Under the pieces are notes generated by a model. The model was not told where the DNA came from and did no database searches. It saw nothing but the letters and a program-made list of their open reading frames with translations. DNA of 64,000 nucleotides from Flavobacteriales bacterium. Its GTDB lineage: Bacteria > Bacteroidota > Bacteroidia > Palsa-965. Positions within the stretch are counted from its first letter, which is position 1, and each line of letters starts with the position of its first letter. A program made the position numbers and the translations under genes. The stretch is taken from NCBI GenBank assembly GCA_040377305.1, contig JBEIPA010000016.1, forward strand, positions 1 to 64,000, written 5' to 3'. Shown one piece after another: positions 1-64,000 of the stretch.

Positions 1-907
1 CCCCTCACCCAATTGGTAGCTCTACCTCTGCGACACTCTTACTCGAGGCTGTTCCAAAAAACATTTCGGGGAGTACGAGCTATCTCCCAGTTTGATTAGC
101 CTTTCACCCCTACCCACAGCTCATCCGGAAGCTTTTCAACGCTTATCGGTTCGGTCCTCCATTGCATGTTACTGCAACTTCAACCTGGCCATGGGTAGAT
201 CACAAAGTTTCGCGTCTACCCCCACTGACTATGCGCCCTATTCAGACTTGCTTTCGCTTCGGCTGCGGACTTTAAGCCCTTAACCTTGCCAGTGAGGAGT
301 AACTCGTAGGGTCATTATGCAAAAGGCACGCCGTCACAACACGAAGTTGCTCCGACCGCTTGTAGGCGTACGGTTTCAGGTTCTATTTCACTCCCCTGTT
401 CGGGGTACTTTTCACCTTTCCTTCACAGTACTAGTTCACTATCGGTCTCTCAGGAGTATTTAGCCTTACCAGATGGTTCTGGTAGATTCAGACAGGATTA
501 CACATGTCCCGCCTTACTCAGGATACTGCTAGGTATTAAGTTATTTTCGTGTACGGGGCTATCACCCTCTGTGGCAAAATTTTCCAAAATGCTTTCACTA
601 ATAACTTAAAGTCCATGTTGCAGTCCTACAACCCCAAAATTGCCGAAACAATTTTGGTTTGGGCTATTCCCCGTTCGCTCGCCGCTACTGAGGGAATCAC
701 TTTTGTTTTCTTTTCCACCGGGTACTTAGATGTTTCAGTTCTCCGGGTTAGCGCTATTGCGATACATCTTCAATGTACCAGGTTTCCCCATTCGGAAGTC
801 TTCGGATCAAAGGTTATTTAGCACCTCCCCGAAGCTTATCGCAGCTTATCACGTCCTTCATCGCCTCTGAGAGCCAAGGCATCCGCCATACGCCCTTAAT
901 TGCTTTT
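1..907 (-). rRNA. rrl: 23S rRNA, 5' portion (runs off the window edge)
   Basis: Reverse complement begins AAGCAATTAAGGGCGTATGGCGGATGCCTTGGC and contains conserved 23S segments such as GACCGATAGTGAACTAGTACTGTGAAGGAAAGG; 5' end approximate. Confidence 0.95.
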
Positions 908-963
908 AATTACTTTTAGTTAGTTTTATGATTCTACTAACTTTTCAATTTATCATTTCAATA

Positions 964-975
964 TTTCAAAGAACT
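964..975 (-). promoter_or_regulatory. boxA-like antitermination site in the 16S-23S spacer
   Basis: AGTTCTTTGAAA on the minus strand; the same motif occurs in the 16S leader at about 2935-2946. Confidence 0.6.
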
Positions 976-1008
976 TTTTCCGACTAATCTTTATTAGTTC
1001 GGCAATAG

Positions 1009-1082
1009 TGGAGAATAACGGATTCGAACCGTTGACCCCCTGCGTGCAAGGCAGGTGCTCTAGCCAGCTGAGCTAATTCCCC
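1009..1082 (-). tRNA. tRNA-Ala(TGC)
   Basis: GGGGAATTAGCTCAGCTGGCTAGAGCACCTGCCTTGCACGCAGGGGGTCAACGGTTCGAATCCGTTATTCTCCA folds as a cloverleaf; CCA not encoded. Confidence 0.95.
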
Positions 1083-1093
1083 CAACTTTTATG

Positions 1094-1167
1094 TAGTCCC
1101 GAGCAGATTTGAACTGCTGACCCCTACATTATCAGTGTAGTGCTCTAACCAACTGAGCTACGGGACT
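1094..1167 (-). tRNA. tRNA-Ile(GAT)
   Basis: AGTCCCGTAGCTCAGTTGGTTAGAGCACTACACTGATAATGTAGGGGTCAGCAGTTCAAATCTGCTCGGGACTA folds as a cloverleaf. Confidence 0.95.
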
Positions 1168-1303
1168 AAGTGAACTCAGGACCCTGCTACCCAGCTTGAT
1201 ATGCTTACTCTCTGAGTTGGGAAAAAGTTATAAAATTTAAAGATAGAAGAGACAGAAGAAGTAGATTTCCAACATTAATGTTGAAATAGGAAATCATAAC
1301 TCT

Positions 1304-2828
<1,525 letters not shown>

Positions 2829-3024
2829 AAGTTGATCTGGCGCCCCGACAGGGGTCGGGGCAATTATTCTAAGCTTGACACTCAATTCCGGCCTCGCCGA
2901 AATGAGATGTCCATTTCCTAAACCTTTCCCAATTTTTCAAAGAACTTTCTGATATATAATGTGCCTTTTCTCTTGCGAAATCCAGCTAATCAGTCAATCT
3001 GTAAGAACGTCCGTTTGTGTTAAA

Positions 3025-3262
3025 CGGGCTGCAAAAGTACAACTCGTTTTGTAATCTCCAAACTTTATTTTCGATTTTTTTTAAAAATCTCTCGGTTTAT
3101 AACCTTCAGCTTTTCGAAACGGGCTGCAAAGATAATACTGCCTTATTCAATCTACCAAATTAAATCGTGAAATTTCTTTAAAAAATCAACGTTTTTACTC
3201 TTTCACAGAACGTCCCGTCGTTTACGGGGCTGCAAATGTACTATGACATTCCACGCAAACAA
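3025..3262 (-). promoter_or_regulatory. Three tandem Bacteroidota housekeeping promoters for the rRNA operon
   Basis: TAnnTTTG followed by CAGCCC at 3032-3039, 3127-3134 and 3233-3240, each with TTTG or TTG about 19-21 nt upstream. Confidence 0.75.
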
Positions 3263-3359
3263 GCCCTTTGGACGACTATTTACAGCATTTCAACGTAACT
3301 CATTGAAATACAAGGACAATAATTTTTGATTTCCTGCGAAATTCTCCTGAAAACGCAAG

Positions 3360-4073
3360 TTATGGGGTCGAAACGGCGACCGGAAGGGTCTTCCCATTGA
3401 AGTATTTATGACCATTTATTGCAAACCAGGACACATATTCTCCCATTTCAGCTGAACTCAAGGGTGCTTTATACCCCGGAAATGCTTCCGACAACATTTC
3501 CGTTTGCGCGGCACCCAATGCAAGACAGTTTACGCGGATGTTATGTTCCTTCAATTCCTCAGCCAATACTTCGCTCAATATTGCAAGTGCTCCCTTACTA
3601 CTACTATAAGCAGTTAAACCCGGAAATTTTGCAGTGCCATTCACCCCTCCTACACTACTGATATTTACAATGTGCGCCATTACTGATTTACTCAGTAATG
3701 GAAGCAACTTCTGTGTAAGTGTAAAGGGTGCAAAAACATTCACCGTGTATACGGCACGCAATTCTTCACTGGTGATTTCATCAAAGGGCTTATTGATCAG
3801 CGCACCCGCATTATTGACTAACACATCAATGGAAGAAATCATTTGCGAAATTCGCTGTACGAGTTCCTCGATATGTGTTACGTTTGAAATGTCAGCCGGA
3901 ATAACCACCAGATTTTGTGCGTGACCGGATTTACTCGCGGTATTGTACAGCAATTCTAATCCTGTTGCATTGCGAGCGATGGCAATTACTTTGTGACCCG
4001 CGCGACACAAATGCAACGCAGTGTCGAATCCGATTCCACGTGATGCGCCCGTGATTAAAACTGTTTTACTCAT
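3360..4073 (-). CDS. SDR family oxidoreductase
   Basis: TGASRGIG, NNAG and catalytic YSSSK motifs. Confidence 0.9.
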   Translation of the reverse strand: MSKTVLITGASRGIGFDTALHLCRAGHKVIAIARNATGLELLYNTASKSGHAQNLVVIPADISNVTHIEELVQRISQMISSIDVLVNNAGALINKPFDEITSEELRAVYTVNVFAPFTLTQKLLPLLSKSVMAHIVNISSVGGVNGTAKFPGLTAYSSSKGALAILSEVLAEELKEHNIRVNCLALGAAQTEMLSEAFPGYKAPLSSAEMGEYVSWFAINGHKYFNGKTLPVAVSTP

Positions 4074-4191
4074 GAGAAATTATTATCGAATGGTGTACGC
4101 GTGGTCCGTTGACCGGTGTCAGAATGCGCTAAAATAACTATTCGAAAACAGAGGCAACCATTGCGGCAGATTTAAGTCGTATTTTTGAACG

Positions 4192-4722
4192 ATGCGCGGA
4201 CTGATCCTTGTCTTTGTAATAATGTTGACTTACCCGGGAAGCGAACTGAATGCTCAAAAGGCCGAAACAGTTCCTGGCTCATGGATCGATCACGTAGGTA
4301 TAGGAGGGAATCTTGGTTTGCGCTTTGGCGATGTAACTTATATAGAGGTTTCTCCGATTGCTGGCTATCGTCTCGGTCCGTTTCTGATGCCAGGAATTGG
4401 TGGCAGCTACCGCTATTACAACGACAGATTTTCCTCGCAAGGAATTAGCTTATGGGGCGCGAGTGCATGGGTTCGTGCTTATCCGCTGCCTATGGTTTTC
4501 GCTTATGCAGAGCATGAGGAACTGTATGGCGCTTTCGATTACAATTTCCCGGGACGCAAATATTTCATTGGAACGAATTTCGTTGGTGGTGGATATTCAC
4601 AGGAAATGGGCGGAGCTTCTACATACGTGATGGTGCTATTTGCATTGAATCAGGACTTTTACGGAATTTACCAGAACCCTGTGATCCGAGTTGGATTTAT
4701 GCTTGGCGGAAATGCGGAATGA
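4192..4722 (+). CDS. Small outer-membrane beta-barrel protein, function unknown
   Basis: Signal peptide and alternating Gly/aromatic amphipathic strands. Confidence 0.7.
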   Translation: MRGLILVFVIMLTYPGSELNAQKAETVPGSWIDHVGIGGNLGLRFGDVTYIEVSPIAGYRLGPFLMPGIGGSYRYYNDRFSSQGISLWGASAWVRAYPLPMVFAYAEHEELYGAFDYNFPGRKYFIGTNFVGGGYSQEMGGASTYVMVLFALNQDFYGIYQNPVIRVGFMLGGNAE

Positions 4723-4770
4723 TTTACTTTCGCTTCCGAAGTGACTCCATCTGATGAAATGACATAACCC

Positions 4771-7700
4771 ATGAAAAGACTTCTACTTGCAACCGCATTT
4801 TTCATTTCTGCGTTCGTTCTTAATGCTAGCGCAAATCCGATTCCAAATCCGTTTCAGGCAGAATTCAATGCCGCGTACGCGGAGTATCCGAACATTCCGC
4901 GTGGCGTTCTTGAAGCTGTTTCATTCACAAATACGCGTTTCTCGCATCTAACAATTCAGGAAGAGTACTCTTGTACCGGGATGCCACAAGCCTTGAGTGT
5001 GATGGGACTGATGGAAGACGGACAAAATTGGTTCCGGAATAATCTTCAGACGGTTTCCATGTATTCGGGATTCGATGCACAGGAAATGAAAACAAATGCA
5101 GCGACATCTATTCGCGCGTATGCACGTGCATTTGATTCTCTGTACAAATCGATAAGCCTGATTCTTCCGCCACAGCGGCATTTTGCGGTTGTACAATCGG
5201 AAGAACAACGGGTGCGTGAAGTGCTGATTACATTGAGCGAATTGCCACTTCGAAGCGATGATGGAGGCTTGTTTGTTCTAAACAGCTTCACATACTCTGT
5301 ATTGAATTTCATGTGTGATGAAGCGATGGCTGGCACGTACAACTTTTCTGCGCACTGCTACAACCTGAAAAATCTCTTCGGAGAAAATAATTTTGGGGTG
5401 TTGTCCTCACGCAGTGTGAGCGTCTCTCCCACTCTGGTTCGCGGCGATGATGGAACAACGTATCGTGCGGGAGATGATCCCATTGTACAGTCTGCAGATT
5501 ATGGACCGGCCTTGTGGAATCCTGCTGCGTCGTGCAACTATTCGTCAAGAAATTCTGTTGCAGTTAGCGCAGTTACCATTCATACTGTGCAGGGAACGTA
5601 TGCGGGTTGCATCTCCTGGTTTCAGAATTGTGCAGCAGGCGTTTCTGCTCATTATGTTGTTCGTTCCAGCGACGGGCAGATTACGCAGATGGTATATGAG
5701 TCTCTGAAAGGATGGCATGTTGGATCTGAAAATCCTTACACGGTTGGAATCGAACACGAAGGTTACGTGAGCAATTCTGCATGGTACACGGTGCCGATGT
5801 ACACTAACTCCGCTGCATTGTGTGCAGATATATGCGCTGACTACGGAATAAATCCACTGCGAACCGGATGGTGGCCTTGGTTGGCAACTACGAACTACAA
5901 CCAGTCGAACATTCCGGGAGCGTGTACGCGCGTGAAGGGACATCAGCACTATCCGAATCAAAGTCATACTGATCCCGGAGTAAACTGGAATTGGGATTAT
6001 TTCTACGAGTTGATTAATCCTGCACCGGCTGCGACAACTTACACGACTGCAACAGGAAACTTCTACGATAGTGGTGGGCCGGTTTCGCAATACGCTGATG
6101 ATGAGCGCCAGATTTTTACCGTCGCGCCAACAAATGCAACTTCTGTAACAGTCAACTTCAGTGTATTCGATGTAGAGAACACCTGGGATTATCTTTTCGT
6201 TTACGATGGTGCGAATATTAATTCTCCACTCATTGGATACTACACAGGTGCAAACAATCCCGGAACAATTATTTCAAGCGGAGGTTCGTTGACATTCGAA
6301 TGGAGAAGTGATTGTGCGACCACTGATAATGGTTGGGACGCATCGTGGACATCGACTTCGAACAATCAGCAGGCGGACAATACTGCGCCCGCAACTCAAG
6401 TAACTGTGAATGGAATCTGGCAAACGCAGGATTTTTCTGCAACATTCGCGGAATCGGATAACGTTGGTGGAAGCGGTCTTGAGAAGAGTTATTATCAAGT
6501 GATTGATTACGACGGAGCCGATTGGAGAGCGAATAACACCCAAGGATTCTTCAGCGACAATTTCGATCTCGCAGCGCTTCACACCGATTGGTCGGTTGTT
6601 ACCGGAACGTGGGGACTTAACAGTGGTGTTCTTGAGCAGAATGACGAGAACGTAACTAACTCCAACATCTACGCACCATTAACACAAAATCTTGCGAACC
6701 GGTATTTGTATCACTGGGCAGGAAAGATTGATGGCGTTGGAAGTAATCGCAGAGCTGGCTTTCATTTCTTCTGCGATAATCCGACTGCAACTAATCGTGG
6801 CAATTCATACTTCGTATGGTTCCGTGTCGATCAAAGTGTGTGTGAATGGTATGAAGTTGTCAACGACACATTCACGCTGCAACATTCCGTTCCGTTGACT
6901 GTAAACGCAAATCAGTGGTACGACTGGAAAGTGATTTACGATCGCATCACCGGAAAAATTACGGTGTATCAGGACAATAGTTATGTCGGAGACTGGACAG
7001 ATTCATCGCCACTTGCGAATGGAAATTTTGTTTCTTTCCGCAGCGGCAATGCGAACTGGCAGATCAACAATTTCAAAGTGTATCGTTCGCGCTATGATAA
7101 TCTACCAGCGACGGTTACGGTCGGGAATTGTCCTACGTGTGAATTGCGTTATCAAAATACGAATCCGTCTACACCAGCTGGTCGCGTGAAGAGTATTGTT
7201 GCGGACAGTGCTGGAAATCTTTCTGCGGTTTCTTACGTTGATATCAATGTTGACTGGACTGTACCAACACCAATTGACACGGTGAATGATGGATTCGGAA
7301 CAGATATTGATCTTTCCGCGAACGCAACCACACTTTGGGGCGATTGGTCGGTGTCGGTTGACACAAACTCAGGACTGTCGCGTTATTGGTTCGCAATTGG
7401 TACTGCCGCTTGTGATTCTGATGTGGTTGCATGGACGAATAACTGGGGATTTGACACGGCTACTGTCAACAGTCTTTCGTTGATCACCAACACCTGGTAT
7501 TACTTCTCCGTAAAAGCAGAGAACGGCGCTGGGTTGATTACGCCTTGTTACTCGAGTGATGGTGTGTTGGTGGATCTGACACTTGGAGTTTATTCAACTC
7601 CATCAGGTGCAATCACTGCGAATGTTGGTCCCAATCCTTTTGCAGATTTCAGTACGTTGAATTACTCCTTGACGCAAAACGAAAATGTTGTAATCACCGT

Positions 7701-7860
7701 AGTTGACATTAACGGAAAAGCAGTCAATGTGTACTCAGGAAATCAAACTTCAGGTGGGCACAAAGTGACTATCAACGGAGATGTTCTTGCTTCCGGATTG
7801 TACTTCGTGAATATTCAGACTTCAACCGAAAATCTGTCGATTCCCGTGATTCATCGCTAG
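4771..7860 (+). CDS. T9SS-secreted N-acetylmuramoyl-L-alanine amidase (Amidase_2 + CUB + beta-sandwich/FN3-like + type A CTD)
   Basis: Signal peptide; IHTVQG, SAHYVV, GIEHEG, HTDPG motifs; CUB-like FDVENTWDYLFVYDG; C-terminal PNPF...GLYFVNI. Confidence 0.85.
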   Translation: MKRLLLATAFFISAFVLNASANPIPNPFQAEFNAAYAEYPNIPRGVLEAVSFTNTRFSHLTIQEEYSCTGMPQALSVMGLMEDGQNWFRNNLQTVSMYSGFDAQEMKTNAATSIRAYARAFDSLYKSISLILPPQRHFAVVQSEEQRVREVLITLSELPLRSDDGGLFVLNSFTYSVLNFMCDEAMAGTYNFSAHCYNLKNLFGENNFGVLSSRSVSVSPTLVRGDDGTTYRAGDDPIVQSADYGPALWNPAASCNYSSRNSVAVSAVTIHTVQGTYAGCISWFQNCAAGVSAHYVVRSSDGQITQMVYESLKGWHVGSENPYTVGIEHEGYVSNSAWYTVPMYTNSAALCADICADYGINPLRTGWWPWLATTNYNQSNIPGACTRVKGHQHYPNQSHTDPGVNWNWDYFYELINPAPAATTYTTATGNFYDSGGPVSQYADDERQIFTVAPTNATSVTVNFSVFDVENTWDYLFVYDGANINSPLIGYYTGANNPGTIISSGGSLTFEWRSDCATTDNGWDASWTSTSNNQQADNTAPATQVTVNGIWQTQDFSATFAESDNVGGSGLEKSYYQVIDYDGADWRANNTQGFFSDNFDLAALHTDWSVVTGTWGLNSGVLEQNDENVTNSNIYAPLTQNLANRYLYHWAGKIDGVGSNRRAGFHFFCDNPTATNRGNSYFVWFRVDQSVCEWYEVVNDTFTLQHSVPLTVNANQWYDWKVIYDRITGKITVYQDNSYVGDWTDSSPLANGNFVSFRSGNANWQINNFKVYRSRYDNLPATVTVGNCPTCELRYQNTNPSTPAGRVKSIVADSAGNLSAVSYVDINVDWTVPTPIDTVNDGFGTDIDLSANATTLWGDWSVSVDTNSGLSRYWFAIGTAACDSDVVAWTNNWGFDTATVNSLSLITNTWYYFSVKAENGAGLITPCYSSDGVLVDLTLGVYSTPSGAITANVGPNPFADFSTLNYSLTQNENVVITVVDINGKAVNVYSGNQTSGGHKVTINGDVLASGLYFVNIQTSTENLSIPVIHR

Positions 7861-8067
7861 GTCTTGCCGAATTCGCCACTTAATTTTTTTTCCGCAAAAT
7901 CCATTATACCGAACGCCCCACTGTGATGCGAAATGCAACGAACTGGCTCACGTGGGTACTAACACGGTTCTTCATCGTATTCCCAAAAAGTCAGACAAAG
8001 ATCTATGGTGACAATTAACCCCAATAATATTCCCCACTGGGCTTGTAAAACTATCGTTTGTTAAGAG

Positions 8068-8094
8068 GGAACCTTTCGCCCAGTCCTGCGTCAA
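8068..8094 (+). promoter_or_regulatory. Putative ECF sigma promoter
   Basis: GGAACC-N15-CGTCAA upstream of the 8142 gene; the same spacing recurs at 29429-29455. Confidence 0.45.
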
Positions 8095-8141
8095 TTTTAA
8101 GTAGCTTTGAATTCCAAAATTCTTAACACTTATTGAATCGC

Positions 8142-9383
8142 ATGAGATTTTTATTCTTCACCTTGATTTTGTTGACTTGCGTTAAACTGAACGCGCAGTG
8201 GGATACGCTGAATACCGGGACCGACATTCGTTTTAATGCAATTGCATCAGACGATTTGATGGGTCAAGTTGCAGTGGGGTTTGATCCGGCAAGTGATTCA
8301 GGTGGAACAAACGGAGCCATTTTCGCAAGTGGAGATAACGGTGATACTTGGATGCAAATACTTCCTACCCCACTGAGTGATGGACTTGAATTTTGGGATG
8401 TAGACTACACACCCACTGATCGTATTCTGGTAGTAGGTGATAGTGGATATGTTTCGGTACAAACGATCTGGTTTCAGACATTTGATTTTATCGGACGAAT
8501 TTCGCCTTACTCCCTGCGTGCTGGTGTGGTAGCGGACACTTCCGTTTATTATTGCGGAGGTGAACACGGACTTGTTTATCGAACGGTGAATGGTGGCATC
8601 TCCTGGGATACATTGACAACAGGCACAACCGAAACCATTAACGACATTTATTTCAACGGCGTATCTGATGGCTGGATTGTTTGCGACGATGGTTACATGG
8701 CAGTTACGGCAGATAGCGGAAACACCTGGCAGTTTGTTGCACAGCCCATGTGGGGTTTTGTTGACATCAAGAGTTTCGATTATCAGGATTCTGTTTCTGT
8801 TAATCCTTATCTCGTAGGAAGTGCGGGCATCGCCAACTTCTCAATCAATGGAGGACTCAACTGGGCAGGAATTGCAACGGGGACAACAAATACATTGAAC
8901 AAGATTCGCTTTGGAACAAATAATGCAGGTTTAATTGTTGGTGACAATGGATTTATTTTCCGCACAGAGAACGCAGGCTGGTCGTGGTTTACAGATTCCT
9001 CTTCGGAGATCGTAGACTTTTTCGACATTGCTTATGGCGGAGATACCACGGCGTTCATTTGTGGAGACTCGGGAGTTGTATTGAGAAGCAACGTGAATAT
9101 TTCTTCAGTTCAACAACGTGAAATCACATCATTCTCGGCTGGAGCTTATCCGAATCCATCTACTGGTCCCTTGAACTTACAATTGATGCTCGCTACTGAT
9201 TCAGACATTACAATTGACGTGATCAATATCACCGGAGCAATCATTGCAACAGAATACCACGAAAATGTGAGTGCCGGAGAAAACGTTCTTCCGATTAGCT
9301 TACAATCGCTGGCTGAGGGCATGTATTTCGTGCGAATCAGTAATGGATATAGTGCGGTGACGATACGTGTGGTAAGACAATAA
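8142..9383 (+). CDS. YCF48/BNR-repeat beta-propeller protein with T9SS type A CTD
   Basis: Repeated (S/T)xDxGxTW BNR motifs; YPNPSTG...GMYFVRI CTD; ATG start preferred over TTG at 8133. Confidence 0.85.
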   Translation: MRFLFFTLILLTCVKLNAQWDTLNTGTDIRFNAIASDDLMGQVAVGFDPASDSGGTNGAIFASGDNGDTWMQILPTPLSDGLEFWDVDYTPTDRILVVGDSGYVSVQTIWFQTFDFIGRISPYSLRAGVVADTSVYYCGGEHGLVYRTVNGGISWDTLTTGTTETINDIYFNGVSDGWIVCDDGYMAVTADSGNTWQFVAQPMWGFVDIKSFDYQDSVSVNPYLVGSAGIANFSINGGLNWAGIATGTTNTLNKIRFGTNNAGLIVGDNGFIFRTENAGWSWFTDSSSEIVDFFDIAYGGDTTAFICGDSGVVLRSNVNISSVQQREITSFSAGAYPNPSTGPLNLQLMLATDSDITIDVINITGAIIATEYHENVSAGENVLPISLQSLAEGMYFVRISNGYSAVTIRVVRQ

Positions 9384-9403
9384 GACGATATATAAAATGA
9401 GTT

Positions 9404-9448
9404 AAGCCCGTCTCGTCAATATCATGACGAGACGGGCTTTCTTCTTTC
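9404..9448 (+). terminator. Intrinsic terminator
   Basis: AAGCCCGTCTCGTCA / TGACGAGACGGGCTT stem followed by a T-rich tail. Confidence 0.8.
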
Positions 9449-9452
9449 ACAT

Positions 9453-9511
9453 CACACACGCGCTCAAACCTTAAAGGTTTTAAAAACCTTTAAGGTTTGA
9501 GCGCGTGTGTG
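9453..9511. repeat. Perfect 29-bp inverted repeat (REP-doublet-like)
   Basis: CACACACGCGCTCAAACCTTAAAGGTTTT-A-AAAACCTTTAAGGTTTGAGCGCGTGTGTG; each arm contains its own AAACCT...AGGTTT hairpin. Confidence 0.85.
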
Positions 9512-9597
9512 GGGTTTCTTTTTCCCGCCTGTATCTTTTTCAAAAGTCCGGCATTAGGAAGGTTAAACAAGTAAGTCTAACCTAAAACTATATAGCC

Positions 9598-11208
9598 ATG
9601 GCAGGCGGAAACATCTCACCACGCCAGAAGATGATCGGAATGATGTACCTCGTACTCACCGCACTTCTCGCACTCAACGTATCAAAAGAAATTCTGGATG
9701 CGTTTGTCACTATTAACGCCGGATTAGAAAACACCGGACAAAGCTTCGATAAAGATCTCGCAGGGCTTTACGCACGTTTCGATGAAAAGAAAAGCGTAGA
9801 TCCTTTGCGCGTAACTCCGAACTGGGAGAAAGCCCAACAGGCTAAAGCGATGTCGAAAGAACTCAATCAGTATATCGATCAGCTCAAGAAGCGTTTGATT
9901 CGTGAAACAGAAGGATTCGCAAATCACGAGGAAGATACAGTGCGACTCATGTATGTGAATGGAAAAGACAATCACGATGTGCCGACTGATATTATGATCG
10001 GACAATCTGAAGATGGTTCTGCAGGTGAATCGCGTATTCTCAAGGACAGAATGAATACGTACAAAAAAGATATGCTTGCCTTGCTGCCAGAGAATGTTGC
10101 GAATCAGCTTCACCTGAATATCGAAACGGAAGATCCGCAAGATGGTGGTGAAACACGTACGTGGGAAATGCGCAACTTCTATCATTCTCCGCTTGCGGCG
10201 AGTGTGACCATCCTCTCAAAAATTCAGGACGATCTTAAAGCCGCTGAAGCGGATGTTGTAGACGAGCTTCTTAAAGCCACAGACTCCGACATCATTCCGT
10301 TCGACACCGTTGCAGCGCGTGTTGTAGCTCCTACCAGTTATGTTCTTCTCGGTGAAGAGTACAATGCAGACATTTTCCTTGCTGCGTTTAACAAGACACT
10401 TGTTCCGCAGGTTTACATTGGAGAATACGATCCGATTACCGGAAAAATGATTGGTTCATATGACAGCGTTCCTGTATTCGACGGACTCGGAAAATACAAT
10501 CTCAAAACCGACAAAGAAGGTGTGATGACGTACGAAGGTGTGATTAACATGAAGACTCCGAAAGGAACGTACATGCAGTTTCCGTTTCAGTCGCAGTACA
10601 TTGTTGCGAGACCTTCGGCGACTGCGAGCGCAGATAAGATGAATGTATTGTATGCGGGGCTCGAAAATCCTGTGACCGTTTCAGTTCCTGGTGTGCCGAA
10701 TGAGAAAGTTCGTGTGTCGTGCGACAATGGAACACTTACTCCACTAGGCGGCGGAAAATATAATGTCACCAGCCCGGTAGCCGGACGACCGTGTCACATC
10801 AACATCAGCGCGGAAACAGATAGCGGACACGTTCGTTCAATGGGTGTAATGGAATTCCGTGTAAAGCAATTGCCGGCTCCACTCGTATATCCTTCGGGAG
10901 CTACAGCAACACGCACTTCGGCTGCATCTCTTGCTCAGTCTCTCGGTTTGGTTTGCACTTACGGGCCGGACTTCAATTTCAACGCAAAAGCGAATGTTGT
11001 CTCTTATTCACTCGACATCATGGCACCTGGTGGAACTCAATTTCTTTTCTCGAAAGAAGGAATAACAGGGAACCAGCTCCCACAAGCAGCAAAAGATGCG
11101 TTGAAAAATGCAAGACGCGGCACGAAAGTATATTTCTACGACATCAATTCAGTTGGGGCCGACAACAACCGTGTGAAGTCTCCACCATGCACATACGTTA
11201 TCAACTAG
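9598..11208 (+). CDS. gldM: GldM/PorM family gliding/T9SS motor protein, stand-alone
   Basis: Signature N-terminus SPRQKMIGMMYLVLTALLALNVSKEILDAF; ADKMNVLYAGLENPVTVSVPG. Confidence 0.88.
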   Translation: MAGGNISPRQKMIGMMYLVLTALLALNVSKEILDAFVTINAGLENTGQSFDKDLAGLYARFDEKKSVDPLRVTPNWEKAQQAKAMSKELNQYIDQLKKRLIRETEGFANHEEDTVRLMYVNGKDNHDVPTDIMIGQSEDGSAGESRILKDRMNTYKKDMLALLPENVANQLHLNIETEDPQDGGETRTWEMRNFYHSPLAASVTILSKIQDDLKAAEADVVDELLKATDSDIIPFDTVAARVVAPTSYVLLGEEYNADIFLAAFNKTLVPQVYIGEYDPITGKMIGSYDSVPVFDGLGKYNLKTDKEGVMTYEGVINMKTPKGTYMQFPFQSQYIVARPSATASADKMNVLYAGLENPVTVSVPGVPNEKVRVSCDNGTLTPLGGGKYNVTSPVAGRPCHINISAETDSGHVRSMGVMEFRVKQLPAPLVYPSGATATRTSAASLAQSLGLVCTYGPDFNFNAKANVVSYSLDIMAPGGTQFLFSKEGITGNQLPQAAKDALKNARRGTKVYFYDINSVGADNNRVKSPPCTYVIN

Positions 11209-11251
11209 TTTTCTGTGAGCGGTGAGAATGCAGATCTCTGAGTCAGGGATC

Positions 11252-11284
11252 AACGGACAGTCGGTAGTAGGACTGTCCGTTTTG
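11252..11284 (+). terminator. Intrinsic terminator after gldM
   Basis: AACGGACAGTC / GACTGTCCGTT stem with a short T run. Confidence 0.7.
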
Positions 11285-11376
11285 CATTTAATGATCGTTA
11301 CTAAGCATATTGTGAGCGCGTAAGGTAATTGGTACTTGTAAGCGCGTTTAACAATTCGGATTGTTAACTTTGTATT

Positions 11377-13644
11377 ATGCAAAGGCTCAAGGCTCTCCGC
11401 TTCATATTGATTTGCGTAATTACGTTGATTACGTTGCGTTCTAATGCACAGTTGAATATCAACAGTACTGTAACGGCGAACCAAATGGTTTCATCCCTGA
11501 TCGGGCAAGGAATCGCAGTTTCGAATGTTACTATGAACTGCGCGCCCTTGGCATTCGGAACTTTCAGTAACGGAGCAACTACCAACCTTGGCATTAATAA
11601 CGGAATTGTTCTCACAACAGGATCTGCTGATACCGTTGGAAGCGCAAACGCAACTTCCGGTTTCGACGTAAGTATTTGTGTTGGGACTATTCTGAATGAT
11701 CCTGATCTCACGGCAATCGACCCAACTGCGAACAACGACGTTTGTATTCTCGAATTCGATTTGATACCTAAATGCGATTCACTCACGATTCGATTTGTTT
11801 TCGGTTCTGAAGAATATCCAAACTTCGTAGGTTCTATCAACGACTTGTTCGGATTTTTTGTCACCGGCCCGAATCCGTTTGGACCTGCATACGCCAGTCA
11901 GAACGTCGCCGTGATTCCTGGAAACATTCCTGTTACAATCAACAACATCAATAACGGAAACGCGAATGCCGGACCGTGTATGAATTGCGCATACTACATC
12001 GACAATAGTACTGGAACTACAGTTCAATACGATGGAATGACCGTAGTAATCACCGCAGGTATTTCCATGGTGGCTTGTCAGACGTATCACTTTAAGATTG
12101 CCATTGCAGATGCGAGTGATTGTGCACTCGACTCAGGTGTATTTATCGACTTCCTGACTTGCGCTACTGGTTTCACACAAACGAATTCATCGACACCTGA
12201 TGTGTGCGGATCATGCACAGGAACAGCAACTGTAAACGTGAGCGGAGGAAATCCACCCTTCACTTACCAATGGTTGCCAGTAGGCGGAAACGCAGCGACA
12301 GCAACAGGACTTTGTGCAGGAACGTATAGTTGTTTGGTCACGGATCAAAACTCATGCGGTATTCCGGACACCATAGTCGTCACCGTCGGTGCGAACGGAA
12401 GTGTAACAACACAGAACACTACAGTTGATGCAACTTGTTTCGGTGCTTGCGATGGTTCATTAACAGTAACACCACAAAGCGGAAACGCTCCTTTCACGTA
12501 TGTGTGGACGCCTAACGTAAGCGCTACAGGTTCGGCAACAGGTTTATGTGCTGGACAGTACACCGTGTCAGTTACAGACGCAACGGGATGCAGCTCAACG
12601 CAAACGTTGACAGTGACTCAACCTGGTGCGCTGGCAATGACACTCACGGGTAACAATACAATTTGTGGCGGTGGTTCAACAACCATCACTGCGAGTCCTT
12701 CTGGTGGAACGGGTCCTTACGTAGTAACATGGAGCAATAGCTTGCCGAATGGAACAACGCAAACGGTTTCTCCGATAGCAAGTACAAACTACACCGCAAC
12801 TTTGACTGATGCAAATGGATGTACATCGGTACAGACATTCTCTGTTACAGTCGCGCCACAACCAACAGCTGCATTCACAGCAGGTGCGGGAGATTGTGCT
12901 CCGGCCGTAGTTGGCTTCACTGACAACTCCGTTGGGGCATCACAATACCTCTGGGATTTTGGTGATCCTGCTTCCGGAGCGTTCAATACTTCGACAGCCG
13001 CAAGTCCGGTGCACATTTACAACACACCAGGCACGTACAACATTACGCTCATCGTTCAGAATGCAGGTGGATGTTCGGATACGATTACCATTGTTGGTGC
13101 GGTTACCGTTTCTGCACAACCAGTGGCGGGACTTGCAGCAGTTCCTGAAACAGTGAGTGAATTATTTCCTCAGGTCATTTTCCAGGATCTCGCAACAGGC
13201 GGAACGAATTGCGTGTTGTATTTCGGTGATGGTGATTCAACCACGAACTGCAACTTCGGAACTGTGACGCACATGTATCCAAATGCAGGTACATATACAG
13301 CAATGTATGTTGTAACGAATGCCGATGGATGTAACGACACGGTATACATTACAATTCTTGTCGAAGAACAATCGACTGTTTATGTACCGAATGCGTTTAC
13401 TCCCGACAACATGGGTAGCAACAACACATTCTTAGCTTATGGAACGAACGTTCAGGATTTTGAGATGTACGTGTTCGATCGCTGGGGAATGCTCATTTAC
13501 CAGTCACGCGACATTAACGCAGGTTGGGATGGAACATTTAAGAGCGATCCTTGTCAGCAGGATGTGTATGTCTGGAGGATTGTGTGGACAGATTCGCAGA
13601 ATAAGAAGCACAAGATGATGGGGCATGTGTCTTTGATTCGCTAA
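11377..13644 (+). CDS. Choice-of-anchor L domain protein with SprB repeats, PKD domains and T9SS type B CTD
   Basis: FVFGSEEY, QYDG, KIAIADASDCALDSGVF; GGxxPYTYxW repeats; WDFGD; VPNAFTP...FDRWG...DVYVW. Confidence 0.85.
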   Translation: MQRLKALRFILICVITLITLRSNAQLNINSTVTANQMVSSLIGQGIAVSNVTMNCAPLAFGTFSNGATTNLGINNGIVLTTGSADTVGSANATSGFDVSICVGTILNDPDLTAIDPTANNDVCILEFDLIPKCDSLTIRFVFGSEEYPNFVGSINDLFGFFVTGPNPFGPAYASQNVAVIPGNIPVTINNINNGNANAGPCMNCAYYIDNSTGTTVQYDGMTVVITAGISMVACQTYHFKIAIADASDCALDSGVFIDFLTCATGFTQTNSSTPDVCGSCTGTATVNVSGGNPPFTYQWLPVGGNAATATGLCAGTYSCLVTDQNSCGIPDTIVVTVGANGSVTTQNTTVDATCFGACDGSLTVTPQSGNAPFTYVWTPNVSATGSATGLCAGQYTVSVTDATGCSSTQTLTVTQPGALAMTLTGNNTICGGGSTTITASPSGGTGPYVVTWSNSLPNGTTQTVSPIASTNYTATLTDANGCTSVQTFSVTVAPQPTAAFTAGAGDCAPAVVGFTDNSVGASQYLWDFGDPASGAFNTSTAASPVHIYNTPGTYNITLIVQNAGGCSDTITIVGAVTVSAQPVAGLAAVPETVSELFPQVIFQDLATGGTNCVLYFGDGDSTTNCNFGTVTHMYPNAGTYTAMYVVTNADGCNDTVYITILVEEQSTVYVPNAFTPDNMGSNNTFLAYGTNVQDFEMYVFDRWGMLIYQSRDINAGWDGTFKSDPCQQDVYVWRIVWTDSQNKKHKMMGHVSLIR

Positions 13645-13769
13645 AAGCGAATCGATGTGCCAATATGCCGATTTCCGATATGCCGATTGTGTTTCCTGCT
13701 AGCTGACTATCATAAACGCATCTCGTTTTTTTACCGCAGAGGCGCAGGGACGCAGCGTATACGCAGAGT

Positions 13770-14390
13770 TTAAAGCGACAACGCAACGACTTCCTGCACG
13801 CCCGGAACCATACGCTTCAGCAAGGCTTCAATTCCACCTTTGAGTGTAGAAGCAGCAGAAGGACAACCATTGCATGAACCACGCATCTGCACAGTAACAA
13901 TTCCGTCTTTAAACGAATTGAAAGTGATTGCGCCTCCATCCTGCTCTACTGCGGGACGAATATATTGTTCGAGAATTTCTACAATCTTGTGTTCCGTTTC
14001 CGATTGAGGAGCGGCGTGTTCAGTATAAACAGTTGTAGTTGATTTGAATGATGAGTCCGTGTGAACTTCCTGCTTTGGAAGTTCTGTAACTACACCCAAA
14101 CCTTGGGCAAGATGTTCGCGGATGAATTCGCGCAACTCGAGTGTGATATCGTCCCACGTGAGTGTGTCTGATTTCGTGACTGTCACATAATTTGCTGAAA
14201 CAAACACGCCCTTAACGAACGGGAACTTAAACAACTTCGCTGCGAGTGGTGAACCTGCAGTTTGTTCGGGGGAAAGATATTGAGCAGTTGCGCCGTCGTC
14301 GATGAGCATACGATTCGCGACGAATTTCATGGTCGCTGGATTTGGCGTGCTTTCGGCGTAGAGAACAACGGGAATTACTGGTGATTGCAT
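13770..14390 (-). CDS. NifU/NfuA-family Fe-S cluster carrier
   Basis: ESTPNPATMKF N-domain; IRPAVEQDGG and GSCNGCPS; start placed at ATG 14390 directly after a TATCTTTG promoter box. Confidence 0.9.
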   Translation of the reverse strand: MQSPVIPVVLYAESTPNPATMKFVANRMLIDDGATAQYLSPEQTAGSPLAAKLFKFPFVKGVFVSANYVTVTKSDTLTWDDITLELREFIREHLAQGLGVVTELPKQEVHTDSSFKSTTTVYTEHAAPQSETEHKIVEILEQYIRPAVEQDGGAITFNSFKDGIVTVQMRGSCNGCPSAASTLKGGIEALLKRMVPGVQEVVALSL

Positions 14391-14413
14391 ACTGCAAAGA
14401 TACGAATTGTAGT

Positions 14414-14610
14414 TGCCTGCGTCGCTTACCACGGTGAACTGCGTAAAATTAACCACATAGGCTCATAGACCGTTATTTTCTTGTTGGACGAAAGAATTAC
14501 ATAGCTCACAGGAGGATATCGCTAAGCGATATTTCTCGTGTGAACTATGATCGCGTAGCGCCTTAGCAGGCATCGCAAACTATGATTCTATGTGGTCAGC
14601 GCCGCAGGCA
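14414..14610. repeat. Nested inverted-repeat element, family B/C composite
   Basis: Ends TGCCTGCGTCGCTTACCAC / GTGGTCAGCGCCGCAGGCA; inner IRs ACCACATAG..CTATGTGGT, CATAGCTCACA..TGTGAACTATG, ATATCGCT-A-AGCGATAT. Confidence 0.75.
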
Positions 14611-14635
14611 TTCCCAGTCTTCGTAAATTAGCGAC

Positions 14636-16213
14636 GTGAAGCCCCAAATCAAAACTGACTTTCTAATCATAGGTTCCGGAATTGCCGGATTGACGTATGC
14701 TTTGAAAGTTGCGAAGCATGGTTCTGTGATCCTGATCACAAAATCAAACGCAGAAGAATCGAACACGAAATATGCGCAGGGCGGAATTGCTGCCGTGATG
14801 TATTCGCCCGATTCATACGAGAAGCATGTTCAGGATACATTGATTTGCGGGGACGGATTGTGCGACGAAGAAGTAGTGCGTATGGTCATCACTGAATCAA
14901 CCGCGCGTGTTAATGAACTTGCAGAATGGGGCGCAAACTTCGACAAGACTCCAGACGGAGAATACGAGCTTGCAAAAGAAGGTGGGCATTCTGAACGCCG
15001 CATTCTTCATCACAAAGACATTACGGGTTACGAAATCGAACGTGCATTGCTTGCGCAAGTACACTCGCATCCGAACATTAAGATTTACGATCATCACTTT
15101 GCGGTTGATATTATTACGCAACACCATCTTGGCGAAGAAGTGAACAGCAGAACACCAGGAATAAAATGTTTCGGTGCATATGTCCTGAATACAAAGACTG
15201 CTGAAGTTGACACCGTGTTGGCGAAAATTACATTGATGGCAACAGGCGGCGCAGGACATGTGTATGCGACTACAACGAATCCAACCATTGCAACCGGTGA
15301 TGGAATTGCCATGGTGTATCGTGCGAAAGGACGCGTTGAGAATATGGAGTTCATGCAGTTTCATCCGACTTCGCTATACAATCCGGGTGAGCATCCTTCT
15401 TTTTTGATTACAGAAGCGATGCGTGGTCATGGAGGAATTCTCCGCACACAAGACGGAAAAGAATTCATGCACAAATACGATACACGTAAATCATTAGCGC
15501 CTCGTGATATTGTTGCACGTGCTATTGATAACGAGATGAAAATTCGCGGAGAAGATTTCGTGTATCTCGATTGCACCCATCTTGATGCGAAAGATTTGCG
15601 TGAACATTTCCCGAACATTTTCGACAAGTGCCTAACAATTGATATCGATATCACGAAGCAAATGATTCCCGTTGTTCCTGCGGCTCACTATTTATGCGGA
15701 GGAATCAAAGTCGACAAAGAAGGACGCAGTAGCATTTCGAATCTGTATGCCATCGGAGAATGTTCTTCTACCGGATTGCATGGTGCAAATCGTTTAGCGT
15801 CGAATTCATTATTGGAAGCTGTGGTGTATGCGCATACTTCGAGTTTGTCTTCTATCTCTGCTCTTTCGAAATCTACATTTCAGGATGGAGTTCCCAACTG
15901 GAATGCTGAAGGGACAGATGCTCCCGAGGAGATGATTCTTATTGTGCAAAGCTTGCGTGAGGTTCAGCAGATCATGACAAATTACGTGGGCATTGTCCGT
16001 TCCGATTTACGTTTGAAACGTGCAATGGATCGATTGGAAATATTGTGGATAGAGAATGAGGCGTTGTATCGGAAGATCACAATTTCTCAGACCGTGTGTG
16101 AATTGAGAAATCTCATTAACGTGGCGTATATCATTATTAAATACGCGATGGAGCGGAAAGAAAGTGTGGGATTGCATTATACGGTTGATTATCCGGCTGT
16201 CAAAGGATCGTAA
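14636..16213 (+). CDS. nadB: L-aspartate oxidase
   Basis: GSGIAG, YAQGGIA, EGGHS, QFHPT, GLHGANRLASNSLLE. Confidence 0.95.
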   Translation: MKPQIKTDFLIIGSGIAGLTYALKVAKHGSVILITKSNAEESNTKYAQGGIAAVMYSPDSYEKHVQDTLICGDGLCDEEVVRMVITESTARVNELAEWGANFDKTPDGEYELAKEGGHSERRILHHKDITGYEIERALLAQVHSHPNIKIYDHHFAVDIITQHHLGEEVNSRTPGIKCFGAYVLNTKTAEVDTVLAKITLMATGGAGHVYATTTNPTIATGDGIAMVYRAKGRVENMEFMQFHPTSLYNPGEHPSFLITEAMRGHGGILRTQDGKEFMHKYDTRKSLAPRDIVARAIDNEMKIRGEDFVYLDCTHLDAKDLREHFPNIFDKCLTIDIDITKQMIPVVPAAHYLCGGIKVDKEGRSSISNLYAIGECSSTGLHGANRLASNSLLEAVVYAHTSSLSSISALSKSTFQDGVPNWNAEGTDAPEEMILIVQSLREVQQIMTNYVGIVRSDLRLKRAMDRLEILWIENEALYRKITISQTVCELRNLINVAYIIIKYAMERKESVGLHYTVDYPAVKGS

Positions 16214-16328
16214 TATCTGCCGTCCTCATTACCGGAACGCTCCCCATGATATCAATCATGGGAATCCTCAACAAAACTCATTTTCTGTTTCGCAAGTCCA
16301 GGCGAAATTTGCGCTACATATCTGAACT

Positions 16329-17231
16329 ATGAAGCCACTTTTTTTCCTGTCTGCCATATTCACTTTTTCTAAAATGCTTAATGCACAACTGCCTGCGAAA
16401 AAAAGTGACGCCTGTGCACCACTTAGTTCGGAATCATTTGTAGTTCTCGATGTACTTTCCCAACAACGCCTACAGACTAAATTCAGCGCGTGCGAAATAA
16501 ATATTCATGATAGCACGTACATGCAACAGCCCGGTGTTCATGCGTCCTCCGTAGAAGAAGATATCCGGATTTCATACGATCAAGATGGTCGACCGCTTCG
16601 TGCAGAGTACACATTTGACGCCAACACCATTACCTCGACGTACAAAAGCCTTGTGATCTATGCTCACAATGGTTATTCAACGCTTACAACATACACGCCA
16701 CCTTCGATAGTCCCGATTACACAGTTGTATCTGTTTCAGCGGAGCAGTGATGGTTTGTACACGTCAGAAGCGTCGTGGTGGGGAGTTTCAAAAGCGGATA
16801 CCAATCAACAGGCATTCTACCGTATAACGAAATACCGTGACGTGAAAGGTGCAGATTCTCTCATTCTATCAGAAGTCGCGGGTACATTAACAGTTGGACG
16901 AATTGCAAGCATCAATAAACAGGATAACAAAACAACATATACATATCATTGGTTTAGCCCGTCAGAAGTCGCGCCAAAAGACACGACATGGACGATGTAT
17001 GAATTCCTAAGCAATCACGGTGTCCTTTCAAAGACTTTCGATGCCAGTACTACTAAGTCGGTGTCCAACACCGATGGATTGCTGACCATCTATGAACACA
17101 CCTGGTCCGGGATTGCAGACGAACAAAAATTTATCCATGCACAGATCACCCGATCTGCAAGTGGGCACCCTTCAGAAATGCGCTATGCTACTGAAACCGG
17201 TGTTAGAGTTTATAGATTTTTATGGAAATAA
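16329..17231 (+). CDS. Hypothetical secreted protein
   Basis: 300-aa ORF with a signal-like N-terminus and Tyr/Thr-rich beta strands. Confidence 0.6.
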   Translation: MKPLFFLSAIFTFSKMLNAQLPAKKSDACAPLSSESFVVLDVLSQQRLQTKFSACEINIHDSTYMQQPGVHASSVEEDIRISYDQDGRPLRAEYTFDANTITSTYKSLVIYAHNGYSTLTTYTPPSIVPITQLYLFQRSSDGLYTSEASWWGVSKADTNQQAFYRITKYRDVKGADSLILSEVAGTLTVGRIASINKQDNKTTYTYHWFSPSEVAPKDTTWTMYEFLSNHGVLSKTFDASTTKSVSNTDGLLTIYEHTWSGIADEQKFIHAQITRSASGHPSEMRYATETGVRVYRFLWK

Positions 17232-17290
17232 CTGAGGCGCAATCAAGCCGTTAACGTGTTTTGCGCCTCCTGATTTCGTAAATTAGCCAC

Positions 17291-17695
17291 ATGAACGGCT
17301 GGCTAAAATCCACACTTTCCTTTCTCCTTGGCGCGATAATTCTCGTGACCGGTAGCGGTGTGTCTTTGGCTAAAATGGTTTGTGCGAAATCGGGCTCAAC
17401 TTCAATCACATTGAACGTGCCTGACGATTGCTGCACGCATGAGCATGAGCATGCACCAGTAACTATCGAAGAAAAGTGTTGTGATATCAGCAACATGCAT
17501 CTGGATATCATGCAGTACATTGTTTCTGCAACACAGAATATTCAGAAGTCGGTTGTGTCTGTAGACGTTCCTGCGATCACATTCAGCTTCGATTCGTATT
17601 CTGAAATTGTTTCTGCGGTTGTGCGCGAACACTGTGACACCGAGCTGAAAGACTCTCCTCCTATCCGGATTCTGACCGGAACATTTATCATTTAA
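17291..17695 (+). CDS. HYC_CC_PP-like Cys/His-rich exported small protein
   Basis: Hydrophobic N-terminus, MVC, CC-THEHEH, second CC, SPP near the C-terminus; lies upstream of a TonB receptor. Confidence 0.75.
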   Translation: MNGWLKSTLSFLLGAIILVTGSGVSLAKMVCAKSGSTSITLNVPDDCCTHEHEHAPVTIEEKCCDISNMHLDIMQYIVSATQNIQKSVVSVDVPAITFSFDSYSEIVSAVVREHCDTELKDSPPIRILTGTFII

Positions 17696-17766
17696 GATTT
17701 ATTATTTCTGATTTCTTTTCGCGGAATAGTTCCGCGGAAACAAGTATTATCTGAATAATAAATCAA

Positions 17767-19995
17767 ATGAGAAAAGTAATAACCTTAATCACCTTGCTGT
17801 TATCCGGTCAGTTGATCGCACAGCACGAACACTTGCACGGTCATGTGAAAGGAACTGGCAGTGACAAAAACGGTGTTCCGGGAGCCGTTGTTCTTTGGGA
17901 GAACTTCCGCTTAGGAGCACAAACAACAGTTGATGGAAACTTCGAACTTCAATGGCCGGATTCTTTCCCGGCTGTGCTTGAAATTCGTGCGACGGGATAC
18001 AAAGCGAAGAAAATTAAGTTCATCGATAAATCATTAACAGACATCAAAGTTCAACTTGAAAATTTAGCGGACACACTTGGTGTTGTTGAGATCGTTGAGG
18101 TGCAGAAAGCAACTGAGTTTCTTTTCTTCCCTACGATCAACGGGGAAAAGATTACCGCGCGAAATCAGTTGAAAGCAGCATGTTGCAATCTCTCTGAGAG
18201 TTTTGAAACCAACCCGAGTGTGGATGCAGCAATGACAGACGCGGTTTCCGGTGCGAAGAAAATTCAGTTGCTTGGGCTCGACGGAGTGTATTCACAGATC
18301 ATGTTTGAGAATCTACCTCTTATACGTGGATTGTCCTCTTCATACGGATTGACTTACGTACCGGGAACATGGGTGAAGAGTATTCTCATCACGAAAGGAA
18401 CCGGCTCTGTTGTGAACGGATACGAATCAATTTCCGGTCAGCTGAATGTTGATTTGCTCAAGCCCGATGACGATCAGGATCCGTTGTTCTTCAATTTGTA
18501 TGCGAATCAATTCGGTCGCTACGAAATGAATGTGCATCTCAACAAGAAGATCAACGAGAACGTTGGAACGACATTGCTTGGTCATGGCAGCACAATGAAG
18601 CAACGCAACGACAACAATCACGACGGATTCCTTGATCAACCCACATATGATCAACTCAACGTGATGAATCGTTGGTATTGGCAGAGCAACGACAAAGCTG
18701 AAGGACAATTTGGCTTCCGTGCTGTTTACGATGATCGTCGTGGCGGACAATTCATGTTTGACAAAACGCGCGATTACGGAAACACATCGTTTTATGGAAT
18801 CGGAATCCGGAACGTACAGGCGGAAGTGTTCAACAAAACCGGATTTGTATTTCAGAAGCCGGGTCGTAGCATTGGTACCATGTTCTCTGCGCGTTACCAC
18901 AAACAAGATATGTTCTTCGGATTACGCACGTACGAAGGCGAACAAAAGAGCGTGTATGTGAATTTGATCTGGCAGGATATTATCCATACAACCGATCACA
19001 TCATCAAGGCTGGAACGAGTCTGATTTATGACGATTATCTGCAGTCGTACAATGATTCGAATTACGACCGAACAGAAATTGTTCCCGGAGTTTTCGTCGA
19101 GTACAGCGGACATTTTGCAGAGAAGTTCTCCATGGTTGCAGGTGTGCGTGGCGACTATCACAATCTCGCAGGATTCCAGCTGACGCCGCGTTTGCATTTA
19201 AAGTACGACCCGAAAGAGAACACAGCGATCCGCATCTCCGGTGGAAAAGGTTTCCGATACGCGAACGTGTTTACGGAAAGCAGCATGTTGTTTGCGAATT
19301 CACGTGAGGTTGTTATCAGTCCCGATCTTGATGCAGAAATTGCCTGGAACTACGGCGGAAGTGTTCAACAGAAGTTCACGTTATTCAAACGCGAAGCAAT
19401 TTTTGTTGTGGATTTCTTCCGCACCGATTTCGTGAACCAGGTGTTGTATGATTTTGATACGTGGGGCAAATTGAAAATCTACAACCTGAGAGGACGTTCT
19501 TATGCGAACAGTTTTCAGACCGATATTTCTGTTGAGCCCATCGAGCGTTTCTTTGTTCGTGCGGCATACAAGTTTTACGATGTGAAAGCTTTGTATAATG
19601 GCCAGATGAAACAGAAACCATTGAGTGCACAACATCGTGCGTTTGTGAATCTCGCGTATGCACTTCCGTATGACAAATGGATGTTCGATTTCACGGCGAA
19701 GTGGATCGGCCCCACGCGCATGCCATCACACAAAGTGGACTCACATCACATTGGTGGGCCAGATGTTATTGTGGGTGACACATACACGAAAGGCTATTTC
19801 ATCTTCAATACGCATGTCGTGAAAAAATTCCGTCGTTGGGAAGTGTATGCAGGATGTGAGAATATCGGCAATTTCATGCAAAAGAACCCGATTCTCGGTG
19901 GTGAGAACCCCTTTGGCTCAGATTTTGATGCATCACTCGTATATGCACCGACTGACGGCAGAACAATTTATGCCGGAGTGAGAATAAAGATTTAA
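17767..19995 (+). CDS. TonB-dependent receptor, probably for a metal
   Basis: N-terminal carboxypeptidase-regulatory-like domain; plug with AACCNLSESFETNP; barrel ending GRTIYAGVRIKI. Confidence 0.9.
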   Translation: MRKVITLITLLLSGQLIAQHEHLHGHVKGTGSDKNGVPGAVVLWENFRLGAQTTVDGNFELQWPDSFPAVLEIRATGYKAKKIKFIDKSLTDIKVQLENLADTLGVVEIVEVQKATEFLFFPTINGEKITARNQLKAACCNLSESFETNPSVDAAMTDAVSGAKKIQLLGLDGVYSQIMFENLPLIRGLSSSYGLTYVPGTWVKSILITKGTGSVVNGYESISGQLNVDLLKPDDDQDPLFFNLYANQFGRYEMNVHLNKKINENVGTTLLGHGSTMKQRNDNNHDGFLDQPTYDQLNVMNRWYWQSNDKAEGQFGFRAVYDDRRGGQFMFDKTRDYGNTSFYGIGIRNVQAEVFNKTGFVFQKPGRSIGTMFSARYHKQDMFFGLRTYEGEQKSVYVNLIWQDIIHTTDHIIKAGTSLIYDDYLQSYNDSNYDRTEIVPGVFVEYSGHFAEKFSMVAGVRGDYHNLAGFQLTPRLHLKYDPKENTAIRISGGKGFRYANVFTESSMLFANSREVVISPDLDAEIAWNYGGSVQQKFTLFKREAIFVVDFFRTDFVNQVLYDFDTWGKLKIYNLRGRSYANSFQTDISVEPIERFFVRAAYKFYDVKALYNGQMKQKPLSAQHRAFVNLAYALPYDKWMFDFTAKWIGPTRMPSHKVDSHHIGGPDVIVGDTYTKGYFIFNTHVVKKFRRWEVYAGCENIGNFMQKNPILGGENPFGSDFDASLVYAPTDGRTIYAGVRIKI

Positions 19996-20020
19996 CTTCA
20001 AAATATAATCCAGACATAGA

Positions 20021-20392
20021 ATGAAAAATATAGCTTCCATAGTGGTTGTAATACTTGCGATTGTGTTCGCTCCCGTTAACGTTAGCGCTCAGAAATCAAA
20101 ACTCGATACAGTCAACATCAAGACTTCGGCCGAGTGCGACATGTGCAAAACCAAGCTTGAAAAAGAAATTGGCGTGATGAAAGGCGTGAAGTCTGTAAAT
20201 CTCGATTTGACTACACAAGTTGTTACGGTGGTTTACAACGGAAGCAAAACCGATGTAACAAAAATCAAACAGGCTATCGCGAACATTGGTTACGATGCTG
20301 ATGAAGTGAAGGCGAACAACCGGGCCCAGAAGAAGCTGCCTGCGTGTTGCAAGCCGGGCGGGATGCCAGGTGCGGATTCGGTACCTAAATAA
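20021..20392 (+). CDS. Periplasmic heavy-metal-associated (HMA) domain protein
   Basis: Signal peptide, CDMC motif, C-terminal LPACC. Confidence 0.88.
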   Translation: MKNIASIVVVILAIVFAPVNVSAQKSKLDTVNIKTSAECDMCKTKLEKEIGVMKGVKSVNLDLTTQVVTVVYNGSKTDVTKIKQAIANIGYDADEVKANNRAQKKLPACCKPGGMPGADSVPK

Positions 20393-20452
20393 CTGCTGAC
20401 TTCCCGTTATTCGAAATTCGAAAATTTGAAGATTACGTAGAGTGAAAATAAC

Positions 20453-20488
20453 AACCCCGGAAGCATAAAACTTTCGGGGTTTTTGTTT
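20453..20488 (+). terminator. Intrinsic terminator
   Basis: AACCCCGGAAG / CTTTCGGGGTT stem with a T tail. Confidence 0.75.
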
Positions 20489-20556
20489 GACGTGTAGCGA
20501 ATTTTAGAATCTTTGATTATTCGAATTTTCAAATTTCAAATCTTCAAATATTTGAT

Positions 20557-21069
20557 ATGCCTGTAATCTTAGAAGTTCAAGGAAAGAAGCCGCAATTCGG
20601 CAACGATTGTTTTATCGCGGAGAACGCAACCATTGTTGGTGATGTGAAATGTGGAGACCAGTGCAGCTTCTGGTTTAATGTGGTTGTTCGCGGTGATGTG
20701 AACAGCATTGAAATCGGAAACAAGGTGAATATTCAGGATCTGGCCATGATCCACTGCACGTATCAGAAGGCAGCGACAAAGATCGGCAACAACGTTTCTA
20801 TCGGTCACCGTGCGATCGTACACGGATGTACTTTGCACGATGATGTGCTCGTTGGAATGGGCGCAATTGTGATGGATCACGCAGAAGTCGGGAGCAACAC
20901 GATCATTGCTGCAGGCGCAGTTGTAACGGAAGGAATGAAAGTAGAACCGAACAGTATTTATGCGGGTGTTCCAGCGAAGAAAATAAAAGCTATTTCACCG
21001 GAACTTTCGAAGGGCGAGATTGAAAGGATTGCGAATAATTATGTGATGTATTCGTCTTGGTTTAAGTGA
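20557..21069 (+). CDS. Gamma carbonic anhydrase family protein
   Basis: Hexapeptide repeats, VRGDVN, NIQD, IGHRAIVHGC. Confidence 0.92.
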   Translation: MPVILEVQGKKPQFGNDCFIAENATIVGDVKCGDQCSFWFNVVVRGDVNSIEIGNKVNIQDLAMIHCTYQKAATKIGNNVSIGHRAIVHGCTLHDDVLVGMGAIVMDHAEVGSNTIIAAGAVVTEGMKVEPNSIYAGVPAKKIKAISPELSKGEIERIANNYVMYSSWFK

Positions 21070-21072
21070 AAT

Positions 21073-21264
21073 GGAACGCGGATTTTTATGTCCGTTATGT
21101 GTTAGTTCCTCGCTCGGATCACTCTGCCGAATTTCAACATTCAGAATTGGATTTTATGAGCTACGTTTAAGTTTCTCTCATAAGATCCAATACTAGGTCA
21201 CTCTAATCACCGTACACATCCGAGTAAGCCGATAGCAAACAAAGAGCGTCAAAATCCGCGTTCC
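21073..21264. repeat. Nested inverted-repeat element, family A, copy 1
   Basis: Terminal GGAACGCGGATTTT / AAAATCCGCGTTCC; central TTGGATTTTATGAG / CTCATAAGATCCAA. Confidence 0.85.
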
Positions 21265-21271
21265 AAATTCC

Positions 21272-21736
21272 CTAGTAGATATCATACCAAAATATCTTCG
21301 GCGAATTCCCCTTCGTCTGAAAACGCTTCGCACCTTCCAACACCACATCTCCCATTACAACGGTGAAAGGTTCTTTTCCGGGAACAGCCACTTTGATTTT
21401 CTGAGGCTCGTGATAACCGATTTTGTGCGAGGTGTTTTTGTCGAACATCAGCATGGAACCTGCAGGAAGTGTAATGCGTAAAGTCGCACCGGTATATCTG
21501 CGCGCGACAATTGAATCCGTCATGAACTTCGTTGTATTCCTGTTAATCGCATGCGATGTTGGTGAATACGGAACGTAAATGCTGTCCGGAATTTTTGCAA
21601 CCGCTGCTGCATCAAAGTCGAAATAGATTTCTACTGCTTGCTCCGTCAGGTTACGCATGTACGCGTACTGGGCGATCGTGCATCCACTCAAAACGAAACA
21701 AATACAAACACATAATGGAGCCAGTAACTTTCTCAT
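21272..21736 (-). CDS. Hypothetical lipoprotein
   Basis: Lipobox-like VLSGC; 4-nt overlap with the murI stop. Confidence 0.7.
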   Translation of the reverse strand: MRKLLAPLCVCICFVLSGCTIAQYAYMRNLTEQAVEIYFDFDAAAVAKIPDSIYVPYSPTSHAINRNTTKFMTDSIVARRYTGATLRITLPAGSMLMFDKNTSHKIGYHEPQKIKVAVPGKEPFTVVMGDVVLEGAKRFQTKGNSPKIFWYDIY

Positions 21737-22542
21737 TCCGATAATTTATTCCCGCTCCAATGAAGCTGATTAATTTTTTCGTTCATTCCTGTCAGCTTCA
21801 ACAATGTGTTTGCGAATTGTGTGCTGCTTCCACTGGTGTACCAACGAATAGAACCTTCTCCGGTTTCCGGAATTGAATGCTGCACATCCAGAATTCTTCT
21901 CACCTGTTTTGCAATAGCCGGTGCAGGATCAATGATCGTTACACCATCTCCGAGAATAGAACGAATCGCATTCTTCACAAACGGATAATGCGTGCATCCC
22001 AAAACGATGCGATCGATGTTCTGTTCCTTCATCGGTTCCAGCCAGCCGCGCAACATCTTCATCGTGTTTTCGGAATCCAATTCACCTGCTTCTATCTGTT
22101 GTACCAGCCCCGGACAAGGTTGCTGAATGACTTTCACTCCGCTTGCAAATCGTTCGACCACTGATGCGAACAATTCGCCCTGAAAAGTTGCAGTTGTTGC
22201 CATCACTCCTACTACTCCGGTTTGTGTTTGCTCTGCCGCGGGTTTCACAGCGGGCTCCATTCCAATGAAAGTAATGTCCGAATATTCTTCACGCAGTTTT
22301 TTCAACGCCGCGGCGGAAGCCGTATTACAAGCAATCACAATAACGTTGCAGCCTTTCGCCTTCAGAAATTCAACCACACCACGACTGTAAGTCACGATTT
22401 CATCCATCGTTTTCTCTCCGTAAGGAAGATGGAAATTATCGCCTGCGTACATCAAATCAACCGTCGGCAACTCAGCACGGATCGCCGTGAGCACACTCAC
22501 ACCACCAATGCCCGAATCGAAAATGCCCACAGGATATTGCAT
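21733..22542 (-). CDS. murI: Glutamate racemase
   Basis: FDSGIGG, IACNTA, LGCTHY. Confidence 0.95.
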   Translation of the reverse strand: MQYPVGIFDSGIGGVSVLTAIRAELPTVDLMYAGDNFHLPYGEKTMDEIVTYSRGVVEFLKAKGCNVIVIACNTASAAALKKLREEYSDITFIGMEPAVKPAAEQTQTGVVGVMATTATFQGELFASVVERFASGVKVIQQPCPGLVQQIEAGELDSENTMKMLRGWLEPMKEQNIDRIVLGCTHYPFVKNAIRSILGDGVTIIDPAPAIAKQVRRILDVQHSIPETGEGSIRWYTSGSSTQFANTLLKLTGMNEKINQLHWSGNKLSE

Positions 22543-22590
22543 AGCGCAAAGTTAAAGTTTCCCTGTGTACGGTTCACAATACCTGTTGCT

Positions 22591-22659
22591 GATGATAGGA
22601 TGATAGGATGATAGGATGATAGGATGATAGGATGATAGGATGATAGGATGATAGGATGA
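22591..22659. repeat. Octamer tandem repeat (GATGATAG)x8 plus a partial unit
   Basis: Eight perfect units followed by GATGA. Confidence 0.95.
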
Positions 22660-22755
22660 GGTACGTACTTGACAGTAATTCCACACGTATCTAATCATAA
22701 AATAATTAGATTATCACATCATCCATATGCGGTAGGTCGTGGCTAAGAAAAGCAG

Positions 22756-22788
22756 AAAGCCCGATACTCATCGAGCATCGGGCTTTTA
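22756..22788. terminator. Terminator downstream of the skp genes
   Basis: AAAGCCCGAT / ATCGGGCTTT stem. Confidence 0.7.
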
Positions 22789-22810
22789 TATTAAACTGGA
22801 ATTGCCTGGA

Positions 22811-23359
22811 TTACTTTGGCGTTCCTGTTCCTGGTGCTTTTGGCTTCGGAGGAGTGATTTTCAATTCCGCGCAAACTTTCAGGAATACATCATCAGTTGT
22901 GTTCGCATACATTACTTGTCCGCCCTTAGAGCTATCAAGGATATATCCGTAGCCGTTTGCCTTTGCAACTTTAGAAATAGCGGCATCAAGCTGCTTGTAA
23001 AGTGTATCAACGAGCTGCGCCTGGATTACTTGTGCTTCCTGTGCTGCATATTCAACATACGCATCATAGTTGTCTGCAATCTGCTGAAGTTGCGTAGCGC
23101 GAAGCTGTGCAATCAACGGCGTGTCTTTGGTTTTCATGCTATCAATCTCGCGCGCTTTCGCCATGTACTGCAATTGGAGATTCTGTGCTTGCTTTTGCGC
23201 ACCGAGCTGGTAAGCCGTTAACGAATCAACCACTGCCTGGTATGAAGGCCAGATTTTCAGTAGTGAATCCACATCGAGGTGACCGATTTTTTGCGCGTTT
23301 GCAGCCGACGCCGAGAACATGAAAATTGCAATCGCTACTACTTTGATAAACTGTTTCAT
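22811..23359 (-). CDS. OmpH/Skp family periplasmic chaperone
   Basis: QKIGHLD N-terminus, coiled coil, VAKANGYGYILD. Confidence 0.88.
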   Translation of the reverse strand: MKQFIKVVAIAIFMFSASAANAQKIGHLDVDSLLKIWPSYQAVVDSLTAYQLGAQKQAQNLQLQYMAKAREIDSMKTKDTPLIAQLRATQLQQIADNYDAYVEYAAQEAQVIQAQLVDTLYKQLDAAISKVAKANGYGYILDSSKGGQVMYANTTDDVFLKVCAELKITPPKPKAPGTGTPK

Positions 23360-23396
23360 TTGTATTTTTAGTTGAGGTATTTACGTTTCGGGATGA

Positions 23397-23942
23397 TTAT
23401 TTATCGTTGCCGGTCTTTTTCCAACCGAGTATTTCTAATACGTCGTCACTCTTGTCGTACTTCGGGTTTGTGTAAAGCATGGTCATGTCGCTTGCTTTGT
23501 CGAACACAATTCCATAACCGCCATTGGTTGCCATTTGTGTTACTGCAGCGAACACCTGATCCTGGATAGGCTTGATCAATTCCTGACGCTTTTTGAAAAG
23601 CTCACCATCCACACCAAACTTCGACTTCTGGAAATCTTTTGCTTCCTTTTCCTTCTGTACAATTTCAGCTTCACGCTTCTGACGCAATTCTTCCGTCATC
23701 AGGATCTTCTCCTGATTAAAGTTTTTATACATCACGTCAATTTCCGCAAACTTTGCTTCGACTTCTTTCTGCCACTGAATAGAAAGATTATTCAGCTCCA
23801 TTTGCGCAGACTGATAGGCTGGACTCTGCGCTAGTATATAATCAGTATCAACGTAACAGAATTTCTGTGCCGATGCAACTCCGGTTCCAACCAGTAGAAG
23901 TATGAGTATTGCTGCGAGTTTAGTTTTCATGGCCATTGTCAT
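23397..23942 (-). CDS. OmpH/Skp family periplasmic chaperone
   Basis: QKFCYVDTDYIL, FGVDGELFKKRQELIKPIQD. Confidence 0.9.
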   Translation of the reverse strand: MTMAMKTKLAAILILLLVGTGVASAQKFCYVDTDYILAQSPAYQSAQMELNNLSIQWQKEVEAKFAEIDVMYKNFNQEKILMTEELRQKREAEIVQKEKEAKDFQKSKFGVDGELFKKRQELIKPIQDQVFAAVTQMATNGGYGIVFDKASDMTMLYTNPKYDKSDDVLEILGWKKTGNDK

Positions 23943-24006
23943 TTTCTATTCAAAAATCCCGCCATTTGGGGTCATTTGGGCGGCTAAAGTACAAAATATT
24001 AGGTTC

Positions 24007-26631
24007 TTACAATTCTCCGAGATTCATCCCCAAACTGAAGTGAATTTGCGACTTCTGCATGCCCGAAAGTCCTTGTACATCGTCGAAACGATAGCCCCAA
24101 TCGAGACCCAAAAGACCGAACATCGGAAGGAACACCCGTACACCTACACCACCCGAACGATACACGTCGAATGGATTAAACGTTCTGAAAGTTTGCCAGG
24201 TATTACCTGCTTCAACAAACGCCAGACCAAATACTGTTGCGCTTGGATTTAATGAGATCGGATAGCGAAGTTCCCAGGTGTATTTAGCAATAATTGGCGC
24301 TCCAGTTCTTTCCGACAAGGACTGATCATCATACCCACGCAATGCAATGATCTCTCTTCCGTCGAGTGCGAAACCAGTCAGACCTGATCCTCCGAGGTAG
24401 AATCGTTCGAATGGCGCAACACCTACATTCTTGTTGTACATGCCGAGGTAACCGAAACCAACACGTGTACTCAAGACGAGATTCCCAACGAGTCGTGTGT
24501 ACCACGAGCAAGTGAATTTCCACTTGTAGTATTCAACGAACTTATATCGCGTCTGCAAATCAGCAGTTTCGTAGTTGATGTCGTTGAAGAGAGAATACGG
24601 AGGAGTAAATTGTCCGATTGCTTTCATGTCAACACCACTGCGCGGATAAATCTGCTGATCGGTTGAGTTACGGCTAAGTGTGATTCGATAACTCAGGTTG
24701 TTTGCATAACCTTCTGAGAAAGCAAACACCGAGAAGAAGTTGTTCAGCTGATAATACTGGTACGTAACGTCGTGATAGAGGTAGAAGTAATCATCTGGTT
24801 TTTGCAGACGCATACCAAATCCAACGCTCAATCCCCAGATATTTACATCGGCACGGTTCGGGTTATCTCTCTTCAACCCGTTTGACTGAAGTGAATTGTA
24901 AATCGTAACTGAAAGTGAATGTGGCTTCTTACCGCCCAACCAAGGCTCAGTGAACGATGCGTTGAAGGAACGGAAATACAATCCATTTGATTGTGCACGA
25001 ATACTCAGCTTCTGACCATCTCCGGCAGGAAGCGGACGATATTGGCTCAACTTGAAAATGTTTCGCGCCGAGAAGTTGTTGAATGAAAGACCGAGTGTTC
25101 CAACGAGACGGTTTCCACCCCAACCGCCAGACAATTCAACCTGATCAGAAGGACGTTCTACAACTACGTACTCGATGTCAACTGTTCCGGTGTAAGGATC
25201 AGGAACTGGTTTCACTTCGATTTTTTCAGGATCGAAATAACCAAGTGATGCAAGCTGACGCTGAGAACGGATTACATCTGAACGACGGAATAATTGACCT
25301 GGACGTGTACGAATCTCACGCATGATTACATTGTCGTTGGTCTTCGTATTTCCGGTTACAGTTACGCGACGAATCATTGCCTGACGACCTTCGTAAACCC
25401 GCATTTCAATATCAATTGAATCGCCTTCCACCGCTGTCTCAACCGGATTGATCTGGAAGAAGAGGTAACCATCATCCATGTAAAGCGAGCTTACATCATT
25501 TCCGTTCGGACTCATGTACAATCGCGATTCAAGATCGCCTTGATTGTATACATCGCCTTTCACAATGCCCAACGTGTTGTTCAGTTTCTCAGAGCTGTAC
25601 TTCGTATTTCCAACCCATGTGATGTTGCGGTAGACATATTTGTTGCCTTCTTCAATGCGCATGTCAATCTCCACGCGATCGTTGCCCACCTTACGTACGG
25701 TATCCTGAACAATACGTGCATCGCGGTAACCTTTCTCGCGGTACATCTGCAACACGGCCTCTTTATCCTTCTCGTAGTTTTCCGGAATGTACTTCGCCGA
25801 CTTGAAGAACGAGTAGAAACGTTTACGTTTCGTGTCTTTCATCTTACGACGGATTTTTCCATCGGAGAATGCTTTGTGTTTGTAAGGTTTGGTCGTCATC
25901 ACGTCGTTGCCGGTGATGTTGATCTCCTGAATCTTTACTTTCTTGCCTTTGAAAACATCTACGTAGAGAATCACGAAACTTCTCCCCATTGCAGATCCTG
26001 AATCGCGATACTCTGCACGTACAGTAGTTGAGCAATTCAAATAGCCGTCTGCACGGAAATGTTCGTTTACGGTTTCGATGATGTGACGTTCGCGATAGTC
26101 AGTGAACATCTGTAATTTCAATGGAAGTTTTTCTTCTAGATCTTCCACTTCACTTTTCTTCATGCGCTTACCAACATCTCTGTATTTGATGTCGATGATT
26201 GCAGGCTTCTCAACCACGATCAGATCCAGCCAGATATATTCTCCTTCAATCTTATTGATACTGAGCGTAACGTCTTCGAATAAACCTTCGCGCCAAAGAT
26301 TGTCCAAGGCGTCAGATGTTTTTTCTCCCGGCACCATGATCTTGTCGCCAATCGGCAAACCTGAAATCAGAACAGCGATGTCGGGATTCACGGCAACACA
26401 ACCAATCACGTTTACTTTCACGAGTGTGTATTCACCAGAGGCGAAATAATCTACCGTGTCTGGATTTCCACTCATCATACTCACCACGGGCGATGCATCC
26501 TCAGGTGGCGTTGGAATAGGAAGTGCGTTACTATCAGCTGGTGCCGTTGGAGCATCAGTCCCTAACCCACCCTGTGCGAAAACGAAGTTCGCGGTGAATG
26601 CAAGGACCAATAGCAAGAAAAACTTTTTCAT
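24007..26631 (-). CDS. bamA: Outer membrane protein assembly factor BamA
   Basis: POTRA repeats, ERFYLGG...LRGY motif, position between uppS and skp. Confidence 0.93.
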   Translation of the reverse strand: MKKFFLLLVLAFTANFVFAQGGLGTDAPTAPADSNALPIPTPPEDASPVVSMMSGNPDTVDYFASGEYTLVKVNVIGCVAVNPDIAVLISGLPIGDKIMVPGEKTSDALDNLWREGLFEDVTLSINKIEGEYIWLDLIVVEKPAIIDIKYRDVGKRMKKSEVEDLEEKLPLKLQMFTDYRERHIIETVNEHFRADGYLNCSTTVRAEYRDSGSAMGRSFVILYVDVFKGKKVKIQEINITGNDVMTTKPYKHKAFSDGKIRRKMKDTKRKRFYSFFKSAKYIPENYEKDKEAVLQMYREKGYRDARIVQDTVRKVGNDRVEIDMRIEEGNKYVYRNITWVGNTKYSSEKLNNTLGIVKGDVYNQGDLESRLYMSPNGNDVSSLYMDDGYLFFQINPVETAVEGDSIDIEMRVYEGRQAMIRRVTVTGNTKTNDNVIMREIRTRPGQLFRRSDVIRSQRQLASLGYFDPEKIEVKPVPDPYTGTVDIEYVVVERPSDQVELSGGWGGNRLVGTLGLSFNNFSARNIFKLSQYRPLPAGDGQKLSIRAQSNGLYFRSFNASFTEPWLGGKKPHSLSVTIYNSLQSNGLKRDNPNRADVNIWGLSVGFGMRLQKPDDYFYLYHDVTYQYYQLNNFFSVFAFSEGYANNLSYRITLSRNSTDQQIYPRSGVDMKAIGQFTPPYSLFNDINYETADLQTRYKFVEYYKWKFTCSWYTRLVGNLVLSTRVGFGYLGMYNKNVGVAPFERFYLGGSGLTGFALDGREIIALRGYDDQSLSERTGAPIIAKYTWELRYPISLNPSATVFGLAFVEAGNTWQTFRTFNPFDVYRSGGVGVRVFLPMFGLLGLDWGYRFDDVQGLSGMQKSQIHFSLGMNLGEL

Positions 26632-26644
26632 ATAGGGCAGAGAA

Positions 26645-27439
26645 CTATTTGTTGTCCTCAGTTGTATTTACGGGTGATACAAGTGCATTCAATGTTTCGC
26701 TCATGATCTGTGCGCTCGTTTTTCCGAAACGACGTTCGCGCGACTGGTAATCGGCGAGTGCTTCGTAAAACTGTTCCTTTCCGAAGTCGGGCCACAGCGT
26801 TTGAGTGAAGTAAAATTCTGCATACGCCAATTGCCACAGCAGGAAATTACTGATACGCTGCTCACCGCTTGTACGAATGAGCAATTCCGGATCTGGGTAC
26901 TTCTGTGTTGTGAGGTATGAAGAGAATAAGGTTCCATCGATATCTTCCGGCTTAATGACGCCGTTTTTCGCATCGGTTGCCAGTCGGCGGGAAGCTTCTG
27001 TAATTTCCCAGCGAGCACTGTAGCTTAAAGCCAAAATCAGTGTCATTCGCTCGTTTTTCGAAGTGGCCTCTATTGCCTCCGTCAATTCAGCGCGGCAGCG
27101 TTCAGGTAAACTTTCCCAGTCGCCGATTGTTTCGAGACGGATATTGTTTTCGTTGAGCGTCTTTCGTTCAGCGCTGATGGTATGCACAAGCAGTTCCATC
27201 AAGGCATTGACTTCTTCCTTCGGACGATTCCAGTTTTCAGTAGAGAACGCGTAGAGTGTCAGAAACTTTACACCAATTGCTGCTGCGGCTTCTGCGGTTT
27301 CACGAACGGCAATTACACCGCTTCTGTGTCCGTCAACACGCATCTTTCCCTGCTGTTGCGCCCAACGCCCATTACCATCCATTATCACAGCGACATGTCC
27401 AGGAATTCTGGAAGTGTCTAATTTATCTTTCCAACTCAT
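26645..27439 (-). CDS. uppS: Undecaprenyl diphosphate synthase
   Basis: IMDGNGRWA, FSTENWNRP, IRTSGEQRISNFLLWQ. Confidence 0.95.
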   Translation of the reverse strand: MSWKDKLDTSRIPGHVAVIMDGNGRWAQQQGKMRVDGHRSGVIAVRETAEAAAAIGVKFLTLYAFSTENWNRPKEEVNALMELLVHTISAERKTLNENNIRLETIGDWESLPERCRAELTEAIEATSKNERMTLILALSYSARWEITEASRRLATDAKNGVIKPEDIDGTLFSSYLTTQKYPDPELLIRTSGEQRISNFLLWQLAYAEFYFTQTLWPDFGKEQFYEALADYQSRERRFGKTSAQIMSETLNALVSPVNTTEDNK

Positions 27440-27454
27440 TCTATACTCAATAAA

Positions 27455-28261
27455 TTATCTGTGCTGACCGTAAGCAGAACAGGTTTTAGGTCTGTCTGAC
27501 AATTGGAAAGAGAGTGTAAGACCAGTAAAGCAAAACCAGTCTTTGTTGCGGGGATTTCCTCTTTGGCGACCAGTGTTGTCCTGAGCCACCAGACTTCTAT
27601 CACCAAGAGCAATAGCAGCCGGTCCGCTTCCTGCAAGATCCGCAGGGTTAGCGTATGTGGTACTTACATCGTCAATGTAGTCCGTAAATGTTTTGCGCAT
27701 GCCCCACTCGATTACGAGACCGATGCGACGGGCAAGATTCATTTTCAAACCAGCACCAAATTGAATTGCAATCTGAGTACGCAGATATCCTTTCGACTGT
27801 CCTTCTGTTTTCAAAGGCTGCAATGCAACCCACTGGTTTCCGTAAGACGCTTTCGGATTGAAATTGAAAACGGAAAGTCCAACAAACATGAACGGTGTAA
27901 ACTGGTGACGATCGTCGCCAATTTTATATTCGATGAAATTGAATTCGCAGCGTGCAGCCAGTTCGTAAATGCGTGAACGGAAACTAAGGTTACGCTGCTG
28001 TTGTTCGTATGAGCTTGTGCGCGCATCGATTCCCTGAACGCTTCCGAACAAAGCACTTCCCGCAAATGAAACACGGTAGCCGATGTTGTGACGGTACACC
28101 AATCCTGCTGCAGGACGTGTGAGACTGTTCAGATGTCCTGTCGGGTTCAGTTCTCCAATGTAGTACGAACCTCCAAGGAAGATTCCTATCTCATTAGTTT
28201 TCTGAGCAGACATGGAAAGACTGCCTCCAATTGCAAGAAGAAAACAGAGTAATTTTTTCAT
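27455..28261 (-). CDS. PorG/DUF6089-like outer-membrane beta-barrel
   Basis: GGSYYIGEL, RNLSFRS, RKTFTDYIDDVS; conserved position upstream of uppS-bamA. Confidence 0.75.
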   Translation of the reverse strand: MKKLLCFLLAIGGSLSMSAQKTNEIGIFLGGSYYIGELNPTGHLNSLTRPAAGLVYRHNIGYRVSFAGSALFGSVQGIDARTSSYEQQQRNLSFRSRIYELAARCEFNFIEYKIGDDRHQFTPFMFVGLSVFNFNPKASYGNQWVALQPLKTEGQSKGYLRTQIAIQFGAGLKMNLARRIGLVIEWGMRKTFTDYIDDVSTTYANPADLAGSGPAAIALGDRSLVAQDNTGRQRGNPRNKDWFCFTGLTLSFQLSDRPKTCSAYGQHR

Positions 28262-28506
28262 TTGGTTCAGCTAGGCTTTAATGGCAAAACGCGCGCCGAA
28301 GCACACTATTTTGAGGGTATTAAATAATATCCGCGAAGATAGCCCAAAAAATGGGTCATTTTCATGGGTTGTTGAATAGTAATCACAATGATTAACAAGT
28401 AGATACAGCGTCTGAAATGCCTTCCCGTATTTTCTATCGTCTTTCCCGATTTTGCTGTGTTCTATGGCATAGCCAAATCAGTCAAAAACTGGTCAAAGCC
28501 TGGAAA

Positions 28507-29403
28507 CTAGTCCAGACGTTGTTTCTCACGGGCATCATGACCCCATCCTAATTTTTCACGTATTACGTCAAAAAAATGCTGGTCGTTAAAACGGACGAGA
28601 GCGACTTTGAAATCGTTCTTGCGGATCTTGAGCTCTTCACCTTCTCCGAAAGGCTGCATACGCGAATCCAGTGAAGCCATATATTGTTGGCTGCGGCCCT
28701 CCACTTTGAGGGTAATTTCAGAATCCTCCGGTACAATCAGCGGACGTACGTTCAAGTTATGCGGCGAAAGGGGTGTGATCACAAAACTCCTAGCATCCGG
28801 AATCATCAATGGTCCGCCACAACTGAGTGAATATGCTGTGGATCCGGTTGGTGTTGCAATGATTAATCCATCTGCCCAATAGGAGTTCAGGAATTCTCCG
28901 TTTACCCAACAGTGAATTGACATCATGGCCGAAGAATCTTTCCGTTGAACCGTTAATTCGTTCATCGCAAAATTCGCATCGCCGAATAAATTTCGGTCTG
29001 TATCGAGACGCAAAAGCGAACGTTTGTCGAGTGCAAATTTCTTCGCGAAAAGATTTTCGACAACGTGTTCAGCTGCTTGCTGCACAGTAACGCCCGCAAG
29101 AAATCCGAGTCGTCCTGTGTTGATTCCTACAATGGGAATTCCGGAATTGCGCACAAATGCAATTGCTTCGAGAATGGTTCCATCGCCGCCGATGCTCAGT
29201 AAAAAATCTGCTTTACCACGAATGTCGTTGTAGTCGTCGATCTGTTTTACTTTGGCATTAACCTGAAATTGTTTGGTGAGGTATTCCAAATATTTTTTCC
29301 CCACGATCAGATCTGCTCCGTGTTTTTCCAGCTTGTCAAAGAGCCCCTGTAATTCGGGAGGAAGGGTCTTGCCAGTGATACGTCCGTAAACGGCTATTTT
29401 CAT
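28507..29403 (-). CDS. nadK: NAD kinase
   Basis: GGDGT, GINTGRLGFL, DGLIIATPTGSTAYSLS. Confidence 0.95.
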   Translation of the reverse strand: MKIAVYGRITGKTLPPELQGLFDKLEKHGADLIVGKKYLEYLTKQFQVNAKVKQIDDYNDIRGKADFLLSIGGDGTILEAIAFVRNSGIPIVGINTGRLGFLAGVTVQQAAEHVVENLFAKKFALDKRSLLRLDTDRNLFGDANFAMNELTVQRKDSSAMMSIHCWVNGEFLNSYWADGLIIATPTGSTAYSLSCGGPLMIPDARSFVITPLSPHNLNVRPLIVPEDSEITLKVEGRSQQYMASLDSRMQPFGEGEELKIRKNDFKVALVRFNDQHFFDVIREKLGWGHDAREKQRLD

Positions 29404-29428
29404 TTTGGATTCGAGCCTTCCTGAGCAA

Positions 29429-29455
29429 AAGACGCAGGTTCGGCTGATTGGTTGC
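29429..29455 (-). promoter_or_regulatory. Putative ECF sigma promoter
   Basis: GCAACC-N15-CGTCTT upstream of nadK. Confidence 0.45.
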
Positions 29456-29500
29456 TACTAAGTTAGGTAATAGTTTGTAGACGATAGGCGGTAGGAAAAG

Positions 29501-29707
29501 GGAACGCGGATTCTGATGTGCGAGGCGTGTTAGGTTTTCGCCCGGATGATCCTTGTGTATACTTCGATTGGATTTTGGATTTTATGAGATAGGTTTAAGT
29601 TTATCTCATAAAATCGATTGACCTAAAGTTGATGTCAACCGCAGTGATCCGAGTGCAGCACTAACACCAAACGGGCATAAAAATCCGCGTTCCAAATCCG
29701 CGTTCCA
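29501..29707. repeat. Nested inverted-repeat element, family A, copy 2, with a duplicated right end
   Basis: Same terminal and central IRs as the 21073 copy; extra AAATCCGCGTTCCA at 29694-29707. Confidence 0.85.
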
Positions 29708-29712
29708 TTTAC

Positions 29713-31149
29713 CTAAAACGGAGCTCCAATATGAACATAAAATCCACCTTCGCCGAGATTGTTAATTGCGTACTCGAAGCGACACGTCATATCGTAGTAA
29801 GTCACAATATCCAGACCTGCACCGTAACCCGACAGCCAGGAATTTCCAAGGTTGTTATTGTCTATAACGGTCGATGCTTTGTCCTGAACATAACCTGCAT
29901 CTACAAACAACCCGGTGTACAATGCGAGGTGAAGTGTATTGAACTTCTCCAGCGGAAACCACTTGAACTTAAAGACCCGGGGCTTCAGCAACTGGTAACG
30001 AAAAGCCGATTTTGCAACGACGTAATTCTGTCCGTCAATCACGTAATATTCGAATCCGCGAACATACGTCCCGAATCCCAAAGCACGTTGATGGTAAAAG
30101 GGAGGAGTTGGTCCGGGCAATAATCTTCCCCTTACCATTGCTCCACAGAAAATTCTATTCCCAACCTGAAACCATTTGCGCACACTTGCCGCGAAGAAGG
30201 TGACGTTGATGTCTTCTCCCGGAAGAATGGCCAAACCGTGACGTGTAATTTCGAAATCGCACAAGTAGCCATGCAAGGGATAGGCTCTGGCATCGCGGTA
30301 GTCGCGCACAAATTGGTACGACAAGGTGAAGTAACGCATGCGATCTGAGCCGGCTGCGAAATAATCGGGAGCGAGACCTACAACTGTATCAAACACACTG
30401 AGATCGGTGAACTTAACCTCGAGTGTATTTCGCTGGTAAATTCCGCGACGGTAACTCAACTTAGCACTGGCGCTCACCTCTTTTCGTATATGATGATCTT
30501 CATCTTTGTAGTAAACCAATAAATGATCTTGCGTTGCATAAAACACTTCATGATTTTGTGTGTACAGTCCGGTGACGGTGATACCCAACGTTCTTTTCTT
30601 ATTGAGAAACGGGATGGAATATTGTCCGCCGAATTGCTGTGAATATCCGAACCGTGCAATTGCAGAAATAGTTTCTCTTCGTCCTCTGAAGTTGTATCGT
30701 GTAATGCTTCCGCCATAAGAAGCACGATCCAGATTGTGACCGTTTCTCCACCACGTATTCAAATTGGGTTCCATCACATCAAAAATGGGTGCTGGCCAGG
30801 TATACCAGCGTTCTTTCACGTTGATGTTCATCACCATTTTAGCTTCATACAAATCAGGTGCGTATGTAATGGTCACGAAATTGAAGAGCGAAGTATTCAG
30901 CAGGTTCTTACACGATTGAGCGATTGCTTCTTGTACATTTCCAGTGATCGACAATGTATCTCCTTCTGTGAACGTTAATTCCCTGAGGATGATAAAAGGC
31001 TTCGTTGTTTTATTGCCGGTGATGATTATCGTATCAACCGCATAATTGGTGATGAGGAGTTTTTCATAAGCGGTTGTATCCTGAGCGAATGCACGTATGC
31101 ACATTACAGTCAGCAAACAAGCCACTAAAAGGTTTCGGAAAAACATCAC
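29713..31149 (-). CDS. Omp85-family protein with a single POTRA domain
   Basis: ITGNKTTKPFIILREL...LFNFV...VKERW POTRA; VRGFEYY; C-terminal F. Confidence 0.8.
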   Translation of the reverse strand: MMFFRNLLVACLLTVMCIRAFAQDTTAYEKLLITNYAVDTIIITGNKTTKPFIILRELTFTEGDTLSITGNVQEAIAQSCKNLLNTSLFNFVTITYAPDLYEAKMVMNINVKERWYTWPAPIFDVMEPNLNTWWRNGHNLDRASYGGSITRYNFRGRRETISAIARFGYSQQFGGQYSIPFLNKKRTLGITVTGLYTQNHEVFYATQDHLLVYYKDEDHHIRKEVSASAKLSYRRGIYQRNTLEVKFTDLSVFDTVVGLAPDYFAAGSDRMRYFTLSYQFVRDYRDARAYPLHGYLCDFEITRHGLAILPGEDINVTFFAASVRKWFQVGNRIFCGAMVRGRLLPGPTPPFYHQRALGFGTYVRGFEYYVIDGQNYVVAKSAFRYQLLKPRVFKFKWFPLEKFNTLHLALYTGLFVDAGYVQDKASTVIDNNNLGNSWLSGYGAGLDIVTYYDMTCRFEYAINNLGEGGFYVHIGAPF

Positions 31150-31174
31150 CTGCCGAACTCCGATGGGACGAAGA

Positions 31175-31837
31175 TCAGAGACGAATATAGTTCATGAACT
31201 CGTCGTAACGTTCTTTGAGATCTTCCTCGTAAACGCTTTGGTGGAACGTTCCTTTGATTTCGTAATTGTAACGTTCAAAAGTTTGGATGATGCGCGACAA
31301 ATCTTCGCGATTAATTTTCAACGTTACTTCTACACGAGGCGTTCCGGGAATTCCCGCAACATACGTACTCAGAATTTTTGCGTCGTTACCTTCCACGATC
31401 TGAGCAATCTGCGCAAGTGAATAATCGACATTGTTTACTTCGAGAACAAGGATTCCCCCGGGTTCACGCATCGCTGCCATCTTCACCAGTTGCTCAGCAA
31501 TTTTCCGGATCGTAACAGCACCGCGGTATTTTCCGGCTTCGTCAAGAATTCCGATTACGTCAACGTTCATCTGCGCCATGAGTTTCAACGCATCGTACGC
31601 ATGCTGAGTTTCCGTTAACACTGGTCGGATGAGGCTCAACTGTGTGTCTTTGATCGAGGAATCCGATTCATCGAGTTCAAAAAGTTCACTTTCAGAGATC
31701 ATTCCCACAAATTCGGTTCCGTCTACAACGGGTAACCAGCTCACTTTGAACTCGTCCATCCAGCGCAAAGCTTTCTCTGCTGAATCATCGCTCTTCAGTG
31801 GGGGAATATCGTCGGATATGAGTTGACCTATTATCAT
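31175..31837 (-). CDS. CBS domain protein with an ACT-like C-terminus
   Basis: Two CBS repeats and YSLAQIAQIVEGNDAKI; start set at MIIGQL. Confidence 0.85.
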   Translation of the reverse strand: MIIGQLISDDIPPLKSDDSAEKALRWMDEFKVSWLPVVDGTEFVGMISESELFELDESDSSIKDTQLSLIRPVLTETQHAYDALKLMAQMNVDVIGILDEAGKYRGAVTIRKIAEQLVKMAAMREPGGILVLEVNNVDYSLAQIAQIVEGNDAKILSTYVAGIPGTPRVEVTLKINREDLSRIIQTFERYNYEIKGTFHQSVYEEDLKERYDEFMNYIRL

Positions 31838-32028
31838 TTCAATTTCGGGGTCAAAATTAGTATTTATTCTCAGCCAGCCTCGTCTCAATTATTAAGCGGC
31901 TAGTTTGTCTAACGCCCTAACCTACGAAAGGTTTAATGCGTTTAACAGATGGTACCAATCAGGGTTCAAATAACATGCCTGAGTTTGTATGTGAGTGCCT
32001 ACTTTTGATCACCAAATTGTGGTAGCGT

Positions 32029-32748
32029 ATGATCCGACTAAGTGTAAACGTGAATAAGATTGCAACATTGCGTAACGCGCGAGGTGGTAATACGCCCGAT
32101 GTCTTGAAGGCTGCGTTAGATATTGAGCGGTTTGGAGCCGATGGAATAACAGTTCATCCCCGTCCCGACGAACGCCACATCCGATACTCAGATGTTAAAA
32201 CCATGCGTCCCTTGTTGAAAACAGAATTCAACATTGAAGGCAATCCGCGTGAGCGAAAATTCCTCGATCTGGTATTTTCCACCAGGCCCGACCAGGTAAC
32301 GCTGGTGCCTGATGCCACAAATCAGTTGACTTCTGACCACGGCTGGGACACTATTGCGAACCGCGATTACCTGAAAGAGATCATTGCGGAGTTCAAGAGC
32401 AAAGGAATTCGCACTTCTATTTTTGTAGATCCTGTGCCTGCAATGGTGAAGGGTGCGGCAATGACTGGTACTGACCGTATTGAGCTTTACACAGAACTTT
32501 ACGCAGCGAACTACAAACAGAATCGTGTAGAAGCTGTTTCATTGTACTCTGAAGCAGCGGCTATTGCCAACCAGAACAATATTGGAGTAAATGCCGGTCA
32601 CGATCTGAGCTTAGAGAATCTGAAATTCTTCGTCGACAATGTTCCCGGTCTCAAAGAAGTTTCCATTGGACACGCTTTGATTTCGGATGCACTTTACTTC
32701 GGACTTGAGAACACCGTGCAGATGTACAAACGATTGCTGTCCGTATGA
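32029..32748 (+). CDS. pdxJ: Pyridoxine 5'-phosphate synthase
   Basis: [39 protein letters not shown]. Confidence 0.95.
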
Positions 32749-33539
32749 AGTTGTTTCATAGAAAATCGGGTACTGGTCGCCCACTGATTATCCTTCACGG
32801 CTTATTCGGTATTTCCGACAATTGGGCAGCACTTGCAAAATTGTGGTCGCAATACTTTACGGTGTACGCCGTTGATCTTCGGAATCACGGACAGTCGCCG
32901 CACAGTGACGAATGGAATTATACGGCAATGGCAGAAGACATCATCGAATTAATGGGTGATGAAAAACTGAACGATGTGATTCTGCTCGGACATTCCATGG
33001 GTGGAAAAGTGGGAATGCGTCTGGCGATTGATTATCCGACTTCGCTTTCTAAATTGATCGTGGTTGATATTGCACCGCGACAATCGTTGCCGAATAATTC
33101 GGAAGTCGTTCGCGCACTGGAGCAAGTTGATCTGAACAAAATCAATTCGCGCAAAGGTGCTGAAGAAATTCTTCGTCCACTTTTGCACGAAGAAGGCACG
33201 ATTCAATTTCTGCTGAAGAATCTTTTCTGGTCCGAAGGACCGCGTACGGGAAAAGAACAGGCTGACGGAGAAAAAAGTCTTCAGTGGCGTTTTAATCTGG
33301 ATGTGATCAGCAAAAACCTCGATGAAGTTTACGCCGCTACATTACCCGATCCGGTTTGTGAAACGGAAACTTTGTTCATTCGCGGAAGTAAATCGCAGTA
33401 CATCATGCCAGAAGATGAAGCGAGTATAACGCGCATGTTTCCGAACTCCAGCGTCGTAACAATTGAAGACGCAGGACATTGGGTTCACGCCGATCAGCCG
33501 TTTCCGGTGTATGAGGCGGTAATGAAATTCGCGCTTTAA
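32745..33539 (+). CDS. Alpha/beta hydrolase (YbfF-like esterase)
   Basis: HGLFG, DLRNHG, GHSMGG, AGHWVHA. Confidence 0.9.
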
Positions 33540-33560
33540 CAGCAGTCTCAGATTGCCATA

Positions 33561-33713
33561 ATTCAACCCCTTCAGGGTTGGTTGATGTAGATACTTTTTC
33601 CAGTTACCGTAATTGAAGTCTTTCAGACTTCTGTGTATATGACAACTCCGGAGGAGTTCAATTACGGTAACTGGAAAAATCGTGCGCGAGGTACAACCCT
33701 GAAGGGGTTGAAT
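33561..33713. repeat. REPIN-like nested inverted repeat, family D
   Basis: Outer ATTCAACCCCTTCAGGGTTG / CAACCCTGAAGGGGTTGAAT; inner TTTTTCCAGTTACCGTAATTGAA / TTCAATTACGGTAACTGGAAAAA. Confidence 0.85.
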
Positions 33714-33785
33714 AATGACCGTCGATCTGTCTTCACTTTTACTGCATACTTCTTCGTAACTTCGCGGTCTAAATTATTTCACACA

Positions 33786-34244
33786 ATGACAACAGCTGAA
33801 ATTCATACCAACAAAGGCATTCTTAAAGTAGAGTTTTTCCCTGCGGACGCTCCCGGTCACGTAAAAAACTTTATTGATCTCGCGAAGAAAGGATTTTATG
33901 ACGGACTGAAATGGCACCGCGTAATTCCAGGATTTGTAATTCAGGGCGGATGTCCAAACTCACGCGATGGCGCTTCTGGAATTCCCGGAACAGGCGGACC
34001 AGGATATAAAATTCCTTGCGAGTTGAACGGAGAAAACCAACATCATGACAAAGGCGTTTTATCTATGGCGCATGCAGGCCCAAACACCGGCGGATCACAA
34101 TTCTTCGTTGTGTTGAGCCGTCAGCAAACTGCACATTTGGATCGTCGTCACACATGCTTCGGCAAAGTGACAGAAGGTCTCGACATCCTTGACACAATCA
34201 AACAAGGTGATTCGATCGACAAGATTGTAGTGAACGAAAATTAG
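33786..34244 (+). CDS. Cyclophilin-type peptidyl-prolyl isomerase
   Basis: FYDGLKWHRVIPGFVIQGG, SMAHAGPNTGGSQFF; start at MTTAEI because the upstream extension is the repeat element. Confidence 0.92.
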   Translation: MTTAEIHTNKGILKVEFFPADAPGHVKNFIDLAKKGFYDGLKWHRVIPGFVIQGGCPNSRDGASGIPGTGGPGYKIPCELNGENQHHDKGVLSMAHAGPNTGGSQFFVVLSRQQTAHLDRRHTCFGKVTEGLDILDTIKQGDSIDKIVVNEN

Positions 34245-34285
34245 AATACCGTTCGTCATTGACAATTACCTTAAGTAATTCGCAC

Positions 34286-34316
34286 AGCCCGATTGATCGC
34301 TCAATCGGGCTTTTTC
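34286..34316 (+). terminator. Intrinsic terminator
   Basis: AGCCCGATTGA / TCAATCGGGCT stem with a T tail. Confidence 0.8.
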
Positions 34317-34343
34317 GTTGGTTTTCTCGTTATACTTGTAGAT

Positions 34344-35315
34344 ATGGAAGTGAATTACCCATCCCCGCAGGATGCTCCTCAACAACCTGCGCCACTCAAC
34401 AGTGAATTTTTACAACGCGGACGAATCGAAGGGAAAAACGATTGGTGGAGATATACGCTTGGCATTGTGATTTCCATGGCGGGATATTTTCTCTTCTCGG
34501 TTCCGGTATTGCTCATCATGATGAAAGGTGTTGCTCAGCTGGGAATCACTGATCCCGAAGAAATGACCAAAGCGATGACCAATCCGAAAGTACTCGGAAT
34601 CGATACGAATCTGTTCCTGATTTTACTCTTGCTTGGATATGTTGGTGGTATGATCGGTTTATACCTTGCAGTTCGCTATTTACACAACAAGCCATTCGTT
34701 AGTATCATCACCGCAGCAACACGCATCAGATGGAAACGCTTTACCGGTGCTGCAATCGCATGGTTTATTTTCTCGTGCATCTGTATTTTCATTGCGTGGG
34801 TGATTGATCCGGCGAATCTCCAGTTCACATTCAACCTGAAACCGTTTCTCATCACAGTGGCTATTGCAATTCTCTTTTTGCCTGCACAAACCTGGTGGGA
34901 GGAGTTCTTGTTGCGAGGTTATCTGATGCAAGGAATTGCCCAAACTACAAAGACTGCACTCATTCCAATTCTAGCCACGTCGCTGATTTTCGGATTGCTG
35001 CACTCAGGCAATCCTGAAGTTGCCGCGTACGGTTTCTGGTATTCAATGCCGATGTACATTCTTCCGGGCTTGCTTTTTGCCATGATCGCTGTGATGGATG
35101 GAGGTCTCGAGATTCCGATGGGATTTCACTTCGCCAATAATCTGTTCGGAACAATTGCTGTCACCAACGATGTTAGCGCGATTCAGGCTTCAACGATTTT
35201 CAGACAGATCAATCCCGATCAACTGATAGATCTGTTATCGCTCATTCAATATCCCCTATTCCTTTTGTTGTTCTGGATGATCTACAAATGGGATTTCAAA
35301 AAACTTTACAAGTAA
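34344..35315 (+). CDS. CPBP/Abi family intramembrane glutamic endopeptidase
   Basis: EEFLLRGY, FGLLH, HFANN; multiple TM segments. Confidence 0.9.
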   Translation: MEVNYPSPQDAPQQPAPLNSEFLQRGRIEGKNDWWRYTLGIVISMAGYFLFSVPVLLIMMKGVAQLGITDPEEMTKAMTNPKVLGIDTNLFLILLLLGYVGGMIGLYLAVRYLHNKPFVSIITAATRIRWKRFTGAAIAWFIFSCICIFIAWVIDPANLQFTFNLKPFLITVAIAILFLPAQTWWEEFLLRGYLMQGIAQTTKTALIPILATSLIFGLLHSGNPEVAAYGFWYSMPMYILPGLLFAMIAVMDGGLEIPMGFHFANNLFGTIAVTNDVSAIQASTIFRQINPDQLIDLLSLIQYPLFLLLFWMIYKWDFKKLYK

Positions 35316-35318
35316 AGC

Positions 35319-37160
35319 ATGCGTCACATACTTCTCTCCCTATCCGTTTTTGTTGTCGCAATACTCAATGCGCAACAGAACAGCACGTATCAGTTCTCGT
35401 TGGATCTCACCAAAGTGCACAACGATCTGCTGACGGTTGAATTGATTACACCGAAAATTGCCTCCGACAGTGTGGTGTACAGCTTGCCGGCAATTGTTCC
35501 CGGCACTTACAAGGTGTACAACTTCGGTCGTTTCACCAGTGAGTTCAAAGCATTCGACAAAGCCGGAAAAGAGCTTGAAGTCCTTCGGTTGAACGCAAAC
35601 TCTTGGAGCATTCACAAAGCACAGGAACTTTTCAAAATTTCTTACGATGTGGAAGATTGCTGGGACACCAAACAGAAAAATAATTTCGTGTTTGAACCTG
35701 CAGGGTCGAATATTGAGGATTCCAACTTCGTTCTGAACAATCATTGTTTCTTCGGTTACTTCGATAACATGAAGAAAGTAGAATACCGTGTAAACATCAC
35801 GCATCCACAGCAAATGTTTGGTGCAACCGGTTTAAACAATGTTGTGCGTGAAGGAAATGTCGACAAGTACACGATCTCCAACTACAACGATCTCGTAGAC
35901 GGTCCAATCATGTATTGCCGTCCCGACACAACACATCTGAACATTGGTGGAAGCGATATTCTTATCTCCGTGTATTCTCCGCGCAAAATGGTTTCCTCCA
36001 AATTCGTTGGCGATAGTCTCGAAGGAATTCTCCACGCACAAGCCGAATATCTCGGTGGAACTTTGCCCGTGAAGAACTATGCATTCATTATTTATCTCAC
36101 TGCAAATTCACGCGGATTCAATTCCGGATCATACGGTGCACTGGAACACTCCTACTCGTCTATGTACACATTGATTGAGCAGAATCCTTCACTCATTGCA
36201 CAAACCATCAAAGACGTTGCTGCACACGAGTTTTTTCACATCGTTACTCCGTTGAACATTCACTCGTATGAAATTGGTGAATTCGATTACAACACTCCCG
36301 CAATGTCTCAGCATCTGTGGATGTACGAAGGGCTCACCGAATATTCTGCACATCACGTTCAGGTAAAAAACGGGAGTCAGTCCATGGAAGATTTCTTCGC
36401 AATTATGTCGGAGAAAATTTCGCGAGCACAGCAATTCGACGATGAGCTTTCATTCACGGAGATGAGCAAGAATTGTCTCGGTAAAACCGAAGATCAGTAT
36501 CTGAATGTTTACCAGAAAGGTGCGCTCATTGCCATGTGTCTGGATCTTAAGTTGCGTCATCTTTCCGGTGGAGCTTACGGTACACAAGAACTCATGCGTG
36601 ACCTCGCGAAGAAATACGGAAAAGACCGTTCGTTCACTGATGATTCTTTATTCAGCGATATTGTGAAACTCACGTATCCTGAAATCGGAATTTTCCTCGA
36701 CAAGCACGTGAAAGGCGGAGAACCACTCCCTTTTACAGAATGTCTCGCTTATGCAGGATGTGAATATGCGCGCAAGAAAACAATCACAACTTTCGATCCG
36801 CTTGGTGGCTACGGATGGTTTGTCGACAGCACAAATCGCGTTGTCCTTTACCCCAATGAGCCGACGGAATTCGGCAAAGACATGGGTTACATGAAAGGTG
36901 ATGTGCTGTTATCGATCAACGGTAAGAAAATCAAATCTGCAACAGCTGCAGAGCAAATCGCGACCATTGAAACCACACTGAAAGAAGGTTCGAAGGTTAA
37001 GGTGAAAGTTCTTCGTAAGACCAGTCAGGGTAAAGAAGTAACTCAAGAGCTCAGTGCAGATATGCGACCAACGACGAAGGTGGTTCGGAATTATATTGGA
37101 CCGATGGAGAAAGCGACGCCGGAGCAATTGAAGATCAGAAAATCGTGGATAAATAAATAG
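35319..37160 (+). CDS. M61 family aminopeptidase with PDZ domain
   Basis: GALEHSYS, HEFFH, LWMYEGLTEY, VYQKG. Confidence 0.9.
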   Translation: MRHILLSLSVFVVAILNAQQNSTYQFSLDLTKVHNDLLTVELITPKIASDSVVYSLPAIVPGTYKVYNFGRFTSEFKAFDKAGKELEVLRLNANSWSIHKAQELFKISYDVEDCWDTKQKNNFVFEPAGSNIEDSNFVLNNHCFFGYFDNMKKVEYRVNITHPQQMFGATGLNNVVREGNVDKYTISNYNDLVDGPIMYCRPDTTHLNIGGSDILISVYSPRKMVSSKFVGDSLEGILHAQAEYLGGTLPVKNYAFIIYLTANSRGFNSGSYGALEHSYSSMYTLIEQNPSLIAQTIKDVAAHEFFHIVTPLNIHSYEIGEFDYNTPAMSQHLWMYEGLTEYSAHHVQVKNGSQSMEDFFAIMSEKISRAQQFDDELSFTEMSKNCLGKTEDQYLNVYQKGALIAMCLDLKLRHLSGGAYGTQELMRDLAKKYGKDRSFTDDSLFSDIVKLTYPEIGIFLDKHVKGGEPLPFTECLAYAGCEYARKKTITTFDPLGGYGWFVDSTNRVVLYPNEPTEFGKDMGYMKGDVLLSINGKKIKSATAAEQIATIETTLKEGSKVKVKVLRKTSQGKEVTQELSADMRPTTKVVRNYIGPMEKATPEQLKIRKSWINK

Positions 37161-37236
37161 ATCGGAGTTGGGAGATGGGAGTCGGGCGATCGTTTATGAC
37201 TGCCGACTGCCAGACTGCCCGACTGCCTACTGAAAC

Positions 37237-38301
37237 ATGAGTGCAGCACTTCCATCCGAAAATTTTTCCTTCAAGAACTACTACTGGTGGTTTCAGGCGG
37301 GCGGTTGGACTTTATTCTTAACGGTTAATGCAGCTGTGCTTTTTATCAGCAACAAGTTAACCACACCACTCATCTACTGGTTGATCGTTGCCTGGTTTGC
37401 GTGTACGGCGCTAACCGAATTTCTACGGTTTATTGTAATTCGCTTTCATTGGTTGAAACTAGAGAGTATTCAGGCCGTGCCGCGGGTGCTTATACTGGTT
37501 GTTGTGATGAGCATAACGATGGCATCTCTTTCTTCACTTTATCAGATGTACGTATCAAATACAGGCACAGTCCTTTTCGATATAGGTACATGGATTACAG
37601 AGATCATCAGCTATAGCCTTGCTTTCATTATCTGGAGCATCATGTACTTCCTGATCAACACCGTAGAAAATTTCCGTAAAGCAGAAATCGAAAATCTTCG
37701 TTGGCAGGCGCTTCGCACGGAAACGGAATTGAATCGACTGAAGTCGCAGCTGAATCCGCACTTCATGTTTAATGCCATGAATGTGATTCGTGCGCTGGTA
37801 GATGAAAATCCCGTTCGCTCGAAGGACGCAATTACACAGCTCTCGGGTTTGTTACGCAACACCTTGCAGTTCGGAAAGCACAAGTACATTTCGCTTGGGC
37901 AAGAGCTGGAAGTGGTGCGCGATTACCTTTCACTGGAATCTGCACGTATGGAAGAACGACTGCGCATTAAGTGGGAAATTGATCCGAATTCGGAAGCGTT
38001 TGAAGTTCCTCCCTTGATGTTGCAAACGCTTGTGGAAAATTGTATCAAACACGGAATCTCGAAATTGCCTGAGGGCGGCACCGTTTTGATCAAGACTTCG
38101 CTGAATGAAAAAGGATTGAACATTTTTCTCGAGAACAGTGGCAAGTACGATGCATCACTTAAACCTGAAAGCGGATTTGGTTTGAAGAATTCACTGGAGC
38201 GATTGGAGCTACTTTACGAGAATGCGACACTTACAATTAAAAATTCAGGTAACAATTCTGTCGTTACCGAAGTATTCATACCTAAAACGCGAAAATCATG
38301 A
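37237..38301 (+). CDS. LytS-type sensor histidine kinase
   Basis: TM N-terminus, LKSQLNPHFMFN, LQTLVENCIKHG. Confidence 0.92.
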   Translation: MSAALPSENFSFKNYYWWFQAGGWTLFLTVNAAVLFISNKLTTPLIYWLIVAWFACTALTEFLRFIVIRFHWLKLESIQAVPRVLILVVVMSITMASLSSLYQMYVSNTGTVLFDIGTWITEIISYSLAFIIWSIMYFLINTVENFRKAEIENLRWQALRTETELNRLKSQLNPHFMFNAMNVIRALVDENPVRSKDAITQLSGLLRNTLQFGKHKYISLGQELEVVRDYLSLESARMEERLRIKWEIDPNSEAFEVPPLMLQTLVENCIKHGISKLPEGGTVLIKTSLNEKGLNIFLENSGKYDASLKPESGFGLKNSLERLELLYENATLTIKNSGNNSVVTEVFIPKTRKS

Positions 38302-39017
38302 GAGCTGTTATTGCAGATGATGAACGCTTGGCGAGACAAGAATTGAAGTCCATGCTCGCAACGTATCCCGGAATTGAAATTGTCGGAGAATGCGCCGACG
38401 CGAAGTCAGCGATTGACACCATCAACGAATTAAAACCTGATGTTGTATTTCTCGACATTCAGATGCCGGGAAAAACCGGATTCGACGTCCTTGAGGAAGT
38501 TACATTCGTTCCCGAAGTAATTTTCGTAACCGCACACGACGAGTTCGCTCTGAAAGCATTTGAAGTAAATGCGCTCGACTATCTGCTGAAGCCCGTTCAG
38601 GGTGCGCGATTGTCTGACGCCATCAAGAAAGTTGGAGACCGTCTGCGGGATAAGGAATCTGCTCCTGAAAAAACAAACGTGCTCGGTGAAAACGACCAGG
38701 TGTTTGTAAAGGACGGGGAGAAATGCTGGTTCGTGAAGCTTGGCGATGTGCGCTTATTCGAATCAGAAGGCAACTACGTGCGTTTGTTTTTCGGAACACA
38801 GCGTCCGCTCATTCTTCGTTCGCTGAACTATCTCGACGAGCGCTTGAACAACAAAATATTCTTCCGCGCGAGCAGAAAACACATCATCAATCTCCAGTGG
38901 GTCGACAATATCGAAAGCTGGTTCAACGGTGGATTGCTCGTGAAACTTAAAGGAGGAGAATCAGTAGAAATCTCGCGCAGACAGGCAGTGAAGCTGAAAG
39001 AAATGATGAGTCTGTAG
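38298..39017 (+). CDS. LytTR family response regulator
   Basis: DDE, FLDIQMP, DYLLKP, C-terminal LytTR domain ending ISRR. Confidence 0.93.
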   Translation: MRAVIADDERLARQELKSMLATYPGIEIVGECADAKSAIDTINELKPDVVFLDIQMPGKTGFDVLEEVTFVPEVIFVTAHDEFALKAFEVNALDYLLKPVQGARLSDAIKKVGDRLRDKESAPEKTNVLGENDQVFVKDGEKCWFVKLGDVRLFESEGNYVRLFFGTQRPLILRSLNYLDERLNNKIFFRASRKHIINLQWVDNIESWFNGGLLVKLKGGESVEISRRQAVKLKEMMSL

Positions 39018-39643
39018 TGCAAGAAATTACCTGGAAAGAATTTTGGCTTCTACCGAAAAGCAAAACCTACTTGTGGATTGCAATCGGTGCATTTCTGGTT
39101 ATGTTCGCAACTGTGCAATCTACGCTTGCGTATGTTGAGCACAGACCCGGATATGTCATCGAAGATTGGTCACGTTCATTTCTCGGAAAGCCCAGAAACT
39201 TTTCCGTTGCCATTTTTGCCATCACCTATTTCGCGATGGTGTATGCAATCTGGACGAATGTAAAGCGCCCAAAGGTTTTTCTGCACATGTTCATTACGTA
39301 CGCAATCATGCAACTCTCGAAGTGTATTGTATTGCTGATTGTTCCGCTTGATCCGCCAACAGACATCCTTCCCCTCAGTGATCCGATTCTCGAAACACTT
39401 TTCTACGGTGGGCATGTTAACCTGAAAGATCTCTTATTCTCAGGTCACGTTGCAACGGTATGCATAGCCGGAATCTATGCTCGCGGACATTTTATGAAGA
39501 TTACCTTCTTCATGCTGGCCATCATTCTTGGATTTCTGATGGCGCAACAACGCGTTCACTACATTGTTGACGCAGTTGCCGCTCCGGTCTTTGTTTGGAT
39601 CGCCTTTCGATTGTCGTCGCTGATCGCCAAATCCTCCTCATAA
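39017..39643 (+). CDS. PAP2-superfamily membrane protein, sphingomyelin-synthase-like
   Basis: DLLFSGH and HYIVD motifs; about 5-6 TM segments. Confidence 0.75.
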   Translation: MQEITWKEFWLLPKSKTYLWIAIGAFLVMFATVQSTLAYVEHRPGYVIEDWSRSFLGKPRNFSVAIFAITYFAMVYAIWTNVKRPKVFLHMFITYAIMQLSKCIVLLIVPLDPPTDILPLSDPILETLFYGGHVNLKDLLFSGHVATVCIAGIYARGHFMKITFFMLAIILGFLMAQQRVHYIVDAVAAPVFVWIAFRLSSLIAKSSS

Positions 39644-39823
39644 TCCGGATTCTGATCAGGACTCCACTCCGCTTCAATCGGAAGGAAATCAGCGATCAAA
39701 ATAAGTCCGGCTACGCATAGAAGAACGGGGATTACATATTCTGTGTGCATCTTGTCTTTGTTTGCACAAAAATCAGCAGGCTAGATTACCTGATTCTTAC
39801 CAGAATATGAAGTGATGAAAATC

Positions 39824-40405
39824 TTATTGCGAAAGGTGGAGAGCGCAAGCCTTTTCCAGTTCCGAAAAAAACTCATCAAAGTCACGCGCATACTCGTCAT
39901 AATGCTCGCGCAAAGCGTCCGCCCCATGCTCCATTCCCGATTGATACGGTGTTCTTCGCGACATTCCCAGCATGACTTCGCCGATCCCTTCCACATGAGC
40001 ATACGCACACAGCCAATTGTACATACGCATGTACTTGAGAAAGTGCTTTGATTTCTCAGGGAAAATTGCACTTTCAGCCTGCAGTTTGTCGTAAATCCCC
40101 AGTGCATAGTCCTCCAGTGAAACGGCACTGTATCTGTTCCAGTTCTTCGCCAGAAAATGGTCGAAAAAGACGTCAACCACCACCGGTGCATAATGGTGAA
40201 AACGAGGCCGGAGTCTCTGTTTGGTTCGTTCGGTAATCGGATGCGTATCTGTGAAATAGTCGATAAACCGATGCATTAGAATGCCTTTTTGCACTTCAGG
40301 AGGGTATTCGCGGTGCTTTTGCCCCTTCACGGAGTCGGCAATGAAGTTTCCCAACAATAATCCGGTATCGTTGCCCGACAAATAGAAATGCGCGAGATAA
40401 TTCAC
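39824..40405 (-). CDS. acpH: ACP phosphodiesterase
   Basis: MNYLAH, GNFIADSVKG, HRFIDYFTDTH, DHFLA. Confidence 0.88.
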   Translation of the reverse strand: MNYLAHFYLSGNDTGLLLGNFIADSVKGQKHREYPPEVQKGILMHRFIDYFTDTHPITERTKQRLRPRFHHYAPVVVDVFFDHFLAKNWNRYSAVSLEDYALGIYDKLQAESAIFPEKSKHFLKYMRMYNWLCAYAHVEGIGEVMLGMSRRTPYQSGMEHGADALREHYDEYARDFDEFFSELEKACALHLSQ

Positions 40406-40537
40406 AAAGCAAAGGTATGAGGAACGAGGAATGAGGACGGGGGAATAAGGATTCTATTCCTCTGAATCACTGAAAACGGCAAGTATCCCCATTCCTTATG
40501 CCCCATGCCTTTCTTTCATAACTTTGTGCACCCATTT

Positions 40538-42025
40538 ATGACTATGAAACGCTGCCTGTTTGTTCTAACATTTTCCTTTGTCGCCTGTTTCGTTAACGCA
40601 CAAATGTATCAGGCCGGTGGACCATTTGCACCGGTTGTTGAAGACAGCACTGTGTTGTGGCCCAAAGACAATGCGCAACCCTGGACTTTGCAGGAGTGTA
40701 TTGCATACGCACAAGTGCACAACATTCAGGTGCAACTCGATCAGCTCAATGTTCGCATGAGTCAAACGAACCTGACTGCTTCCAAAGGAAACATGTTGCC
40801 GAATCTGAACGGATATGCATCGCATACGTATAACTACGGACAAACGATCGATCGATTCACGAATACGTTTGTGAATGATCGCGTACTGAACCAGAATTTC
40901 TATTTATCAAGCACATTCACGGTGTTCAGTGGTTTTTCGAATTACAACACCGTTCAGCAAAATAAATTCGCACTACAAGCGAGTGAGTTTGGCGTAGAAC
41001 AAACGCGGTACGACATCGGAATGAATGTTGCGAATGCCTATCTCAATATTCTATTTGCCGAAGACCAGGTTGAGATTGCGAAGAAACAGCAAACGCTAAC
41101 CAATTCTCAGGTTGAACGTATGCAGAAGATGGTTGATGCAGGAGCTTCTGCTCGCGGCCCTCTACTCGATTTGCAGACACAACTTGCCAATGAAAAAGTA
41201 ACATTGATTACTGCTGAGAATAATCTCACGATTGCAATGCTCACGTTGACGCAGTTGATGAATCTGGACACAACGGCCGGATTCAAAATCGTCCGCCCGA
41301 ATCTGGAAGTTCCGAATGAAGCGGTACTTGTTGAAACTGCGGATCAGATCTACACCACAGCGGAGAACAATCAACCGGCGATTAAACAAGCCGACGCAAA
41401 CATCATGAGTGCAGAAAAAGGTGTTGATGTTGCTTACGGTGGATTAAGTCCTACGTTGACTTTGCAAGGTTCATTGGGAACGGGATATTCGGGAGCTGCG
41501 CAAAGTGTTGCTGCCAATCAGAACGGAGTCGATACAGTCGGTATTACAACCGGCGGTGAGTTCGTACTTGTACCGGGCTTCGACTACAACTATTCTACGG
41601 TTCCGTTTTCTGATCAACTTGGCAATAACTTCAACCAGAGTTTCGGGATTCAGTTGTCCGTACCGATTTTCAATCGCCTGCAGGTAAATTCCAACATTCA
41701 GCGTGCGAAAATTCAACACATGAATGCCCAGTTGACTGCAGATCTTGCACGACAAAACCTGAACAAGAACATTCAGCAGGCACACGCGGATGCTAAAGCT
41801 TCATTGGAAAAATACCACGCACAACAAGCCGCACTGGCTGCCGCAGAAGAATCGTTCCGTTACACTGAAGGGCGTTTTAACGTTGGTGATGTAAATGCAA
41901 TCGATTACACCACTTCAAAAAATCGTTTGGCTCAGGCTGAAGCCAATTTACTGCAGTCAAAATATGATTACATCTTCCGCCTGAAGGTGCTTGACTATTA
42001 CAAAGGAAATCCACTCACATTCTGA
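40538..42025 (+). CDS. TolC family outer membrane protein
   Basis: WTLQECI, duplicated OEP helical repeats, LSVPIFN; start uncertain (40538 or 40544). Confidence 0.9.
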   Translation: MTMKRCLFVLTFSFVACFVNAQMYQAGGPFAPVVEDSTVLWPKDNAQPWTLQECIAYAQVHNIQVQLDQLNVRMSQTNLTASKGNMLPNLNGYASHTYNYGQTIDRFTNTFVNDRVLNQNFYLSSTFTVFSGFSNYNTVQQNKFALQASEFGVEQTRYDIGMNVANAYLNILFAEDQVEIAKKQQTLTNSQVERMQKMVDAGASARGPLLDLQTQLANEKVTLITAENNLTIAMLTLTQLMNLDTTAGFKIVRPNLEVPNEAVLVETADQIYTTAENNQPAIKQADANIMSAEKGVDVAYGGLSPTLTLQGSLGTGYSGAAQSVAANQNGVDTVGITTGGEFVLVPGFDYNYSTVPFSDQLGNNFNQSFGIQLSVPIFNRLQVNSNIQRAKIQHMNAQLTADLARQNLNKNIQQAHADAKASLEKYHAQQAALAAAEESFRYTEGRFNVGDVNAIDYTTSKNRLAQAEANLLQSKYDYIFRLKVLDYYKGNPLTF

Positions 42026-42035
42026 TAATTGCTCT

Positions 42036-43415
42036 ATGAAACGTATTTTAATCATTGGTGGAATTGTACTCGTCGCCCTGGTAGTTATTGTGGTAGCTAC
42101 GAAAGGGCGCGGCGGTGAAACCCCAAAAGTTGCAACTGAAAAAGCAGAGAAGCGCACCGTTGTGGAAGTTGTTTCTGCAAGTGGTAAAGTTCAACCCGAA
42201 GTGGAAGTGAAAATTTCATCCGATGTTTCCGGTGAGATTGTGGAGTTGTTGGTTAAAGAAGGAGATACAGTGAAGAAAGGTGATTTGCTTCTTCGTGTTG
42301 ATCCTGTACTCTATCAATCGGAGGTGGAGCGCATGCTGGCTACATTAAATGGAACAAAGGCCAACAAAGCGAATAGTGAAGCGCGTTTATTACAAGCGAA
42401 GGCTCAGTTGGTGAATTCAGACGCGGCTTTCAAACGCAGCGAGAAACTTTTTCAGCAGCAAGCAATTTCCCAATCGGAATTTGATCAGGCGAAAGCATCC
42501 TATGAAACAGCGAAGGCTGAAGTGGCAGCTGCAGAAGAAAGTGTAAACAGTGCGTCGTTCAACATTAGCAGTACAGAAGCATCTTTGAAGAATGCGAAAG
42601 ACAATTTAGGTCGCACTTCTATCTATGCACCGGTGAGCGGAACAATTTCCAAGCTCAACAAGAAAAAAGGAGAACGTGTAGTTGGAACAGCACAGATGGA
42701 AGGAACAGAAATTCTCCGTCTTGCAAACCTTCTGGAAATGGAAGTTCTGGTGGATGTAAATGAGAACGACATTCTCCGCGTTCACTTAGGCGATACTGCT
42801 TACGTTGAAGTTGATGCACATGACACCCGTAAATTCAAAGGCATAGTAACAGAAGTTGCAAACTCTGCTAACACAGCAGGATTGTCCAGCGATCAGGTTA
42901 CCAATTTTCCTGTGAAGGTTCGTATCCTGCGTGATGCGTATTCCGATTTACTTGATCCTGCACATCCTGAACGTTATCCTTTCCTTCCGGGCATGTCGGC
43001 TACCGTTGAAATTCAAACCAAACGAGTGGTGAATGTGATAACCGTTCCCATTCAGGCAGTAACAACCCGTCTTGATACTACTGCAGCAGGAAGTGGCGAA
43101 GAAACAAAACTCGGCACGGATGCTGGTGGTGATGGCAATTCGGATGGTGAAATAGTTGTACAAGACAACAATGTGAAAGAAGAAGTAAAGACAGACGAAC
43201 CGATCATGTGCGTTTTTGTTTATCGCGATGGAAAATCCGTGCTCGCGCCAGTGAAAACCGGAATTCAGGACAACATGTACATTGAAATTGAATCGGGACT
43301 TAAAGAAGGTGACGAAGTTATTTCTGCTCCCTTTGGAACTATACGCACCATACTTCGCAATCGTGGTGCCGTAGAGAAAGTCTCGAAAGAGATGCTATCG
43401 GTTGTCGAAGAATAA
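42036..43415 (+). CDS. Efflux periplasmic adaptor (MacA/HlyD-like)
   Basis: VSGEIVELLVKEGDTVKKG, IYAPVSG, PGMSATVEI. Confidence 0.9.
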   Translation: MKRILIIGGIVLVALVVIVVATKGRGGETPKVATEKAEKRTVVEVVSASGKVQPEVEVKISSDVSGEIVELLVKEGDTVKKGDLLLRVDPVLYQSEVERMLATLNGTKANKANSEARLLQAKAQLVNSDAAFKRSEKLFQQQAISQSEFDQAKASYETAKAEVAAAEESVNSASFNISSTEASLKNAKDNLGRTSIYAPVSGTISKLNKKKGERVVGTAQMEGTEILRLANLLEMEVLVDVNENDILRVHLGDTAYVEVDAHDTRKFKGIVTEVANSANTAGLSSDQVTNFPVKVRILRDAYSDLLDPAHPERYPFLPGMSATVEIQTKRVVNVITVPIQAVTTRLDTTAAGSGEETKLGTDAGGDGNSDGEIVVQDNNVKEEVKTDEPIMCVFVYRDGKSVLAPVKTGIQDNMYIEIESGLKEGDEVISAPFGTIRTILRNRGAVEKVSKEMLSVVEE

Positions 43416-43420
43416 TTCCG

Positions 43421-44107
43421 GTGGCGCTCATCCTCCTTCTTGAATCATCAGCATCTGTATGCTCAGTGGCCTTGAGCCGCGATGGACATGTTATTGCTGT
43501 TCGCGAAAACTCAGAAGGAAACAAACATGCTGAACTACTTTCTGTTTTTTGTGATGAAGTGATGAAACAAGCGCGCATTTCTCCCACTGATTTAGATGCG
43601 GTATGCGTAAGCGGAGGACCTGGTTCATACACCGGGCTTCGCATTGGTACCTCGACTGCAAAAGGATATTGTTACGCTCTTAATATTCCACTCATCGCTG
43701 TTCCAACGCTCGAGGCCCTTGCTTTCGGAATGAAAGAAGAGGCGACAGCCGGCGACTTACTTGCACCCATGATCGACGCGCGACGCATGGAAGTTTACAC
43801 AGCGGTATTTGATGTTGAACTGAACAATATTGCACCCGTATTGCCACATGTTCTCGAGGAGAACTCTTACAAGGCATTTCTCGATCAAAAAATAGTTTGG
43901 TTTGGTGGCGACGGAATGGCAAAGGCACAGGAAATATTGTCCCAGCATCCGAATGCTCGTTTCAGTACTGGTTGCACTCAATCATCCGCACATTTTGCAG
44001 TGCTTGCAGAGAAGAAGTTCACAGCCAAACAATTCGAGGATGTGGCTTATTACGTTCCGTTCTACCTGAAGAATTTTCAGCCGGGACCGAAGCGGAGTGA
44101 ACAATAA
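43421..44107 (+). CDS. tsaB: tRNA t6A biosynthesis protein TsaB
   Basis: GPGSYTGLRIG, IDARRMEVY. Confidence 0.93.
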   Translation: MALILLLESSASVCSVALSRDGHVIAVRENSEGNKHAELLSVFCDEVMKQARISPTDLDAVCVSGGPGSYTGLRIGTSTAKGYCYALNIPLIAVPTLEALAFGMKEEATAGDLLAPMIDARRMEVYTAVFDVELNNIAPVLPHVLEENSYKAFLDQKIVWFGGDGMAKAQEILSQHPNARFSTGCTQSSAHFAVLAEKKFTAKQFEDVAYYVPFYLKNFQPGPKRSEQ

Positions 44108-44150
44108 TTTCCTGATGAGCACGACTGTGGTTATGTAACTTTGACAGCCC

Positions 44151-46511
44151 ATGAAACACTACTTCGTTACCTTGTTTCTTCTCCTCGCTTCAACCGTGTT
44201 TGCACAAACTCCAACGCAAACCATTCGCGGTAAAGTTGTAGATAACCAAACCAAGTCAACGCTTCCTGGTGTTATTGTGGTACTGCAGGATACGGGTGCC
44301 GCCATGAAATCTACATCGACTGACCTCGATGGCAACTTCCGCTTTGAGAATGTACCCATTGGCAGACACAACCTGTTGTTTCGCTATCTCGGTTACAAAG
44401 AACAATCGCTGACTGTAATTCTCACTTCGGGAAAGGAAGTGGTGATGAATGTTGAACTTGAAGAATCAGTTTATCAGACGCAGGAAGTTGTAATTACCGG
44501 TGAAAGCGGAAAGGGTGAACCCTTGAACGAAATGACGTCGGTAAGTTCCCGTTCATTTTCTATTGAAGAAACGTCCCGGTACGCAGGAAGTCTGGGTGAC
44601 CCATCGCGTATGGCAGCCAACTATGCAGGGATCAGTGGCGCAAATGATTCACGCAACGATGTGGTCATTCGCGGTAATTCTCCAATGGGATTATTGTGGA
44701 AGCTCAATGGAATCGACATTCCGAATCCGAATCACTTCGGTTCATTCGGAAGTACGGGTGGACCTGTGAGTATTCTCAACAACAACGTACTCAACAACTC
44801 TGATTTTCTCACCAGTGCTTTTCCTGCGGAATATGGAAATGCGATTGCCGGTGTTTTCGATTTGCGTACACGAAACGGAAACAATGAGAAATTCGAATTC
44901 ATGGGAATGGTCGGTTTCAATGGCTTTGAGTTTGGTGCGGAAGGTCCAATCTCACGCAAACGCGGATCGTCTTTCCTGATCAATTACCGTTACTCTACCC
45001 TTGAGCTTTTTAGTAAAATCGGAGTGGAATTCGGAACCGGTGTTGCAGTGCCGCATTACCAGGATCTTTCTTTTCGTTTCAATTTTCCCACTGAAAAATG
45101 TGGCGACTTTACGTTTTGGGGAATTGGCGGCGTAAGCTACATCGAGTTGCTCGATAGTGAAAGTGATACAACCAAACTCGATTTGTATACACTTGGTGGT
45201 TACGACACACGCTACGGAACTAAAATGGGCGTAACCGGATTCACACACACCATCTCACTGAACTCCAAAACGTACAGTCGCTTCAATGCAGGTGTGACGT
45301 ATAATCAGAATTATGTGAGTGTAGATTCCATTGGTTGGGCAGACATGAGTATGTGGCCCGACTACGGCAGCGAATTCTGGAGAATCAATCTGAATGCGAA
45401 CTATCACCTTGTTACAAAGTTCAATGCAAAGAACACACTGAAGAGCGGTATTCAAAGTGAGGTGTACAACATTTCGCTTGTGGATAGCTTCTCATTGAAC
45501 CCAACAACGTTCCAAACGATCCGTAATGTGCAGGATCAGTCGTACCAGTTACAGGCGTATTCACAGTGGCAACACAAGTTCACGGATTTGCTCACGATGA
45601 ATGTTGGATTGCACGGACAATATCTCGGACTCAATGAATCGTTTGCACTCGAACCACGTGCAGGTTTGAAATGGCAGCTGAATGAATTTCACTGGCTGAG
45701 TGTAGGAACCGGCTTGCACAGTCAGATGCAACCAATTTTCATTTACTACAACCAAACCGTTGCGCCTAACGGAAATTACGTACTCACCAACACAAACGTT
45801 GACTACTCCCGCGCATTTCACTCGGTACTTGCGTGGGACTGGAACTTTGGTGAACAAATGCGACTGAAAGCTGAAGTGTATTACCAATATCTCTACAGCA
45901 TTCCGATTCGTCCGACCTGGGCAACATACTCTTCCTTGAACGATGGCGCTGATTTCGATTCGCCCGGCGTTGATTCGCTCGTGAACGATGGAACGGGCAG
46001 AAATTTTGGTTTCGAACTCACCGTAGAAAAATTCTACAGCAAAGGATATTACTTCCTGTGGACGACGTCGCTCTATCAATCGCGCTTCACTCCTGCGGAT
46101 GGAAAAGAAAGACAATCGGCTTTCAGTGGAAACTACGTGATCAATTTACTTGGTGGTAAAGAATGGAACTTCAAAACTAAACATTCGATCCGCTTCGATA
46201 TCAAATCGAACATTGCAGGTGGTAAACGATACATACCTATTGATCTCGCCGCTTCCAACGCCGCAGGAGAAGAAGTTTGGGATTACAACCGTGCCTACGA
46301 ACAACGGTACGCCGGCTATTTTCGCATCGATGCGAAGATCGGTTACATCTACAACGGTAAACACATCACACAACAATGGTCGGTGGAATTCCTGAATGCA
46401 ACGAACTACAAGAATATGTTCATGCAAACGTACGATCCGGCATCACAAAGTTTGAAAACAACCTATCAAACAGGATTGTTGGTGATTCCTGCGTACAAGA
46501 TCACTTTCTAG
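44151..46511 (+). CDS. TonB-dependent receptor
   Basis: Carboxypeptidase-regulatory-like N-domain; plug RYAGSLGDPSR...VIRGNSP...PAEYGNA; C-terminal F. Confidence 0.9.
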   Translation: MKHYFVTLFLLLASTVFAQTPTQTIRGKVVDNQTKSTLPGVIVVLQDTGAAMKSTSTDLDGNFRFENVPIGRHNLLFRYLGYKEQSLTVILTSGKEVVMNVELEESVYQTQEVVITGESGKGEPLNEMTSVSSRSFSIEETSRYAGSLGDPSRMAANYAGISGANDSRNDVVIRGNSPMGLLWKLNGIDIPNPNHFGSFGSTGGPVSILNNNVLNNSDFLTSAFPAEYGNAIAGVFDLRTRNGNNEKFEFMGMVGFNGFEFGAEGPISRKRGSSFLINYRYSTLELFSKIGVEFGTGVAVPHYQDLSFRFNFPTEKCGDFTFWGIGGVSYIELLDSESDTTKLDLYTLGGYDTRYGTKMGVTGFTHTISLNSKTYSRFNAGVTYNQNYVSVDSIGWADMSMWPDYGSEFWRINLNANYHLVTKFNAKNTLKSGIQSEVYNISLVDSFSLNPTTFQTIRNVQDQSYQLQAYSQWQHKFTDLLTMNVGLHGQYLGLNESFALEPRAGLKWQLNEFHWLSVGTGLHSQMQPIFIYYNQTVAPNGNYVLTNTNVDYSRAFHSVLAWDWNFGEQMRLKAEVYYQYLYSIPIRPTWATYSSLNDGADFDSPGVDSLVNDGTGRNFGFELTVEKFYSKGYYFLWTTSLYQSRFTPADGKERQSAFSGNYVINLLGGKEWNFKTKHSIRFDIKSNIAGGKRYIPIDLAASNAAGEEVWDYNRAYEQRYAGYFRIDAKIGYIYNGKHITQQWSVEFLNATNYKNMFMQTYDPASQSLKTTYQTGLLVIPAYKITF

Positions 46512-46587
46512 ACGACAGGCTGGAGACGGGAGTAATAGTCGTTGTTCTGTAATCACCCACTCCCGTCTGTAGGCTGTCGTCAGTCAT

Positions 46588-47604
46588 CTAATAATACACC
46601 ACCTGCATCTTAATAATATCAATCCCCAGCTCAATATGCCTGCGGTTGATATATGCATAGCTCATTCTCGTGGTGCCGTCGTAGAGATAAGAGAATTCAT
46701 CTTTGAGCACCGTATTCTTGAAACGTTTCACCGATTCAATTCTTCCCAGCGAATCGTAGATGTAATTCGTTTGCTCCAGCAATGGTTCACCCGCATTGGA
46801 AGAATATGACCACGATGACATTCTTCCCAACTCATCATACGAATACGTGGTGATAATTCTGATTCCGCCAGCTGTGTATGCCTCACGACTTTCGATGATG
46901 CGTCCTTGTTTGTCGAGCGTCATCATGGTTTCCTTATAGACTTTCCCAACATCATTGAGACAATTCTGTTTGATCACAGTTGAGGAATAAATATCATATG
47001 AAAAGTCTTCACGCGAGATGACTGTCTGCACGCCGAGCTTAAAATTCCGGTGAGAGGTTCCGGTGTTTGTTTCCCGCGTATGCACCTGCGAGACCACAAA
47101 ATCCTGTTCGTTGTACGTGTAATACCAGGAGTGATAATAAATTCCTTCGCAATAGCGGCGCGTGGAAATTCTTGAAAGCGAATCGTAGAATGTGTAGATG
47201 AAAGCTGTATCGTACGCGTAGTCATATTTGTATTCTGTCCACGCCTGCTTCACTACTTTGCCACGACGAACTGTTGCAGGATGCTCAATGGCCTTTGTTT
47301 CCATTCCGCGAACACGTGTTCTCCAGTAGTACGTAATCCGACCTTGACGATCGAATTCAAAATATTCGCGCAAACCTCTGTCTTCAATAATTCGTCCGTC
47401 AGGCTTATATTGATATGCACTGGTGATCGAATGAATCTTATGATGGCGTACACTGTCCGGAGAAAATTTAATTGGAACTGCGAACGGATCGTCAGTCACC
47501 GGAACAAAAAGCTGTGCGTGCGAAATAAACGAGAGGAAAATAAAAGAGACGACAAAGCATCCACGCAACACAGGCAACTTCACATTTTTCATTTTTTGTA
47601 TCAT
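46588..47604 (-). CDS. Hypothetical secreted protein with YD-like repeats
   Basis: Signal peptide; repeated (Y/F)DxxGR (FDRQGR, YDELGR, YDSLGR). Confidence 0.7.
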   Translation of the reverse strand: MIQKMKNVKLPVLRGCFVVSFIFLSFISHAQLFVPVTDDPFAVPIKFSPDSVRHHKIHSITSAYQYKPDGRIIEDRGLREYFEFDRQGRITYYWRTRVRGMETKAIEHPATVRRGKVVKQAWTEYKYDYAYDTAFIYTFYDSLSRISTRRYCEGIYYHSWYYTYNEQDFVVSQVHTRETNTGTSHRNFKLGVQTVISREDFSYDIYSSTVIKQNCLNDVGKVYKETMMTLDKQGRIIESREAYTAGGIRIITTYSYDELGRMSSWSYSSNAGEPLLEQTNYIYDSLGRIESVKRFKNTVLKDEFSYLYDGTTRMSYAYINRRHIELGIDIIKMQVVYY

Positions 47605-47632
47605 CCTCTCCTAATCCCAACATATCGAACTG

Positions 47633-49660
47633 CTAAGTCAGCTGCTTAATGGCTTCCTCCACTTCAGTAACGGGTAACTGGCAGGTATTATTTTCACAAA
47701 CGTAAATCAGCGTTTGACCTTCCACCCTTCTGTTCTGGAGAATCGCAATCTGATCTTCCAGTCGATTGTCTTCGGGACTTCCTGCGAAGATTGCATTTGG
47801 CAGATACAGTTTCCGGAAAGCCGCCGCGGTCTTATCAACATGTTTACCAACAATTGCCACTTCCCGGAATGGATATAGTTTGTTCAGAGCGAGAATCAGC
47901 CAGTTTGAGTAACCGGCGCCGTACTCCATCATTTCACGCTCAACACATTTTAACATGATTTCTGAGCGATCCACAAGTCCGGTGTCTCCATACAACTTGC
48001 CGAGATAAAACATATTTCGCGCCATTACCGAATTGGAGGCAGGAATTACGTTGTCCGAAGTTTCATACTTGCGCGTGATCAGTTTCGGATCGTCTTCCGA
48101 AGTGAAGTACAACATCGGCGATTGCTTAGAATGGAATTTCTCCTGTGCTATAACACAAAGATTCCAGGCTGTTTCAAGAATCATTGGATCAAACTCGACC
48201 TGATACAAGGCAATGAACGCATCAATCACAAACGCATAGTCTTCTAGAAATCCATTTATCGAACTCTTCCCGTTCTTGTACGAGTGCCAGAGAGTCCCAT
48301 CATCTTTCAATTGCTTACTGATAATGAACTTCGCATTCTTCTTCGCCGCGAGCAGGTATTCCGGATCATTCGTCACTTTCCATGCATCAACGTATCCGCG
48401 CAACATCAGCGCATTCCACGAAGTGAGAATTTTATCATCCAATCCGGGACGAATACGTTTATCACGCACGGCGAGTAAAAGCTTCTTCGCCTTAGCGATT
48501 TTTTCCTTGAGCTCCTGAACCGACAACTTGTGCTTTATTGCAAGTGTTGAAAGAGATTCACGCATAATGAGCACGTAATTCTCTTCCTCCCAGTAACCAA
48601 TGCTGTTCACATTGAATACATCTGCCATCAACTCAAAATCCTCCCGAAGTATGTTTTGCAATTCCTCCTTCTTCCATACATAGAACTTGCCTTCAACGCC
48701 TTCCGAATCTGCATCCAACGCGGAATAAAAAGCGCCTTCATCGGAAGTCATTTCACGACTCACCCACTTCAATGTTTCGCGTACAGTGTCGAGATAAAAT
48801 TCGTTTCCGGTCAATTGGTACGCCTCGCTATACAATGAAACAAGCTGACCATTGTCGTACATCATTTTCTCGAAATGCGGAACTTTCCACAGCATGTCGG
48901 TTGAATAACGTGCAAATCCTCCTCCCACATGATCATTGATTCCGCCCATCGCAATTTTGTCGAGCGTCAACGTCACGTGTTTTAATGCGCTTTCATTCTT
49001 CGAGAGATGATAATACCGCAACAGAAATAAATAGTTGTTCGGCAACGGAAACTTCGGTGCACGATTGGGTCCGCCTTCTGTTGTATCAATTCGCTCGGAC
49101 CACGACTGCCATGCTTTGTCGGGCAGTTGCTGCAGAATATCAGTTTCTTCGTGCTTCCAGACTTTACTGTCGAGCTGTTGCACACCCTGCGTTAACTCAT
49201 GCGCATACTGCATACACCTCTCCGGCTCGTTCTTCCACAAATCAGCCAGATTGATCAATGCCGAAATCCATTTCTCCTTCGGAAAATACGTTCCTCCGAA
49301 AATGGGACGACCATCAGGCAATGTGAAACAATTCAACGGCCATCCTCCCTGCCCGGTCATAATCTGCACCGCCGACATATAAACCTGATCAATATCCGGA
49401 CGTTCTTCTCGGTCAACTTTGATGCACACAAACAAATCGTTCATGATCCGCGCCACTTTCTCATCCTCGAATGACTGGTGTTCCATCACGTGACACCAGT
49501 GACATGCGGAGTAACCAATACTCACAATGATCATCTTGTTTTCAGTTCGCGCTTTCTCCAACGCTTCTTCATTCCATGCATACCAATCCACGGGATTGTA
49601 TGCGTGTTGCAGAAGGTATGGACTGGATTCGTGAATGAGGCGGTTGCTCTGTTTACTCAT
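47633..49660 (-). CDS. Thioredoxin-domain protein, YyaL/SSP411 family
   Basis: [38 protein letters not shown]. Confidence 0.93.
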
Positions 49661-49721
49661 AAAACAAATTTACGCCACTCTAGTCTCCGATCTCGCATCT
49701 CACAACTATATTTGCTTCGCT

Positions 49722-51095
49722 GTGATCCAACTCCTCATCGTACTTGCCGGATTTCTATTCGTAGGTCTCAAAATTTATCTGGAGACTGCCGAAAATGCTG
49801 TGAGTTTCCGGAGGCCCGCGCGTGCAACCGTACTTGAGATAGAGATCCGAAGATACCTGCAGCAAATTGTGTTTTTCAAAAAACTGAATGCCGAAGATCA
49901 ACGGATTTTCATTGAGCGCGTTCAGCATTTTCTGAATGAAAAAGATTTTCAGGGAATGGAAGGCTTGACCATGACTGATGAGATCAGAACGATTGTTTCT
50001 GCGTCTGCTATTCAGATTAGTTTCAAGCTCCCCATGTGGAAGTTTCCCAGTTTTAGAATGTTTCGGATTTATCCGGAGAGCTTTTACAGCAACCTGTTCC
50101 GCAAATACCTCAAGGGTGGTGCAGGAAAAACGGGACAAATCTGGTTTTCGTTGCGCGACTACCGCGAAGGTTTTGCCGATGCAGAAAACGGCATCAATCT
50201 CGGATTACACGAGATGGCGCATGCGGTGATCATTGAAATGCAAAACGGAAAACTCGATCACGGCTTCACACATGCGTACGAAGTGATTGAGAAAATCGCG
50301 AAAGACAGAATTCCAAAAATCCGTTCCGGCGCGTTCACCTACATGCGCGAGTATGCAGGAGCCAACGAAATGGAATTTATAGCTGTAACTACGGAATATT
50401 TCTTCGAACAACCAGAAAAACTAAGCGCAGCAGATCGCGAATTGTATGAAGCATTTTCTGATCTGTATCGACAGAATCCTATTCCTGCCACAAGTACGGA
50501 GCTAAAAATTACTCCAATCAACTACGAGGAAATAGAGAAAGAGGAAAAAACGAAACGCAACTACCGCTTTGCAAACTGGCATTGGTCGTTAACACTTGCG
50601 TTGATCGGAATATTCATTGCCCCTTTCTTTCTTATATGGCAATCGATGTATGTTGCGCTTAGTTTTGGCTCAATGTGGCTTGTTGCACTTGCCGTATTCT
50701 TTGCATCATCTCTGCTCTTGTATAAACCAATTGTAAAAAGTGGAGCTCTCGGAGGAACTCAATTCTGGTTGTTGCATTTTTTCGGAATGTGGCCGCTGGT
50801 GCTTTCGGTTTTCTATCTCGTGAACAATCATATTCCGGTTTGGGAACACGGCGAGGTACACAAAGTGAAGTCGATCAACTGGCAGAACAATTCCAGTGCA
50901 TTCGTCCATTTTACGGACAACGCTTTTTCCGATGACCCGAATTCCCGATTGGTTGACGCGAAGTATAACGACGGTGTTAAACCCGGAGATTTCGTGATTG
51001 TGGTTACTCAATTCGGACCATTCGGAGTGCCAGTGTACGGAAAGAATATATTGATTCACATTCCTGAACGCGGCGGTAGCATCTGGGATGAATAA
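49722..51095 (+). CDS. MtfA/M90-like zinc peptidase fused to a C-terminal membrane domain
   Basis: HEMAH, EFIAVTTEYFFEQP; about 3 TM helices afterwards; GTG start after a TATATTTG box. Confidence 0.8.
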   Translation: MIQLLIVLAGFLFVGLKIYLETAENAVSFRRPARATVLEIEIRRYLQQIVFFKKLNAEDQRIFIERVQHFLNEKDFQGMEGLTMTDEIRTIVSASAIQISFKLPMWKFPSFRMFRIYPESFYSNLFRKYLKGGAGKTGQIWFSLRDYREGFADAENGINLGLHEMAHAVIIEMQNGKLDHGFTHAYEVIEKIAKDRIPKIRSGAFTYMREYAGANEMEFIAVTTEYFFEQPEKLSAADRELYEAFSDLYRQNPIPATSTELKITPINYEEIEKEEKTKRNYRFANWHWSLTLALIGIFIAPFFLIWQSMYVALSFGSMWLVALAVFFASSLLLYKPIVKSGALGGTQFWLLHFFGMWPLVLSVFYLVNNHIPVWEHGEVHKVKSINWQNNSSAFVHFTDNAFSDDPNSRLVDAKYNDGVKPGDFVIVVTQFGPFGVPVYGKNILIHIPERGGSIWDE

Positions 51096-51124
51096 AATTC
51101 TCTAACTTTCCGTAAACCGCCACT

Positions 51125-51511
51125 ATGAAAACAGCATTTCCCCTCTCCGTATTCGGTCTGATTCTCCTGATTTCTCTTACCGCATTTTCTTCGCACAATG
51201 TGCAAACTGAGCCTCAAGTAAAAACCGGTATCTACGGTGTTTGTGGAATCGATTCGACCGAAAAGAGTATAGAACTAATTCTGATGAACGAAAACCAGTT
51301 CAAGTACTACTGCACTTCATACCCAAAAGGAACTGTCGATGTTACCGGGAAATGGAAAGTGGAGAATAACACGGTTGTACTTTACGACTATGGCAAAGCA
51401 GGTATTCACAACAAATGGAGCATCATGGATGGAAATTATCTGCGCTCAACCAAAATGGTAGGTGGCGGACTGATGATGCTTAGCGTTTGTCACCTGGAGT
51501 CGTGTAAGTAG
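51125..51511 (+). CDS. Hypothetical secreted protein (small beta-barrel-like)
   Basis: Signal peptide, GIY...GKWKV pattern. Confidence 0.6.
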   Translation: MKTAFPLSVFGLILLISLTAFSSHNVQTEPQVKTGIYGVCGIDSTEKSIELILMNENQFKYYCTSYPKGTVDVTGKWKVENNTVVLYDYGKAGIHNKWSIMDGNYLRSTKMVGGGLMMLSVCHLESCK

Positions 51512-51513
51512 AA

Positions 51514-51981
51514 TCACTTCCTCTCCTGCGTCGTCTCCACCGCTTCCTGCTTAATATTCACCGGAAACTTTTTTCGCAATCCGAACACACCAACTTTAAT
51601 GAAACCGGTCACTTCGGTTTTCGCCTGCTTATTGCCTATAGCTGCAAGTAGTGTTGGAATTCCATTGATGAGATCGGTGAGCTTCGCATTCACTTTCACG
51701 CGGTAAACCATTTGTGTGTCTTTCTGGATTTTGACTTTGTCATTGACAGTAACTACACCGAGATTTACGTCGGCAACTTTCACTGCTAATTCCAATCCGT
51801 GAAGTGTAATCGCAAAGTTGTTCGGATTATCAATCTGCAATCCCATATCCATGACCACAGTGCCACGGAAAATGTCGATGCTTCCGAACTTGACATCTGT
51901 AACTGAATTCGGTGTAACAGGTTTAAGGCCGCAGGATGCGAAGAACATCAGGACAGCTAGTAGTAGGGCGAGTTTTTTCAT
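51514..51981 (-). CDS. LEA type 2 family lipoprotein
   Basis: Lipobox FASC; IDNPNNFAI motif. Confidence 0.8.
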   Translation of the reverse strand: MKKLALLLAVLMFFASCGLKPVTPNSVTDVKFGSIDIFRGTVVMDMGLQIDNPNNFAITLHGLELAVKVADVNLGVVTVNDKVKIQKDTQMVYRVKVNAKLTDLINGIPTLLAAIGNKQAKTEVTGFIKVGVFGLRKKFPVNIKQEAVETTQERK

Positions 51982-52076
51982 AGACCGGTCACAGCAAATC
52001 AATATCCACTGTATGTTAACTGCTGTTATTTCACTTTCGTTGTGAAAACCTAAATGCGACGCCTGCCGCGGGCTTT

Positions 52077-52235
52077 CCACGGCGACGCGGCGTTTCGGCG
52101 TAAAGGTGTTTACCGCTCTAAACTCAATCGTCGGTCACGGAGCATTACTTCATGTAAAATTCTCCGTGACCGCCGGATGGGAAACAGGCGTTGAACCTTT
52201 GAGATTTTTTTCTCCGTTCCACCGCGCCGCCGTGG
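52077..52235. repeat. Nested inverted-repeat element, family B, copy 1
   Basis: CCACGGCGACGCGG / CCGCGCCGCCGTGG ends; inner CGGTCACGGAG / CTCCGTGACCG. Confidence 0.85.
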
Positions 52236-52277
52236 TAGCCTCGCAGAGAACCTTAGCCACTAACACGCAACCAAGAG

Positions 52278-53660
52278 TTACTTCTGCATGTAGTGCTTGT
52301 AGAACAACGGAATAGTCTCAATCCCTTTGAAGTAATTGAAAATTCCGTAGTGCTCATTCGGTGAATGCAACGCATCTGAGTCCAAACCGAATCCAAACAG
52401 TACCGAATCAAGTCCAAGTACAGATTTGAACAGCGCAACAATTGGAATGGATCCGCCACCGCGGGTTGGAATTGGTTTCTTGCCGTATGTTTCCAGCATT
52501 GCATTTGCAGCTGCAGCATACGCAAGTGATGAAGTAGAAACAACAACCGGCTCTCCACCGTGATGATAAGACACTTTCACTTTCACACCTTTCGGTGCAA
52601 TCTTCTTAAAGTGCTCATCAAACAATTTAGAAATCTCTGCTGATGTCTGATTCGGAACCAAACGCATTGAAATCTTTGCAAACGCTTTCGAAGGAAGAAC
52701 AGTCTTCGCACCTTCTCCCGTGTAACCGCTCCAGATTCCGTTCACTTCAAGTGTTGGACGAATGCCTGTGCGTTCAATGGTCGTAAAACCTTTTTCACCC
52801 ATCACCTCGTCGATTTCAAGATCCTTCTTGTATTCATCAAGATTGAATGGAGCTTTGTTCATCTCAGCTCTTTCTTCCGCCGTGAGTTCAGCAACATTGT
52901 TGTAAAAGCCTGGAATCGTAATGTGATAGTTTTCGTCATGCATAGAAGCAATCATACGGCACAATACGTTAGCCGGATTTGCAACTGCTCCACCATAAAC
53001 ACCCGAGTGTAAATCGCGGTTCGGACCAGTTACTTCTACCTCCATGTACGAAAGTCCACGAAGACCAACGTCGATAGAAGGCGTATCGTTTGCAATGATC
53101 GATGTATCTGAAATCAGAATCACATCTGCCTTGAGTTTCTCTTTGTTGTTCTTGAGAAACGTACCGAGGTTTGCAGATCCAACTTCTTCTTCACCCTCAA
53201 TCATGAATTTCACGTTACACGGAAGTGTTTGCGTTTTCAGCATTACCTCCAACGATTTCACGTGCATGAACATTTGTCCTTTGTCGTCGCAAGATCCACG
53301 AGCGAAAATTGCACCTTCAGGGTGAATATCGGTTTTCTTAATTGTAGGTTCAAACGGTGGAGTCGTCCACAATTCCAGTGGATCCGGTGGCTGCACATCG
53401 TAGTGACCGTACACCAAAACAGTTGGCAGTTTCGGATCAATAATTTTCTCAGCATACACAACGGGGTGTCCTTCCGTCGCAATGATCTCCGCATGATCTG
53501 CACCGGCAGCTGTCAACGAAGCCTTCACTGCATCAGCCGTGCGGGCTACATCATCTTTATATTTTGGATCCGCACTCACGGAAGGAATTCTCAGAAGTGC
53601 GAAAAGTTCGTCGAGGAATCGTTGTTTGTTCTGTTCGATGTACTGTTTGTGTGCGCTCAT
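52278..53660 (-). CDS. M20 family dipeptidase
   Basis: YGHYDVQP, ARGSCDDKG, EGEEEVGS, DLHSG, HSPNE; start at MSAHKQ. Confidence 0.93.
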   Translation of the reverse strand: MSAHKQYIEQNKQRFLDELFALLRIPSVSADPKYKDDVARTADAVKASLTAAGADHAEIIATEGHPVVYAEKIIDPKLPTVLVYGHYDVQPPDPLELWTTPPFEPTIKKTDIHPEGAIFARGSCDDKGQMFMHVKSLEVMLKTQTLPCNVKFMIEGEEEVGSANLGTFLKNNKEKLKADVILISDTSIIANDTPSIDVGLRGLSYMEVEVTGPNRDLHSGVYGGAVANPANVLCRMIASMHDENYHITIPGFYNNVAELTAEERAEMNKAPFNLDEYKKDLEIDEVMGEKGFTTIERTGIRPTLEVNGIWSGYTGEGAKTVLPSKAFAKISMRLVPNQTSAEISKLFDEHFKKIAPKGVKVKVSYHHGGEPVVVSTSSLAYAAAANAMLETYGKKPIPTRGGGSIPIVALFKSVLGLDSVLFGFGLDSDALHSPNEHYGIFNYFKGIETIPLFYKHYMQK

Positions 53661-53859
53661 ATTGATTGATTTTAAGCCCATTTTGCGAGCCGAGGACGAA
53701 AATGGGGTAAAATTCCGTCTGTTGCACGGTATCATTCCCATTTTTTCGCTCATCAATCAAAACACCATGGAAAAGTTGAAATTCAGGGTATAAAAGGTTA
53801 TTTTTGAGGCTAAGCAAACCGTGCATTCCAATCTCCCCGGAATGTTAATTTACAATACA

Positions 53860-55746
53860 ATGACAAAAAAGCTATTCAGTCTGGCGACAACCTGCATGTT
53901 GGTTGGTGGAATTTTTATTTCAAACCAATCGCACGCGCAGATCGCTACAACAACAACATTAACACCTCAGCAGCTCGTAACGAACGTGTTGTTAGGACCT
54001 GGGGTTATTGCTTCGAACATCGTGTACACAGGAGCGCCCGATGCAATTGGTTTTTTCAACGGTGGTATGACCGGAATCACTCCGTTGAACATTGACAGCG
54101 GTGTTGTAATGACGACCGGAACTGTACTCAACAACGGTAATGGTCCGCAAGGCCCGAATATTTCTACAGGAGCCGGAACAGATAATCTTCAGCCAGGTGA
54201 TGCGTACCTCACATCCATTGCAGGTGCAAACACATTCAACGCTGCAATTCTCGAGTTCGACTTTATTCCAATGGCCGATTCCGTGAAATTCCGTTACGTT
54301 TTCGGAACAGACGAGTACATGGAATACGTTTCCGGTGGATTCGCCGACGTGTTCGCATTCGTATTGAGTGGAGTATCGGTTCCTCTTGCTCCAACCAATA
54401 TTGCACTCATTCCATCAACTACAAATCCCGTGACGGCATTAACAGTAAATGCGAATAATAACCCGCAATATTATGTAGACAATGAAAATCCTCCCGGAAC
54501 CTGCGTTCAGTATGATGGATTTACTGTTGTCCTCACAGCGCAATATCCGGTTCAATGCGGAGAAACATATCACATTCGCCTTGCGATTGCAGATGCACTC
54601 GACGGAATTGTTGACGCTGGTGTATTTCTCGAAGCAGGTTCGTTTACCACAGGACAAGTGAATCTTGCAACCGAAATCAGCTATGGAAGCAACAATGATT
54701 CTACTTTGTACGAAGGTTGCGGACAGGCATGCATCATTCTTGCACGCACTGGAAGCACGGCACAAACAGACACAATTTCATTGACGATTTCAGGAACTGC
54801 AGTTAACGGTGTTGATTACGTTCCAACTCTTCCATCCACTGTAATTTTCCAGCCTGGACAAGATTCAATTGTAATCTGCATCTCGGCTGTTCAGGACGGA
54901 AATCCGGAAGGGTTAGAAACACTGATTATTAACTCATCTGCTCAAGGACCCTGCGTGCAAAGTGTAACAAGCCTTACACTTTACATTAGTGATTTCCTTC
55001 CGCTCGTTGCGTATGCAGGGCCAGACACTGCAATGTGCGATCCGAATCCTGTGACCCTCGGTGGACCGGCAACGGGTGGTGTTGAACCTTATTCGTACTT
55101 ATGGAATACGGGCGCTACAACATCGCAGATCACGGTACAGCCAACGGTAACTACAACTTATTATGTTCAGGTTAGTGATCCGTGCGGTTCTCCAATCGGC
55201 ATTGATTCTGTAACTGTTTATCTCCCGAGCGCGAACGCACTTCAGGCGATTGTATCAAACGATCTTGAAATTTGCGATGGTGATGAAGTTCTTATGACTG
55301 TAAGCCCATCTGGCGGATCACTACCTTACACCATTCAATGGTTAACTGCCGTAGGTCCTGACTCAGTGCCAAATCCGAATTCTACGCTCAACATTTTCAC
55401 ACCAACTGCAAATGGAACATTTGTAATTATGGTGCAGGAAGGTTGTGGAGATATCGTAATGGATACAATTACTGTGATTATGAACGATTGCGCTGTTATT
55501 CCTCCGAACGTATTTACACCGGGAAGTGATGGCGTAAACGACTTACTTGTATTCGACGGCCTCGATGATTACCCGAACAGCTCACTGTACATTTATAACC
55601 GTTGGGGTAATAAAATTTACGAGGACATGAACTACCAGAACAACTGGAATGGAAATCAGGTTGTAGACGGTACCTATTATTACATTCTTACATTGAACGA
55701 CGGGCGCAGCTTGACTGGATTCGTCACAATCATCAACGGAAAATAA
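53860..55746 (+). CDS. Choice-of-anchor L domain protein with a Calx-beta-like domain and T9SS type B CTD
   Basis: YVFGTDEY, QYDGFT, LAIADALDGIVDAGVF; GTAVNGVDY; PNVFTP...YNRWG...GTYYY. Confidence 0.85.
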   Translation: MTKKLFSLATTCMLVGGIFISNQSHAQIATTTTLTPQQLVTNVLLGPGVIASNIVYTGAPDAIGFFNGGMTGITPLNIDSGVVMTTGTVLNNGNGPQGPNISTGAGTDNLQPGDAYLTSIAGANTFNAAILEFDFIPMADSVKFRYVFGTDEYMEYVSGGFADVFAFVLSGVSVPLAPTNIALIPSTTNPVTALTVNANNNPQYYVDNENPPGTCVQYDGFTVVLTAQYPVQCGETYHIRLAIADALDGIVDAGVFLEAGSFTTGQVNLATEISYGSNNDSTLYEGCGQACIILARTGSTAQTDTISLTISGTAVNGVDYVPTLPSTVIFQPGQDSIVICISAVQDGNPEGLETLIINSSAQGPCVQSVTSLTLYISDFLPLVAYAGPDTAMCDPNPVTLGGPATGGVEPYSYLWNTGATTSQITVQPTVTTTYYVQVSDPCGSPIGIDSVTVYLPSANALQAIVSNDLEICDGDEVLMTVSPSGGSLPYTIQWLTAVGPDSVPNPNSTLNIFTPTANGTFVIMVQEGCGDIVMDTITVIMNDCAVIPPNVFTPGSDGVNDLLVFDGLDDYPNSSLYIYNRWGNKIYEDMNYQNNWNGNQVVDGTYYYILTLNDGRSLTGFVTIINGK

Positions 55747-55818
55747 CCCTTTACCTCCCGACTCAGGAAGCTGATAAAGTCGGGAGCCCCACATCCCCAA
55801 CGTGAGGCTCGAAAGTAA

Positions 55819-57972
55819 ATGAAGAAAATTAGTCGCCTTGTTGTGTTATTCTCGCTGCTGATCTGCAGTGGGACTCTCCGCGCTACACATATTGTGGGTG
55901 GTGAAATTTATTATGATTGTTTGGGCAACAACGACTATCGGATAACACTGAAACTGTATCGCGATTGTATAAACGGAGTTGCCGCTTATGACAACCCTGC
56001 TTCCATCGGAATATTCAATACGGCTGGTGTTTTATTAAATAGCATCGGACTTCCGTTTCCCGGTTCAAACTTTGTTCCGCCTACAATCAACAGTCCTTGT
56101 TACACACCTCCGCAAAACGTGTGTGTGGAAGAAGCAATTTATCAGGGCGTTGTAAATCTGCCACCAATTGCAGGAGGGTATGTTATATCCTATCAACGCT
56201 GTTGCAGAAACAATACCATCCTGAATCTGATTAATCCAGGCGGAGTTGGATCGACTTATACAATCAATATTCCTCCAACAAACCTTGCTGTGTGTAACAG
56301 CAGTGCGCGTTACAACAACTTCCCTCCGATTTATTTGTGCGAAGGTGCGCCACTTGTGTTCGACCACTCAGCAACCGATCCGGATGGAGATTCACTCGTG
56401 TACGAATTGTGCGATCCTTTTGATGGAGCAAGCGCGGCTGTTCCGCAACCAGTTCCGCCTGCAGGACCTCCGTATGCATTCGTGCCGTTTGCACCACCAT
56501 ACAGCGGAGCTAATCCGATGAGCGCGAATCCAGCTATGGCAATTGATCCGGTAACAGGATTACTCACGGGCACTCCAAACTTGTCAGGACAATGGGTTGT
56601 TGGTGTATGTTGCAAAGAATATCGCAACGGACAATTGATTTGTGTGAACAAACGCGACTTCCAGTTCAACGTACTTCCGTGTCCGTTGCTCACAGTGAGT
56701 TCTATTCCGAATCAAACGGTTTTCTGTGCAGGTTACACGGTGCAGTTTCAGAACAACAGCTTCAACGCCTCCAGTTACCTGTGGAATTTTGGTGATCCAA
56801 CTACATTTGGTGATACATCGAATGCGTTCCAGCCAATGTGGACTTTTGCCGATACCGGTGTTTACACGGTTACACTCATCTGCAATCCAAACACGTTGTG
56901 TGCTGACACCAATACTTCTGTGTTCGAAATCTATCCGCCTGTTCAACCAAACTTTCTTACTCCAGCCGGACAATGTGTAGACGGCAACAGCTTCGACTTT
57001 TTCATTGGCGGACAGTTCATGGGCAGTGGTACTACTACGTGGACGTTCGGCGCAAATGCAAATCCGCAAAACTCAACGGTCAATGATCCGCAAGACATTG
57101 TTTGGAATTCACCAGGAAATTATCCTGTTACTGTTCAGGTTGATGAGAACGGTTGCACCGGAATATTCACAGACACAGTGATCGTTTATCCAATGCCGAC
57201 TGCAGATTTCAACACGGGTCCATTCGTTGGATGTCAGCCTTTCTACGTGCAGTTTGAGGACAGCTCCATTGCAGGAACTCAATTGTATTACCATTGGGAT
57301 TTTGGTGATGGCGATACATCAAATCATCCGGATCCGTTTCACATTTATCCGAACGTGGGTGTTTATGATGTAACGTTGATTATCTGGACAACGAATGGTT
57401 GCATTTCCATTGATACGATTACGGTTCCCGGTGCAGTAACTGTCAATCCAACACCGGTTGCAAGCTTCGGAGTTTCTGATACATCTGTTTCGATTTTCAC
57501 CCCGTTCATTACGGTTTCTGATTCGAGTTTCGGTGCCGATTCCTGCTGGCTCGATTTCGGTGATGGTTACTGGACGAACGACTGTAACGCGAGTCACACG
57601 TATTGGGCGTACGGCGATTACACGATCACACAAATTGTAGTGAATGAATTCGGTTGTCCCGACACAGCTTACATCCAAGTGGAAGTAACACCTGAACATC
57701 GTTTCTTCACTCCAAATACATTTACTCCAAATGGCGATGGACTCAACGATGTGTTCATGCCTGCGATAATGGGTGCTGAACAATATCATTTCATGATCTT
57801 CGATCGCTGGGGCATGCTCATCTTCGAAACCTACGATATCTACACGGGATGGGATGGACGTTTCAAAGGCAACAAATGTCAGATCGACGTTTACGTCTGG
57901 AAAGTTGATTACCTCGATGTAGAACACATGGAAAGTGTGTCTGTAATGGGGCATGTTAACCTTATTCGCTAG
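55819..57972 (+). CDS. PKD-domain surface protein with T9SS type B CTD
   Basis: HIVGGEIYY/YRDC/CCRN N-domain, repeated W(D/N)FGD, PNTFTPNGDGLND...FDRWG. Confidence 0.88.
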   Translation: MKKISRLVVLFSLLICSGTLRATHIVGGEIYYDCLGNNDYRITLKLYRDCINGVAAYDNPASIGIFNTAGVLLNSIGLPFPGSNFVPPTINSPCYTPPQNVCVEEAIYQGVVNLPPIAGGYVISYQRCCRNNTILNLINPGGVGSTYTINIPPTNLAVCNSSARYNNFPPIYLCEGAPLVFDHSATDPDGDSLVYELCDPFDGASAAVPQPVPPAGPPYAFVPFAPPYSGANPMSANPAMAIDPVTGLLTGTPNLSGQWVVGVCCKEYRNGQLICVNKRDFQFNVLPCPLLTVSSIPNQTVFCAGYTVQFQNNSFNASSYLWNFGDPTTFGDTSNAFQPMWTFADTGVYTVTLICNPNTLCADTNTSVFEIYPPVQPNFLTPAGQCVDGNSFDFFIGGQFMGSGTTTWTFGANANPQNSTVNDPQDIVWNSPGNYPVTVQVDENGCTGIFTDTVIVYPMPTADFNTGPFVGCQPFYVQFEDSSIAGTQLYYHWDFGDGDTSNHPDPFHIYPNVGVYDVTLIIWTTNGCISIDTITVPGAVTVNPTPVASFGVSDTSVSIFTPFITVSDSSFGADSCWLDFGDGYWTNDCNASHTYWAYGDYTITQIVVNEFGCPDTAYIQVEVTPEHRFFTPNTFTPNGDGLNDVFMPAIMGAEQYHFMIFDRWGMLIFETYDIYTGWDGRFKGNKCQIDVYVWKVDYLDVEHMESVSVMGHVNLIR

Positions 57973-57994
57973 CCTCGTTTGCCTGCGGCGCTTA

Positions 57995-58174
57995 CCACGG
58001 CGACGCGGCGTTACGGAGAAAAAAATCTACCGCGTTAATAAATGCCCATGGCCCAACCGGCGGTCACGCAGAATGTGATGTCGGGATCCTAATCCCGTCA
58101 ATGATTTACGCCGTGACCGCCGGTTGAGTTTAGAACAAGAAACACTTTTCCGCCGTTTCTCCGCGTCGCCGTGG
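57995..58174. repeat. Nested inverted-repeat element, family B, copy 2, inverted relative to copy 1
   Basis: CCACGGCGACGCGG / CCGCGTCGCCGTGG ends; inner CCGGCGGTCACG / CGTGACCGCCGG. Confidence 0.85.
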
Positions 58175-58206
58175 TAAGCGTCGCAGACAGCCATTATATT
58201 TGTAAC

Positions 58207-58533
58207 ATGAGCGATCAGGTTTTCGATAAACACATTTTCATTTGCACCAACCAACGCGGAGAAGGTGCTGCACGTCGTAGTTGCGGAGAAGCTCATGGCA
58301 TGAGTATCGTTGACGAATTTCGTCGCATACTCAAAGAGAAAAAATTACCGATGCGAATTCGCGCGCAGAAATCCGGATGTTTGGACATTTGCGATTTCGG
58401 TCAGACTGTTGCAGTATATCCGGAAGGAATATTTTACGTTGGAGTTCAGCTGAGCGATGTGCCGGAAATTATTGATGAGCACATTGTGAATAATCGTCCG
58501 GTGGAGCGGTTGCGATTCAGAAGGCGTGCATGA
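58207..58533 (+). CDS. Thioredoxin-like [2Fe-2S] ferredoxin
   Basis: HIFICTNQR...SC...GCLDIC...VYPEGIFY; ATG directly after a TATATTTG box. Confidence 0.88.
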   Translation: MSDQVFDKHIFICTNQRGEGAARRSCGEAHGMSIVDEFRRILKEKKLPMRIRAQKSGCLDICDFGQTVAVYPEGIFYVGVQLSDVPEIIDEHIVNNRPVERLRFRRRA

Positions 58534-58535
58534 TT

Positions 58536-58731
58536 GGAATGCGGATTTTTATGCACGTGAGCTGTTGGTGTTCCCTTCGTATCATTCTTGTAAATTTCGA
58601 ATCCGGTATTTGTATCTTATGAGATAGATTTGTTAAGCATATCTCATAAAATCGGATTCACAACCTTAACAAGCACAACAATCATCTGGTTTAAGTAGAT
58701 AGAAAACATCGAACATAGAAATCCGCGTTCC
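58536..58731. repeat. Nested inverted-repeat element, family A, copy 3
   Basis: GGAATGCGGATTTTTATG / CATAGAAATCCGCGTTCC ends; central TTATGAGATA / TATCTCATAA. Confidence 0.85.
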
Positions 58732-58733
58732 AA

Positions 58734-59093
58734 TTGAATCTCCCCAATCACGCTCCTTCCTCGCTTCACGAAACAGACGTCATCAAACAACTGCTTCCTT
58801 CCGCTATTCAAATTCTCCAAAATGATTTTCTGCTTAGCGGTCTGGAATGTTCCCTCGACAATTTTCAAGGCGATGTATTTCTCCTTCGCGATTCAATAGT
58901 TCCATGCGTTAACCGAACAGGAGGGCCGGGTTCAGAAGCGTTTTATCGTTTGCTCTATCGGGTCGATATTCCTGAAACAAAAGTGGCCGAAGCCCTAAGT
59001 ACCGAAGGAAACACCCCGGTTGCTGTAATTATCAGCGAATTGCTGGTAATCAGGGCGCTACAGAAAGCCTATTACCGGTTAAAGTTCGGTTGA
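58734..59093 (+). CDS. Hypothetical protein (Bacteroidota LLYRxD-type small helical protein)
   Basis: LLYRVDIPE...RALQKAYYR; TTG start uncertain. Confidence 0.6.
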   Translation: MNLPNHAPSSLHETDVIKQLLPSAIQILQNDFLLSGLECSLDNFQGDVFLLRDSIVPCVNRTGGPGSEAFYRLLYRVDIPETKVAEALSTEGNTPVAVIISELLVIRALQKAYYRLKFG

Positions 59094-59205
59094 TTTCGGT
59101 ACGTCTCACCAATGAACTGACACCACAGAAACACGTAACTTTGCACTGCTGTTAGGTCTGATACATAAATCGTATCAGTCACAGACCTTACAACACTGTG
59201 TAGCA

Positions 59206-61941
59206 ATGGACAATCTAGATTTCCTAAGTGGAGCCGATCCTGAATCATTAGACGAACTTTATCGCCGGTTTAAAGCAGACAAGAATTCAGTAGACGAAAG
59301 CTGGCGGCATTTCTTTCAGGGCTTCGCATTCGCAAGAAGAAATTACTCCGACTCCGACGGAATTCCTGAACGGGTTAGGAAAGAATTTAACGTGATCAAT
59401 CTGATCAACGGTTATCGTTCGCGTGGACACTTGTTCACGAGAACGAATCCTGTTCGTGAGCGCAGAAAATATAATCCGAATCTCGCGATCGAAAATTTCG
59501 GTTTGGAGAAATCAGATCTTGAAGAAACATTTCAGGCTGGAACACAAATCGGAATTGGTCCGGCAACGTTGAAAAATATCGTTGCGCATCTGGAACAAAC
59601 GTATTGTCGTTCTATTGGTGCGGAGTATATGTTTGTCCGCGATCCGCAGAAGCTGAAATGGCTACAGGAGCGTATGGAGAAGAGCCGTAACGCGCCTTCA
59701 TTCAGCAAGCAGGAGAAAAAAGATATCCTGGAGAAGCTTACGCAGGCCGTACTATTCGAAAGCTTTCTTCACACCAAATTCGTTGGACAAAAACGTTTCT
59801 CATTGGAAGGAATGGAAACGTTGATTCCTGCAATGAACACCTTGATTTGTCATGGTGCGACTGTTGGCATTAGCGATTACGTGATCGGAATGGCTCACCG
59901 CGGGCGATTAAACGTTCTCGCGAACATCATGAATAAGTCGTACCGCGATTTGTTCGTGGAGTTTGAAGGCGCGCCCACCGACGATGCCTTGTACGATGGC
60001 GATGTGAAATATCACATGGGCTTCAGTTCTGATCGTACACTGGAAAATGGAAATAAAGTTCACATCAGCCTTACAGCAAATCCTTCTCACCTTGAAGCCG
60101 TTGCTCCGGTTGTAGAAGGCATTACGCGTTCGAAAATTGATCACGTACATGGAGGGAAAATGAGTGCCGCTTGTCCGATCATCATTCATGGTGATGCCGC
60201 AATTGCCGGACAAGGGGTTGTTTACGAAGTGATACAGATGATGAAGCTGGATGCTTATCAAACCGGTGGTACTGTACACATCGTAACGAACAACCAGGTT
60301 GGATTCACCACGAATTATCTGGATGCGCGTTCATCAACGTATTGCACCGATGTGGCGAAAGTTGTTCTGTCTCCTGTATTCCACGTAAACGGTGACGATG
60401 TAGAAGCGGTGACGTTCGCAATTAAAATGGCACTCGATTACCGTCAGGAATTTGGTCGCGATGTATTTATCGATCTTCTTGGTTATCGCAAATACGGACA
60501 CAATGAAGGAGATGAACCACGCTTCACTCAGCCTGTGTTGTACAAAGAAATTGCAAAGCATCCGAACCCACGTTCAGTGTATGTGGAGCAACTAATAGAG
60601 GATGGCATTATCACCGCTGAAGAAGCGAAAGCCAGTGAAGTGGAATTTAAATCTTTGCTCGAACAGGAATTAGATACTGCGCGCAAAGAAGGAAAAACGA
60701 AAATTACTTCTCACCTCGAAGGACCTTGGAAAGGATTACGTCGTTCGGTGAGCAAAGATTTTGCTTCTTCGCCTGAGACCGGAACGAACAAGAAAGTTAC
60801 GCTCGAGCTTGCCAGAAAGATCAGCACGTTGCCGCCTGAAATGAAGTTCTTCAGTAAAGTCGGAAACATTTTCAAAGATCGCCTGGCGATGATTGAAAAG
60901 GATTCGTTCGACTGGGCAATGGGAGAATTGCTTGCCTATGCAACTTTGCTCAATGAAGGTTTTCCGATTCGTTTTTCCGGACAAGACGTTGAACGCGGAA
61001 CATTCTCACATCGTCACGCTGTTGTAAAGATTGATGAATCAGAGCAGGAATATGTTCCGCTCAATCATCTTTCAGATAAACAGGCGAAGTTTGAAATTTA
61101 CAACTCCCATCTTTCAGAATACGCAGTTCTCGGATTCGAGCTCGGTTACGCAATGGGTACTCCTCGCGGACTCACCATTTGGGAAGCACAGTTCGGAGAT
61201 TTCTTCAATGGCGCTCAGATTATCATTGACCAGTTCCTCACCAGCGCCGAATACAAATGGCGTCGCATGTGCGGACTCGTCATGTTGTTGCCTCATGGAT
61301 ACGAAGGGCAAGGACCGGAACACTCCAGTGCCCGCCTCGAACGTTTTCTTCAGCAATGTGCAGAAGACAATATGCAGATTGTGAATGCAACAACACCGGC
61401 ACAGCAATTCCACGTACTCCGTCGTCAGCTTCACCGCGATTTCAGAAAGCCGTTGATTTGCTTCACTCCTAAAAAACTCCTTCGCTATTCAACTTGCGTA
61501 TCGAAGATGGAAGATTTCACCGATGGAAAATTTGAAGAAGTACTTGATGATACTTCCATCAAACCGGAGAAAGTGAAAAAGCTCGTCTTCTGTTCCGGGA
61601 AAATCTATTACGATCTGATCGAACATCGCGAGAAACTCAAGAATACAGATACGGCAATAGTTCGTATCGAACAGCTTTATCCGATTCCTTACAACCAATT
61701 GGTGTCCATCATTTCCAGATATACCAACGTCAAAGAATACGTTTGGGCGCAGGAAGAACCGGAAAATATGGGTGCATGGAGCTTCATGAACAGAAAATTC
61801 AAAACTCCTACTCCACTCATTTACGTAGGACGTGATGAAGCTGCAAGTCCCGCTACCGGATTTGCTAAAATGCACAATGCAGAAACGTATGCCATCATGG
61901 ACGCAGTGTTCATGCCTGTACTAAAAGATCAAAAAGTATAA
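59206..61941 (+). CDS. sucA: 2-oxoglutarate dehydrogenase E1
   Basis: KRFSLEG, GMAHRGRLN, HGDAA, HGYEGQGPEHSS. Confidence 0.97.
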   Translation: MDNLDFLSGADPESLDELYRRFKADKNSVDESWRHFFQGFAFARRNYSDSDGIPERVRKEFNVINLINGYRSRGHLFTRTNPVRERRKYNPNLAIENFGLEKSDLEETFQAGTQIGIGPATLKNIVAHLEQTYCRSIGAEYMFVRDPQKLKWLQERMEKSRNAPSFSKQEKKDILEKLTQAVLFESFLHTKFVGQKRFSLEGMETLIPAMNTLICHGATVGISDYVIGMAHRGRLNVLANIMNKSYRDLFVEFEGAPTDDALYDGDVKYHMGFSSDRTLENGNKVHISLTANPSHLEAVAPVVEGITRSKIDHVHGGKMSAACPIIIHGDAAIAGQGVVYEVIQMMKLDAYQTGGTVHIVTNNQVGFTTNYLDARSSTYCTDVAKVVLSPVFHVNGDDVEAVTFAIKMALDYRQEFGRDVFIDLLGYRKYGHNEGDEPRFTQPVLYKEIAKHPNPRSVYVEQLIEDGIITAEEAKASEVEFKSLLEQELDTARKEGKTKITSHLEGPWKGLRRSVSKDFASSPETGTNKKVTLELARKISTLPPEMKFFSKVGNIFKDRLAMIEKDSFDWAMGELLAYATLLNEGFPIRFSGQDVERGTFSHRHAVVKIDESEQEYVPLNHLSDKQAKFEIYNSHLSEYAVLGFELGYAMGTPRGLTIWEAQFGDFFNGAQIIIDQFLTSAEYKWRRMCGLVMLLPHGYEGQGPEHSSARLERFLQQCAEDNMQIVNATTPAQQFHVLRRQLHRDFRKPLICFTPKKLLRYSTCVSKMEDFTDGKFEEVLDDTSIKPEKVKKLVFCSGKIYYDLIEHREKLKNTDTAIVRIEQLYPIPYNQLVSIISRYTNVKEYVWAQEEPENMGAWSFMNRKFKTPTPLIYVGRDEAASPATGFAKMHNAETYAIMDAVFMPVLKDQKV

Positions 61942-62006
61942 TTTACATTCTATGATGTACGACGCATGCAGATCGTAAATCGTAAATGACAAATCGTAAT
62001 TGACCT

Positions 62007-63257
62007 ATGGCAATCATTGAACTAAAAGTTCCATCACCGGGTGAATCAATCACCGAAGTCACAATAAGCCGCTGGCTGGTAAAAACCGGCGACGTTGTAG
62101 AAAAAGATCAGGAGCTTGCGGAAATTGAATCCGACAAAGCAACACTTACCATCAACGCAGAAGACGCCGGGAAAGTTGAAATATTCGGGAACGATGGAGA
62201 CGTTGTTAAAGTCGGTGATGTGATTTGCAAAATCGACACCAGCGTAAAACCTGAAGCTGGAGCGAAAAAGGCTTCGGCAAAGAAAGAAACTCCAAAGAAA
62301 GAAGAAGCAAAAGCCGAGGAGAAAGCAACGCCTGTTGAGACAGCGTCAACAAAGTCTGAAAATGCGAAAGCGACTCCTGTTGCGAAAAACATTATTGCGG
62401 AGCACAAACTCGAATCCAAATCCATCCACGGAAGCGGCTCCAACGGCAAGATCATGAAGAATGATGTGCTGTCGGTGCTTGCGAATGGTTTTGATCAGAA
62501 AGCTGTTGCCGGTGGCTGGGGCGGAACGCGAGAAGAACGCAAAGAGAAAATGTCTCCGTTACGGAAGAAGCTTGCTCAGCGTTTGGTTTCGGTGAAGCAG
62601 AATACTGCAATGCTCACTACGTTTAATGAAGTGGACATGAGCGCTATTATGGCTATACGTGCGAAGTACAAAGAGCAGTTCAAAGAAAAATTCGGTGTGA
62701 ATGTTGGCTTCATGTCCTTCTTCACGAAAGCCGTTTGTGAAGCCTTGCATTTATTCCCCGCAGTGAATGCGTACATCGAAGACGAGAACATTGTGTTTCA
62801 CGACTACTGTGACATCGGAATTGCGGTGAGTGCACCGAAAGGATTAATGGTTCCCGTAATTCGTAACGCAGAAGTAATGGGACTCGCACAGATCGAAGGC
62901 GAAATCAAACGTCTTGCACTCAAAGCACGCGACAGCAAACTTACAATCGATGACATGAGTGGTGGAACGTTCACCATCACCAACGGAGGAGTATTCGGCT
63001 CATTAATGAGTACACCTATTCTGAATCCACCGCAGAGTGCAATTCTCGGAATGCACAATGTGGTTGATCGCCCGGTTGCTGTAAACGGACAAGTTGTAAT
63101 TCGCCCAATGATGTACGTTGCGCTCAGTTACGATCACCGGATCATCGATGGCAAAGACAGCGTGAGCTTCCTCGTGAAAGTGAAAGAGATGCTGGAAAAT
63201 CCGATGAAGCTACTGCTCGGCGGAAAGAATCCGGAAGAGGTTATTCTGGGATTGTAG
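62007..63257 (+). CDS. sucB: 2-oxoglutarate dehydrogenase E2 succinyltransferase
   Basis: Lipoyl domain ESDKAT; SYDHRIIDG. Confidence 0.96.
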
Positions 63258-63260
63258 CGA

Positions 63261-63962
63261 TCAATGTACGAATCGCGAATTAGAAACGCGTCCGTCATCG
63301 TCGACACAACTGATCATGAAAATACCATTGGGCATGTCTGTGAGCACGAATGCACATTCGTTTTTGCCCCGAACATCCCGTGTTTCCAGTAGTTTACCAT
63401 CAGAAGAATATAAATTCACCGTGGTATATTCCCAGCCCGACCAACCAACGCCAATCGTAAATGGTGCAGGGTTCGGATAGTACCAAAATTGCGGTGGAGC
63501 CAATGGAGGATTCATTCCCGCCGGAAAAAAATTATCAAACGTCGCAGTCACACATGAATAGTTGTTCATGTCCAACCGATCCCAAAAGCAATAATTAATT
63601 GTCGCAATTCCACCATTGTTATTTGGGAAATACAATCCCTGAAAAGTTTGCATTCCCGCTGGGGCAATGATTTCTGAAACAACAGATGAGTCTGCATTCG
63701 GTGGATATTGCGTCGCGCCCCAAATCATTGCATTGGATGACGTAACGGGTGCGGTGAGCACTAATCGTCCCGCTACAACATCACGTGATACAGAATCAAC
63801 ATTCTCCACCGTGAGGTCACACAGCATTTGTGTTGCATTTGTGTCAGCGATGTAAATCACACCCGATGTAACGTCAATTAACTGATCGTCGTAAATACGA
63901 AATGAGCTTTGCGCGTGAAGTGCTCCACCAGATAGTATTGCAAGCAGAACGATCCTTTTCAT
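63261..63962 (-). CDS. Small secreted protein with T9SS type A CTD
   Basis: Signal peptide MKRIVLL, Ig-like domain, YPNPA...GIFMI. Confidence 0.78.
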   Translation of the reverse strand: MKRIVLLAILSGGALHAQSSFRIYDDQLIDVTSGVIYIADTNATQMLCDLTVENVDSVSRDVVAGRLVLTAPVTSSNAMIWGATQYPPNADSSVVSEIIAPAGMQTFQGLYFPNNNGGIATINYCFWDRLDMNNYSCVTATFDNFFPAGMNPPLAPPQFWYYPNPAPFTIGVGWSGWEYTTVNLYSSDGKLLETRDVRGKNECAFVLTDMPNGIFMISCVDDDGRVSNSRFVH

Positions 63963-64000
63963 GTTAGCGCGCAATTACAAATGTGGTCGCATTTCCTGAG

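What the first reader, a model, noticed from the sequence alone, without database searches (positions are those of the whole stretch)
17291..20392. Candidate metal-responsive translational switch: PP-ending Cys/His upstream ORF and a hairpin covering the TonB receptor's initiation region
Seen: the 71-nt gap between the small ORF stop (17695) and the receptor ATG (17767) folds almost entirely into one hairpin. GATTTATTATT (17696-17706) pairs with AATAATAAATC (17754-17764) around an inner stem TTTTCGCGGAA/TTCCGCGGAAA, covering the A-rich initiation region up to 2 nt before the ATG. The small ORF has an export-like N-terminus, two CC pairs, HEHEH, and SPP ending 10 codons before the stop. The receptor plug (AACC) and the HMA protein (CDMC, ACC) also carry Cys ligands. 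Known: Bordetella CruR (DUF2946; CxxC plus a RAPP arrest motif) controls a downstream copper TonB receptor after transcription. Inference: this is an analogous Bacteroidota switch in which ribosome progress through the upstream ORF decides whether the hairpin opens.
Basis: partly seen in the sequence, partly recalled or inferred. Interest (0 to 1): 0.7.

Follow-up and report, generated by a model that had tools for sequence, protein, structure and literature searches.

The report
Stop-codon-gated metal-sensing leader switch
A small cysteine-rich leader gene ends inside an RNA hairpin predicted to hide the start of a metal-transporter gene, a layout shared by many Bacteroidota; a ribosome reaching the leader's stop codon would open it, likely letting periplasmic copper switch the transporter on (untested).

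Summary
Observation confirmed: the hairpin (z -4.6) also traps the receptor AUG. The leader is a divergent relative of HYC_CC_PP/DUF8199 (unknown function, about 13,000 clusters), not DUF2946. Across 159 homologous loci the hairpin's position is conserved, not its sequence, ahead of TonB receptors, HMA chaperones and CusA pumps. Computed opening cost falls by 3 kcal/mol or more only when the ribosome nears the leader's stop (106/159; control 12/150); a ribosome on the PP leaves it shut (3/143 drop). The last Cys-Cys lies 71±2 residues from the stop across an 11%-identical linker, the distance published for periplasmic folding at SecY. The F-x-I ending is conserved as peptide, UGA is enriched, and many leaders look leaderless. 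Best model: a CutF-like switch whose working point is termination, not the PP; stalling, metal and direction are untested. This scan noted a like layout before cusA on other DNA (e1-7238686). New variant of a known kind.

The parts
17279..17286 (+). Predicted sigma-A -7 box TAAATTAG (one mismatch to TAnnTTTG), 4 nt before the ATG: leader mRNA likely leaderless
   Evidence: strict box at 4-5 nt in 52 of 177 relatives vs 31 of 723 control starts; box position from PMC9723704 and PMC6847099 passages
17291..17695 (+). Leader ORF, 134 aa, divergent relative of HYC_CC_PP/DUF8199: N-terminal hydrophobic helix, Cys cluster, low-confidence linker, PP..F-I-I-stop
17381..17482 (+). Cys cluster C31, C47-C48, HEHEH, C63-C64 (C31 and C64 invariant; C48 and C63 in at least 90% of 132 aligned)
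17483..17692 (+). 70-residue spacer from the last Cys-Cys to the stop; family 71±2 residues at about 11% linker identity
17657..17662 (+). Pro-Pro codons, 10 codons before the stop (family mode 15-16; absent in 18 of 177)
17684..17695 (+). Last codons F-I-I and TAA: conserved peptide ending, and 5' extension of the hairpin that pairs with the receptor AUG
17696..17764 (+). Intergenic hairpin (outer arms 17696-17706/17754-17764; inner stem 17716-17726/17730-17740) predicted to cover the A-rich initiation region
17767..19995 (+). TonB-dependent receptor with N-terminal extension, His-rich mature N-terminus and invariant plug Cys-Cys; no close solved relative, substrate unknown
20021..20392 (+). 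Exported HMA (CopZ/MerP-like) metal chaperone with CxxC and C-terminal CC
20453..20481 (+). Intrinsic-terminator-like hairpin closing the three-gene unit

Best explanation
The leader gene ends inside a hairpin predicted to hide the receptor's start codon, and a ribosome that likely dwells at the leader's stop codon, for as long as a metal (likely copper) holds the exported Cys cluster, would keep that hairpin open and switch receptor translation on. Steps: (1) shown in sequence: leader, hairpin, receptor, chaperone, terminator-like end; (2) computed: the hairpin is anchored on the stop and opens only when the ribosome is on the last two or three codons; (3) inferred: the leader is exported co-translationally, and at the stop its last Cys-Cys is about 71 residues from the peptidyl transferase centre, just out of SecY in the periplasm; (4) inferred: the last 17 residues (PP..hydrophobic..F-[LR]-I-stop) lie in the exit tunnel and slow release; (5) inferred: metal binding lengthens the dwell (CutF logic), so excess metal turns on receptor/HMA and CusA operons.
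For: Hairpin z<-2 in 113 of 159 gaps vs 52 of 150 control gaps; a helix joining the first 12 nt after the stop to the start region in 87 of 159 vs 187 of 722 control and 169 of 795 shuffled. Opening cost drops by >=3 kcal/mol from codon -10 to the stop in 106 of 159 vs 12 of 150 controls; footprint edge 11, 13 or 16 nt gives 86, 93, 100 of 143 for PP to stop. Arms are partner-specific: own pair -9.6 vs -5.4 kcal/mol for swapped pairs, own partner in the top tenth in 87 of 159 vs 13 of 100 controls. Last CC to stop 71.0±1.9 (132 of 132 aligned) against 32.9±5.5 for the Cys cluster itself; linker identity 11%; 163 of 177 at 67-74 without alignment; 146 of 150 database hits at 68-75. In 17 same-genus leaders CC-to-stop is 70-73 while CC-to-PP is 52-63 in 11 and PP is absent in 6. 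Sandhu et al. (10.1101/2021.02.06.430026, abstract): periplasmic folding force arises about 70 residues from the PTC. F(-3) 120/177, L/R(-2) 134/177 over many synonymous codons, I(-1) 123/177, kept whether or not the codon pairs. TGA ends 71 of 127 leaders vs 13 of 127 downstream genes in the same loci. Arrest with a stop in the A site is shown for other secreted Bacteroidota leaders (10.1101/2023.09.02.556018 passages). Downstream genes are HMA, receptor, CusA-type RND, MbnP, HMBD, DUF326, P-type ATPase.
Against: No experiment on this family; all RNA results are minimum-free-energy folds, and related genomes are not independent. This leader ends in TAA, not TGA. CC-to-PP (SD 2.3) is nearly as tight as CC-to-stop (SD 2.0) family-wide; long-tail members (17 of 118) keep CC-to-PP constant rather than CC-to-stop, and the middle Cys lies 69±4 from the PP. 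53 of 159 loci show no >=3 kcal/mol drop; the MbnP/T9SS class has an open start (4 of 17). Alignment-based covariation is weak: no RNAalifold consensus in three of four alignments, 1 compensatory pair of 28 in the fourth, none in window vs closest relative. Metal-induced folding usually pulls and releases an arrest, the opposite of step 5. The ending lacks the terminal Pro of TnaC (recalled) and of the NSP/NAP-stop peptides. The metal is inferred from gene context only; the receptor is no closer to OprC than to other TonB receptors.
Confidence: 0.45

Rival explanations
1. PP gate: the ribosome pauses on the PP upstream of the hairpin (OFF); metal-driven folding of the exported Cys cluster pulls it free, it runs to the stop and opens the hairpin (ON).
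For: PP in the last 30 residues of 159 of 177 leaders, P at -17 in 116; middle Cys to PP 68.8±4.3 and last CC to PP 56.3±2.3; hairpin stays shut with a ribosome on the PP; ordinary pull-and-release logic gives ON in metal, which suits CusA.
Against: PP absent in 18 of 177, including 6 of 17 same-genus leaders with an intact hairpin; R-x-PP in only 5; at the PP the invariant last CC is only about 56 residues out, likely still in SecY; it does not explain the F-x-I-stop ending or the TGA excess.
Confidence: 0.2
2. Plain translational coupling without sensing: terminating ribosomes open the hairpin, and the leader product is an ordinary periplasmic metal-binding partner made in step with the transporter.
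For: All RNA results fit coupling alone; secondary structure tunes initiation in Bacteroidota (PMC6847099 passages).
Against: A fixed 71-residue spacer of 11% identity, a low-confidence model beyond a small Cys sheet (pLDDT 59.5), and the same leader ahead of unrelated gene classes are hard to explain for a folded partner protein.
Confidence: 0.17
3. The control is on RNA fate: ribosome position on the leader gates Rho-dependent termination (as for CruR) or nuclease processing at the hairpin, rather than initiation.
For: Leader 3' halves are C-rich and G-poor (C 5906, G 3773 in the last 153 nt of 159 loci); the MbnP/T9SS class has C/G 1.7 in the gap and an open start; CruR works this way (PMC9426467).
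Against: Third-codon C/G is the same as in downstream genes (1.34 vs 1.37), so the skew follows amino-acid content; terminator-like sites are not clearly enriched (20 of 159 vs 66 of 723); the 3' arm lands on -13 to +3 of the start.
Confidence: 0.1
4. The Cys cluster reports periplasmic thiol-disulfide state or export capacity rather than a metal, using the same stop-anchored gate.
For: Five or more Cys in 171 of 177 leaders; export-monitoring leaders that arrest at a stop exist in Bacteroidota.
Against: Downstream genes are almost all metal-handling; no sec or dsb gene was among the 18 representatives scanned.
Confidence: 0.08

Closest known systems
CutF of Rhodobacter capsulatus (cutFOG; DUF2946; PMC9973294, bioRxiv 10.1101/2025.02.05.636593)
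   Same: Small exported Cys leader at the head of a copper operon, C-terminal prolines, stem-loop over the next gene's initiation region, opening ascribed to a stalled ribosome sensing periplasmic Cu.
   Different: No DUF2946 match; C + CC + CC instead of CxxxC; PP typically 15-16 codons before the stop and out of reach of the hairpin; conserved F-[LR]-I-stop ending; no Shine-Dalgarno to shield; likely leaderless; CutF's mechanism is tested, this one is not.
CruR (Bp2923) of Bordetella pertussis (PMC9426467; arrest mapped in PMC12992588)
   Same: Leader upstream of a TonB-dependent receptor, conserved spacing between Cys motif and C-terminal element.
   Different: CruR has CxxC 45 residues from RAPP, arrests on the PP, acts through Rho and is switched off by Cu; here the spacing is 71 residues to the stop, there is no RAPP, and the hairpin points to control of initiation.
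[quoted passage not shown]
   Same: Bacteroidota leaders with a conserved C-terminal motif that ends at the stop; arrest shown with the stop in the A site.
   Different: They end in Pro, precede sec genes and were not described with a Cys cluster; arrest is not shown for the present family.
HYC_CC_PP (NCBIfam NF047658) / DUF8199 (PF26622)
   Same: Same motifs and context; 127 of 132 aligned relatives match NF047658; language-model neighbours at 0.96 carry DUF8199.
   Different: This protein scores 21.6 bits, under the 28-bit cut-off, and has KMVC for HYC; the family has no described function in the searches run.

Membership tests
DUF2946 (PF11162; CruR, CutF) | Match to the Pfam profile | tested here: not met
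   0 of 1, 0 of 132 relatives at E<=0.01, none in the genome
DUF2946 (PF11162; CruR, CutF) | CxxC/CxxxC plus C-terminal RAPP about 45 residues apart | tested here: not met
   C31, C47C48, C63C64 and DSPP; R at -2 of PP in 5 of 159 leaders with PP
CutF-like proteins (rule set of PMC9973294) | Under 150 aa, PP within the last 15 residues, next gene on the same strand within 1000 nt | tested here: met
   134 aa, 10 residues after PP, 71-nt gap; only 29 of 177 relatives have 13 or fewer residues after the last PP
CutF-like proteins (rule set of PMC9973294) | Sec signal peptide | tested here: inconclusive
   N-terminal hydrophobic helix 3-21 predicted with high pLDDT; no signal-peptide predictor available; cleavage not established
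CutF-like mechanism | Stem-loop shielding the downstream initiation region, within reach of the leader's ribosome | tested here: met
   Computed only: (reach is from the stop, not the PP)
CutF-like mechanism | Cu-dependent ribosome stalling, acting only in cis | not testable with these tools
   needs toeprinting and reporters
CruR mechanism | Rho-dependent termination between leader and receptor | tested here: inconclusive
   C>G skew explained by amino-acid content; no clear terminator excess
HYC_CC_PP NF047658 / DUF8199 | Score at or above the curated cut-off (28 bits) | tested here: not met
   21.6 bits, E 2.4e-4; the syntenic leader of G027 scores 39.5
HYC_CC_PP NF047658 / DUF8199 | Motif order: hydrophobic helix, (H)xC, CC or CxC, CC, PP, F-x-I | tested here: met
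   consensus of alignment A2; atlas neighbours DUF8199 at 0.96
Termination-arrest leaders (TnaC, NSP/NAP-stop) | Peptidyl-tRNA accumulates with the stop codon in the A site | not testable with these tools
   only indirect signs:
Termination-arrest leaders (TnaC, NSP/NAP-stop) | Proline as last residue | tested here: not met
   last residue Ile here and in 123 of 177
OprC/CrtA copper receptors | Close sequence or fold relationship to OprC | tested here: not met
   no PDB hit for the single sequence; profile hits are Cir, SusC and PirA; OprC ranks 36th at 12% identity among many TonB receptors
Known structured RNA families (Rfam 15) | Match at gathering score | tested here: not met
   0 matches in 17 loci

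The most novel reading that the evidence does not exclude
HYC_CC_PP/DUF8199, one of the largest unexplained Bacteroidota families, is the phylum's main copper sensor: a leaderless, Sec-threaded nascent chain that reads periplasmic metal through a 71-residue ruler and controls translation termination itself, parking the ribosome on its stop codon to unmask the next gene. That would be metal sensing across the membrane by termination arrest, which none of the papers read here describes.
Probability: 0.4. Interest if true: 0.78.

Novelty: new variant of a known kind. Interest (0 to 1): 0.6.

Why it matters
It assigns a testable mechanism to a family found in 157 of 251 Bacteroidia genomes searched and about 13,000 protein clusters. 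A genome survey of the flavobacterium Bizionia argentinensis found no regulator with the CueR or CopY copper site and no clear CusS (PMC11213822 passages), so how this phylum senses copper is open; a leader heading CusA, HMA, receptor and storage genes would fill that gap. The predictions are sharp: stall at the stop, not the PP, and a spacer that must stay near 71 residues. The general kind (CutF/CruR) is known, which caps the surprise.

Tried and rejected
Sequence-alignment covariation: MAFFT plus RNAalifold gave no consensus for three sets because the gaps are barely alignable and slip in register; replaced by the arm-swap test. A named structure on five related loci gave 70.5% paired cells and 9 pairs with changes on both sides (3 of 500 shuffles as high on pairing, 83 of 500 on pair count): modest. 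Idea that F-x-I is kept only to pair with AUG-AAA: rejected, since F and I are as conserved when their codons do not pair (63/96 vs 45/63; 62/79 vs 50/80). Intrinsic terminator in the gap: none found in the window, 20 of 159 vs 66 of 723. Rfam: none. Test of leaderless transcription with a mapped B. thetaiotaomicron start site (BT_1093; locus tags recalled, row from PMC7366714 supplement): the motif proved to be the end of a mobile element, with no leader ORF behind it, so it tests nothing. F. psychrophilum supplements gave no identifiable locus. Sequencing runs: no RNA holder listed. Leader model too poor for a fold search; receptor plug poorly modelled, so the side its Cys-Cys faces is unknown. 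A partition-function ribosome walk timed out and was redone with minimum energies. No complex prediction was run.
Full report
1. Observation. The gap folds at -23.8 kcal/mol, z -4.62, with 0 of 200 shuffles as stable. With flanks, the predicted helix runs on into the leader: 17688-17693 (last two codons and the first base of TAA) pair with 17765-17770, so the receptor AUG is itself paired. The unit closes with a terminator-like hairpin at 20453-20481. The receptor carries TonB barrel, plug and N-terminal extension domains, and the third gene an HMA domain. A home-made gene model of this genome shows A-rich starts at -13 to -10 and no Shine-Dalgarno signal, as described for the phylum (PMC6847099 passages).

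2. What the leader is. It matches NCBIfam HYC_CC_PP at 21.6 bits, below the 28-bit cut-off, has no match in the Pfam copy held, and its language-model neighbours carry DUF8199 at 0.96. No DUF2946 match was found for it, for 132 relatives or in the genome. I call it a divergent relative of HYC_CC_PP/DUF8199. The family is in 157 of 251 Bacteroidia genomes searched, and a profile finds 13,347 clusters at E<=0.001. The receptor has a match in 33 of 41 relatives. A leader precedes it, directly or with the HMA gene between, in 28 of the 30 loci fetched (2 are cut by contig ends); it was not found in 4 more distant receptor loci (L078, L192-L194). The tallies include unpublished genomes G012 and G114; G012 was also in my seed profile, but no count from then on uses either.

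3. Data set. Of 194 loci, 189 leader hits gave 177 distinct entries. Six were dropped (five with an uncertain downstream start, one dropped as a duplicate), 27 starts were set by hand, and 159 of the 171 have gaps of 40-140 nt. I fetched 142 of the 223 family matches (the best-scoring ones, without G114). Controls are co-directional gene pairs of this one genome from my own gene caller, so some starts are wrong and base composition differs; shuffles and swaps address composition. Related genomes are not independent.

4. The hairpin is conserved in position, not sequence. z<-2 in 113 of 159 gaps vs 52 of 150 controls; a helix joining the first 12 nt after the stop to the start region in 87 of 159 vs 187 of 722 controls and 169 of 795 shuffles. 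The 5' arm peaks from about -15 to +12 around the stop and the 3' arm from -13 to +3 of the AUG. Own arms pair at -9.6 kcal/mol vs -5.4 for swapped arms, with the own partner in the top tenth in 87 of 159 (control 13 of 100). Alignment-based covariation is weak: no consensus; 1 of 28 pairs compensatory; 9 of 30 pairs changed on both sides for a named structure; none between the window and its closest relative. No Rfam match in 17 loci.

5. The switch point is the stop. Masking the mRNA under a walking ribosome, the cost of freeing -15 to +10 of the receptor start stays high from codon -20 to -6 and collapses over the last two or three codons: family median 7.4 at -10 and 2.2 at the stop; a drop of 3 or more in 106 of 159 vs 12 of 150 controls; this window 8.5 at the PP and 2.9 at the stop. 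Using each leader's real PP, the ribosome there lowers the cost by 3 or more in 3 of 143 (this window among them), whereas moving on to the stop does so in 86-100 of 143 depending on the footprint assumed. A stall on the PP therefore would not open the hairpin. By class, the drop is seen in 23 of 28 receptor-first loci and 23 of 27 CusA loci but 4 of 17 MbnP/T9SS loci.

6. The peptide looks like a ruler plus a tunnel segment. C31 and C64 are invariant, and C48, C63, P123 and P124 nearly so. The model is a confident N-terminal helix, a small low-confidence sheet and an unstructured remainder (pLDDT 59.5). Last CC to stop is 71.0±1.9 residues at 11% linker identity, while the Cys cluster varies by ±5.5; 146 of 150 database hits fall at 68-75 (these are the best-scoring hits, hence biased towards the profile's length). 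Sandhu et al. place periplasmic folding force at about 70 residues from the PTC (abstract only); CruR's spacing is 45. In 17 same-genus leaders CC-to-stop is 70-73 while CC-to-PP is 52-63 or PP is absent. Against: family-wide CC-to-PP is almost as tight (SD 2.3), long-tail members keep CC-to-PP fixed, and the middle Cys is 69±4 from the PP. The ending is F(120)-L/R(134)-I(123) of 177 with hydrophobic residues at -7, -8 and -10; PP sits 15-16 residues from the end in 90, is absent in 18, and has Arg at -2 in 5. F and I are kept whether or not their codons pair. TGA ends 71 of 127 leaders but 13 of 127 neighbouring genes, and 38 of 80 leaders whose stop does not pair; this leader uses TAA. A strict TAnnTTTG box lies 4-5 nt before the start in 52 of 177 (3-9 nt: 80) vs 31 (51) of 723 control starts. 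The box normally ends 4-5 nt before the transcription start, and leaderless mRNAs are 3.7-5.5% in the phylum, so many leaders are likely leaderless; my attempt to test this on mapped starts failed.

7. Which signal and direction. Next genes cluster as receptor/HMA (95 of 171), CusA-type RND (28), MbnP/T9SS (19), HMBD-type small proteins (14) and small groups including DUF326, a P-type ATPase, a di-haem peroxidase and AraC. This points to copper or a similar thiophilic metal. Because the same gate precedes efflux pumps, metal-ON is the likelier sign; for this receptor the substrate and direction are unknown.

8. Mechanism. Shown: anatomy and conservation. Computed: stop-anchored gate. Inferred: co-translational export, slowed termination, metal-dependent dwell. 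I put about 0.8 on a gate opened by the leader's ribosome, 0.45 on control by dwell at the stop, 0.2 on a PP pause released by metal, 0.17 on coupling without sensing, 0.1 on Rho or processing, and 0.08 on a redox or export signal.

9. Known systems. CutF is closest: Cu-induced stalling melts a stem-loop over the cutO ribosome-binding site. Its authors listed 5,334 CutF-like proteins, 19% from Bacteroidota, often before TonB-like genes; this protein meets their length, PP and gap filters, but only 29 of 177 relatives meet the PP filter. Their File S1 is not held and Fig. S6 is a picture, so whether DUF8199 members are in the list is unresolved and bears on novelty. CruR works through Rho and RAPP. 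Stop-codon arrest is shown for other Bacteroidota leaders. Searches for this family in print: HYC_CC_PP 0 papers; copper/Bacteroid/TonB/heavy-metal-associated/operon 0; BT1092-1094 0; searches listed nothing on it by title or abstract start. DUF8199 was not searched as a term, and most subscription papers are outside the library. Earlier scan notes, unchecked, describe a like layout ahead of cusA (e1-7238686) and several RxPP leaders; they were seen as short notes, after or apart from my tests.

10. What I saw of each paper. PMC9426467: first of seven parts and passages. 10.1101/2025.02.05.636593: first of six parts and passages. 10.1101/2022.11.11.516240 and PMC9973294: passages, supplement list and one supplement search. 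PMC12914433, PMC12992588, 10.1101/2023.09.02.556018, PMC6847099, PMC11213822: passages. 10.1101/2021.02.06.430026: abstract and outline. PMC7366714 and PMC9723704: passages and supplement rows. TnaC and PepNL papers: search listing only; TnaC's terminal Pro is recalled.

11. Verdict. Real and conserved; a new variant of the CutF/CruR kind with a different family, ruler length and predicted arrest site. Interest 0.6.

Noticed in passing
G000:C16:32288-32740 (L031): A second family member in this genome, over the NCBIfam cut-off, heads an AraC-type regulator gene; its 93-nt gap also folds from the stop towards the start.
   Followed up: partly
L055, L059, L082, L091, L093 and 14 more: Leaders ahead of MbnP-like or T9SS-sorted proteins have C-rich gaps (C/G 1.7) with an open start region (median cost 2.4-2.8 kcal/mol): possibly the opposite, CruR-like logic for uptake genes.
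   Followed up: partly
window 17234-17269: Inverted repeat GAGGCGCAA/TTGCGCCTC between the upstream gene's stop and the leader's promoter box; terminator or operator; not seen in the upstream contexts of close relatives printed.
   Followed up: no
window 14636-16213 and 20557-21069: An L-aspartate-oxidase-like gene (name recalled, not scanned) lies upstream and a gamma-carbonic-anhydrase-like gene downstream of the unit in many same-genus loci; here a 300-aa ORF without family match (16329-17231) lies between.
   Followed up: no
L058, L080, L111, L114, L126 and others: A subgroup ends in [FY]-Y-[GA]-stop instead of F-[LR]-I-stop, mostly ahead of HMA then receptor.
   Followed up: no
L195-L274: The mapped primary start site upstream of B. 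thetaiotaomicron BT_1093 matches the end of a mobile element found with many different flanks, an outward-facing promoter.
   Followed up: partly
P0001: Top database hit continues 41 residues past the F-R-I motif, perhaps a lost or read-through stop.
   Followed up: no
L024: Gap carries a GC hairpin with a U-run inside the enclosing helix, and the receptor start is unclear.
   Followed up: no
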